Assembly: GCA_973895155.1 (NCBI GenBank) | Contig: OZ316894.1 | Span: forward strand, 3,496,944 to 3,560,943 | Source: Marsupella aquatica | Taxonomy: Eukaryota; Plantae; Marchantiophyta | DNA length: 64,000 nt | Direction of reading: 5' to 3' | Shown: piece by piece, positions 1 to 64,000 of the stretch | How positions within the stretch are numbered: the first letter of the stretch is position 1 | How the letters are laid out: each line of letters opens with the position of its first letter | Program-made: the position numbers and the translations under genes | Notes under the pieces: generated by a model | Told to the model about the DNA's origin: nothing | What the model saw: the letters and a program-made list of their open reading frames with translations, nothing else | The model's database searches: none

Positions 1-827
1 AACCAAATGGAAAAGAAGTGAGCGAAAGGAAACCTCTAAGAACCAAGAAAGGGGAAGTTCAACTAAAACAACCGCAAATGTTGTGAGAGTCTCCTTGACT
101 ACGCAATGGGTTCTCCGTGTTTGTTTGTCCATGATCTTCTTGAGACCATTTCCCCCTCTTCCTCCCCCCTTTCTTGGGCCCTTGGCCATTAGGACCCTGT
201 CTCCCTGTTTTGCCTTATTGCCTTTTTAGCAGTGTGATTAATATAGGTGAGAGCACAACTAACTTTGGAGGTGCTCTAAAACAAGCACGATTGCCAGCCC
301 CTCGCACAGAACTGGAAGTCCCAGCCTCCACCAGATCTGAACCCTGGTTACTCTACACGTCAGTCGAAGTTACAGTCTCATCCGGTCGCTTCATTCATTC
401 GGGATCTCCAACTGTACCGCCGCCGGTCAGCCAGTCAGATCAGATGCTCTGCGAGCTGTACAGTCCCGGTAATCTAGAGTACTGTGTACTTGGAGGCAGG
501 ACAGCAAGGGTGATGGCAGGTCCGGGTCTGCCACCTCACGAGGTTAACCATCTCCCGGTTGTCAAGTACTTCTTTATCGGTGTTTAGACGATCCTATCCA
601 ACGGTTTGTATGCATGCATGCGTTTATCGTCATGTCCTGTAATACCGTCCAAAATACACTACGTGTTTTTACAGTTGATTCTCCTAAGAACGTGTCTGGT
701 TTACTTCTGTTTTATTGTGTTTTACTTATCTCAGAAGTAAAGCACTCCTTCAAGACATACAAATAATTAGGTTCGGTATATATTAGTGTTAAATTGTATA
801 TGTCTTGGTGCAATAAATAATTAATTA

Positions 828-1204
828 CCTTTTTCCTAACCTATCCCTCAAACTGACGGGATCACCTAACTACTCCCCACAACTAAATTAATTGTCAAAT
901 GCACCCCCATTTCCGATGTGGAGTTAAGCTAATCTCAGGAGGTAACATGTTTGCTCTCTCACCTTCAAAAGAATTTGCAGCAAGCTCAACACTTGAATGC
1001 GATAACTGTCAGGCAATATAGGTGTCTACAAGAGAAGTTGGGCCTGGGAGGTAGTAGGACCTCAGTGGAAGGTCAACCTTGGGTTACCTCCTGAGGTTAG
1101 CGTAACCTCATATACAAAAAGGGGGAGCACTTGACAATTAATTTAGTTATGGGGAGTAGTTAGTAAATCGGGTCAGTTTGAGGGACAGGTTAGTCAAAAA
1201 CTGG
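828..1204. mobile_element. Mutator-like (foldback) MITE with ~120-bp TIRs and 9-bp TSD AATTAATTA
   Basis: 828-947 is an imperfect inverted repeat of 1083-1204 (CTAACTACTCCCCACAACTAAATTAATTGTCAA vs TTGACAATTAATTTAGTTATGGGGAGTAGTTAG). The TSD lies at 819-827 and 1205-1213. The paralogous site at ~16760-16775 is empty. Confidence 0.85.
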
Positions 1205-3964
1205 AATTAATTATTAGATTTTTGGGCCCATTATTAAAATATTCTGGGGTGTATGTGAAATCAATCCAGAAAAATTGTAGATTCTAAGGGTATCGAGCTT
1301 CCGGATATAAACACTGATGTTTACGGACATCCATGTTACGTTGGGCGGACATGGGTTAAAAATGTGCGGCAGTCCCTCTAGATGGCCTGCACAGCCTTGC
1401 AGTGGGATTTCCCGTCTGCCATTTTTATTGGAGCAGTCACCTAGGGAAATTTTTGAAATCACGGCAAGCATGCAGAAGAGCGTTAGTCCAAAACCCAAAC
1501 TTGCATACTGTTACACAGGTTACTGACAGCTTGAGACCAAGAATTCCATAGCTCAACACCATAGCACTATCTCCATGTTCACTACACTACAGGACATGCT
1601 TCCCACTTTCTCCACAATTCAAATTTCTCGACACACTTTCAAAATTTCTTCTCTTTATGAGAACCACTTTGGGCGCAGGCTGTTCCTTGGAATGTAATAA
1701 ATGACGTTCATACTGTTGCTGCCCGCAAGCATAAAGAAATGCACATTTCTTAAATAGTCACAAAAACCTGTTTGAACCCTACGTTTGGGTGGGGATTGTG
1801 TAAAAAGTAAAAAGCACAGGGATCACTCGCGAGTATCATACCCCCAACCTGGGCCTCCCCACTCGACTGGGCTACCACTCCACCAAGAGCCCGCTACACA
1901 TTCTCATGGCATGCGCTTGTGGTATTTATTTCCGCAAGCGGTTGGGGCAGCACTTTGCAAGCAATGGGTACAGAGAGCCATTAATAAATGGATGAGTTGC
2001 AGGCCTCTCAGTAAGGTCCTAAAAAAATTCAAGTCAGACACTGGTCAACAGCTATAAAAGACACCCGCAGGCTAGGTTGTGGGCTACAATGTCTGTGCCC
2101 CTAAAGTTATACCACAACCCTGTATTTGTGACGCCCTAATATTTCATGCAATTCATGCACTACCGGGAATAACAATCCATTACTATGGAAGACAGTGTTA
2201 GCTTAAGTTTACTTTAATTGTACTTTTGACAGTACAACAAAATGCTTCAGAAATATTTATAAACATGTTTATGTCCAATGTGGTTTCTCACACAACTTAC
2301 TATTATACAACTAGTTTGTCTTGAGGAATCTCAATAAACTTCCCCTCTCAAATGCAGTGTGCATTTAAGCAAGAAATGACTGCACAAAGAAAATGACACA
2401 AGGGCTTAGTAATATATCCCAGACAGGGCATTATGGCAAGGACAAGATAGTGTGGGTTAGCTTAGTTTTAAAGTTTTTTCCAATTCTAAGTGTCCAATGT
2501 CACCTGCTATGCAGTACAAGATTCTAAGAATATTCATTCTCTAATTCATAAGAGTGATTTCTAATGTTTGGATCTCCCTCACAATGTTCTTACAACCAGA
2601 ATGCATGGTAGGCTTACATTACTGTATATACAAGAGTATTTAAGTGTATGTTTCCCGGGGAGCGACCAGACCTATATAAGTACCCAACTCGATTGGCGTG
2701 AGGCTTCCCGGCGCTGGGGAGGTTGTTGAAGCACACAGAGACAACTTCTATATGGCAGAGCACTCTCTCCGCCAAAGCCACGGCCAGCAAACAGAACAGG
2801 CCAGGAACAAATGCAATTTGACCCTGTCTCCTGCTTGTCCTTGTGCATTTACCTTTTACACCTTTCTTTTGATGGTGATAGTGATCACCCCTACCCGAGA
2901 CCCTACCCTTTCTATCATGGGTCTCCTTGCTATTGTGTGCCTCACATGTGGGGCAAGGGGATTGAAGAATTCCATTGTTAGGATTACTTATTGGACTCAT
3001 GCCATGTGTGCTCACAGGTTGCTGACTCTGATTCACTCCCGGCCCAAGGATTTTAAGTAGTGACCTTGGGGCTTGACCGGGTGGACAGCCAGGATGCTAC
3101 TATGACATAACCGCCTCAACATCAGTTTTCATGCAAGATGTTTTTCCCAGAAAAAGTTATTCAACTTTACGTTATGGGTACAAATTATTGAGCTAGCAAC
3201 AATTGGCCAAAAGTAATCAACAATTTTTAGTGAGGTGGAATTTGGCCAGTTTTCACCCCTAAAGAAATAGGTGGTTGCACCCTCCCTCCTGCCTCCTGCG
3301 TGATTCAGGACAAATGCCCTTTGCTTCAGGAGTGGTGGAGTCTTGTATAGTCACCTCTCAATAAGACATAATCTATGAGTGCACATCCAGGCTGTTTGCA
3401 AGGTGTCAAGTTTATTCCCTTCCTTTTCCTGACCCTTTTGCACTTTTGTAAGTGCAAAAGGGGGATGCACCAAACAACAAAATTTTAAGTTCAAGCCCTC
3501 TAAAAGTATTTCTAAGGTGAACCTTCAATAAGTGTATCATAAATATCATAAAATTGCACCTAAGAGGTAGTTGCTCACATTTTGGGCAGGGATGTTCAAG
3601 TTAGGAGAAAGACACAAGGATGTCGACTCTGAGGGCCCATCGGACATCAAGACCATGTTTCTCATGATGGTTATTGTGGGTGCTCTGTAGCATTTGTGAT
3701 GTACATGCATGTGACCTGTTCAGATGCCTGGTGTTGTTTGATTCACTTTGTGGAGCTTATTTGCTATGGCCAACACACCCGGGCAACATTCTCTGTATGA
3801 TACCTTGATTATTGCACATCATTCAAAAGAGAATTAAACCACACACTCTTATCAACAAATACAAATTCCAAGGTTTTACATTTATGCCGTAGTGCAAACT
3901 CTTGTGAAATGCACACCAGATGCTTCTTCCAGGGATTGTGCACCATCTGGACACTCTTATTAAT

Positions 3965-4238
3965 AGGGGGTCTCAAATATGATTTGCGGGCACTCTCATG
4001 ACAGTTCCGGGTGAGGTTTGGACCGATATTTACGGCTGAAAAATGTGTAGGGGGCCCAGAGCGTAGCCCAGACATTTGTCTTGGGACTTTTACCTTTGGC
4101 CACTTCCTCTCACCACTCCTGGTTGTTACAGAAACCAATATAAACAAACTCAGAAAGTCTGGTCACTGTTCAAACGCCACGTTATGGGCAATGGCCTATG
4201 GGCAGACAAGAGAAATGGATCCATATTTGAGACCCCCT
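3965..4238. mobile_element. Tourist/PIF-Harbinger-like MITE, TIR AGGGGGTCTCAAATATG, 3-bp TSD AAT
   Basis: The ends read AAT|AGGGGGTCTCAAATATG...CATATTTGAGACCCCCT|AAT. Removing the element restores CTCTTATTAATAATTGCAAG, which resembles uninterrupted copies at ~3846 and ~23177. Confidence 0.85.
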
Positions 4239-4503
4239 AATAATTGCAAGTTTCAAGCTTTTTACATTTATGCTGCAGTGCAAACTCTAGTTAAATGAGC
4301 ACCGGATGCTTTGAATCTTCCAAGGAGCGTGCACCAGCATTTTTTTTAGTGGTGAATGTTGCTTTAGACGGAGGGGAGGGAGGGGACAGCCCACCCACAT
4401 GCTTTTTCCAGGAGTAGCTCTCATTATACATTCAGTTTCACTAGGAATGAGCTTGGGCTCCACCTTTTATGGTGAGTGCCCCACTTTCTATGGTAAATAT
4501 ACA

Positions 4504-4666
4504 AGGGGTCTCGAACATTGTGGTCCACAAAAATAAACCTGGCCGGAAAGTACCAGTTCCTCCGGTCACGAGTGTGCGGACAAGCTTTTTTTCATGTCCA
4601 CCACCTCTTTTCCGGGAATTGCAGTTGACAGTGGCTGGAAGCAGCAGAGAGATATTTGAGAGGCCT
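4504..4666. mobile_element. Degenerate MITE of the same TIR family
   Basis: The ends read AGGGGTCTCGAACAT ... ATATTTGAGAGGCCT|AAT. The left TSD is not conserved. Confidence 0.45.
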
Positions 4667-5850
4667 AATAGTAGGACAAGAATGAGCATCAGCTAGGAAG
4701 GGAATGAGTCTTTTATATGGGCAGGTGTGCCAACCCTACAGCACTCTGCCCCTATAAAAGTCTCATTCCATGCCTCACTACTCACCATAAAAAGTGGAGC
4801 ACTCAGCACCTTTTGTGTAATTCAAGCCCCATTCCTATTAAAATTGAACTTGTGCAGTGTATAATGAGAACTATCGGTAACCGGTACCCCTTTATAGGTA
4901 TAGGTATGGTGCACTGTATAATGAGAACTATTGGTAACCCGTACCCCTTTATAAGTATAGGTAAGGTGCACTTGCGTACAAACCCATTCCAATTAAAATT
5001 GGACCTTGTGCAGTGGTTTAGTGAGGGCTACGGGTAACCCGTAGCCCTCTAACGTAGCCCTAGAGGTGTTGTGGTTTACGCACACGGGATGCTTCTTCCA
5101 AGGAGTGTACCAACATTTTGTTTCGTGAATTCGTGGTGACAATTTACCAGCATTTTGTTTAGTGGTGATAATTGTCAGATGGAGGGGACGGCGCAGCTAT
5201 GCGTGTCCCCACCCGTCTCTTGTCCTGTCCTGCCTGTCTGGCTCTACGATGTACTCTGTTGTGGTGAGTGCTGCTGCTGCTGTTGGTGCTGTGGGAGGCA
5301 GGCAGGAGCGAGAGGCAGGAGCGAGAGGCAGGGGTTGGTTGTGAAATTGTGTTGTGTTGTGTTGTGTAGTGAGGGATGACGAAAGGAGGAAGGAATCGAA
5401 GGTCGAATGGCTTGGATCGGCTCGTTCGCTGGCCTGGTTACTGGAGAGAGAGAGGAGAGAGGGCGAAGAATCCAACGAACGCTTTATTAGTGAAGCGAAA
5501 TCAGAGATATTTCACTTCGGAAAAGTTTGGAGGAGGAAAGGAGGATTGGTCGAAGACCGTGGCCTGTCTTGATCGCTCGCTTGCTTGCTTGCTTCCTACT
5601 TGTGAGTGAGGGTAGTGGATGAAGGATACGGGGGACTGTTTGCTTGAACGCGATTCTCACTACTGGAGCGAAGTTGACACTGGGTCTATGTGCTTGTGTT
5701 GATTGTGAAGCTGGATGGAGTGCGACGGGGTAGGGGGTGCAGTAATTAGGTGTGCGAAGGAGAAGTCACTCAATCAATCGGCGATGCACAGATAGCAGCG
5801 GGTCAGTGGGAGAACTGCAGTCCGGGGTTTGGTAAAGGAAGGCGTTTTCC

Positions 5851-8800
5851 ATGGATTGGTGGGGGTTCAAGAGATTCGTTTGTCTCTTTGCTCTACATGC
5901 GCTTCTCTTGATCCATTGTACCCGACCGGCCGGTAAGTCTCAAGAGACGTGCACGTAGCGGCAATTCTGTTGCCAAAGAGCTGAATGTCTTTGTACTGTA
6001 TTTCTGGTAAACTTGCCTCCTTTGAATGGCTCATATATTTATGGGATTCATTTATGGGCCTTTGCTATCATTCTCTCGTTACAGCTGCAAATATTCGTGT
6101 TTCCCAGAGCAGTCAATATACAGCCGAGGAGCCCTTAACTCAACCTCCAGAAATCGGATGGACGAATTCTCTTCCGTCACCTATTTGGTTTCTTCTGACC
6201 GTCATTGGATAGCGCTGTTATCGTGGCTCAATCCTGAGGGCATCCGGGCACATCGGGGCTAATATCTATTGAGCTCAGTTGACGGTGCGTTTGTAACAAT
6301 ACCTCTATCTCTGCTCAAAGACAGCGGAATACTCAAGCACACAAGATAGTTCATTCAGAATTCTTAAGGACCACATAATTTTTGAACCCGGACTCAAACT
6401 CTAGGATCCGGGATTGGTATCTTACTCAGAGAACTCATCTTTCGAAGCCAACGCAAAATCTCAGCCTTAGGACTGAGAGAACACTCGCCGCGTCGTGAAT
6501 GGATATATAAGGAGAATCCAAAAAACATTTCAAGGTCACCGATACTCAAGTACTAGCAATAGTCAAGGCTGTTACTCATTATAACGGATTCGATCGAAGG
6601 TTCATCTGGATCTCAAAACCATCTTAGACACGGGATCTTTTTCCCAGGGAGGTGTCTCCTCAGTGACGGTGGGAAGTCCACGGAATGGATTCCGACCGTA
6701 TTCTAATGGAGCACTAGCGAGTTATAAGAACAAAGCGTAAACCTCTTGCAAACCCCTGTACAGTTCCTCCGAATGCTCATGAGCTTCAGTACATTTGTTG
6801 TTGTCTGGGTAAATGGTAATCTTCATGACTTAGTTTACGCGCCTCCCGAATTCTCAGTGTGGTTTGGTGGATGCTTGGTTGATGTGCAGATGCCACTGTT
6901 GGAGTGGTTTACGGAAGCCAAGGAGACAACCTTCCTCTTCCCTCGCAAGTACTGTCGCTGCTAACGAACAATTTTGTCACCCAAGTGAGGATCTACGATA
7001 CAAGCGCGGACATTCTGAAGGCATTCGTTGGGTCCAGCATAGAAGTGACTGTGGGTGTCACGAACTCTGAACTCGCCACGGTTGGAGCATCCAAAGCCAG
7101 TGCAGATGCCTGGGTGACTACGAATGTCGTCCCCTTCGCCACCGCTGTGAACATCACCACCATTGCCGTTGGAGATGAGGTCTTGACGATGGACCCGGGC
7201 TTCTCCTCCAACCTCGCCCAGACCATGATCTGGATTCAGTCCGCTCTCATATCCCATGGCTTCGCCCAGGCCATCAAAGTCTCCACCCCTTTCAGCATGA
7301 ATTATCTGCAGAATTCTTTCCCCCCATCTAAGTCCACTTTCAACCAAACAATGCTCCCTTACATCGCCAGCATCCTCCAGTTCATCAACGATACAGGTTC
7401 CTACGTCATGATGAACATCGACACCTTCCAAGTCTTCCAGACCAATTCTGCAGCACTCAGTCTCCAGTATGCTCTCTTCCAAGCCGACAATCCCGTAGTG
7501 GATTCGTACTCCAATTTGGCTTACACAAGTCTGTTCGATGCGCTCTTGGACGCTGCCTATGCGGCCTTGAAAGCAGCCGGATTCGGCCAGGTGAGCATTG
7601 TAGTGAGTCAGACGGGCTGGCCTTCTAGTGGAGATTCAAATGAGAACGGTGCCAATGTGACCAATGCACAGACTTACAATTCCAACCTCGTTACTCACGT
7701 GACCAACGACTCCTCGCCTGGGACACCGGCTAATCCCCAGATTCCCATCACTGCGTATGTGTACGAGCTTTTCAACGAAGACTTACTGACGGGGCCGACC
7801 TCGAACCGGTATTATGGGCTGTTCCAGTTCAATCTGACCCCTACTTATAATGTGGATCTCACTGGGCGAGGGAGGTCGTTGACGTCTAACGGGACTCAGT
7901 ACGTGACGTGGTGTGTGGCGAATGGGGCTGCCACCCTACAGGCACTGCAATCGGCGCTGGATTGGGCATGTAGTCTTGGACAGGTGAACTGTGCGGCTAC
8001 CCAACTGGGTGGAGCATGTTATAACCCCAACACCCTCCCAAGCCACGCCTCTTGGGTTTTCAATGCGTACTACCAATCTGTTGGCAATGCTCCTGGTTCC
8101 TGTGACTTCAAGGGTGCTGGGCAGGTTGTCAGCTACAATCCAAGTAACTCTCTCTCACGCTTTCTCTTGCGCTCTCTTGATTCAATTCATTTATCTATGT
8201 AAATCGCTCATTCTCCCTGTGTCCCATGAAACGATCGATTCTCTCTCGGACCAGTGGCCTTCCAATCCACTTATTGAGAATTCTCCCTTTGGCTCTTCTC
8301 CCTGCCTGTGCCGTCCTCACTGCTAGTGTCCCATTACTTGATTGGATCTTGATGGCATTCAGAATTCAATTAATTAGCCGCTGTTCAGGTGGGTTTCTGC
8401 ATGCATCATTTTCTCGGTGTCCACTGTTTACCGGTAATTTTCAATCTGTATCTGTTCTAGCCCTTCTGCCATTTTTACCGTCTATCGCCCACTGGGCTTT
8501 CATTTCTTCTTTTCTTCCCCTACTCCAATCACACTGTCACGAGAAGCCTACGAAATCTGAAATGATTATGGTCAAGGGGTATGAATGGAGTGGCATTTCT
8601 ACGTGCGTGGTTTCTGATTGGAAACATCAATAGACCCGGCAAATTTAAATTTTGCCCATTTTTATTCACATTCGATTTTGACTGCTAGTTCCACTTGTCT
8701 CCCCCATCCCCACTTCCTTTTCTCGTCTTCCGAGGTGTTTCTCCTCAATCAGCCTTATTTAACAAGTGAATTGCATTCTTGACACCCTAGGCTCAAACAA

Positions 8801-9321
8801 TGGTTGAATGATGCCTGATCGAAGTCAATTCATTCTCAGGCATCATTCAAGCTGGGGTTGCAGTTGTCTAACATGTGAACGATGTACTGAGTTTTAATTT
8901 TGTAATTTTCCTTTTGTGGCGATCTGCAGGCTATGGGTCCTGTATCTTTCAAGCAAGGTAATCTTTCTAAGCTTTGGCGACTTGCCCCCTTAACATTTTG
9001 TCTTCCATATGGATGCTGCTATTGTTGAACGAATAAAAGTTTTGATTGCTTCACTATTGGATGACTCACTGGCGAGCATGTATTTTATGTCCCTTTTGGA
9101 TCTCTAGCATCGTTTTGTATAGAAGACCTTGCAAGATCGCCGTTTTGATATTCCTTTCTTTCTCGGTGTACTACAGCAATGTGACGACCACTACTGGCGG
9201 GAATTCACCTCCAACTAGCCCAAACTCTGCTAAATCACTGCAGCTCGAGACTGGAGTGTTAGGTGGCTGCTTGTTGTTTCTTTTCATGTTAACCTTCAGA
9301 AACCTACGTGACCTGCGTTAG
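5851..9321 (+). CDS. GH17 beta-1,3-glucanase-like protein with X8/CBM43 domain and C-terminal GPI signal (~502 aa); exons 5851-5932, 6890-8143, 8930-8957, 9177-9321
   Basis: Exon 1 encodes a signal peptide (MDWWGFKRFVCLFALHALLLIHCTRPA) and ends at G|GTAAGT. The GH17 motifs VGVVYG..GDNLP, VRIYD, IKVSTP, TGWPS and YELFNED follow. The X8 motif reads WCVA..LQSALDWAC..C.....G.CY.PNT..HASWVFN.YYQ....CDF.G and the tail is hydrophobic. Exon lengths sum to 1509 nt. Confidence 0.93.
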
Positions 9322-9870
9322 AGTGCAGTGCAATCCAGATAGGCAGACAAGCCCTGAGAAGACGGACATTGATGTATAATGATAAGGTCTCACACAGATT
9401 GTCTCAGCTCTGGTAATTTTGATTCTTTCCATTCTTTTTCTACGGCTATGAATTCCTCCCGCTGCTACGGAATAAATAAATATTCGCAGTCCACCCCTAA
9501 ATGATGATTGCAACTCTGCTCCAGTCAATAATACTTGACCTTCGTTTTGCTTCTCCATCTGTTTTTTTTTGTGCGTCTGAGAGAGTGCTATGTCAATTAA
9601 AATGATTGTGCAAGCTGCAATGAGAGATGATATCCTCCCCCTCCTTATCCAGTAGGTAGGATGTCCACCCCATGATTTCAGAGAAGATTTTATCGTCAAA
9701 TATGGGCCCACGTTCTCTCTTTTGTCAATTTCACCAATTTGGTCAGCATATGAGTAGCGGGTGTAATTCAACCCACAAGTTCTTGTTTAGAGTCGATACA
9801 TCACATTTATATTAGAGAAATGCTACCAAAACTATTGCTGCACGTGGCCTAAAGTTTAACTGATTGAATG

Positions 9871-10412
9871 CCAGAGTTCTTCATCCACGAATTCCTCCCA
9901 GTGGCCGAGAAGATGATTGGTACGGATTGACTGAGAGCTACAGTCCAGCGAGGATACTTACCTAAGGGAGGAGGAGGGGTCGTCCTCGAGGTGACACCCC
10001 TCCCATCAGTAAAGTCCCTTAACCCTAAACCCTAAACTAAATTGGGCACCCTGAGCAGAATTGGGGCCTATATTTTGTGGGGGGAAGCCACGTTGCCTGG
10101 GACATGCACAAGCAAGTGGTCCAGGATCTCCAGCTCGCAGGAAGTGTGGGCAGGGAGAGATTTCGTCAGGTGGAGAGGGAACTGAGAGTGGGTTTCGAAG
10201 TGGCTACTGGGCAGGCAGTGGATTGGTGATTTGGGCCAAGACAGACACGGGATGTGTACTAGCAGGCACAGGATTGCTAGAAGGGAAAAAGGAGGCGACT
10301 TGGATCCTCCTTGAGAACCTGTCAAGTGCCGCCGTGTGTGTGGATGAGTTCCTCCAGGATCAGCTCATCATCTTCATGGCACTTGCCAAGGGGCGTTCGA
10401 GAATTCTCTCCG
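9871..10412 (+). pseudogene. RNA 3'-terminal phosphate cyclase (RtcA-type) pseudogene fragment, apparently intronless
   Basis: Collinear RtcA-like peptides lie in shifting frames: EFLPVAEKMIG, QRGYLPKGGGGVVLEVTP, GSGLVIWAKTDTGCVLAG and CVDEFLQDQLIIFMALAKGRSRI. There are in-frame stops and frameshifts, and no N- or C-terminus. Confidence 0.8.
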
Positions 10413-10529
10413 GGCTTACTTTTCACTTTGCCAAAAACAGCATCAAAACGAAACTATTCATTTTACATAACGTGAAAGTCATCTTGTAAACCAAAATTTC
10501 GAGCTAACCAAGCAACTAAGATCTGAGCT

Positions 10530-12043
10530 AAATGGAATTCTCCACAAGATCAGTCTCATCAATTGGGTCATCTGTGAACATTATCCGCACGTGGTAATTG
10601 GGACATTGTAATTCGGCGCTTTAATTTTAAAAACCGTATAAAGACTCGATTCTGCTTTTGCATTGAACACGAGCACATGCTGAGTCAAATTACAATGTGA
10701 TGCAATCTTCCAGACTCACTAACAAGGAAGAGAGACAACTGCTGCTGACCTGTTCGAAGGAAGGGACTGCATCTCTCGCAGGCTTCTTGTTGAAAGAAAT
10801 TATAGCGTTGGCCTGCATCATTGATTAGAGAGAACTAAGCATCATCGCAAAGGTGCAGCACTCGACGTATTGAACTTGACTGCATCTCAGACGTATGACA
10901 TATCAAATTACCTTTGGCAGCTGGCCATGGATCTCTGCGCAGAGACTGTCTATGAGCACTTGCATGAGACGTCCACTATATTCGTTCCGTATCTTTGATT
11001 AACTATGTAATTCCCCAGAGCCTAAGCTAGTAGATGGAAGGATTGCTAGTCTTTGCCAAAGTTTTGAAAAGACAGTGAATAACAGTTCGATCTAGCTTGG
11101 TGAAGCTCACAAAATTGGCAACAGATATATCACAAACCTGTGTCCCGAACTGAATACTGGGAGCTGTGAAAGGTCATCAGGCATCAGGCCCAGTGAGGGG
11201 ACCCCATAGTCGTATAAAATGCTCAGGGCGTCATTGAACTTCTTATAAATTGTCTGAGCTGACACTGCATGGTCAAGTGTAACATGATACGGAGTGGCCA
11301 CAGTTATAAAGCCTTCCTTAGCCAAGAGCTCGACAAAATGACTGAGTCATCCAGTGAAAAACCAAAGCAAGCAAACTTGTCAATCAGAACAATTCTCAGG
11401 TAGAATCTCAAATGAAGCATTTTAGAGAGGTTCTTTAGATTTCTCCCAAGAAGCCGAGTGAGATTTCTTAGAAACTTAGAAATGACTCCGTCAATAAATT
11501 CCTCGAAAGAAGACCAATATGGCCGTGGAAATGCAAGATCGGATTTAAAACCACAGCATCAGCAACTCTGGACAGTTTGTGCTCAAGAAACTCATTGATT
11601 ACCTCTAAAGAAGAGCAGGAGATGCGACGATGAAAGCCCCCCTAAAGATTTGGTAATGGCCTTGGGCTTCGTCGACCTTGGGGAGAGGGAAACACAAGGC
11701 ATTCGCCAACTCTCTGGTACCTTCCCTGCACTGGTGCTGCTGGTCCAAATGCTGCGCAAGGGGAAGCATAAGCAGCTGTGGCAAACCCTGAGCTGTTTTC
11801 CCGTCTTCCTCGATGGGAGAGCAGAGCAAGTTGTTGTCCAGATTTCCTGTGGAGAAACTCCTGCTGCCCAAAGAACTCAGATAACATAGGGGGCTTGCCT
11901 GCTTTCTGCCATTGAGTACACTGGCGGGTGGCGGATCTGCTGCTCGCTAACAGCGATGGCGCATCCTGCGGCTGCTGCTGCACCAAAGTGGCTGGTAGTT
12001 CCACTAAACGACCACAACAGAATTGGAGGAAAGACTGCGCCAT
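10530..12043 (-). pseudogene. DUF1350 (alpha/beta-hydrolase-like) pseudogene retaining introns
   Basis: Exon remnants read YQRVGECLVFP..KPKAITKSLGG/AFIVASP (two frameshifts plus a TAG, ~11605-11670), HFVELLAKEGFITVATPYHVTLDH..LPVFSSGH (~11140-11342), SGRLMQVLI..LPK (~10912-10975), ANAIISFNKKPARDAVPSFEQ (~10750-10812) and FTDDPIDETDLVE (~10540-10578). Middle and last exons are missing. Confidence 0.82.
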
Positions 12044-12223
12044 ATTTCCAATTGAATTTCTACCTTTACAGTCTTACTCTGCGCACAAACGCTCGATAGT
12101 TAAGATCGCAGCCGCACTCACACCGACCCATCTCACTCTTCCACCGAAATGCAGTTGGGTTCAATCGGTATTTCCTTAGACAGAGACAGATAGCAACGAC
12201 ATCCATTCATTCACCAAGAGAGG

Positions 12224-12306
12224 AAGTGAGTGAGTGACATAGGAAGTGAGTGAGTGAGTGACATAGGAAGTGAGTGAGTGAGTGAGTGATTGAGTGAGTG
12301 AGTGAG
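12224..12306. repeat. (GAGT)n microsatellite with duplicated GACATAGGAA spacer
   Basis: Read directly from the sequence. Confidence 0.9.
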
Positions 12307-12660
12307 CATACTATGTAGCTCGAATCCAACAGCTTCTTCGAGGGGAAATTCCAGTACAGTACATTGAATTTTGCTAAGAACGAGATGAAGCTCACCTGAG
12401 AGAGAAGCACGGAGAGAGGAACGCAACTGCGCCTTCATGAATTGCATACCTGCTAGAGTATCCAAGCGTGGGTTTAAGGTCACTCCCTAGACTCCATCGC
12501 TTGGTTCAACAGTTTCGGGTTTCATGGGTAACGCCATCTGAGAAGCAGAATACTCCCACTCGAGAGGCGAAACTGCGATCGAGTCCGGTCTGTTCTCACC
12601 ATGGGCCCTACCCCAATCAGCAGCCAGGCAACCATTCTTTTTGTCCCTGATAAGAAATTT

Positions 12661-12819
12661 GAGAGATATACTTGATGGACCCCTAAATTGAAATGTCTTA
12701 TTTAATAAGCTCCATGAGCTTTTGGGTACATTGATTTGAGATCTATCAATGGTCTGGATCAGTCATGGGTCCATCAAGAAACATTTTGCATTTTGGGGGT
12801 CCATCAAGTAAAATGTCTC
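12661..12819. mobile_element. Short Mutator-like MITE
   Basis: Inverted ends are GAGAGATATACTTGATGGACCCC and GGGGTCCATCAAGTAAAATGTCTC. The flanks TAAGAAATTT and TAAGAATTT form a near-perfect 9-10 bp TSD. Confidence 0.7.
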
Positions 12820-14793
12820 TAAGAATTTGCTTTGTCAGTCTCCTCTTGACAACACTAGCTTCTTCCCCTAGACAACACTAGCTTCTTCCCCCAAAGAGAG
12901 GGTTTGAGTAGTCATCACTACCCTCTTCCCTGAAACAGAGCTTGCAAATAGTGGGCCATGGGGCAGCCTATGTGAATAGTGCGCACGGGGAGGTGTATTC
13001 AAGATTTCACTCTGTTTTTGTAGGATACTCCTTGACTTGTTGGGCCTCTTTTTTTTGCTCTATTTTTTATACTTCTTGACTTGTTGGGCCTCTTTGGCCT
13101 TCTTGGGGTCTTTCCTTTCCCCCCTTTATTGGGTTCCTTTGCCTTTGGGATCATGTCCCCCTGTTTGGTGATCATGTCTTTCTGGCAGTGTGATATATCC
13201 TTGCACAATGTTGTGTTTGAAAATGGGCATTCTGTTCAAATATAGGCTTTGTCACATGCTTCATAAATTTTGCATCTTTGAAGCTCAGTGTAGAATAGTT
13301 TAGGGTCAAAACTCAAATACAGTGCCTGGGCGTTGTGTCAAATAGATGTTGTGTTTGAGTTCAAAGTTTTTTTTTGTCACCTGACCGTGGCCTTGAGTTC
13401 AGGGAAGACAGTAGCTTGGTGAGGCAAAGTTTTGCATTCTTCTCCATAAATTCCCTGAAAATTGCAATCAGAAAAATGTCTAAGGGCATCCAACACTATA
13501 ATATTCAATCCCACCCTTTTCTAGAAGTAGTCTGCTTCCAAAAGCAGATTTGGACGGGATTCAACCTCAGCCTTTTGATATAAAGGGCATTTTTTCCTTA
13601 CCTTTAGATCACCCCAAATTGACCTCCCAATTTGCTTATTGCCCACAGTGCTTTGTTCCCTACAGCCTGGCTCACAGTGCTGTGAGGCAGCCTGTGCCCA
13701 GCTACCTCAACCCCAAGGCAAGGAAGGTACCTCGTAAATACTGACTTTTCAATGTATGCAATATTTAAATTAAAAAATGAAAAACAAGAGAATCATATTT
13801 TGCAACAATGATGCTCCCATGGATTGTGACACCTTTTTGCAAAAATCTTTGGGAGCATTTTGACAAACCTAGAGGTCTATCCGGGCTCATTTTGCTAGTT
13901 TTCATAGGCAATTGATTGATTTTGAATTTCTAAAGATCATTTCATCACTCAGTGTGCACACTCTGCACTTCCAAAAGTTTTTGAGCAACTAACTTTCACA
14001 TTCACTATCACCTTCAATATCTTATGGAATTTGATTTGTTTGGGCCATGCCACTTAGAAATCACTTGGAAATATCTTCCCAATGAGCTTAATTTGGTCAA
14101 ATTTCATGGAGAATTGAGAGACCTACAAAATAATGAATATGATTGTTTTGTTCTCTTATTACATTTTAATCTATAGTGTAATATGTACTACTAGCCCAAT
14201 GCCAATGCATCGCACAGTGCTATCATCCGTAAGTGATGATTAACAAAGCTGTTATAGAGCATAAGTCACATGACCAGGCATTGTACATTGTGGGGAGTTT
14301 ACAAGTCAATCTGACAACTGGCTTTCAAGGAGCATGCAAGCTACAAGGCGAGTGATGGGTAGGTGTGGAAAAAATGTGCAATGACATCTTTAGTTTGTTC
14401 CATTTCATGATTAGGTGTTAAGGTAATCCAATGGCCAGTAGGCTTCCCACAAGAAAGATACTTTGTACACAAATTATGAGACAAAAAAGAGGAGTATTGC
14501 ATATTATTGTACCTAGATATGAGCACATAATAGGTTTTGGCAAATGTGGAAGTCTATCCTATCCTTCCTAGAGTAGAGGTAGTTGGTTTTAAGTTGCTTC
14601 CTGTGACCCTCCTAGTGTGTATAAGTCCTGAGCTCTACCAGACTTTTCAATTCTCTATCCAGAGTGCTAGTCTTCTAAGCTATTTAGAGGGTTCTTTGTT
14701 TTTTTTTCCTTTGTTGCTGTGGGGGACCCCTTGACTTGTTCAACCTCTTGTTACTTTTGGGGCCTTCTCCCCTTCCCTGGCCCTCCCTTTATT

Positions 14794-16085
14794 AGGGCGT
14801 CTCAGACCTGCGGCCGTCCCAAAAGTTTCGGGAAACCACATATGGCCTTAACTCCAGTTACGGCCACATGAAACGGGTTTGGACCAGAGAGGGGAGCCGG
14901 GGTTTGATCCGTCCCATGAGGCACCTGTTGCGGGAAGCGGCCTACTCAAAGCTGGCTCTCATGCTCCAAAACGTCCGTGACGGCAAGGCAGGAAAGTGTC
15001 CACGATAGCTCGCGAGAGATTGTCGGCGTTTGAATTCGTATTCTGGGCATAATTGTTGTGTCATTTTTGCCACTTATCGAATCACGAGGTCCTGAACATG
15101 GCGCCCACAAAATTCAAACATGGAGAGGAGGCTCAGGTGCGCGATGAACTGATAAGAGGATTGTGCAGATTGGGCATCCCATTGCTCATTCTGCCAGAAA
15201 CGGTGAAGTGTGAATTGAAGGGACAGTCGGTAGCCAATCTTGATTCTTTCACTCCCTGTGTATGGACAAGTGAAGTTGCTGCTAATCTCCCCAAAATCAG
15301 TTCTACTTGGCTCGGTGCAGCGACAACCAACGTCGGTTCTGAACTCCCCAGAGTTGCTGTCACTAGCAAACTTCTCCACACAAACATGGCTCCAAGGAAT
15401 GTTGCAAGCGGTGCTGGCATGAGTGGCGCTGGAGGTGGGGAGAAATTCAGGCTGAAGTACTCTGACTACGGATTGATCGTTGATTGGCTGGAGAATCCAT
15501 ATAACTTCAACCTCATCCATGGTGGCAGAAAGACAAAAATCCAGGGCTGTCCCATGAGCAGGGCTACCGTTTTCAAACAAATGCTTGTTGTCTTGCAGGC
15601 ACATAACTTCCCAAGGAACATCAGCGGGCCTAATCTCAGCAAAAGATTTGCAAGGTATGTTGCCAAGTACAAAGAGGCTCGTGAATTGAAAATGTCGAGT
15701 GGGGGTGGACTAACAGAGGATGATTTTGTGTCTGGCCTGACTCTGGAGGACAAGCTAGAGAGGATGTGTCCTCATTTCAAGAGGATGCATGCTCTGTTTG
15801 GAAGCCGGCCTAATGTAGCACCTCGAGGTACTGGAGATTTTGGGATAGACGAGGACGAATTCACAAGTTTTGATCCACATGAAGATGGATCTAACCCACC
15901 AGATGCTGCAGCTGTTCCTCACTCGCCCACAATCATCCTCACTGGTACAATGTCTATGGTAGTTTCGCAATTACTATGGTGTTTTTTTCGATTGAAATAG
16001 CTTGATTCAATCATAATTATATTGCTCACACATAGTTATGTTTTATTCAATGTAGAAGGACCGGCAGGTGTCGAGGATGGATTGG
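14794..16085 (+). mobile_element. Truncated PIF/Harbinger-like DNA transposon (left TIR plus Myb/SANT-like ORF; transposase gene and right end absent)
   Basis: ATT|AGGGCGTCTCAGAC at 14794 matches the MITE TIRs at 3965 and 59391. It is followed by a Myb/SANT-like ORF that breaks off into repeat DNA at ~16085. Confidence 0.6.
15386..16000 (+). CDS. Transposon-associated Myb/SANT-like DNA-binding protein (Harbinger ORF1-like), probably truncated
   Basis: Lies within ORF 15053-16000: LIVDWLENPYNF...NLSKRFARYVAKYKEAR...SGGGLTEDD...LEDKLERMCPHFKRMHALFGSRPNV. Likely ATG is at 15386. A possible intron runs ~15945-16055 and is followed only by a short exon. Confidence 0.6.
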   Translation: MAPRNVASGAGMSGAGGGEKFRLKYSDYGLIVDWLENPYNFNLIHGGRKTKIQGCPMSRATVFKQMLVVLQAHNFPRNISGPNLSKRFARYVAKYKEARELKMSSGGGLTEDDFVSGLTLEDKLERMCPHFKRMHALFGSRPNVAPRGTGDFGIDEDEFTSFDPHEDGSNPPDAAAVPHSPTIILTGTMSMVVSQLLWCFFRLK

Positions 16086-16276
16086 GTTGCTTTGCATTTG
16101 GGACCTGTTTCCCTTGTTTGGCTTTTTTGCCCTTTGGCACTCTTTTATATCATTCCTACTAGGGTTATTTGTTTGTGCAAACCGGGATGGCACTGTAGTT
16201 TTGGGACAGGTTAGGGGTGAACTTGCACTAAGGAATCTGGCGGGCCCGTGAGACGAGAGCAGCGCCGAAAGAGTGG

Positions 16277-19200
16277 CCCTAACTTTGGAGGTGCTCTGAA
16301 ACGACTATGATTGAGAGCCTCTCGTACAAAACCTGTTACGCTACACGTCAGTAGAAGTTACAGTGTCATCCGGTCGCTTTATTCATTGGGGATCTCCGAC
16401 TGTACCGCCGGTCAGCCAGTCAGGTCAGATGCTCTGCAAGCTGTACAGTACCGGTAATGTAGAGTACGGTATACTTGCAGGCAGGACAGCAAGGGTGATG
16501 ACATGATGATGCTGATGGCAGGTCCGCTTCTGCCATCCCACGAGGTTGATATCGACCATCCCCCCATTGTCAAATACTTCTATATCAGTGTTTAGGTAAT
16601 ACCATCCAACGGTTTGTATGCATGCATGCGTTTCTCGTCATGTCCTGTACTACCGTCCAAAATACATTACGTGTTTTTACCGTTTATTCTCCTAAGAACT
16701 AGAATTAAGGTAGTCTCCCTACACAGTACTATTAATTGTGTTGTCTCCGTCGGTGCAACAAATAAAGAATTACTAGAATTTTGAGCCCGTTAATAAAATA
16801 TTCCGGGGGTCTATGTGAAATCAATCGAGACAGATATAAATTCTAAGGACATTCTGAGCTGCCGGATGTCAACACTGATTTATCAGTGTAGAAAGCTTTT
16901 GAAAATCGGAAAATTGCATTAAAATAATAATATTATGATATTTTATTATTCCTTAGAATAATAATGAATATTTTATGCAGGTCATCCGCTACGCCGGAAT
17001 AAAAATACATTACTGTAGAAGACAGTGTTCACAATAAGCTTACTTTGTACCTTTCGTAGTACAACAAATCCGCGACCCGGAATAAAATCATATTACTGTA
17101 GAAGATAGAAGTTTAGTTTTGTACCTTTCGTAGTACAACAAAACGCTTTAGAAATATTAGGAAACAAGTTAATCTACGATGTGGTTTCTCTCATAACCTA
17201 CTATTATATAACTGTTTTGTCTTGAGAAACCTCAATGAACGTGCCCTTGTACGAGGCGTTTCTGGCAAAGGTAGCCTTTAGAAATGGTACCCAGCCACGG
17301 AGATCTTCAGATTGGGGCCTATCGTAGAATAATCCCGTCTGTAAAGTAAACCATATTTTAATGGATGGTGAGAACTATGGATTCTAGATTGGTTTATATC
17401 TCAACTGCTCATATCCAACGAGGACAGGTGTATAGATCTTTCCAAACTTCATGATATGAGGTATCCATGTATTGTAGATAAATGATGGGCGGTGATACAC
17501 ATTCTTTAAATATTATAACCATGAATGCTAAATAATTCATTGCAACGGTCAAGAACAGACAACGTTAAAATACTCGTCTTTTTGGACACGCGACAGCGTT
17601 TGACTTTCTAAATGTTCAGTCTGTTAGTGATAATTGATTTTATTTTTTTGCTTTTTGCTTTTTTCAAACTAGAATCATGAGAGACCCCCTTATTCTTTTA
17701 CAAACTTAAAATTTCACAAGATCTAATGACCCCCTTCAACTTTGAAATTAGGCAAGTTTGCATCAAGTATGTGTCGTTCCCACACTGGACTCTAAGCACG
17801 GGTTAACGAATACCAAAAACTACATAACTAGATTTAAATCTATTATTGAGTATCAAAACACAAATTTATTACAAAACAATTGATCTTGTACCTTTTGATT
17901 CAGAATGCACAAAAATGTGAATAGGGGAGATCCAATATTCCTTATCATAAGCATACATTAGAATCTCTATTTTCAATCCCAAGGACTTATAGTTGTAGCC
18001 ATAAGTTTAAATTTATTTCAGAATTTGAATTATAATTTTCATAATAATTCTCATTTCAAATCAATTCATCCATTATAATAGAATAGATGGATATCCTTTA
18101 CTGTGTTACAAGAAAAATAGGGATGATGTTCCAGGATGGGCCAAGTTTATTACCTCACTAAAGTCCCATTATGTTTCTTGCAGCTTGGTGTGCTAAGGAG
18201 TTGTGCTCCCTCTACTCTATTTAACCCTTGACTAACTACTGTAGTGTCCTCATAGCAGTTATTTTATAATCTTCCATATATATATCAGCCTACTTTGCTT
18301 GTTATCCTTGGGACGCTTCATCTAGGACGGATTCACTGTAGAATAAAAACTGAACGACATTTACTGTAGTCCCTCCCTAACTGCAAAATCCAGAAGTGCA
18401 GTACCTGGCTAACTGCCAGGCATCCCAATTTTCACTTCTTTTCAAGGAGTTTGAAATTTTTCTAAGTGGAAAATGTGCCCAAAAACTTTGTCAGGGTGAC
18501 AACTACAGAAATGCAAACCCTTGATAAGTGTACATGAACATTTATCCATAAGGGAAAAATTCCATTGACTTACACTTATTGATGAGTGCATGGCCTTTTT
18601 CAATAGAGCAAAATTTGCACTTATGGGGTAGGGGATAATCTTGTTTTGGACTGAGATGTACAGTTTACTAAGGGTGGGAGTCACAAGAAAGTCCACAACA
18701 AGAAGGGCCCATCTCACATCGAGGCACTATAGCTCTTACTGATAAATGCACAGCTCCATACTTTTGCACTTATCATGTGGTCCACACCCACCTTAGGTGC
18801 AGATGCTTCTTCCTGGGAGTGTGCACTTAGAGAGAGACAATGTCCATGATATGTAACTCAAATTTGGATGACACATAGAACCCATTTAGACAATGAAATG
18901 GGTTTGCCTGAGCAAAACAAAGTCTGGCCTGTTCCACATTAATGGCTAGAATTGCATCACAAGCATAAGAAAATGGGCTTATGACTTCTTGTAAAGCCCC
19001 CCTCAGACATATAGGTTACAGTGGCCTCTCTTTGGGCATACTTCCAGGAAGAAGCTTCTAGTGTGCACTAAAGGGTTTGTGTCACATGATGAGTGCAAAC
19101 CAGTAGCATTATGCACTTATAGATAAAAGTGTATTGATAAAAGTGCATGGGTCTTTGTTAATTGTGCAATTATACTCAGTCAAAAAACAGTCCTGTTTAT

Positions 19201-22200
19201 TGACCTGAGGAACAGACAACGGACCACCCCCTCGTGCAGCCATGGTCGACACTTTATTGGAAAGCTCGCAGGGGCGGGGCAGGGAGGGCCATTTGGGCAG
19301 GACTACATTCGAGGCCACCCTAATTTCCAAAATATGCGGTCATCGAGGTTTGCACTAGATGACAGATGAATTTCCTCGGAAAGAGGATTTCTTATATGCG
19401 TCATTTATCTCCCGTCGATTCCTTTAATTGACGGTAGGATTCAAGGAAACGAAGACTTATTAAAACGTACAGGTTATTAAAACGTCTGTCCTGGCGTTAC
19501 ATGGTCTGCCCGAGATAAGGTGTTTCCTTTTCGGCCAGGGTGGCAAACGTCACCTGGTGCGAATGAGAAGGTGCAAAGCAATGATCATTATCCACTTTCC
19601 CAGATTAATTTGTGACCATTAGATCTCTGGGTCTGTGGCTTGGTGGATAACTTACTAGACAATCCAACACAAACTGCCAGACCAATGTTAGCAAACAATT
19701 TTAACACTTTTTAGTGGTTGAATTTGACAAGTTTTTAACACTACAAAATGCTAGCTTGGAGAGTGGAGCACAGTGGCTGGGTAGATGTAGCGTGTGACCA
19801 ACCAGGGAAAAAAATACTCACAGCAGTAATTTGTTTTCAGGAGAAAAAAACCCTAAATATGCACACTTCACTGGCAAACTGAGTCCCTAGCCAAAACCTG
19901 GTTTTGCAATCTCTTTAACTTTTGTGTCATTTTTTAGTACAACCAAATTTTGGGACTCCTGTTTTGGGTTACTCACTAGCCACATGGAGTCTTAACAATC
20001 CACTACAAATACAAAATTTAGGGAAAATCAGACTCTAACCCTGTGACTCATACAATACTCTCTTCGCCATCAAAATCAAAAGACCAGATTGAGAGTCAAA
20101 TCTTCATTTTATACAAAGAGATCTGAGGGCTAAAGTGTTGGTTCTCATCAAGGGCATGCTTTGAGGTAGGTATAATATGATGAAAAAAATAAATTTGGGT
20201 GGCATTGAGGCGACAATGGAGACAAGAGGACGACGGCAGGCTGGCCCACCTGGGAAATATCTTGGGAGTGATCCTTATAACAAGTTAAGAGCAAGATCCG
20301 TTCCAGGTTTGACACAGTGTACTGCTGTATACGAAGTCTTCCCTAAACTTTTCGATTCTTTCCCCTCATAATGGTTCTCCCTCAGCTCAGAACCTACTTT
20401 TCCAAATTAGCTGGTTACAATATCATTTCAGGAAAATGCATTTCGTCTCATCTCCACTCTCTACCCACGATTTTACTTCGTTTTCCACCTTTTCTTCTCT
20501 ACCTGTAGGACTCTTTTGTTCGTTGACAATGTTATCTAACCCTCTGCCCATGACACACATCTCAATATATTACAAACATTTTTCTTAGTGGTGGAATTTA
20601 GATGTGCTGGGTGGGGAAACGTGCAATACTTGCTGGAGAGAAAGTGAGAATAGAACTTCAAACTCAATCATAGGATGTCAAATACATTATCTACCAACGT
20701 AGCAGGAGCTAATGGAGAAATGTGAACAGAAATGGAAGACAATGCAAGGAGCACATGATGAATAAAAAATGCACCACTATGCTACTGTGTGAATAATCTT
20801 GGATATCTTGCCTCTCATGCTACTGGTTGACCTGGCTCGAATGAAATCAACACATTCCCACTAGCATGATGTTTGCCATGAATGAAAGAAACAAATGCTG
20901 TGTTCTTGGCACCGTTAGAAAGAGGAGTAGAGGCCCTTTCAACAAGCCCATATGCAAAAGGTTTGAGTGAGAGAAAAGGATGGAATCTGAATGGCAAGCT
21001 GGCAAGAAAATCCAGAACTAATCAGTCTGACCAAGACTTTTTATTCTTTCCTTTACTTCCAAGAGAATGAAAGACGGGGACTTCCTTGCACCACTACATG
21101 TGGACCATGAGATCATCACATTACTGGAATGAGATATTTTTATTTCTACTTTTTTTGGGAGGTCTGGGGTTTGCTTTTGCTCTTTGTACTTTGCTTACCC
21201 CTCTTTTCGTAACTAGGTTCATATTGTACTTTGTTTATCCTTTTTTGATAAATAGGTTCATTTCTTCTGTTGGTGATAGAGGCAAGTGCCAAAATGAAAA
21301 CAGTTGTACCTACTAGGAAGTGTTCCTCTCACATGTGTGTTCCTCTAAGCACTGTTCTTATAACCAGAACACACCATCGGCTTACAGTACTATAAGTACG
21401 GTAGACTTTATACCATAGTGTCGTGTCATCCCGGCTTGCACAAGATCTGTGCAAAAACAATCATTGATTATTTTTTATTCCAGAGATAACTCCTGTTTTT
21501 AGTTTTAACTCTAGAAACAATGTATACGCTGAAAAGTCATTGTTTCCACCGAGAAACTTAGAATATTTTATACCACAGAATTCTTTCAAGGTTTCACAAG
21601 GATCCCATAATATTTTGTTATTCCAATTAAAACTTATCCTAATAATTATTATTTATGATGCACGTGGGTCTAGAGTATTGTATGTACAGGAGTGTTTATA
21701 GTGTATGTTTCCGTGAAGTGACAAGACCCGAGTACCCAACCCGACTGAAGTAAGGTGTCCCGGCGCTGGGGTGGTTGTTGAAGCACACGGAGACAAGACA
21801 TGAGTACCCAACCCGACTGAAGTAAGGTTTCCCGGCGCTTGGGAGGTTGTTGAAGCACACGGAGACATATTTGGTGGGAGGAAAGATCCCCTTGCCAAAG
21901 CCACAACCAGCAAACAGAACAGGCCGGGAAAAATCCATTTAGGACCCTATTGAGGCCGGTCTTGTGCTCATGTGGTCATTGTGCTATTGCCTTTTGCACC
22001 TTGCTTTAGCACAGTGGATTGAGTTCAGATTAATTGGTGTTTCCTTTTCTTCCTATGTGGCAAATGTTAGTTGGGAGAAGATGATAGAACGCTCCATATC
22101 TAATTTTCTACATTAATTTCTAACCTTGAGATCTCCCTAGATGTTAGAGTCACATTTCTTTTGCGCATTGGATAAATTTCATCTTAATTTGTAAGGCGTT

Positions 22201-24842
22201 TAGGTTTTGGCCCAGTGTGGTGAATGTTAGCTGGTGTGAAGGAGAACATGTTACAAATGTCCTTTATTTTATTTCTTACATAATATCTGACAGTCAGATC
22301 TCCTGAGATTTTAAGGATGATCATTATGTTCTGGCTGGTGGGGTCTTGGGCTAGGTGCGGCTAACTGGGAAAGTGGCTACGGAAGTAGAGAAAATCTAAC
22401 TAGTTTTACTCAAAAAGTGGCTAATGTTTTTTGAGAGAGGTGGAATCTAGTGAATTTTTACCAGTGAAAAGAATGCTGGGCTTGGGTTGCCACCAAATGT
22501 TTCCTTTTGTATTGTGGGCAGTAGTCATCTAATATAATTAATTTCAAAAACTAGCTTTGTGGATGAAATAATTAATTAAAAAAATCTGGCACTCAGCGCG
22601 TGCTTTCAAGGTTTCAGATCCCTCAGCCAGGGAAGTTATACAGGGCATTTCACGAAATTTAGAAGGGATTGATATCCAGATGCGACAGCCCAAAAAACTA
22701 TACACAGGGGAAAATGCTCTACAACACCGTTTTTTCCATTGCAGTAGGTTGTGAACACATGGTTTGCTCAGGTGGAAGCAAAAACCAGGAAAACTTCTCT
22801 CACAAAACATTTTGGCTGGGGAAACTTATGCCATTGGGAAATAAATTTAATCATTTTTTACTGGCATTGTTTCTCCAGGGTGAGGTTGCACTTATGAGGT
22901 AGTAGCTAACCTTTAGGGCTGTACAGATCAGGAAGGAAGTCATGATAATATCATCTGACAGACGGCCCATTGCACATCAAGACCTGTGTGTAGCTTGTGA
23001 TAGTTATCGTGGATACTCAGTAGCATTTGGAATGTACATGTGATGTTTAAATCCCTATTGCTCTGATTCACTTGTGGAGCGTAACTGCCACTATCAACAC
23101 ACCCTGGCTGGCAACATATACTCTATATGAGATACCCCAATAATTGCACATTATACAAAGAGATCTAAGTCATACTCTCTTATCAATAAATGGAAAGTCC
23201 AAGTTTTTACACTTATGTCACAATGCAAACTCTAGTTAAGTGCAAACCTTATGCTCCTTCTACTTCTACTTTATTCTTGGCCTGAAAATTGTATCTAAAA
23301 TTGGATAACCCTCAAGATGAGCCAGCCAAGCCCCAGGCCAGACTGGCAGGCGGTAATGGCTCGATGCCATCCATAGAAAAATACAAAAATATATATATAC
23401 ACAAGACAAAGAGGTTCACTGTGGTGTGCACTTACCGAGAGATGCCTGTAGAGAGTTCTCGTCCCGGTGGTGGTGCGTCCGTCTCGTCACCGTCTCGCTG
23501 GTTCCGCCGGTACCGTGGTCGTGGTGGAGGCAAAAGTGGCCCGTTCTGTAGTCGCCCTCCTTAGATTGTTGCGTTGTTTCGCCTCGCCTCGCCTCGCCTC
23601 GCCTCGCCTCGCCCTCGCCCTCGCCTGCATGCGGGACGGGAGGGGAGTGAGGGAGGGGAGGGAGGGGGGTGAGGGAGGCGAGGGAAGGGAGTGAGGGAGG
23701 GGAGAGGGGGAGGGGAGGGGATGGCCCGGCCCTGCCTGTCACCACCTGTCTCTTGTCTTGCCTGCCTGCCTGGCTGCTCTCGCTTCGTGTGGCCTGCTTG
23801 ATTCACGCACGCGGATGCTCGCCGGTGCGTCTTCGTTCCTCGCGTGGCTCTACGAGGCTACGATGGACTACTGCTGCTGCAGTGCTACTGCTGCTGATGT
23901 TGGTGCTGGGTGACGCTGACGAGCGAGAGGCAGGGGTTGGTTGTGGAAATTGTGTTGTGTTGTGTAGTGAGGGACGACGAAACGCGGAAGGAAGCGAAGG
24001 TCGCTTGGCTTGGCTCGACTCGACTCCGCTCGGCTCTGCTCGGCTCGGCTCGGCTCGGCTCGTTCGCTGGCCCGGTTACCGGAGAGACGGAGAGAGAGAG
24101 GAGGGAGGGCGAAGAAGCCAACGAACGTTTTAGTCAAGCGAAATCAGAGATCATCCACTTCGGAAAAGGTCGGGGGAGAGGAGGAGGATTAGTCGAAGAC
24201 CGGGGCCTGTCGAGATCGCTCGCTCGGTAGTTGTGAGTGAGGGAGTGGATGAAGGATACGGGGGACTGTTTCTTTGAACGCGATCGAGTGGGCAGGGGCG
24301 AAGAAGCCGATTCACCACTGGAGCGAGGTTCGGGACTTGTGTTGGGGGCGGCGGAGGATTGAACGGAGGGATGATAGCGGGGCTCTTTCATTGAACGCCG
24401 CGGAGTGGCTATGGGGGAAGGGGACGAATAGGAGGAGAGGTTGAGGTCTTCCGGTATTGGTGAGTGACGGAAAGTTTGGAAAGCATCATTATTGGCAGCG
24501 GTGAAGAGGTCATCAGAGCAGGGATGTGAAAGTGGAAGCACGGTAGCAGCGAACAAAAGGTGGTGGACGTTGCGCGAGAGGGGGAGTGATCAGGTCATCG
24601 GGGGTTTGAAGATTGTGGTATTCTTGCATTAGGACAGCAACGACATATGAACTGTCTGGAAGAACGACTGCCTCGGGACATGTGCGACTTCCTTCCTCTC
24701 GCTTTACCACTCCTGCCCTCCCCTGTCCTTCTGGCTCGCCTCTGATGCTTGGGTCTGTGTCGCTTGTTGATTGTGAAGCTCGATGGAGTGGGACGGCGTA
24801 GGGGGTGCAGTAGTTAGGTGTGCGAAGGAGAGGTCACTCAAT
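16277..24842. repeat. Large composite dispersed repeat, copy 2 (with extra insertions)
   Basis: Same blocks in the same order and orientation as 257-5773. Both copies end in GTGTGCGAAGGAGA(A/G)GTCACTCAAT. Extra DNA lies at ~17250-21320 and ~24285-24750. Confidence 0.8.
23579..24062. repeat. (CCTCG)n, G/A-rich and (CTCGG)n microsatellite cluster
   Basis: Pentamer runs lie at 23579-23625 and 24003-24062, and a GGAG-rich tract lies at 23633-23722. Confidence 0.85.
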
Positions 24843-25951
24843 GTGTCTCGTCATCCAAAGGGGTGGTATAGCTGGGCCAAGAAATTAGGTTTGGGGCCTG
24901 CAGTAGAAGTCTCAATGACCATATACTTCGCTTCATTTTCTTGACTGTGGATAATGCCCCTCTCCTTCTCTCCCTTGTGATCGTGTTCTTGCCGAAGACC
25001 AGGGGAGGCCACACTCAAGGCGTATACCCCGCTGTGGAAACAATCAGACAGATAGTAGGCCATTTTTCTTGGCATACGTTGGGTTTTTTTCGCGTGCTGC
25101 GATGTCTGTATATGTCCACATACTCACTTGTTTTCAGTTGGCCGCTATGTTCAGGCAATCGTATTTGCTCTTCTCGATGTTGTGAGTAGGATAATTCATA
25201 ACTTTATCATTTTGATGCCGTCCAGTTATCGTTTCTGCCTTTCTATCTGATTGCCTTTTGCTATGACTAGGCTCTGTCTTCTCTCTTACTGCCCTCAGCA
25301 GTCGATGGTCTTATTTGTGAGTTACGTCTGGATTCTTGTTATATCACCGACTACATGTTGTGTTGGACACCTGCCTGCCATAGATCCTTTCTGCGTTTCT
25401 GCTGTTCAGCATTTCTGTCTGGAACTGACAATGATTCGATAATACGTTCAGGATATGAATGACGACCTAGGGAACCGGCTTGCGTCTATAGTAGTACAGC
25501 TAAGGAAACGGAGGAAGATGAGCCGTGCTGACGAGGAGGCTTGGTATTGGATACAAATAAGGCAGCCATGCGTAACCGGCGCATCAAAAGTACGGTAGAG
25601 TTGAAAGATCCCGCTCTATATTACCACAGGCTTTCTTTGCTTCGGGGATTGAGAACATGAGGAGAAGGACGTATTAGTTAGTAAGGTGGGAGCGGAAAGC
25701 ACACCCAGACGACATGTGTGTGATGACACAGCGCCTTTCTGGAGGAGGGGCGTGGTTGCAAATGCAAGAGAATATGCTGTGATCTTGAACCAGAGTGGTT
25801 ATCGGGGGTCGTCGAGATTGAGAATTTGATGCAGCAGGCGGAGGCACGGGCTGTGGTTGGTACAATTTGATAAGCAGGAAATTTGGTGAGGCGATAATAT
25901 ACGATTTGTTCTCGGCATCTGCTACGGGGATCCCCAGTGAATGAAAGGCCA

Positions 25952-28900
25952 ATGGCTCTGACTCAACCGGGTTGGACTGGTAACGAACAGACGCAGAAAA
26001 GCAACATGGGGAAGCGCGTTTATCAAGTGTGGAAGGGCAGCAATGTAAGCGTCTCACTGCATTACTTAGGTTGCTATGCCCACTGCATCTGTTACGTTGG
26101 CGTATTGGCAGTGAACGTTGTCGTAATGAGGCTGGCCACGTATTCGTTCTTGTCATCTGTATTACGACATTGAGCGGCCAGCTTCCATCCCATTACGCAT
26201 AAGTGAATGACCTCCACTCACGGTAGTTACAGTTGCATGTGAGGATGTGATGTTGGCATTTGCTTGCTTGCTCATCGTCAACCAAAAAGCTTTTATCCTG
26301 ATTGCACTCCAGTGTAAGCAGGTGGAAGCATTTACTCGCGGCTTCGGGCTTGTGCCCAATTTCTGCACAGGTGGTTGCCAAAGTCATTGGAGTGTTTTGT
26401 TCGTCGGTATACTACCGATGGAGGAGTAGGGACTCGTGGTTGCATTGTTTAGACTCTTACAAAGATTGTTCTTTAGAAATGCCAACGTGTCTTAGTTGGA
26501 GTTGTGCCTTCCTGGACCGTCTCGGTTCTGAACGCGAGGGCCCGAACTGCAGTGTCCTTTCCTACATGCTGTACCTTCTCATCTGTTGACGTTTTCTTTT
26601 CATTTGTACCTTGAGATATCGTTGTATGCCCCCTGTGACTACATGAGAAGATGGAAGGTGGAGGGCCTTCCTTAGCAGCTCATTGTGACTCATGGCACCG
26701 AATAGTTTGCATGCTGCTTTCAGCGCAGCTGAGCTGCAAATACGATTCTTGTGGCTCTGAAGCAGTTTGTACAATGGAACGTATTTTCGTTGCTCTAAAT
26801 GAGCACTCCTGCAGGGTCCTAATCCGGTGATGGACAACCATTCTTCTTCCCGAGTGGCTCTTCATGCAGTGCGTGAAATTCTGATCGCCTTTTTGGTCTG
26901 TGTCCTGCAGAGGTTTTTTCTTTGTGGGAGATTGATTTTTGGACCAGATGTGCGGTCGTTGGTGGTAACTGTGTTCCTCATCGTCGTGCCGATTGCTTGC
27001 TTCTGCGTGTGGGTGGCTAGGGATCTGCGTCATCAATACACGGGAGGGATCTGGATCCTAATTGCTGCTTGCGTTTTCACCGCTATTGTGAGTTGCTTCC
27101 CCTCTTTGGAATGCATGTGGGTTTGTATCGGATCGAAGCTAGGGTTGGTATCTTCCAGTATTCGATATTATCCTTGATCGCCTTCTCACTCTGGGAATTT
27201 GACCATCATGTTAGGTTTATCTGCTGACGTGCTCCCACATTCAGTTCTCTGGTTTTTGTTGGGTTTGGAAGTGTTTCTCTGACCAGTCTATTGATGGTTG
27301 TTTGGATACTTCAGGTACTTTTTCTGCTCCTTCTCACGTCGGGCCGTGATCCTGGCATCATTCCTCGTAATGCTCATCCACCGGAACCAGAGGAAGAATT
27401 TGACGGACAATCGCCTGCTGACTGGGGAGGGGGACAAACTCCAAGGCTACGGTTGCCTCGAACGAAGGATGTCGTTGTGAATGGTGTTGTGGTTAAGACA
27501 AAGTATTGTGAAACCTGCATGCTGTATCGACCTCCTAGATGTTCCCATTGCTCGATCTGTAACAACTGTGTGGAGCGATTTGATCATCATTGTCCATGGG
27601 TTGGACAATGTATTGGCCAGGTTCGTTTTCACGAAAGTGCTTCCAAGATTGCGTAGCCGTCTTGGTCCTCGTCAATATTGCATCTCTACCGTCTATGTGG
27701 ACAAGATTTTTTCTGGTATTATGAGTTCCGGGTATGTGTTTGGTTTGGTTTGTCAAGCAGTGATTTTTAGCGGGTGTATATTTTGTTACCAAGCTTTTCA
27801 GCTGATGAGGTCGAAGTCGTTCAGCAAATGTTGTTGGCGTGGTACTGTTCACGAAACTGTATTGGGTCTACTTCACGTCTCGATCTTATCGTAAGTCGTT
27901 GTTTTTGAAAGTCACTAACAATATGCATTTGCTCCTGCAGCGAAATTATCGCTTCTTCTTCATGTTCGTCTCGTTGACGACATTGCTCTGTATTTACGTC
28001 TTTTCCATGTGCGCCTTATATATCAAGGTTCTAATGTATCCAAACGGCAGTCACGGCAAACGAACTGTGTGGAGAGCGCTGGGGAGAAGTCCGGCTTCTG
28101 TTGTCTTGATGGTGTACTCATTCATTTCAGTCTGGTTCGTTGGCGGGCTCACGTTATTTCATCTCTATCTCATTAGCACTAATCAGGTACGTTGTTCTCG
28201 CCTGTTTTTTGGGTGGACTTGGTTACGACTAATAGATGCAATGTCTTAGCTAAAAGTTCTAGCTGTATTGTTCGTGAATCTTAGCTGTGTTGTGTGAGAA
28301 TAGACTGACCAATCTAGCAGTGGAGCCTTGGTTTGGTCTCCTTTGGTTCAAGTACTTGCCCACTCGACACTACAATCCTGCCGGTGCTTTGTGGAACTTC
28401 CCGTGTCAGGACCCATTGCGTGCTCTGCATATCACCTTTGTTATCCATCCTTCAACGGCTAGACTGACTTTCAAAAATTCGTGGGCATCTTACACAGACT
28501 ACTTACGAGAACTTCCGCTATCGGTACGATAATAAGGTGAACCCCTACAATCGCGGAGTTTTTAGTAACTTTCGGGAGATCTTTTGCACCGATATCCCAG
28601 TTTCCAAAAACAAGTTTCGTGAGAGGGTGCAGCAGGAGAACCAATCTCGTAACGTGAGCACTGTCTCTGGAGAAACCGGAGACATTCATGGTACTAGCAT
28701 CTCGAAAGGAGGAGGGGGCGACGTAGAGATGGGTTCGCAGCAAAAGTGGCAGATTGGCGGAGAGCATGGCATTGGGCCTGAACATCATGAGGACTTGCAT
28801 GCCAGGATAAGTACAGGTAGTGAGCTTGGTTTGGAATCCAAGGACGGCTTCGACGAAAATTTTCCACTAGATCGCAATCTGGCGGGAGATGGTGAAACTA

Positions 28901-29046
28901 GAGCCACGCATCCAAGGCGTTCCAGCTGGGGTCGGAAAAGTGGTAGTTGGGAAATTACTCCGGACATCTTAGCTATGGCCCAGGGTGGGACTGGGGCAGA
29001 GGGCAGTCGAGTGAATGGGGATAGCACCCCTCCAGGCAACAGATAA
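25952..29046 (+). CDS. DHHC-type protein S-acyltransferase (PAT, ERF2/ZDHHC9-like clade), ~456 aa; exons 25952-26044, 26911-27087, 27315-27620, 27941-28186, 28498-29046
   Basis: Motifs are [81 protein letters not shown] and [20 protein letters not shown]. All introns are GT-AG and the CDS totals 1371 nt. The start could alternatively be ATG 26006. Confidence 0.95.
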
Positions 29047-32000
29047 TGATGGAACTAGTGCAAGGTGTTATCACGTGAAGACCTTCTGTTAGTCAGTTGC
29101 TGTGGAACGGGAAAATTGAGCTTCCTACTTGATTTCGCATGCTCCGGTCAGGGTATGGCACCGCATCGAAAGAAACCCGCGCAGAGAGATGCAGAGAAGT
29201 TTCAATTGATTTCAGCTGTGAACATTGTAGAGTAAGGGTAGGGCCAGTAGGCCCAGGCTTGCTGGCACTCATTCGGCAGCTTTTTGCTACAGTGCCATTG
29301 CACTTATTTCTGAAGGCCTCTGTTCTTGGATACACGAGCAGTTATACAAAGTCAATTAATTGAGCGTTCAATTATTGAATTGCTAGCGTCTGACATGACT
29401 TTTGGTAAAGGGTCTCCAAGGCAACGTGTGGCAATTTATTCCGTTGTTGGCCACCCCTCTTAGTAGCAGATTGGCAATGGTCAGCCGGATATGTTTTGGT
29501 AGTGAAAGAGCGTCTCATGTCTTTGAAATATATTTGTAGCATGTAGATTTAGTTCATGAACTGTCTGCAATTGCTGCAGCCTCTTCTAATTCAACAGTTT
29601 ATTAGCAAGAGTGAGGTTTGGGTGTGGGATACGGTTTAGTCTTGCTTATAACGTACTTGACATCGGACCCCACTGTAAATGACATTGAGAGGACTGTATC
29701 CGGGCTTGGATGCGACTCTGGGAGGGAAGTCTACGGGAATGCCAAAGCCTTGAACGGAGGAAATTAATGCGGCTTGCAGTGGATGACATGAGTCTACAGT
29801 AGCTTTCCGGAAGCGTCTTCAGAGGAAGAGAACTGACTACTTGATACCGATTGTCGGACATGATCATGTAGATGTTGGCTTTCAAATTTGATTTCTGATC
29901 TTTTAGAAGACCGAGGTAATGTCTGTCTCCTTGGGAGGTCTCAGGTAGTTTCGAAGTAAATGTTGCAGATTTGTTCTGAAGCAACTGTAATGTAATGTAG
30001 TATTGGAATGTGTCCTTGTATTACACTGGCATACGAGTGGTTTTCTCAATTGGGAAAAGGTGGAAATGGCAGTCACTTAATTTCAGATTCGAAATGTTTA
30101 TAAGGGAAGACTGGCGTCGCTGGTTGTTGTCCATGATGACGAATGTGTGTTATTCCGCTGTACAATGCACACACCTTTATGGGTCAGATTCTGAGCGATG
30201 TCTCCCTTCGAAATGACAAATGGTCTGTTCTGTACCCTACCTGTACCACCTCGGTAGCAAGCGTTATCTTGTCCGATTTGTATATCAAGCTTAGAATCCG
30301 GTTAGTGGGTCAGCCTTGATGTTTAGTCTGTAGAGGCTCACGATTAGGGTGATTGGTGGTGCTTTTGGTACGGCTTATGATGGCACTTACGTAAATGGTT
30401 CTGTTACGAGGCACTTATTACTCAGCGCAGGGAACTATTTCTGGTAGTGCTAGTATCTTCAAATCAACTTGAGTCAAAAAAACATTATAGTCCATGTTCC
30501 GCTCCTTGGGCCCCATCGCTGTTGTTGATTTCCTGCTTTTTTGCTGATTGTGAAACTTCTGCTTTTCCCCAAAAGACTCACAAAATCAGAACTGGCAGAA
30601 GGTCACCTGTGAGCGACGGAACTTACGGGACATAGCGGAGATGAATTTCGAAAGTTCGCAAGGATGCTACACATCAACTCTAATGCAAAAGGTTCTGGGA
30701 AGTTTCCGAAAGTGATCTTTCGTGTCGAGGGTGAATACGACTCATGAGTATCTACATGTACGGGTTGTTGAACGATCCAGCTACAGGTGTTAGCCATGGG
30801 ATGCGATTTATGAAAACCTGGATGTGCATAGCTGGGAAAGACAAGGTAAAGAGTGAAAAATGCAGAAAATTGTCTCCTCGCTTTTGTACGTTCCGAACAG
30901 GTAAAGTAGACGAAAATGCAGAAAATGGTCTCCTCTCTTATGTACGTTCCAAACTTGCAGCTTGCTCAGACACGGCATGAATTTTGAGTAAACGATATGT
31001 ACTCTCGATAGCATGCACAGTTGTTGCTGAGATCAGGCGGGAGAAGTACGTGCTCTGAATTTCGTGCACAGACAATGCACAGGTCGCCAGACAATGCAGC
31101 AGAGGTATGAGAGAACAGTCGATTGGTCCCTTGTTCAACTCAATAGCTCCACGATATTATAGAAATTGTCTAAAATTAAAATAACTGGTCTCTTTACAGC
31201 ATGATACTGACTCACCAACGGACTGCACCTCCCAGGACAACAGCGGCAACTCGAGACTGGAGAACTTCTACATCATGACCTGTGCTCTGTGCACCTCTGA
31301 CCGTATGTAGATTTACAAGGGAGTATGAAACTTGTGGAATGATAGGAGGGACAGGGAGAGAAAACTAGCCTCGCCCCTTCTTTCCCACTTCTGCTCTCAG
31401 CTGCATGGCGACTAACCCGTTCCAGAACTTGGCTTGAGCCACACAGTCAGCAAAGACGGGGATCAAGATGTCCCAACATTTAACCCACAAGAAGTCCCCA
31501 GATGGACCTCCTGTGGAGCATTACAGTAGCGCCTGAAGGCACTGTGCGGCAATGCAAAATATAACGAAAATGCGCATGAAAAGTAAATGATTTGATCCCT
31601 TTGCATTGGGTGCTCAACTGTACATTCTTATTTCATTTGGCCAGTTTTCGAGAAACTAATGTATTTGATCCCTCCTCATTGGGTGCTCAAAGGTATATGC
31701 TTGTTTTATTTAGCCAGTTTTCCAAAAACCAAAGCCTGGATGGACTGAGGCATTGGCCCTGCCCATCCCCGTGGGTAGCCTAAAGTCATCACCCAGTTTA
31801 CACCGGAGAAAAAAGGACCAAATGCATTTTGGATGGATTTTGCGAAGGATATTTCACAAAGCCTCCCTAAGTAAGTTGGGCCTGAGCAACGAGGACACGT
31901 CTTTGTTGTTGTTGTTGTTGTTGCTGCAAAACTTTGCTTAGGACATCCCGAGTAAGCTGCATGACAACAATGCTGAACTTTGTTCTCACAAACATTGAGA

Positions 32001-35000
32001 TAAGGCCAACAAGTCTTGCTCATGACAGCAACACTAAACTTTGTTCTCACAAAGATTGAGATAAGGTCAAAAAGTCTTGTTCAAGCACCAGCAACTGATG
32101 CTACCCAACACCAGGTAAGCTAACTGATACAGGGTGCATACAGTCAAGAGACTCTGGAGATCACATTTCTTGACTGGTTTATTAGAGTAAAACCCCTAAA
32201 AGGTACTATCTGAGTCTTTTTAGATGTTCTGCCAGAGTCCATTCCAGCTTTGCTACTTTATCCAGGCTCAACAGCCAACCAGCCAGCCAGTCCATCCAAG
32301 CTTAATTTTTCAGTTCTCATTTAAAGTGCCAAAATGCAAAGGGATGCCTTTTTAATAAATACTGCTTTGCTATCGTATTGTTCTATGTTTGTGTAAAGTA
32401 CCAGGAAACTCTTCAAATATTGTACAATGCAACTTTAGTGCAGAGTGTCCCCAACCACTTGGTATGCCTTTAATCTCCAAGGTACCCAGGTGTCTTTTAA
32501 ACCACCACTAGCCATGATAAAAAGCTGGATCCACCAGGTTTCACCATTAAAGGTAATTTTTCCCTGAAATTGTGGAGCAGATTTGCACTGGAGGGGATAG
32601 GAGTGAGTGGAATATATGGCCAGTGGCGATTTTAATACAAGGAGGCCTCTAAAGTTACCATAGTACCCATGCAGTGGGTTAAATGTAAGCACAGTAGAGC
32701 CTTCTATGCATTATTCACTGCCAGGCTAAAGTCCTGACCTGCGCTAAAGTTGGTTTCACCCAAGAACACATGTTTTGGTTGCACAAAAGCTAGGCAAATA
32801 CCCGGGGAAAATATGGAATTCCCAACATCCGTCCATTCCCACGTCCATTTTGGGGCATCTGTTTTGGCACTCCAAAATTGCAGTTTTTCACAACAGAATC
32901 TGAATCTTGGATTGTATGCCTTAGAAATAATATTGTGGTGAGCAAACTGAGAAGTGCTACCACACTTCTTGTTTTGTCTGTCATGGTGTTGAAGTATGCT
33001 GCTTTGCATACTTTGCATATACTAAGCCTCACAAAACATGTATCAAGCAAATTTGTTTCACAACCGTAGGAAGGAAATTAACACCGTTGCAAATGTCCCA
33101 TGAGAAAATTCCACTGGGTTAATTCCTAACTTGTGGGAAACCGAGAAATGTTTGCACTATCAAAAACATAGGAAACAAACAACATTTGCAAGTGTGCCAT
33201 AAGCTAGAAGAAGTTCTTCATAGGTTGCACTGAAATACACAGTCCTTCAAGAACAGATGATCCCTTCAGAGCACATTGAGAGGATAGGCACTTCCCAATC
33301 TTTTCAGCCTTTTAGGAGTACAGACGAGATACAATATTCAAAGCTTGATCACATTGTACCTATCTGCAAACCTAGTGTGACATTTCACAGAACTTTGAAA
33401 ACATTGTCAAAAGTTTCTAAGAGGCTTTGGATAATTGTCAAGCAAAATAAAATCTTTCAAAATGCTTGTTATGTACAAACTACTATGGTTTATGTACTTT
33501 TAACAAATTCACCTTGTAACCAGTGCCACAGTTAATCTTTGGCCAGAAACTTATTTGTTGATGACAACCCTACCACCAATCAGGAATCAGTTTAGGGTTT
33601 CCCCCAAAAATGCAAGAGAACCCCTTTACACAAAATTCTCCACTAGTCTCTGTCTGTCAAGCAAAAGAACAAAACAATCCTAGACAGTCTGCTGCAATTG
33701 CAAGGAGTTCAGTTGGTAGCAGCTGACAAATGAAAAGTTAGGAAGGACAAACCAAAAACACAACTGCCCTGTGCACACCATTATGAGTGTTATTAGAGTA
33801 TGTCATGTTGTATGAGTTCAGGATTTTCATATGTGTGCTATATATGAGCCAATAGGGTTTAGTTTACGTCTAGCGGGATAGTTATCCCTTGTGGTGTCTC
33901 AAAGGCCTCATCTTTTGATGTTGAGCCTTTGAGCACAAGCTTTGGTGGCTCAACATTTGAATGTGTGACTCGGATGCGCATGATCAAGGGTGTGTTGTCG
34001 GTGTCCATCGCTGTTGGCGTCGATCGTTGTTTGAGTATGTTGTGTAGCGATGTGGATGCGCACGACAGTCCTCACAATGATGCGTACCAACATGTTTTTC
34101 AGTACATTCAAAAATAATATTGGAAAACATTTTTATTTTATTTTTAAATGGGAAATTGCCTAGGGCAAGCTATATAAAAATGGAAAATGGACATAAAGCC
34201 TGGATGGTCTGGCAAAAAATTACTCAGGCAACACCTTTTACAAATTTGATTGAATCAGGACCTATAAGGGCTTGACTGGTTGCAGCCAGTTTGTTGCATA
34301 TGCCCAAACTACTTCGGCCGTCTGTCACAAAAGTGGTTTCCTGCTCAAGTGGTTATTTCTCAATCATGCCCAAATTACTCATAAAAGCTAAGCATTCTTC
34401 CCACAAGAGATTACTAGACACGTACTCATGCCCAAACTACTCAGGGCGCCCTTTGCTAAGGTGGAGCATTCCCTGACAATTGATTTATGAGTTTGACCAT
34501 TTTCACGATCTTAAAATGGAGAAAATGATCTTAGAAAAATCTCAAATGTTGGGAGGTATTAAGTTTGATAGATCAAGCAAAGATCCGAACCATGTCTAAA
34601 TTAGTTTGTGGACCTACCATCCCATAACTCTAAGTATAGCAATTGCTTAAATTCAATGGGGGACAAATGTTTAAGATATTTTTAAGTGTTGTATCAAAGT
34701 TATGTGCCCTGTTGCATGAGTCTTATTTAACCACCTATGATTATGTGAACATAGTAGGTGGGATCATGGAACATAGTAGGTGGGATCATGAAACAACTTA
34801 GTTGGAAAATGAAGCCATTTGGATCTCCATATTAGTGCTCATCCTCGTGCTCATCCTACTTCCCCCTAAGTAATTTCAAATTGCCTGTACCTTCATGACC
34901 ATTGAAGCTAATTGTGTGGACCAGCTTCAATCTTGGATCCTTTCCATGTTGTGATTCATTATTATCTCCTACTTGTTTTTTAATTATTGTCTAATTATGA

Positions 35001-35149
35001 ACCCAACCCGAACATTCCAATACAAGAGCGTTATCTCTAATTATTTTTTATTCCAGTCAACATTTTATAGTAGTTAACTTGAAGTTTGAGTGGAGATGGC
35101 CCTCAACTGATTTTCAATGGCTCCCTCATCTATCGATGGTATGCTTAGA

Positions 35150-36000
35150 ATGCTTAGAAAGAGTTTGGAAAGAATTTTTCATTGAACCTAATATTGTCAA
35201 ATTTTGGCAAGTATTGAAGATCTCACATATTGTTGAATTACTCTACACTTCCTTGAATGTCATCAAATATATTGATTTCAAATAATAATAAAACCTTTCA
35301 GGCTTAGAATTCTTAGTAAGTTTTCAAAGATCTTTTCAATGAGCCTAACATTGTTAAAGTTCATGAGGGATTAATTAAAGCGGGTTCTGAATCTTCATAC
35401 CCCTCCTTGAAAGTACAGCCATGTCATCAGCAAAACATGATTTCAAATTTCTCACACATCTCTCAATGAAACGTTTTGAGCTAAACACTTAGAAGAGTTT
35501 TAGAAAATCAAAACATTGAGAATGAGTCTAAAATTGACAAATTTTGTTAAATACTAAAAGATAGGTAAGTAATTTAATAGATTTCTCTAGGTTTGCAATG
35601 AGCCTCACATTGATAGATTTTGTCAAGTGCTAAGGAGATCATTAACTTCCAAATTTTAGTCTCAGATTGGTAGATTTTGTGAAGTACCACTGACATGAGG
35701 TTTAGAATTTCTCAATATTTCCAATGAGTGTGACATTAAGAGATTTATTCAAGTCATACAAAGATCATGAGTTCATGAATTCTTTCCAACATATATTGAG
35801 TCTAAGACAAATTTCATGTTGGATCTTGTTGATTACTAAAGAGATCATGAGTTTTTGAATGTCTCTAACTTTCTAGTATGCAACATTGAGAGTTTTCATC
35901 AAGTACTGAAGAGATCATGAGTTTCTAAATTTCTCTAGCTTTCAAATGATGAACAGATTTTGTCAAGTTCTAAGGAGGCTATGTATTTTGAACCAGCCTA
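35150..36000. repeat. Degenerate AT-rich tandem array
   Basis: The motifs AATGAG(C/T)CTAACATTG....TTTT.TCAAGT.CT.AAGAGATCATGAGTTT recur. Confidence 0.6.
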
Positions 36001-36454
36001 ACTATGCAAATAAACAAGGGGGTCCACAGATTAATGTTTATGAAGAAGACTTCCAATTTGAATAGATGAATTTCGGTCAATAAATGTAATCCTGCTTGAT
36101 TCATAAATACATTCTCAAAATCTCAAATCATAAACAATTGTGTTTGTTTTTTATTGAAAACATCATTGTTCCTATTTGTTACCCAACCTGATGATGTGCC
36201 TCAACAAGGTGCTGGTGATTTTGGAATGAGCTTCCCATGGGGGTCTATCATAAATGCACAAATCTACCAAAAACTAGCAATTTGCAATTGGTTGGGAGCT
36301 TGGAAACCTATTCAACACATACTTAACAAAACCAAAACATCCTTTCAGAAACAACTAGTCAATTTACTTTGCTGGTTCATGACTTTACATCATCCATGAG
36401 GAAGGGCAAACAACTAGTCTACTTTGCAGTGAAAACTGGTTCATTACTTTGGAT

Positions 36455-36645
36455 GAGGATGGGCAGAACAAACCCTTCAGTCCGTTGGGGCTTCAAATTC
36501 AAAGAAATTAGAATGGGGATGGGCAGAACAAACCCCACAGTACATACAGGCTTCCAAGTCATAGAAATTAGCACGGGGATGTGCAGCAGAATCAATGGGA
36601 AACCCCTCAGTCCACCAGGGCTCCATCTTCATAGAAATTAGCATG
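36455..36645. repeat. Degenerate ~57-60 bp tandem array related to the 46410-46450 motif
   Basis: GATGGGCAGAACAAACCC...GGCTTC....ATAGAAATTAG recurs three times. Confidence 0.65.
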
Positions 36646-37365
36646 CACAAATTGTGGGACGTCTCAGAGGGTAGAAATATTTGTGAAACAATTTTTATTT
36701 TTGAAAGGGCCAGTTTAGTCTTAATTCGTATAGCGCCTCTGCCACCCCAAGCAGTTTGGCACACAACTCATATTGCAAGAGAAGAATTTGGAGCAGAGCT
36801 ATCTGGGAACAGATTGAACTTGAATCTTAGATCCTAAACAATTCACAGATATGAGCCAAGAATGAAAAGTTGCTGACCCAGAAGAACTGTGTTCACTCAT
36901 GCAATTTACATCCAGAATTTTCAACTCAGCTGCGCAGAGCCATCAATGACAGAGGCCACGGAGTGGGGTGTGCAGTAACAAAGCTAGTGTTTGCTATGGG
37001 ACTCCCATATACCTCGACAAGTTAATAAGATGCCTGGTGAGAGGGAGCACTTGATCGGCATAAAAGGGTCCAGGGGTGAACTACGACTGTGCTGCTAATT
37101 GCAATTGCCATGGGCCTAGTACCCCACATACCCTATGCCTGAAACCTACGAAGGCCATTGCCGTCATCTATTCTACTGACTAACCACTACATTTGACTAA
37201 TCTCACCACAATGTGCCACAGCAAGTCCTCAGACTGTAGTAGCTACCTAGAAAGAGAGAAAGGGTCGTGCAGACCGACCCAAAAATTTACAGTAAGTTTA
37301 CTAATACCTGAGAAGGCTTTCTGTGACTTCCAAGAATGATTCTACTTCCTGGAGGATTTGTGAGC

Positions 37366-40300
37366 TCAAATCCCTTCTTTGCTGTGTCCTTTCTCGCTGA
37401 CCTTTTTACCAGCTCCACTGGAGCCACTGTCTGAATCACTGTCTGACTCCCCGGATTCCTCTGCCGCTTTCTTCTCCTTCATGGTGGATTCCTGACCGTA
37501 TGGAGGAAACCGGTAAGGTGGACCGTAAAATGGTGGCAAAATCTGTGAAGAATGTGACGGGAATGGCTGGAAGGCAAATGGTGATGGCGGGTAGGGTCCT
37601 GGAGTATACGAATTTAAAGGTGCCCACGGCATACGCACAAATCCACCCTGGTGCATTGGAGGAGGGTGGTAGGGAGGATACATTCCAAACGGTGGAGGCG
37701 GAGGGAGTGCTGGTGATCCTGGTGGGGCAGGGTGTCCAGGAGCAGGAGCAGGAGCACATGTGGGAAGCCCTGGAGACGTTGGAGGGGCCGGAGGAGGAAA
37801 TGGGGGCGGCATGCCTTGGAAAGGCATTGGAGCAGGCGGAGACCGTGTTGCCAAGGGGGGCATGTAGCGCGGCACTGCTTGCGAGAAGGGAGGCTTGCTC
37901 AAGAGCGGAGGTGGACCCTTCTTGCCTGCACCTTTGGCGGCCACCGCAGTTTTCTGTGTAGGAGGCGGTGCGACCATCATTGCCTGAACAAAAACGCCAG
38001 CATAAATGTCAGGAAGACTTTATCTCAGACCCATTTATCATGGTGTATTGTGAGCTACTAGCTCTGTTCCACTTCAAACAGTACTCTTGAGTTTTTGTTT
38101 GAATTTAGGAGTCACTGATAATGTACTACTTTAGAAAAAGTCATCATAACGCTACTACGAAGTGTTTTTGGTTGGGGCTTGGAGTCTGTGTTCGTTACAT
38201 GAAATTTACATGAAATGAGAATTTTCTTTGAAATTTAATTAGTTGCTCTATCATCCAATGTGAATGCAATCTTATTGGTTACTGCCTTTATATGATCCAC
38301 ATTGCTCACTTGATTATCCAAATTGAACTCTTCTCAATATGGTATCGAACGGTCATTTGGGAAACAGCATAGTGAGTGTTACATCGGTAGTACAATAAAA
38401 GGAAAATGCGACATGACCCAAAACCTCAGTTCCACCTTCTCCGATTTGGTCCATTACAAAGCATGAGACCCTGGACACCTACAACATATTCATAACTGCT
38501 AGGGGGTTCGAGATGAGAAACACAAGTAAACGTATGGGCGTGAACCTTGATGGAATGATGGAAGAAGAATATTTACCGATGGATAGAACGTAGGATACGG
38601 ATGAAAAAGCTGCTCTCCTTTGGCATCTTCATCTGACCTGGCAAGGAGCAATAAATACAGATGTTCAAGGGAGCAGGAACGACAATAAGGCTAATGAACC
38701 AAATGTAACTTATCCACTGATAACCGCTGACTCCAAGTAAAAGCATACAAGAAACTTACTAATTTAACACGTAGGCATTTAGATAAACTTCCTGGATGCA
38801 CACACATGCTCATCCCAGTCTCAGTTGAACTTCATTAGATATTTGATCAAGGACATGAAACGAGGGGAAGTGACAAGAAATTCGGTCTCCCTCGATCAAG
38901 ACTCCTCTTCCCAGATAGGTTTATTTAGGATGCATTTTCGGTCAAACTACTAGGACTCCCCTCGAAAAAGAGAACGGTCGGAAAATGGTCTGGCGCAGTT
39001 CTGGTTCATCTAGTGCTATGACGCTGCTGGTGAACTGAAGGTGCCTATATTCTCAACTCAATCCCCATCCCCCAAGACACACAAAGCAAACTACGAAAGA
39101 TATGGCCTGTCCTATCAGCATCGGCTTTGTGCGAGACACTTTCCCAGCGTTACCTCTCCATCACGGTATTGTCTTATGACATAGACCACAAAACACAGCT
39201 GCACTAAATGCAGACTAGAAGTAGTAACTACCTCAGGTTGAAAACCAGTCATATCCAGTCTGTTATTCATCTCAAGGGCTTCACTGTAACACTGGCCATC
39301 TGTCTCTGAGGTACTGGCCTCAACGTTACGGTCATCCCACTGTATACTGTCATCTACCTCTTGAAGTCTAGTTTCCGGGTTCAATTGTTCACTTGTAAAA
39401 GTTCGTATCGAGCAAACTAAACCCGTAGATTCCACTGTGAAGAAGATCTAAATTGTACGCGCTACTGAGTAATGTGCAACCAAACAAGCTGTAAACTTAT
39501 CATACTAAAGCTACCTACTCCTGGACTTCAAACTAAGCAGAAGACAAATACAGAGAATCGAGCCCGTCAGTCCCCCAATAACCAATGTTCAACCCTGACA
39601 ATACCGAGCGCAATCCTTGGCATAACAAGTTTCAAGTATTCTTCCTGCGATGGCAAGTAGAGAAAGGGCAATTTTTGCCGATTCTCGAGTGTCTCATTTG
39701 CTAGAACTCTCAGGGCTCTGGCCGTGACTGCCAAGATCAAGTCATTCGAAAGTGTCCTCCGTGATACTGGGTCTATACTGATACCCCAAGGGTTCTCCTT
39801 ACAAGCATTGTGCCTTCCTAAGGAGTTTGAAATGACTTGTTCGGCAGACAGAAAATGACATCAATTTCTAACGAATAAGGAGTTCAAGTGCACATTGCAA
39901 ATGAAAGGTTGCACCAATGTTAGGTAATGGACCGAGGCTTCTACTTCCACAAACCCCCTCTTCAGCCTCAGATTCGGGAAATCTGATCATTGAGATCCGT
40001 AGATACAAGGTCATGTCAAGGAAAGAGCAACGCACCGATAGTACTTCTGCAGTAAGTCAAGATTTCGATACTTGGTCTCCTTGCGAACCAAGTCATCAGG
40101 AAAGCCTGCCATGAAAAGCAGTGTAATGCCTAGTGCTTTAAAGAAAAAGCTACCCGTTCGAATATGCACCAAAAGAGCCATCTGGCACATCAAGGGTCCA
40201 AAGGACTTTAATTTGTTGCGCCCCATCCGCTGCCTAACATACCTGCACATATGCAACTCCAGTTCATCCATTACCATGACTGTGAAGGAAGCCACTCATG

Positions 40301-43300
40301 AATAGACCTCATAATGCACAACGATCGGACTAAATACGTGAGAATTGTTAAACGAGCGAAACACAGGATGTCGTTAGTAAACGGGGTTAAGACTTTACTC
40401 ATTCTGCGGAAGATTCCTTGTCCTGCCTCCATACTTGATACACAGAAAAAGGCAAGTGGGACAGCTAGGACCCGCAGGTCTCATGACTTTTTCTTCATCA
40501 AGAATACGAACAGGACACAAAATTGGGTTTTGCCTGTTTGGGTAAAACATCTTTGTTCGAACTCCGGAGTGGTCGTAAAGGACGTGTTCCTGCATCCAGA
40601 CACAATATTAAGACCCGTCATTGAAAATATCATCCACAGGAACGTCTACATAGACTTTAACAGATTCAACCAAGAGATCCTTCACAAAGAAGTTGCCTCT
40701 TGTCTGCACCATTGCACTGACAACATACTCCTTCAATGCAATGGAGTACAACTTCAGCGGGAGAAAAAGCTTTCCAACCATGGTATATAATCCAGTAAAA
40801 TGTGTCTCTAGTTAGCAGAGTGGAACGTAGCTGTAAAATGATAGAGGGTGTGACCTATCGACAGTACAATAGCATGTAAAAGTATTATTAGTGCCTATTC
40901 AGCCCCTGCAGAGATCTACAAGAGTCTAGTACCTCCACGAGCGTGCTCGTTAAAGCTAAAAAAAATTGAATGCCAACGGAAAGGATTTTTATAGGATGGA
41001 GAAAGCAAAGGGCTCCAGCTATTTAACATTCTTTGTAAATCATATGTCAACATTCAATTTAACTTAAACATAACAATATAAGGCTGGCCGTTTACATGAA
41101 CGACCTTCCTTCCTCTCTGAAAACAGACTGGAAACATAGCGAGAAGCTCTGGTCACGAGCTAAACCGAGAAGCTACTCTGATGAAGTCCTGGCCCTATTC
41201 AACGAATTGGGTCACTCACCCCTGGATCCTTTGGAGACTGGTAAGGCTCACCGCGTCGAACAACAGAGAAGTGGCTGAAGTCGAGTTCATACAGGTCTTC
41301 GCAACCGTGCCGAATTCCAAGTGAGGCGAAAACAACGATCTTCCGCATGGTATGAGACTGGGCATTCTTAAGAGCAAGAACTCCTGACTCCATGATCCTC
41401 TTAACCTCTTTCGGACAAAATGCAGTTTTGGGGGCTTTCTTATAGGAGGACATAAGACCAGGGCCCCTGAAAGATACAAGCTCGCCCCCAAAGCCCCTCT
41501 TAGTGAAAAGTACTTTCTCTCCTTGCTTGCCTTTCCTACTGTCCTTCCTACTTTTCCTCCTCCTTTTCTTTGGAGAACCTTCAAATCCATCCTGTACCTG
41601 GGGTCTCTCACCGCTGGCACCTGGGAGGGTTTTCTCTACCTCGTCAGTCAAATCTAACACTCCTCTTTCAGCATTGACCACCGCATCGATAGCGTTCCAA
41701 ACCTGCTGCGGCTCCCCTTCACATCTTCTCTTCTTCTTTGTCCCACCTCCTTCGCCATCCTCATCATCTTCCGGTTCCTCCTCGTCCTCGTCGTCATCCT
41801 CGTCGTCATCATCCGAATCCCCTGAGTCGTCACGTTCTGAAACGATGTCCTTACTCAGTTTCTCCAATTCCGCTGGAGTCACTTCCTCTCGGCTCATCCA
41901 CGTGACTGCGGTGTCATGAGTATCCGTCTGACTTGGATCCTCCAGGGGAAGAGTCACATGCAGTACTACTCCTTCGTCTTCTTTCATCGCTGACGATTCG
42001 TCTGGTTGACTGGAAATATTCCTACTTTCCTCATTCTCACCTTCTCCAGTTGTCCTTTCAATACTTCGCCGGTGTTTCTTGCTTTTCTTCCCACCATTTT
42101 GAACAGAGGCACCCTGAGATTCATAATGACATTTACTCGTCTTAAAACGAATATCAAACAATGAGGTACATGATTCAGTTGAAAGTCACGTTGTTCCTCC
42201 TACCTTTGCCAGTACAAAAGCAATCCAACTACTTCCAAACCCGCATTGGCATCTTTGTTAAGTGGATCGTGAAATTGATAATGCAGACCATCATAGCGTT
42301 CTTTCTGGACTACACAATTGCCACCCGATAACTCATTATACGAACTGTCAAATGCATGCTTCATTCTCCACCCTTCTTCCAAATAACAAACATGAAGTGC
42401 CTGCTCCCTCTCTTCTGGCTCAATTTCACCTCGCCAAAATTCTGTCAACTTTCGACTACGGCTTTGGGAATAGAAAAAATATATTTTCTTTAGATGTATT
42501 CATTGCCAGTTGTCTGCCGTAGCCTTGCGGCCATAGATCCCCGGCCCTGGACGAACGGACCTTCTCATTCGTCTTAAGGTGCATCGAAATTGGGAGAACT
42601 ATGTTGAGGCAGAATCCTGGTTCGAAAAGTATGGGGAATCCAATACGTTCCACTTCAAGGGATACTTTTTGGGCCATTCTCTGAGAGTGCTTACAATGAG
42701 TACCAAGATGCACAATGCAGGTGAAAAGAATCCCGCTACATAAACTTCAATACCGAGCTCGTCTATTCCTGGACAAAGGATGCTCAACCAGAAAGCTTAA
42801 AAGCAAGGGCAAGAGCAAGGGATAGTCTTGAGAATGCGAGACTGTTGTAAAACGACCCGATGAACGTTATCCATCTATTTCTGTAACCGCGAAGCAACAA
42901 TAGCAATTTCTGATTAACAGTCCGGGGAGGACTAATCGAAGAGATCAAATCGGAAAAATGTGAAGTAAATTGGAGAGAGACAGCGATACGACGGGAGAAG
43001 AGACAAACATGTCCGTCAACAACGTTGCCGCCTAGCCGCGCCTCCAGACTGCTTAATCGACCCTGTAATTCCGCATTTTTCTTTCGCTCCCGCTCCAGCT
43101 CCGCGAGCACCTCGCTCACATTCAACCCCTGGAACACAGCGGGCCCCTGCCCCGGCATTTGTCCGGGCATTTGCGGAATTTGCGGATTCCACAAGCCTCC
43201 GTGATAGTGATGATTCCCACTATCGGACATCATATGTGCGTCACCAACACCGTAATGAGAAGATTCCACGTGAGCAGACGCAGTGGCGTGATAGCCATTT

Positions 43301-43872
43301 TGCTCCGCCGAAACTCGCTGCTGGTGCTGCTGTGCATGGGAATGTAGGTGGTGCGTGTTGACGAAACTGTTAGTTGCTTCAACCGCCGCGTTATGGTAAT
43401 GGTGCTGCTGGTGGTAGTGAGGGTAGAGCTGCTGCTGCTGCTGCTGCTGCTGATAGGGATGATGGAAAAAAGGAGGGGCATAATCATTCGGTCCGGACAT
43501 ATCCATCGGCGGAATGGATAATTGACCATCGTCCTCCACCGCCAGCCTCGATCGTTTCAAAGCCTGTCTCGCCCCTCCAAATATTCCACCCCCGCCCCCA
43601 CTCCTCACTCCTCTGTCCAAAGAAGAAGACGAGGCCCGTCCTCCCCCTCTTTCATCATCTTCCCCTAAGGGACGTCCTCCTCCACTTCCTCCCACTCCGA
43701 CCACCTGATCAGAGAGGTGCTGCTCCTGCTGCGAAGAATGGTGGTACGCACCGCTGCTGTCGTGGTGATGATGATGATCAGGCATTGACAAGGCAGGCTC
43801 CGGCGGGTTGTTCGTGGTTGAGGATGATGGCTCGTCTAAGGTGGCGGCGGCGCATGCTTGGAAATCTACCAT
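37366..43872 (-). CDS. Uncharacterised ~944-aa protein: His/Gln-rich N-terminus, coiled coil, acidic region with NLS-like runs, Crypton/DUF3504-like tyrosine-recombinase core, Pro-rich tail; exons 43872-43009, 42113-41220, 40589-40399, 40242-40036, 38637-38577, 37983-37366
   Basis: Six exons with canonical GT-AG sites join in frame (2835 nt) from a start in GCCATGG context. The core reads ASLGIRHGCEDLYEL...NPILCPVRILDEEKVMRP...LFL...YVRQRMGRNKLKSFG...FFFKALGITLLFMAGFPDDLVRKETKYRNLDLLQKYYR. The gene model is well supported, while the domain call is pattern inference. Confidence 0.88.
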
Positions 43873-44752
43873 GGCCTTGCTACCCTCTCTTGCTCCGCTT
43901 CGCACCCTGCTCAACCAACCTCAGCTGATGATGGATAAATGTCTCCCCTCACCAGCAGAAGGCCAATTGGCTACACTACAACACCTTCCCGACTACTGAC
44001 GACACGGCCCTCGACTTGCGGAGAGGCATGTTTTCTGCGACGGGAAAACTCAGCTCACAAAGAGTCGGCCTTTTCTTCAGGCACTCGAATCACCTTGCGG
44101 AAGCGAAATCACACGTCTTTCGTCATCCGCCGGAGCTCCTCTTCCTCCTCCTCCACTTCCCTTGTCTCCCACCTCCCAACGTCAAGGTCAGCATGAACGA
44201 ATTGGTGAAACTCATCAGCACCATGCCCTTTCTTGCTCACACTTTGAAACACGCAGTCCGTGAACGAACAGGCGGCTACAGAGTAATTGATCCGGAACAG
44301 GAATACTGAAGCAATGCTATGTGTTGATTGACAAACGTTCACCTTGCGCGCTTGACGTGTATTCATTCATTCAATCCTCCGAAGAAAACGAAGAAGAAGA
44401 AGAATCAAAGGTGCGTCGCGTCGATACACGGAAAAAACATTCATTAAGCGTTTGCTTCCACATCGAGGACCTCCTCCGAAGTTCAAAATCCAGTCTCACC
44501 CGTCCCAATATCCTCGTTCATCATCTCTTCCAGGCGAAAAGAAATGTCCGTCCTGCCTGCTAAAAAACATACAACGAACACTGCCTGATAAATATCAGAA
44601 ATTGCTGCCCTCATACGAAATCCAATCCACCCGAAATAACGCCCTTCCCTCCTTTCCCCGCTCCGAATGTAAACAATCCAACAATCGTTCGATCAATCCG
44701 CTCTTCCACAGTCCGTCTCCAGATCGGTCACCAAATGGACGGGACGCCGTTA

Positions 44753-45100
44753 CACCCGATTTTCAAACTCGGCCACCGAAGAACGACAAGATGGGAGACG
44801 AAAACCACTCCAAAGCGCTCGAATTCGGGATCCTCGTTGCACCAGAACGCGAGCGAGCCAACGATGCAAAACACCAGTCGAACCAAAAGATCACTCCACA
44901 AATATTCCGACGATGACCGTAACAAGCGCGCTCGGCACCCGATTTTCAAACTCGGGCACCAAAGAACGTCAAGATGGGAGACGAAAACCGCTCCAAAGAG
45001 CTCGAATTCGGAATCCCTCGTCGCACCAGGAAGCGGGCGAGCCAGCGCCGCCACGACCCGGTCGAAGAATCGATCACTCCGTCAGTATTCCGACGATGAA
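44753..45100. repeat. ~183-bp tandem duplication upstream of the Crypton-like gene
   Basis: CACCCGATTTTCAAACTCGG..CACC.AAGAACG.CAAGATGGGAGACGAAAACC occurs at 44753 and 44936. Confidence 0.9.
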
Positions 45101-45661
45101 CGTCATAACCCGAGCACCTCGAGAATCCAATTCATTCATTCGTTCCTTTCCGCCTTTCCTTCCCTTTCCTTTCCTTTCCCTTTGCTTTACTTTGCTTCCT
45201 TTGCTTTTACTTTGCTTTCTCGACAAGGTGAAGAAGAGGACGAAGACACGAGTACCGCCCCCTCCCACCCGTCAATCGCCCCTGCGGGGCTCTGCCACGT
45301 TCAGAGGCGTCGTCTAGCCAACTCGCCCTTTGTCCCTGCGGGGGTCCTGCCACGTCTGCGTAGCAAGGGAGCGCGCACGGTGGACAGGAACGCGGGAAGC
45401 GCTCGACCCGTCGATCAGGGTTGGAGGCTGCCGGGTGGCAAAGCGCCATTAGCCGCTGGACCGACAATGCGTACTCCCGTTGCCATCCTGGCACGCTCAC
45501 GTGTTAAGGCTCGGTTTGCCTACCCAAGTACAACGAAAGAAAGCAAGTTAATGAGCTTCCTACAGTGGATAAAGTATATCCTGCTGTTTATTAGTACACA
45601 CTTGTTCGAATTGATTTGGCGTAAAAAATAATTAATTCAAAGAGCTAGCATTAATTGGAAA

Positions 45662-46450
45662 GTAAGTCTGGATGGACCAAGGGGTTTGGTGTGAGACTCC
45701 TGGATTTTCAAAGCTGGGAGGATTTTCGAAGCTGGTATGGATTGATATGAAATATCAAAATTTGCTCGATGGACCAAGGGGTTTGGTGTGAGACTCGTAG
45801 ATTTTCAAAGCTGGGATAGATTGATATAATATATCAAAATTTTCGCGGTGGACCAAGGGGTTTGGTGTGAGACTCCTAGATTTTCAAAGCTGGGATGAAT
45901 TGATATAAAATTTGCTCGGATAGCATTTTTTACAATTTTGATTCATATGTGACTTATAAATAGGTTCCTGACTGTTGTGCTGTGTTCAATTGTGACTTGC
46001 ACAAATTACTCAGGGCATTCTCAGCGCCCTTTCTCAAAATGGTACGTAGGTGCTTGTGCCCAAGTACTGAAGGAGTTTTCACAAAAGTGAAGAGTCCGTT
46101 GGCGGTTAGTTTATAATATTTGAATATCTTTGCACTCATTGACAATGGAACAAATGGTTCAGAAAAATTTGAAACTTTATCAGGTAATAGATTGGACATC
46201 AGAGAACATGTTGGGAAATTTTGAGCTGAAACAAATATCCAAAATCTATACAAATAAATGCACAAGTTTGCTAAAAACTAACATTTCACAGTTGGTTGAG
46301 ACACCCGAAAGAACTACTCAGGGCATCCTTCTCGAAAGAAACATCCTTCTAAAGATAACCCGACTGTGTATTTTGGGTGTAAAGTGAGATAGTGTGTGTC
46401 ACAGTACATGGGGATGGGCAAACAAACCCCTTGGTCCATCCGGGCTTAAC
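45662..46450. repeat. Three direct copies of TGGACCAAGGGGTTTGGTGTGAGACTC..GATTTTCAAAGCTGGGA plus one inverted copy (probable DNA-transposon subterminal repeats)
   Basis: Direct copies lie at ~45673, 45770 and 45849. The inverted copy ACAAACCCCTTGGTCCATCCGGGCTT lies at ~46422-46447. Confidence 0.75.
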
Positions 46451-46730
46451 GTCCGTTGATTTAAGCACTTTGGAAAATGGATACAAATTAAATAATAGAA
46501 AAGTGAAGACTGGATGGACCTCCATGTTAGAGTGCTCCGATAGACCACATGACTCATTTTCATTGTGTTAATGTGGTCCATGGGGGTTTCAAAATACCAA
46601 TCTTGTGGTCAGTGGAAGCATCACCGTCCCATTTCCAGGGACACTTCATCTCATTTAAAGTTTTTCAAGCTGTCATGTCCATTATTTAGAAAGTGATAGT
46701 CCCATGGACCACAATGTTAGTCTTTTGAAA

Positions 46731-46965
46731 CCCATGGACCACATTTCCCAAAATCTGAAATTAATTGTAATAACTTGATACTCATAAATCCAAATATTTT
46801 TTGTTTTGTGGATGTGCTAGAGGAGTAGGTAAGCTGCACTTACATCAAAGTGACAGTTTATTTTTGGCTATTTTGATTGAGTTATCCATCATGGAATGTG
46901 GAGAGGTAATTTCTATGAGATTAATTTTCATTGTGTTTATATGAAATGTAAGGGCTTGTGGTTTT
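46731..46965. repeat. Dispersed repeat with a second copy at ~63078-63310
   Basis: CCCATGGA.CACATT.CCCAAAAT.TGA..TTAATTGTAATAACTTGAT...GCTAGA.GAG.AG.TAAGCT.CACTT.CATCAAAGTGA is shared by both sites. Confidence 0.8.
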
Positions 46966-47899
46966 TAATTTTACTCAAAACTCATGATCATTGAGTTATA
47001 AGCCCCAAACTCCAATGGACCACCTGCAAATCTGGTCCATGTGAGCTCTCTGTCGAACGTGGAATCCATCCGGGCTTCACTTTCCTTGAAATGTGGAGGA
47101 ATTTCAATTAACATAATAGTTTCTAAAAGTAGATATTAGATCAATGTGGCAGTAACTTGGAAGAAACTGTTAGACATGAAAGCCTGGAAACAACCCTCGG
47201 AACAACCTCTAAATGAAACAATATGCCTTGGAAATTGGTGTTTTCAGTGAAAACAGGCTGTAGACACATGCTTTGGTTGGGTATCATTCAGCAAAATACC
47301 ATGAAAAGTACATTGAGCAAAATTTAACTGAGCACTAGCAATTATAGTCTGGAAGCAAGTTAAAATAACTTGTTAGTCATGATTTAAGTTACCACTTCGA
47401 CATTGTAACACACAAGTAACATTCTGCCCTCCAAACTGAGGGATATAGCTTGCATTTTGAGGGGCTAGTATTATTGCCCACAAATGCCCTGCCCATAGGG
47501 TGTTATACACTTAATCATCTGAGAGGTTTTTATTATGGACCCCAATGGGAAGCTCTTTGCAAAATCCCTGTAAACATGTGCAGCCACATAACACTCTGTG
47601 ATCATAAACAAGAAAGGTTTGTTATGCAAAAGGAAACAAATATGATTATTTATGTATGAGTCTAGGCAAAGAATAATAACTAGAGCCTGTAACTGTAAAA
47701 ACTATCAAAAACTACAAAGTAACACTTTAAATAAACCAAAAAAGGGTAAAAAAAAGGGTAAAGAAAATAGCATTTGGATGGGTCATGATTGATATATTTG
47801 TGTTTTTGAAATAAATGGTATGGGATTTTTTGTTTAATTGGCAAAGTTGTGAAATAACCTTGGATAGTAAGAAACTCTTCAGCTACTATAACATTTACC

Positions 47900-49920
47900 A
47901 AGGTAACATATAAAACCCATTGACTACTATGGACAGAGGATTATCAACTGAACTTAAGAAACCCTTTGGATACTACAACATTAATATTTGCATGGACTCT
48001 ATGGAATGTTATATGGAGTGTATGGACATAGGAGTAAGGGGGGTGTTGCAGACTCTTACCATGAATAATCTCCAATTCTTCCGTCTCATCTCCATATTCA
48101 AATCTATATTCCAGTATGTAACTCTTCATCAGCTCTAACTTGTGGAACAACATCAAACATACATAACCAAAAGGTGTATTTTGATTAAATTAGAGGAGAA
48201 GTTTCATCATGCCCAGTCCATATCTGGATAGTCCTTCTTCTCCATTAAGCACCAAAAACTACAAAGAGATAGTCACAAATTGTGGCAAAGGAACGGAACA
48301 TAAAACTTTCAATGAAATGCTTCTTGTGTCAATAAGTTTGCTAATTAAAAGATCTCAAAGTTGCTCAGACAAAGGGTAGCTTTGTGGGCCTTTGTGAAAG
48401 CTAAGTATTTTCATCAACAGCAACAATGCACAATTTCTCTTCACCAACATTTGTGATCTTAGTGATTGCCTTGGTGAGATTATATTAAAGTGGAATCCAG
48501 TAACGGTTGCTGGCATAATTACTTTGGAGTTTGGACAATGGATGGGACAACTTGGCGGGCATGAAGAAACATCCACAAATCAAACCTTAGCTTTGTCAAT
48601 AGTAAAATGGCGACTGAATCATGACTTACAGCAAGGAATCCGTTCTCAACATGCAACTTCAATACATGATGAAGGCATTGATATCTTGAGCCTCAAGGTC
48701 CATTGTAGCAAACCTGTTGCAATACCCCCAAAGTCCAAGAAGTCACCTTAAGGAAGGTGGTCATGAATGTTTGCTATTAAGATCATAAGCTTCCGGTCAA
48801 CCAGAACATTGCCAACGAGTCACGGACTAGATTTTCCTGAGATATGGGTTGAGGGCCAGGAATCAGAGACCAAAAGTGGTTTTGGGGGTGACAGGAACTC
48901 AAGAGCATATATGAAGAGAGTGCATGTTTAAAATATCCTCACAAGTCATTAGTCAGTCATGATCTGTTGAGTTCTGACACTACTCCTCCAGACAAGGAAA
49001 ATGAAGAATAACACAGGAGGTTGTTTATTTCCAACTTGAGTTGCACCTCAAGAACAATGATCCCAACATGCCATTTTTGCGGCTTGCAGACAATGTCATC
49101 TTTAACCAGGAACCAGAACTTGAAATCCACAAGTCATCTCAAAGAGCTACAGTAGTAGGTGCGTCATGAAATGGGCGACGGGGTCTACTGAGGGAAGAGG
49201 TCCATAGGTGGGCCCCAGGTCAGTAATGGAGCGCTTCACTCATGGCCATAAAAGTGCAGCCAGTTCAACCACTCCAGTTAAATTTCAAGTCCCGAAATAT
49301 GGAACCAAAAAATGAGCATGACATGGATAGGACACAGCGGATACACAAACTTCCACTCATCCACTTTCTCAGGCTTCTGAGGAAGATTAAGTTCTCAGAC
49401 CCTGTTTCCAATTTCAGTAACTGGCAGCTCTTTGAAGTTGTAGAAGGATCTACATTCCACTTGAACATTAGAGAAAATTGCCCAAGTACATGCATCTTCT
49501 TTAGAAGATACATATATGCTACAAATTGAGTAGAAGGGTGAGACCATGGCAGTAAAACTACTCATAAATTGGGGTATTCTAAAGAACACTGTTGCTGAGA
49601 CATATCCAATTACAAAGATCCGAACTAAAAAAAAGAGAAGAAACAGGATTTGAGAATTCTACAAGTGTACAATTGCCTTTCTAGTATTACAAGTGACCTA
49701 TGTTATATATTTGTCCTTTCAATCGGGTGCGCCAGCACGTCCACCACATGACAATACCAGGTGCCCTTATACCCAACAACCTGGAGGTGCACCAACACGT
49801 ACAGCTGTATGCGTTAATCCAGTTATGCTGTGCATTTACACACCCAGTCAACCCAAGCTATGCCACGGTTCCAAAAGAACACTATTTGGGAGCGAAATGC
49901 TCCCACTTCCAGGATTTGGG
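47900..49920 (-). mobile_element. Possible highly decayed transposase remnant (Mutator/GCM-like)
   Basis: Only scattered peptides interrupted by stops are visible: LG*LGV*M (compare CLGVY.C), VMIQSPF, KHFIESF and HSIESMQ. The evidence is weak. Confidence 0.25.
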
Positions 49921-49972
49921 CACCACTTACAGAGTACTGCAAATATTTCTTGCTGCTCTTGATCTTTCCCAA

Positions 49973-50365
49973 TGAGACTGGGAGTACCCAGACTTCTCAA
50001 TATGTACTCCTCCATCCCCACAATTTTGAGACTGGGAGTACCCAGACTTCTCAAAATATATTCCTCCATCCCCACAATTTTGAGACTGGGAGTACCCAGA
50101 CTTGTCAATATGTACTCCTCCAACCCAACAATTTTGAGACTGGGAGCACCCAGACTTGTCAATATGTCCTCCTCCAACCCCACAATTTTGAGACTGGGAG
50201 TACCCAGACTTGCCAATATGTATTCCTCCATCCCCATAATTATGAGACTGGGAGTACCCAGACTTGTCAATATGTATTCCTCCATCCCCACAATTATGAG
50301 ACTGGGAGTACCCAGACTTGTCAATATGTATTCCTCCATCCCCATAATTTTGAGACTAGGAGTAC
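49973..50365. repeat. 54-bp minisatellite, 7 full units plus a partial unit
   Basis: The unit TGAGACTGGGAGTACCCAGACTT(G/C)TCAATATGTA(T/C)TCCTCCATCCCCACAATT(T/A) starts at 49973, 50027, 50081 and so on to 50351. Confidence 0.95.
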
Positions 50366-50430
50366 TTCCAGCCTACGGGTGTAGGGAACCTCGCCTTGCA
50401 TAGGGTGTGATCTCCACTTCTTGTCACTTT

Positions 50431-53400
50431 TTAGTGAATTCTGTTCATCGTGTCAAACCGTTTCATCCTCTTGACCTTGGATGAAGTTGAGGCATTTCCT
50501 CCTCGAGCTTGTCTATCTCTGCTGGCTCTCCATGCCTTCTGTATCCGAATCGCTGCTAGTGACCGCCAGTATAGTGATAAGTACCTGCCAGGACAGACCC
50601 CATGCATCCCTGGTGAGCCTTTCCGATTTAATGGTTGAGAAACCCAGCCTTACTGTGTACTCCGGCACTCCCAACTTCAAAGTCCATTTTGAAGAAAAGC
50701 GTGTCCAGTATCCAGGCTCACTCAAACATAAAGATGACATAAGATTAAAGCACAGATTTATATCCAATTTCAAATTCCTCACTAGATACAAAGATGACAT
50801 CATATAAACTAAAGCACAAATTTATATCCAATTTCAACTTCGTCATAAAAATTTCCAAATTGGATATGAATCTGTGCTTTAGTTTATCGGAAAGTTGCCT
50901 GGATCTGATGTCATCTTTACAGTAGCTATACCAAATCCAATCAACTAAAGCACACGTTTTATATCCCATGCCTACAGATCCTGTATAGTTACAGCAAAAC
51001 CAATGCTCCCTAAAAGACTCTTAAGACAAAAAAGGAAGGGGCATTCCTAAATTTTTAACATAACTCAAATGGGACTTTAGAATTCGGATGGAGGGAGTAG
51101 ATCAAACAGTTTAGATGAATATATCTTCAACGGGCAAGCAACGAGACCTGCAATCAGAGGGGCTGACTTACCGTATTACCCCCTGTACTCTAGGAGATCT
51201 GAAAGCAGGCTTGTAGTGATTTGTAATGTACTCCAGTGCCGCAGAATCTAGAGAAAACGCCTCCACACTGCTCAAGCACTTGACTGTTCTACTAGACAGT
51301 GGATGCTTCGCACGTTGGTGTTTGCTCATAGTCTTCTTTGAATCTGTAGGAAAAGCAAAGCCAACGTGAGAACTTCGTGGACATGAGAAACAATCCACAC
51401 AGCTTGGAGGCTATTGATATCAGAACCACTTGCAAGTGCAGATTGACCCTCTCCTTTTCTATACCTTACACGAGCCTTTAGCACTAGATTCTCTTGGTGG
51501 TTGCGCAAATTTAGACGTATGGCAGTGCGATAGAGTTTAACGTCTAATTAACCACTCCCCTAAACTCCGAAGAACCACTTTTTCCATAAGCTTTACAATT
51601 CTCCATAGACATTTGTGTCCAAACTAGTTCGAGAGGGTATGGTGAAATCAGATGAGCCCTCTGTTTAACAATGGTTCCTCCATTATGCTTCAGGTATGAC
51701 GATGGCATTATTTTTTCTCAGTGACTGAGCAATTAGAGCGATGACCAAGGAAATAGACTTACCGCTGACACCCGTTCTATCGATGTACCATGAAAGCAAC
51801 TCTTCTCCACAAAAGTCCCCCTCCTTAAGAGGTACCGTGCTGCCATCTTCTCCAATGCTTTCTAAATTTCCACGGACAATAAAGAGCATGCGTTCCACAG
51901 GTTTCTTCTCCCGGAAGATCTCACTATTTTCTATGTAAAGCTTCTGATAGAGGTTCTCGCAAATGGCGTCCAGGACGTGCTCTTCCAGCAGCTCAAACAA
52001 ACGCACCTGCTCAAGAACCGGCAATTAGAGGTTGCGTTGGTCCACTCGGTAAAGTTCATGTTGCACAAGATGGACAAAATGTCAATGCCGAAGAAACAGT
52101 ACCAAACCGAAACACTTAACGATTGGAAGAACTTTTAAAAAATTAAAAAATTAGTTACGGTACCTTTTTGACCAATTCGAGACACAGGTACCGCTGAATG
52201 TCTTTCTGTAAGTCTTCAGGCAAGTGACCCATAAGCTCTCGTTCTTCGACACCCCCTGTTGCCACCCATTTGAACCGACCAGCTTCCTTCACTCTCCTGC
52301 AATCACAGAAATGCATAGTTATAGGAAAGATATAAAAGACGTACTTATAAGCTATGGATTCCACATGTCTCCCAATTACATCTGTGGATCATCATCTTCT
52401 CTGAGATACGCGACCCTCCACAAAGTAGAAGCAAGAAGACTAACCAAACCATACGAAATACTATAAATTGCCAATTGCGAAGGCAACGACATGCAATCAT
52501 CAAAATTTCAGTTCCGTGGATGTAGAAAGAATCGCGACAACTTGTTGAAGAAACGACACATGCTTACATTATTTACTGTTTGAACAACTACCATATCAAA
52601 CATGAGCCAGCAAGCAAAACTTGACTGAAACCCCCACGGCTGCCTCATTTGACTCTATTACATCAGTATAAAGAGCAACTCGATAAGACCATGAAGGTTC
52701 CATCAATTTGATCTCATCCTCATCATCTCGTCTTAGAGGAATTTCAAGAAACTCCCTAGGCTTCTCTTCTGATTGCATGGATTGCTCTATATATACGGTG
52801 TTCTGATAAAACAACCAAGACTTTGACAATGGTCTGATCTTCGATTAATTTTGAGACTTACTTCCGCAAGCTTTGTGGTAGCCGACGCTGTCTCATCCAA
52901 GCCTCCGTATCATACCTCTTGAGTTGCATGTCCAGCTTCCTGCAAACAAATTTGTTGTCTACCATTTAGATACGTCCATCAATTAAAAAATCCTTTGGTC
53001 ACATTCTGCTCATTCTGGTTCGCAGGGCCGCTAGCCACGAATTGCAAAGAGCACCCACACACTGAAACTGCATCACTAGTGCTCTCGCTGCTTTTACAAG
53101 AATGAAGAATTCCTTCACCTTTTTGGTTATCATCCATGACAGTAGCTAGAGAAAGAAACAATTCAGGAGTGACTGCAATAGCATATTGCTTTGAGTGAGA
53201 TAGAGAAAGTACCTTCGTTGGAGGGCCTGTAAAAAGTTTTGAATGTTGCCGATAAGAAGAGCAAACAGCAGAAGACCCAATGCCACAATACCAAAGGTGA
53301 AGACCACCTCCCAAACAAATGTACTTGGCATCTGATTACCTGCCAAGGTACTGATTTGCTGCCAAGAGGGAACATTTCTGAGTTATGATCTCAGAATTTT

Positions 53401-56093
53401 TTCACAATTACATAAATGGGGGTTTTTACAGAGAAGAAAACAAACAAAAAAGGGACTGTCTCCAGGCTTACCTGGAAGCCCCAGAATAAGGAGTATATGT
53501 ACTTGTTGATGGTCGAAGTCTGAGTGAACACTGGGAGTCCCAGCGCATATATCCCATACGGAAAATTAGGTTGAACGTTTATCGGTGGGAGGCAATTGGT
53601 ACCAACCGATGTATTCCTCTTCCATAATTGATAACTTGGATCACTCAACAATGAAATAGGGCCTTCACCGCCTCCACCGCAATCAAGAAATTTGATGTTG
53701 CATTTAAAAGACTGCCCACTCGACTCATTATCACAAAATCTCTGCAGGCAGGTATTGACACGCTGCATAAACAAGGACAGTGCAATGGGTAAGAGCCGAG
53801 GAGGCTTGGTGTAAATCTTCAGTATGTCCTAAGTTGACATGGCATGAAACACAGAAGTAAACAACCCCGAGTGAGTGCATGGACAATCTCCTCCAGATCC
53901 CTGACACCTCAGCCGACAAAAGATTGCCAACTATTTAGCCTGGATATGATGCACCTTTGGAGATACTGGAAATAAAAAGTTGACAAACGTAAAGTATTCC
54001 AGTCTGCCTCAAAAATCGAACGGATCAAAGTCTTATCCTACCTGAAGACCAAATAGGTACCAGCAAGAGCCCACAATATGTCCAGCCAGCAGGTACATAA
54101 GCAAGTTGATGACGAAATTGGACCAGGCAGTCTCAAAGACGAACCCACTGGGGGTCCGCCCAATTAGGAGCGGGAAGAAGCGGATACTTCGGGGTATGTT
54201 CTGAGCAAGGACCACAACCCGCAACACGTCCTTGGCGTAATTTGCTCCCTCATCCTTCGACAACGCCGATTTCACCACTGTCCAGATCAAAATCTGCACC
54301 CATAGATGCATTTAGAAATAATATGGTGGAAGCAATGCTCACGTTACTACACTCCAGTCTCAAATTAAATATTATGTACACCAGCAGGGGGTGAAAATTC
54401 ACAAAGGCTCAACGTCCATACCTGGGGTAAAGGCAAAGCAGTAAATAGATCCAGTAGGAACCAGGTCTTTAGATAATGCATCGCTATCTTTTTGGGATTA
54501 TCTTCGAGCTCACCAGGCCCGCGTACTTTTGAATCAGGTCTGACGTATGCCAACCGGAACTGATTGACAAGTCATCCAGTAGCTTAATAAACACCAAGCT
54601 TATCAATTGACGTGACGACAACCACGTTGATGTGATAACAACAAATTCTTTTAGTTGCGAAAAACAAAGCAAAACAGTATCGCCATGAAACATCGGAATT
54701 TTAAACAGGGCACAACTTATTGACACCAGCGTGAATAATAACGACTGATCAATGCACTAGGTACATTAGAAATCAGTGAGTGCCAATTGAATGGAATACT
54801 ACACTAGTGAGACTGTGAGTAATGGGCCAATCCAGAAAAAGAATCTCACACCGATATCTACTAAGGCAATCAACTCGCGACGCTCCGGCTAGATTTCTTC
54901 CCTCGTGAAACCAAAGTTTTCATTGACAAGATTGCCATACCTGTAAGCAGATGTGAAATGCATGAATTGCATCTGTGAAACTCCTGACCACTGTGACTGC
55001 CACTGCGGCAGTGTTGTTGAAAACCAGGCAGAAATTAACCTGTTTGACGAAGATAGACGGAAAAGAACATGAGAAAGCTAAAACTGAAGAGACAATTCAA
55101 AACATTGTCTGGTTGCATATTACACCTCGCAGATCAGACTCATCAGAATGGGAAGGAATAAAAAGAAAACAAACGGCGGAAGTAAGAGTTCGACGAAGGT
55201 TCGTCCCAAGTCAACCATGTAGTCTTCGCTATTCGTGGGAAGGAGTAGATAATGTACTACAATGTGCTGATTGGTGAAGTTGAAGGCCTTTGAAAATTAC
55301 CGCATCAACGGAGAGGAGGAAAAAGAACAACGGATCAATAAAAACTGCGATCAGTGAGCTGATGCAGAAAATCTTGTTCCACTGATTCACAACTTTTGTA
55401 TGAGGATTGAAGATCCCAGGCATCCAACTTCTGCCCCAACTTGCAGCTTTACTGCCAAATACAGTTGCTCTTCCCAGAAGTACATGCCTATGCTTCAACT
55501 GCCATGACAAAGTCGTACATTGAGTAAAATGCTACATCAGACAGGATAGTCAAAACTAAATTACCCTGCTGTCCCAACGCAATTATTGCAAACACAAATC
55601 TAGTCCATTCCTGCCATGGAAAATGGACTCGAGCAAAAACAGTAGTAGATTGCAGATAGACAAGATACTTTCACATGGTCACAACATGACAGCACTTCGC
55701 ACATGGTGTTACTGTTCGGGAGTAATGAAGGAGTCAAGAACCACGGGTTTGTAAGATACTTACTTCAGCAGATCCCAAGCGAGAAGGGTTTTCTGAATAT
55801 CCAAAATAGGATGGACAAGTAGTGCAAAACGGATCGCTACATTTTCCCATAGGCCCCGATCTCATCAGATGCTCATGTTTACCAAACTCTTGAGTACGTC
55901 CAACTTCTTTTACACCAACAGACGCACCGGTATTCCCATACAGCTGGGTCATATCCTCATCCTCGGTTATTTTTAGGCTGAAATCATTACCAGCCTCAAG
56001 TGCAGACATTTCCACTGATCGAATTGAAAAATCCTCATCTTGGAGCATTGGTATTTGATCCACTTTTACATGCTTTTTTGCAAGTACCCCCAT
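50431..56093 (-). CDS. CNGC: Cyclic nucleotide-gated ion channel, group IV-A (CNGC19/20-like), ~744 aa; exons 56093-55764, 55498-55301, 55039-54941, 54559-54422, 54293-54042, 53762-53472, 53358-53213, 52939-52862, 52296-52164, 52006-51763, 51343-51172, 50584-50431
   Basis: N-terminal RSGPMGKCSDPFCTTCPSY and FETAWSNFVINLL..AGHIVGSCWYLFGLQ are present. The pore reads FWGFQQISTLAGNQ (AGN filter), the CNBD reads LKEGDFCGEELLSW and the IQ motif reads YWRSLAAIRIQKAWR. Twelve exons sum to 2235 nt. Confidence 0.95.
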
Positions 56094-59000
56094 CTTGTTA
56101 AATTCTGCAAGTAAAAAACAACAGTACTTGAACAAATCGCTTCAGTGTATACGTCTGCTGATCATCACTTCAACTGAATAATCAACAGCGATTACGTCCT
56201 TCTCGAGTCTCCCAGATTTGTGGGAACAAGGTTTGAAACGGGTGCCCAAGACGACTTGCTCTAGAAAGTTCTCATTGGAAATCAAAGTAGATATTAGAAT
56301 GATCCTGCCACAAAGATAAGGTGCAGTGAGCGCTTCAGAGTGATTTAAAGAAAGAGAGCACCACTGCCTTATGAGCTTTCCTGTGAACTTTTGCCATACA
56401 ACCCGTTCAATGGAGAAGGCCACATTCTAAGTTACTGGGTCTGCGACTTTCACCTGTTTCTTGATCTCCAAGACTACGAGGTGAGATCAAAGACTGCACA
56501 CGATATTCACGATTTTAGTTGAGTGACTAATCTGTATGTTCCTTGTCCACATTACTATAGCGGATAGAAAGGAAGATGATCGACGCTTCCCCTGGCAAAT
56601 TCGTTCATAAAGTTCGATAGAAAGCACCCAACGGAGACACACATACGTTACAGCCAGTCTTTGATGCAATTTAACATAATCTGTTTGCCGGATTTTCACT
56701 CCACTCCCAAGGGGTTTCGACCGAAGGTGCAAAGCTGGTACACTTGCGTTATCCACTCAACTTGCTGAAGATAAACTGTCTGGAACATATTCTCAAACCT
56801 TACTGCTATTGACAGCGATGTTGCTTTCTCGTCCAGTTTCTAAGGATTTTCTCTTCTCCTCCTAGGCACTCCACCACCGCAATTTGAAGTCCCCATAGTT
56901 CAGCGAATGAGGGTACAATCACAAACAGAGCACACAATAGATGGAGCGAAAGATACCTTTGGGCGAAATTCAGAACTTTCCTCCTCGGCGACGAATCTCC
57001 TTCGATGCCTAATCTAAAAACTGGTTTCGCCACCTGATTGTGTCTAATGAATTTTCTGCCGTTCCTGCTGCTCACTGGGGATTCATCCAAGTCCCTCCCT
57101 CCCCTGGAATCCGAAACCTTTGCCTCCAGCAAGCACTGCTCTTCCATCAGCTGACAACGAAATGCCTGATTCATGCAAGTTCCCGTCGAAACGAGACCCT
57201 TGCCTGCTCAGACTGCTCTTTGGCCACTAGGATGCTCCCCGCCAATTGTCAAAGCTACGAAGCCTCCGCTCCGCTGCTCATGAAAACATTCAAGTCAGCC
57301 ACCGGCGCTTCTGCTAGAAGTTATCGTCGTCTCGCGCTCATTGGGATGGAGAGCGTAGTTGCAGAGCAGGGCTCTCCACATCCTCTCGTACGAGAATGAA
57401 TGGTAGGACGATTTCTGAAGTTAGACGGTACATCACTGCGACACGAGGACTACGAGAAAAAGGTTGGCCTCATCACTCCTAAGAGAACAAGTACTCTGTC
57501 ACAAACGAGCTGACCGATTCTCCCTCCTCGGCAGCCAAAGTACAGACACGGAGCTTGCAACGTCCGATGATGGCTCCTGCCTGCTGCTAGGTGTGCAAGC
57601 GATGTGGTAAGCACGGCAGCAGGTAATGAGTTTCCCCCTTTGCACAGATATGCCTCCCTCAAGTGTGATCTGCTCCTGTGAGTCAATCAATTAAAAAATG
57701 ATACGTGAGGATGACTTTCATCAAAGGGAAACGACCAAAGAATTAAGTCCGACCCAGCATCTGGAGAGGAAGCTCAAGTGAGTGACTCGTGCTGACAGCA
57801 CCATCAACGAAATATTAAACAAAGCACACTTCCAGGTGAAACCAAGCAAGAGTCCCTCAAACAGATGTCTCTCCTTCAAGCCTTCTGATTACGGTCCACC
57901 GATTTGCGTCTACACTTCGGACCCTCACAAAATACTCATAACTGAAGTAATCGACGGCAATCCAAAGTGAGGTTTACATGTGCATGCCTCGGCCAAGAGC
58001 ATGGATGCCAGACAGACAGCATTCCGGGTACCGCTTGTGGAATGTTCAGGAATCTATAACCTCTACAGCTTTCCTTCGTCACCTTCCACACTATCCATTC
58101 AAGAGCATATCTAACGAGGATACGCACCAGGGAGTGCCCACAAGGATGAAGAGCGTATCTTTCGAATTACGATGATGAGCACAATTTCTGCCTCAGCACA
58201 ATTTGATCCGCTAGTACTCTGCAGTGAAGTAGCTGCCAGAACGGAGACTAATCTACCAAGTAACTCTCCGTGAACCAAACGACCCACCAATCTCCCTTTG
58301 CTACCACTCCGCGGCAGGTAAATTGAAGAAGCTCAAAGGAAGCGTCTGCCGGGTGAAGAAAATCAATCAACCAGAGCAACGTCCAAGTCTAGTCCAGTTG
58401 AGAGTCCTATGCTCATTGATACAAAACCCCGCTACAGCATCTCTAAACCCCCCGCCATCAACCAACAACGTTGCAAAACAATCCAGATAGCTGTAACCAC
58501 CGCATCATGCTCGTTCCAACCTACTGTACACTAGCTGCCTCTGCTCCAACATCCCGATCGCCGAATTCCCGTCCTAGAGAAGAGTTCTAATGGTGGCTTT
58601 CCAAGAATAATCAATCAAACTTTTGTAGTTCCCGAATCCTCCGTCCTGAGCTTGCGCCTCCCAATCCTCTAAACACCAATGGGCTGCACGGCAAGAAAGA
58701 CAAGTCCACGAGACCGGCGAGCTCCGTGCCTGCACAAGAGCCAAGGAGCTCCCTATGTGCCCGCTGAGTACTACTGTACAGCGTCTTTTGTGGGTGGCTG
58801 GTAGCTCCCTCATTACCATGAATCTTCCTCACAGTTTACTCTTGCTACAAAGTCATCAACCAGTCAAATAGAAAATTCATAAACAGCTTCAACGTACTGC
58901 ACGTGTTGCCATACCTCCCACTCTGTTGCCTTCAAGTTTTTTCACCTACGTTACACGAAGAGATTGGGCAGCTCAAGGCCTCCGACTCTCACTTTGTAGC

Positions 59001-59390
59001 GATCTCGAGGAAACCAAAAATCGGGGCCCTCCCGAATGGTGCCGTCGATCAGATGGAGGAAAGGAAAACACACAGGGTGCGAAGATCAATGGAGGTCCGA
59101 AGTGAATTCTGAGAGCAGTGTTGACTCGACAAGAGAGAGCCTCCTCTAGTCCTCTCCCCACTGCTGTTTGTCTCTTCGTGGAGACAATGATATGGGACCG
59201 AGTCAGGAATCGACTTTACAGCAAATTATTTGTGTACCAGTCATTCACATAGCGTTGAGATCTAATCGAATACGACCGTTCTTCAAGTCCCACTTTTGGG
59301 ATGCATAGAGACGATGACGTCAACGACCTGGGACGACCCCACCAAACAGGAGTATCAAGAGTTTATATTCTAGGTTAGGAGCACCTTACT

Positions 59391-59719
59391 AGGGCGTCTC
59401 AAATATGTGAATTTTGCAACAATGATCACTCCCTAAGACTGTCCCGGGTCGGGCACCGAATGTTGCTCCCGACCAGTCACGCCCGAGATTTAGTGACCGA
59501 TAGGAAAGGCTGGCAAAACCGTGCAGACTACCTCACGACTCTGTGTTTTGTCCCCAAAGGTCGAGAGTCAGGCTTACAAGTGTCCGATGCGAGTGCCACG
59601 ACTCCAATCAATGTTGACTACCCCCCAAAAAAATAGCCCAGGTGTACCCACTTTTGGTGCGCATGAGATTCGTGGGCCACCCATGAGGTCATTTTTTTTC
59701 CCCATATTTGAGATACCCT
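59391..59719. mobile_element. Tourist/PIF-Harbinger-like MITE upstream of the CNGC gene
   Basis: The ends read AGGGCGTCTCAAATATG ... CATATTTGAGATACCCT, the same TIR family as 3965-4238. The TSD is imperfect. Confidence 0.7.
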
Positions 59720-59819
59720 ATATAGCATGCTCATCTTGGAACATGCTTTATTTTTTGTCTTGTAGTGATATTAAGTGGACAAAATTAAAACGTAAGACTA
59801 GAATACATATTAAATGTGA

Positions 59820-60000
59820 ATGAAATCAAATAATATAAATAAAATACATGCAATAAAAGCACATAGTGACCAATGGAAAGTACAATTTTATTACACAAAG
59901 TTGCTACCAGTTGTGCACAATGAAATCAAATAATATAAATAAAGCACATGCAATAAAAGTACATAGTGACCAATGGAAAGTACAATTTTATTACACAAAG
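59820..60000. repeat. ~100-bp tandem duplication
   Basis: TGAAATCAAATAATATAAATAAA..ACATGCAATAAAAG.ACATAGTGACCAATGGAAAGTACAATTTTATTACACAAAG occurs twice. Confidence 0.9.
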
Positions 60001-60899
60001 ATCCTACGAGTTGTGCACGTATTTCAGTGTGTCTTATTAATGACTCTTATTCAATAAAAACCATAAACTTAGGAAAGAAAGCCACAAGGGGAGCTTAAGA
60101 CAGGATGTGCTGACATTTCTTAGAATGATTCCTCTCACTCATGAGTATACTTAAAAGCGATAGAAAATGAAGCCCTTAGTTTCTCTCTAGGACTTAACAA
60201 AGATAGAAAATGAAGCCCTTAATTTCTGTCTAGGACTTAACAAAGTTTACAAATTATACAAATTAAGGGGGTTGCCAAAATAAATTCAAAACACTATAGA
60301 ATACCAAAAATTTAAAGGGGTCCAAAAATGAATTAAAAGTCTATGTGATACAAAGGATGCCCCTTGTTAAGGTATATTCAAATAAAAATTCATGATACAC
60401 AAATATGAATAAGACAAAACATGAGAGTTGGATTCACCATATATTCCCTACTAAGGACGTCCATTCTAAGTTTGGGCAGGATGGAGGTTGAAAGCTTGTG
60501 GGTCACCCTAACCTGTGCCACTAGAGTTGCTAGTAGGGGGTGATCAAAGATGCTCCAGGCACCCGAGCATGGACGTCCATTCTAGGTTTGGACTTGATGC
60601 AGGTTTTCCCCTAGCCCCTTCCCTTAATAAATACCAGTATGGTGTCAAAGATGCTCATGACACCCAACTATGGATTTCCATTTAAGGTTTGGATGGGATG
60701 AAAGCCGGAAACTTGCAGGTCACCCAGTGACATCTATCCTGCAAGATTTGTCTGTGGGATTTTCCTAACATCCTTTATGGGAGGATTAAAGGATGAGGGA
60801 TTAACATTCACTTGGCCCTTAACTAATACGGGTGAAGGGAAAGCTTAGATGTGCCACTTTGGAGTCTCCTGTTGGAAAATCTTATAGCTTAGTATGGAG

Positions 60900-61900
60900 G
60901 CTTTGTGTTATCTATTGAGCTATTTGCAGGACTCTAGTAAACTTTTCTCGGATAGCTCGAGTTAACCTCAGCAGGAACAAAACCGAGAGCAAAGATTAGC
61001 GGGAGAGGTGGAACAAGTAGGCCTGTCAAGGAGATTTAATGCGAGTAAACAGGAATTTTGTTAGCAAAGAGAGTGTTGTTAGTGAGACAGTAGCGGTTTT
61101 AATTGTTTTTTGCTTTTTGCTGCTTTTTATATTTTTGTGTTTTTTTATGACTCTGGATGGCTACCGAGTTTGCTAGCAAAAAGAGCATTCCCCAAAATGT
61201 ATGTTATCAACCAGGTTGTTGTTAGCAAGGCACTTGGATATAGAAAAATTAGGGGTTATGTGAAGAAAAATTTTGCTTGTGCAAGAATTGTTTTAGTGTT
61301 TCCTTGCATACTACAAGGACCCCTCGTCAAGCGGTTTGAGCCTTGGGAGTCAGAAAGAAGCGAGTAAGATTCTCCAAACTTCATAATATCGTAGACAGGT
61401 GTGGGCATATGAACTTGGTTCGGTTGGTTGGTCTGGTTGATGATTTTAGCATCCTTTCACCTTCTGTACAAACTACAGACAAAAGGGGTCGGGTCACCCT
61501 TCCAGGCAACCCATTTGAAACTCCAGACAAAAAAGGTTACCCCCCATTTAGGCCGTCATTTGTCCTTTTGGGACTTCTTGTGTACCTTTCTCACCATACC
61601 ATCAATCGCGAGGACTGGGCTCAATGCGTATGGAAGCTTGACAAAATGCTCAGATCTACCTCAGACCTAGGATGGATCTGGATGTCGAACAAAATGCTCA
61701 GATAGACGTAGACACTCGGATGGGCTGCAAGGAAATGATAAAATCTACTCCCATGATTCACGTATTCATCCATAAAGTCCATAATACAAATGAGTGCTGG
61801 AGCCTTTTTCAAGAATCTGTGCACTGACAAAATGTCCAAAAGTTTTTCGTGATACAAATCAGACATAAGAAGTTTTTCAAAAGTTTTTGAAAGTGGGCTA
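60900..61900 (+). mobile_element. Possible decayed LTR-retrotransposon gag remnant
   Basis: Fragmented ORFs include HKVHNTNECW (~61770-61800), which resembles the end of a gag zinc knuckle. No pol or paired LTRs were seen. Confidence 0.25.
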
Positions 61901-62574
61901 CTTGTCTGTGTTTTCTTGACTTTAAGACTAGGTCTATATTCTCATAAACCTGAACCAAAGGCTTACAAACTTTACAATAGGTTTGCATATGATCTAGGCT
62001 TTTGTGAATTCAATTGCAAGTATTGTTCACGGTTTGGGACATTTGAAAAAAGTGCTCAATTGGATCTTAATAAGAAACTAGAATACGACACCAATAAACC
62101 ACAGAATTTCTCTCATATAGATCAGTACTATTACTGCTTTTGTTCATAACTGGCTTGTAGGTCACATTTCACCTGGTCAGACTATTAATCAAAAAATCAT
62201 AACCAGCACTCGATTCCTTGGAGTCTGCTCAAAATTGCATTTCCCTTGCATGAGCAACATCTCCCTTGTCTCACAACTCTCCGCCCCAAGCTCTCTTTCT
62301 AATCTCAATCCTCACTGCCAACATGTTACTGATCCTCACATCTGGTCTTTGCAGAATTCTCTAATTGGCAGTAAAATATGTTTAGCTAACTTAAACAACC
62401 TGTAGAACAACTTCATATAGCAGCTTCAAAAATTTCACCATATAGCAGCTTCATACATAGAGTTCACAATGAGAAGATAACAGTACTAAAGTGACTCAAA
62501 ATAATCATAGGACAATACCACCTGAGGCGGTGGTCAGGTACGAGCAATCCTCAGATTCCACCTATCTGAAAAGC

Positions 62575-63505
62575 ATTTGCCACTTTTGGCAAAAATTGGA
62601 CAGTTTTGTTTCCTTCCAACAGTTTTCCACCTAGCATTAATCTGACAATTATCTTTATGTCTAGGGCGATCTAAAAATGATTATCATTAATATTTACCTT
62701 TCAAACTCCATACATTCCACCTCTCTAAAAGGTATCTGTCACTTTTGGCAAAAATTGGGTACTTTTTTGACACCAGTTTTCCACCTAGTCACATATACTA
62801 GACAATTATCTTTAAATCTAGAGAAATCTAACAAGATTATCCTTGAATCTGAGCTGATCCAAAGATGAAAAATTTATTTATTGTAATTATATACGACGAG
62901 AGTAGTATTATTTATATAATTACAAGAAATAGATTCTCTGATTCCACCTCTTTGAATTTTTTGGACACTTTTGACAAAAATTTGGGGGCTAAAAATTGGA
63001 TATATATTTTTTCCACCAGTTTTCCATCTAGACATAAATAGGACAACTACTGTATTCATCTAGGGAAAAATGATGCTCCCATGGATCACATTCCCCAAAA
63101 TTTGATTTTAATTGTAATAACTTGATGTTAGTAATTTCAAATATTATTTTAGTTTTGAATATATGCTAGAAGAGCAGATAAGCTACACTTCCATCAAAGT
63201 GAGATTGAATTTTTGGTCATTTATGTTGAGTTATTCATCAAGGAATGTGGAATGGTAAATACTATAAGATTAATTTTCATTGCATTAATATGAAATATTT
63301 GGCCTTGTGTTTTTTAAAGGTCTCTTGTCTATCTAGTGCCTTGCAGGCACAATTTATTTTTTAAGATCAAATTATGAGTCCAAAAATTTAAGTTTCATTG
63401 CATTAATATGAAATACTTGGCCTTGTGTTTTTTAAAGGTCTCTTGTTTCTCTAGTTGCCTCGCAGGTGCAATTTATCTTTTAAGGATCAAAATATAAGTC
63501 CAAAA
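62575..63505. repeat. Local direct repeats (3x CACTTTTGGCAAAAATTGG...CAGTTTTCCACCTAG; 2x ~118-bp TTCATTGCATTAATATGAAATA.TTGGCCTTGTG unit)
   Basis: The first motif lies at ~62580, 62740 and 62966. The second lies at ~63276 and 63394. Confidence 0.75.
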
Positions 63506-64000
63506 CTCCCATAAACCATCAAAATATCATTCACGTGAATATTGTGTGCAACACAGTGTTCTATCGAAGCTTCACTAAATCTAATGACAATCTAGGGGAA
63601 GACAATCTAAGAAATAGCAGCTTCATTATGATGAACTTGTAGCTTACCTACTTCTCTCAATTTTCCAAAATGTGATCAATGGGAGTTCCAAATACCAGCC
63701 TTGTCCATGGGGTTTCAGATTAGAAATCCTTAAATTTACAGTATAATAATCAGATTGGGAATGTCAAAGTTCTTTCCTAATACTTTGGTTAAGGTTTTAT
63801 TTAATGTTTTATTTTTTTGATGTACTATTTTTATGCAGTACTTATTTTGGTAGCTCATAATTCTTCTATCCAGTCTAAAAATGAATTTTATGTCGCGAGC
63901 AGTAAGTCAGGTACTTTGACACGCCCTCTTAGTCATCTTTTACACAAGGTGACGTTCCTGCCGCTAAAGCAACAGAAATCCTTAAAGATTACGCTGTCCA

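What the first reader, a model, noticed from the sequence alone, without database searches (positions are those of the whole stretch)
37366..43872. Intact plant gene that looks like a domesticated Crypton (DUF3504) tyrosine recombinase
Seen: a clean 6-exon gene whose core has motifs in tyrosine-recombinase order. These are LGIRHGCEDLYEL (box I Arg, codon 41312-41310), CPVRIL..E...RP, LFL, Y..Q.MG.NKL..F...MC, and FFFKALGITLLFMAGFPDDLVRKETKYRNLDLLQKYYR. Established: Crypton transposases and their animal domesticates (ZMYM2/3/4, QRICH1, KIAA1958, long KCTD1; DUF3504) end in roughly HSLRAT..T.LF.AG..E..I...TGHRS...L..Y.R, preceded by CPV and P.G.N.L..M motifs. Cryptons are described mainly from fungi, animals and stramenopiles. 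Inference: the box I Arg and a Tyr near the nucleophile position are kept, but HxxR has become FFFK and TGH has become TKY. This points to a catalytically dead, DNA-binding host protein. Introns, poly-Q/His tracts, a coiled coil (EVLAELERERKKNAELQGRLSSLEARL), NLS-like runs (KKKRR, PKKRRRK) and a Pro-rich tail fit a nuclear regulator. It would be an independent plant domestication of a Crypton.
Basis: partly seen in the sequence, partly recalled or inferred. Interest (0 to 1): 0.88.

Follow-up and report, generated by a model that had tools for sequence, protein, structure and literature searches.

The report
Land plants' tamed Crypton-type recombinase gene
This liverwort gene belongs to an unstudied family conserved from liverworts to flowering plants (mislabelled "Homer protein") whose core is related to the DNA-cutting enzyme of Crypton-type jumping genes but has lost most cutting residues, so it likely now acts as a DNA-associated gene regulator, a plant parallel to animal QRICH1/ZMYM proteins.

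Summary
Confirmed, with one correction. The six exons splice GT-AG into an intact 944-aa protein, 78% identical to a Calypogeia liverwort protein. Its 220-aa core is 76-91% identical from liverworts to eudicots, low-copy, and misnamed "Homer protein". A plant-only profile run over 1.84 billion proteins found 96 hits: plant relatives, unnamed intermediate proteins, a green-alga (Cymbomonas) recombinase with all catalytic residues, three DUF3504 recombinases, and one false hit. The AlphaFold model matches Cre (Z 12.6) and QRICH1 (Z 10.6), but it needed those recombinases in its alignment; Pfam DUF3504 misses the plant protein itself. Correction: the first catalytic Arg is not kept. It aligns to His557, not Arg556. 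The catalytic Lys loop is deleted, HxxR became FxxK and His became Tyr. Only the nucleophile Tyr717 survives, which animal domesticates lost. Best reading: an old, independent domestication of a Crypton-type recombinase, now likely an inactive nuclear DNA-associated co-regulator; function is untested. Ten paper searches found no description, though one UniRef entry is auto-named Tyr recombinase. The scan had not reported this family; it noted fossil Crypton-like elements in other plant genomes.

The parts
43009..43872 (-). Exon 1 (aa 1-288): His/Gln-rich low-complexity N-terminus, then the coiled coil
   Evidence: residues 21-160 have column identity 0.01-0.03 across 85 homologues
43033..43113 (-). 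Predicted coiled coil (aa 254-280), likely for self-association
   Evidence: motif in 81 of 86 homologues of 600 aa or more; oligomerisation not tested
41220..42113 (-). Exon 2 (aa 289-586): acidic and basic linker, then the first third of the recombinase-fold core
41892..41906 (-). Conserved VxWMS motif (aa 358-362) in the disordered linker, a candidate partner-binding motif
   Evidence: 76 of 86 homologues; function inferred
41553..41738 (-). Two basic NLS-like runs (aa 414-418 and 469-475)
   Evidence: present but column identity only 0.07-0.17 in this region; a basic motif of this type is in 52 of 86 homologues
41307..41312 (-). Arg556-His557. His557 occupies the first catalytic Arg position; Arg556 is the neighbour
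   Evidence: alignments; Arg in 184 and His in 180 of 194 plant rows
40399..40589 (-). Exon 3: beta-hairpin region lacking the catalytic-Lys loop; CPV and LFL motifs
   Evidence: gap of about 13-17 aa against Cymbomonas and DUF3504 recombinases
40036..40242 (-). Exon 4: MGRNKL; Phe682 and Lys685 at the HxxR positions; Tyr708 at the second His; Tyr717 at the nucleophile
   Evidence: Phe 202 of 202, Lys 201 of 201, Tyr708 199 of 201, Tyr717 201 of 203 plant rows
40041..40043 (-). Codon of Tyr717, in register with the catalytic tyrosine
   Evidence: ungapped register with the Tyr of P0254, P0255 and P0260
38577..38637 (-). Exon 5: C-terminal end of the core
37366..37983 (-). Exon 6: Pro-rich tail (28% Pro) with a Ser/Asp end motif, and the stop codon
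   Evidence: DSDS-like end in 67 of 86

Best explanation
This is an intact, conserved land-plant host gene whose core is homologous to Crypton-type (DUF3504-like) tyrosine recombinases, has lost five of six catalytic positions, and likely works as a non-cutting, DNA-associated nuclear co-regulator. Shown by tools or sequence: gene structure, homology, conservation, and the residue changes. Predicted: the recombinase catalytic fold. Inferred: (a) a Crypton-like element in the green lineage was captured at or before the origin of land plants; it lost its N-terminal core-binding domain and Lys loop and gained a coiled coil and disordered arms; (b) the basic core (36 Lys/Arg against 22 Asp/Glu) grips the DNA backbone with its old DNA-binding face but cannot cleave; (c) without the core-binding domain it is probably brought to its sites by partner proteins; the coiled coil would dimerise it and the VxWMS motif and Pro-rich tail would recruit chromatin or transcription factors, as animal DUF3504 proteins do. 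Step odds: recombinase-derived 0.97, host gene 0.97, Crypton-type donor 0.8, no recombinase activity 0.85, chromatin/transcription co-regulator 0.6.
For: Homology: the plant-only profile A1 against 1.84 billion representatives gave 96 hits, among them Cymbomonas P0251 (E 3.5e-8) and P0252, P0254, P0255 (E 1.4e-5 to 1.9e-4); the last three match Pfam DUF3504 at 30.2, 29.6 and 46.3 bits against a cut-off of 29.7. Profile-profile scores: plant vs DUF3504 set 84 over 196-199 columns, plant vs Cymbomonas 90-92, plant vs 5 phage integrases 16, 30 column shuffles at most 19-23. Reciprocal: the 7-sequence DUF3504 profile scores the spliced protein 64.7 bits over aa 513-719. ESM Atlas features give 0.95-0.96 to integrase, NDC10_II, Phage_integrase and DUF3504 clusters. 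The Atlas's own model of Cymbomonas P0260 retrieves the 'Homer protein' cluster beside KCTD1 and DUF3504 clusters. Model pLDDT 86.8, pTM 0.86; Foldseek's listed PDB hits are all recombinases or QRICH1; VIA Z 12.6 (rmsd 3.9, 183 aligned) to Tre/Cre and 10.6 (rmsd 4.2, 152) to QRICH1. Tree: plant plus intermediate rows nest among catalytically intact recombinases, sister to Cymbomonas (95/90, and 96/93 without phages). Host gene: core 76-91% identical across land plants; cotton records name one locus each on A10 and D10; core differences to a close relative are 4 synonymous in 138 sites against 2 non-synonymous in 483. Precedent: the ZMYM3 DUF3504 region binds RAP80/ABRA1 (PMC5358723, passages); PDB 9hjt is titled as SEPHS1:QRICH1 binding ZFP91 on DNA.
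Against: Pfam gives no DUF3504 or Phage_integrase hit on the plant protein: 0 of 7 open frames, 0 of 7 full-length homologues, 0 of 9 cores. The plant-only profile finds no recombinase among PDB sequences. The confident model depended on 9 intact recombinases in its 25-row alignment; the plant-only model failed (pLDDT 40.6), so the fold match is not independent of the alignment. The Atlas 'Homer' match has TM only 0.36/0.30 on whole proteins. The tree holds no named animal, fungal or Chlamydomonas Crypton, has long branches, and the AU test does not reject another sister group (p 0.079). Cymbomonas also carries Polinton-like viruses with tyrosine recombinases (PMC10675990, passages), and the DNA around its genes was not seen. 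Tyr717, Lys685 and Arg556 are nearly invariant, which a purely structural role does not obviously require. Nothing here tests localisation, DNA binding or phenotype.
Confidence: 0.62

Rival explanations
1. Same origin and inactive, but the protein binds DNA structures for genome maintenance (breaks, junctions, centromeres) rather than regulating transcription, like ZMYM2/3 at breaks or Ndc10 at centromeres.
For: ZMYM3 and ZMYM2 act at double-strand breaks (PMC5358723, PMC9023290, passages). An NDC10_II cluster is among the top Atlas feature hits. Losing the core-binding domain fits structure- rather than sequence-specific binding.
Against: The Pro-rich tail, acidic linker and short conserved motifs are typical of transcription co-regulators (established knowledge). 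No direct test either way.
Confidence: 0.17
2. The protein keeps a rebuilt, weak tyrosine chemistry (nicking, religation or topoisomerase-like relaxation), with Arg556 and Lys685 standing in for the two lost arginines.
For: Tyr717 is in register and kept in 201 of 203 rows, Lys685 in 201 of 201, and Arg/Lys at 556 in 188 of 194. Animal domesticates all lost the Tyr (PMC3212892, passages). Intermediate homologues still have the second Arg.
Against: The Lys loop is deleted, both His positions are changed, and the Arg position holds His, Asn or Gln. Kalanchoe P0180 has Gln at 556. Both arginines are needed in characterised recombinases (established knowledge).
Confidence: 0.1
3. It is a domesticated recombinase, but the donor was a viral (Polinton-like or giant-virus), DIRS-type or bacterial recombinase rather than a Crypton.
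For: No direct Pfam DUF3504 hit on the plant or the four Cymbomonas proteins. Cymbomonas has recombinase-bearing Polinton-like viruses. 'Crypton' is itself not monophyletic (PMC13465315, section 6).
Against: The only intact recombinases retrieved were DUF3504-type or Cymbomonas. Cymbomonas P0260 is nearest to DUF3504/KCTD1 clusters by features (0.97-0.98) and structure. Phage integrases score at shuffle level against the plant profile. 0 of 4 viral-contig scans found a relative (pattern-based, low sensitivity).
Confidence: 0.09
4. It is an active or recently dead transposon copy, not a host gene.
For: Intron-bearing DUF3504 elements exist in fungi (PMC13465315, abstract).
Against: Core 76-91% identical across land plants, catalytic site eroded identically in all of them, no second copy in the window, and constraint on the core.
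Confidence: 0.02

Closest known systems
Animal Crypton-derived DUF3504 genes: QRICH1, ZMYM2/3/4, WOC, KIAA1958, long KCTD1 (Kojima and Jurka 2011, PMC3212892)
   Same: Host gene with a dead DUF3504-type recombinase domain inside a long low-complexity protein, strongly conserved. The model matches QRICH1 in PDB 9hjt (Z 10.6).
   Different: Plant lineage. It keeps the catalytic Tyr, which the paper says all animal genes lost. No Pfam zinc-finger or BTB domain; a coiled coil instead. It does not hit Pfam DUF3504 directly. Orthology to the animal genes was not tested; independent origin is inferred.
CryptonA elements and fungal Glomhoppers (PMC3212892, PMC13465315)
   Same: Homologous over the whole catalytic domain, with the CPI/CPV, FYL/LFL and G-N motifs in the same order.
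   Different: Those keep the catalytic residues and are multi-copy mobile elements; this gene does not and is not.
Unnamed Cymbomonas tetramitiformis recombinases (P0260, P0273, P0274, P0275)
   Same: Closest catalytically intact relatives found; they share with the plant family an insert ending in a PGE motif that the other DUF3504 rows lack.
   Different: All six catalytic positions intact, an N-terminal region with no match in the plant protein, and at least 9 annotated loci. Not described in the Cymbomonas genome paper's passages searched.
Plant ALOG/LSH transcription factors (Iyer and Aravind 2012, PMC3537659)
   Same: The known streptophyte domestication of part of a tyrosine recombinase into a regulator.
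   Different: [quoted passage not shown]
Fungal Gcr1/Ndc10 family from CryptonF
   Same: Crypton-derived host DNA-binding proteins (PMC3537659, passage); an NDC10_II cluster is an Atlas feature neighbour.
   Different: No NDC10_II or GCR1_C Pfam hit on the plant protein.

Membership tests
Tyrosine recombinase superfamily | Lambda-Int/Cre-type catalytic-domain fold | tested here: met
   Foldseek and VIA Z 12.6 to Tre/Cre, 12.1 to XerA; sequence homology. Caveat: the model needed recombinases in its alignment.
Tyrosine recombinase superfamily (active enzyme) | Catalytic R-K-H-R-H/W-Y set | tested here: not met
   His557, loop deleted, Phe682, Lys685, Tyr708, Tyr717: 1 of 6 kept
Tyrosine recombinase superfamily (active enzyme) | N-terminal core-binding domain | tested here: inconclusive
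   No match of the plant N-terminal 505 aa to the Cymbomonas N-terminal region (score 15.5) and no Pfam hit; the region is mostly low-complexity, but it was not folded.
Pfam DUF3504 (PF12012) | HMM score at or above the gathering cut-off | tested here: not met
   0 hits on 7 open frames, 7 homologues and 9 cores
Pfam DUF3504 (PF12012) | Homology to DUF3504 proteins over the domain | tested here: met
   probability 97.6, 199 columns; 64.7 bits
Crypton transposon (mobile element) | Intact recombinase | tested here: not met
Crypton transposon (mobile element) | Dispersed multiple copies | tested here: not met
   One copy in the window. In run X1 one contig covers the gene and the other listed pieces match only short repeats. 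One or two loci per species among the listed hits. The whole genome was not available.
Crypton transposon (mobile element) | Short direct repeats at element ends | tested here: inconclusive
   No long terminal repeat bracketing the gene in 30-52 kb; 4-6-nt ends cannot be judged from one copy.
Crypton-derived domesticated host genes | Derived from a Crypton recombinase | tested here: inconclusive
   Nested among intact DUF3504-like recombinases, but no named Crypton was in the tree and the element status of the relatives was not seen.
Crypton-derived domesticated host genes | Catalytic tetrad lost | tested here: met
   3 of 4 tetrad residues changed; the Tyr is kept, unlike the animal genes
Crypton-derived domesticated host genes | Conserved low-copy orthologues under purifying selection | tested here: met
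   synteny across distant plants was not tested
Crypton-derived domesticated host genes | Expressed | tested here: inconclusive
   A Psilotum record named as a transcript-assembly ORF and full-length ORFs on about 3-kb contigs imply spliced mRNA in relatives; no RNA run for this organism.
Crypton-derived domesticated host genes | Nuclear regulator activity | not testable with these tools
   needs localisation, binding and knockout data
Homer scaffold proteins (database name) | EVH1/WH1 domain (recalled) | tested here: not met
   No such Pfam hit in 7 homologues; the name appears on Theobroma cacao GenBank records and on UniRef clusters.

The most novel reading that the evidence does not exclude
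Land plants carry an unrecognised, ancient Crypton-derived chromatin factor, a convergent counterpart of animal QRICH1/ZMYM. Its descent can be read step by step, from intact green-algal elements through intermediates that keep the second Arg to the plant form. It uniquely keeps the tyrosine nucleophile and may still use it, which would make it the first plant nuclear host enzyme with tyrosine-recombinase-type chemistry. Loss in Arabidopsis and grasses, if real, would explain why it was missed.
Probability: 0.12. Interest if true: 0.92.

Novelty: new variant of a known kind. Interest (0 to 1): 0.74.

Why it matters
It assigns a fold and an origin to a land-plant-wide gene family that databases mislabel. 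It adds a third kingdom to Crypton domestication, so far described in animals and fungi in the papers seen. It suggests that plants twice recruited parts of tyrosine recombinases as regulators: ALOG from the DNA-binding end, this family from the catalytic end. Near 90% conservation of the core over land-plant history points to an important, untested function, and a Marchantia orthologue (locus 5g03140) makes it directly testable. The Cymbomonas relatives look like an undescribed Crypton-like family.

Tried and rejected
Pfam scans of exon frames, full proteins and cores: no recombinase hit. PDB sequence searches with P0022, the plant profile, P0254 and P0260: no recombinase. Only the mixed profile A2 hit XerA (E 2e-4) and, weakly, QRICH1 (E 0.38). 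Plant-only AlphaFold model: pLDDT 40.6, not used. No genome is held for the window. No RNA holder listed, which says nothing on expression. Viral-contig scans with P0260, A1, P0254 and P0266, and metagenome scans with P0270 and P0243, found no locus, so the context of the relatives was not seen. A search for a full-length form of the intermediate P0270 returned only two Nicotiana proteins. P0253 in the 96 hits is a beta/gamma-crystallin and was dropped as false. The wide VIA search and the homodimer prediction could not be run because the machines were busy, so self-association is untested. 'Homer' identity rejected. 'Box I Arg kept' rejected. Paper searches: Mp5g03140 gave 0 papers; DUF3504 gave 19 papers, none with a plant subject by title; the other Crypton/plant searches listed nothing on this family. 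The library lacks most subscription papers and Repbase reports, and I read no supplements, which could list the family.
Full report
Observation. The gene is real. Six minus-strand exons (43872-43009, 42113-41220, 40589-40399, 40242-40036, 38637-38577, 37983-37366) have GT-AG introns and give a 944-aa protein without internal stops, 78% identical end to end to a Calypogeia fissa protein and 98% identical in the core. The window is therefore from a liverwort (inference). No genome and no RNA run were available, so splicing rests on signals and on homologues.

The family. The exon-4 peptide found 195 proteins among 223 candidates; the 120 listed are 88-100% identical. Named hits cover liverworts (Marchantia, Calypogeia, Riccia), the whisk fern Psilotum, conifers and yew, magnoliids and many eudicots. 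UniRef calls many of them 'Homer protein' and one 'Tyr recombinase domain-containing protein', so an automatic pipeline has flagged the fold once. Conservation is concentrated in a core at aa 512-731 (76-91% among 9 diverse orthologues), a coiled coil (81 of 86), a VxWMS motif (76 of 86) and a Ser/Asp end (67 of 86). The poly-Q/His tracts are lineage-specific. Copy number looks low: cotton records name one locus each on A10 and D10, and the window has no second copy. Against a close relative the core shows 4 synonymous differences in 138 sites and 2 non-synonymous in 483, with 30 differences in 872 intron bases (40 of 43 differences were listed, and counts are small). No monocot, crucifer, moss, hornwort or lycophyte name is among the 120 listed; 75 hits were not shown, so this is only a lead.

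What the core is. Pfam and PDB sequence searches miss it. A profile built only from 9 plant cores, run over 1.84 billion representatives, gave 96 hits. Beyond plant orthologues and fragments these were: unnamed intermediates (P0238, P0243, P0248, P0250); a Cymbomonas protein (E 3.5e-8); three environmental proteins that match Pfam DUF3504; and one false hit, a crystallin. Profile-profile scores were 84 against the DUF3504 set and 92 against four Cymbomonas proteins, against 16 for five phage integrases and at most 23 for 30 shuffles. The first two sets were chosen because they hit the plant profile or its hits, so the library-wide result is the fairer test. The reverse search scores the spliced protein 64.7 bits over aa 513-719. 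The ESM Atlas places the core beside integrase, NDC10_II and DUF3504 clusters at 0.95-0.96, and its own model of Cymbomonas P0260 retrieves the 'Homer protein' cluster with KCTD1 and DUF3504 clusters. AlphaFold with a 25-row alignment gave pLDDT 86.8. Foldseek's listed PDB hits were all recombinases or QRICH1; VIA gave Z 12.6 to Tre/Cre and 10.6 to QRICH1; named viral hits were integrases or related recombinase-fold proteins. The plant-only model failed, so the model confirms compatibility with the fold rather than proving it independently.

Active site. Four alignments agree on the register. The hairpin loop with the catalytic Lys is missing. HxxR is FxxK, the second His is Tyr708, and Tyr717 is exactly at the nucleophile. 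Phe682, Lys685, Tyr708 and Tyr717 are 99-100% invariant, His557 93% (rows include redundant cluster members). Intermediates keep the second Arg, a halfway state. The four Cymbomonas proteins keep all six positions and occur at 9 or more annotated loci, as a mobile family would, though assembly duplicates may inflate this. No N-terminal core-binding domain was detected in the plant protein.

Origin. In a 31-row tree the plant and intermediate rows form one group (98/96), sister to Cymbomonas (95/90), inside DUF3504-type recombinases. This holds without the phage rows and the shortest fragment (96/93), but the AU test does not reject the environmental group as sister (p 0.079). No named Crypton or animal gene could be included. 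A Crypton-type donor in the green lineage is the best reading; active Cryptons are documented in Chlamydomonas (PMC9977147, passages). A viral donor is not excluded. The organisms behind the intermediate proteins are unknown; that they are algae is a guess.

How it likely works. One of six catalytic positions remains, so recombination is unlikely. The core stays basic, with many invariant Lys/Arg residues, which fits retained DNA contact. Lacking the second DNA-binding domain, it probably relies on partners for targeting, with the coiled coil and short motifs as contact points. Animal precedents fit: the ZMYM3 DUF3504 region binds RAP80/ABRA1 (PMC5358723, passages), and QRICH1 sits with a zinc-finger factor on DNA (PDB 9hjt title; PMC13538652, passages). 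I put the co-regulator reading at 0.62, a repair or centromere role at 0.17, residual Tyr chemistry at 0.10, a non-Crypton donor at 0.09 and a mobile element at 0.02.

Novelty. Papers seen: PMC3212892 (passages and section 5), PMC13465315 (passages and section 6), PMC3537659, PMC9977147, PMC10675990, PMC5358723, PMC9023290, PMC13538652 and PMC11630846 (passages); all others as search listings only; no supplements. None of what I read mentions a land-plant Crypton-derived gene, and the searches listed none. ALOG is the known plant case but uses the other domain of a different element. The scan's own notes hold no look-alike of this protein but mention fossil Crypton-like elements in liverworts, mosses and a clubmoss, an unchecked lead to another possible donor. 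Verdict: a new variant of a known kind, with interest 0.74.

Noticed in passing
P0260, P0273, P0274, P0275 (Cymbomonas tetramitiformis): At least 9 annotated loci in four clusters (39-97% identical to P0260 in the catalytic region) encode recombinases with all catalytic residues and no significant Pfam hit: probably an undescribed Crypton-like family in a prasinophyte.
   Followed up: partly
P0238, P0243, P0248, P0250, P0269, P0270 (unnamed ENA/Logan records): Intermediate homologues, 38-48% identical to the plant core, that keep the second catalytic Arg. P0238 and P0250 list the same longest contig length (3012) and cover adjacent parts of the core, so they may be exons of one gene.
   Followed up: partly
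hit list: No monocot, Brassicaceae, moss, hornwort or lycophyte name among the 120 listed of 195 hits; possible lineage losses that would explain the lack of study.
   Followed up: no
P0242 (Anisodus acutangulus), P0180 (Kalanchoe): The Anisodus record lacks most of the core (deletion or gene-model error); the Kalanchoe protein is the most diverged of the 11 land-plant cores in alignment A2 (68%), hinting at relaxed constraint in some lineages.
   Followed up: no
core aa 542-669: Several nearly invariant Cys/His residues (His542, His557, Cys559, Cys611, Cys629, Cys636, Cys669) could bind a metal; not tested.
   Followed up: no
P0079 (Dovyalis), P0131 (Theobroma): Two long records join this protein to a kinase (P0079 with EF-hand and kinase Pfam hits), possibly merged gene models of a conserved neighbour, which would hint at synteny.
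   Followed up: no
window 6883-8202 (+): Glycosyl hydrolase family 17 plus X8 domain frame, a beta-1,3-glucanase-like gene.
   Followed up: no
window 49919-50419: Tandem array with a 54-nt period, open in two opposite frames.
   Followed up: no
window 36448-36643, 45663-45901, 46408-46467: Short dispersed and tandem repeats of one family lie on both sides of the gene; they look like small repetitive elements, not element ends of the gene.
   Followed up: no
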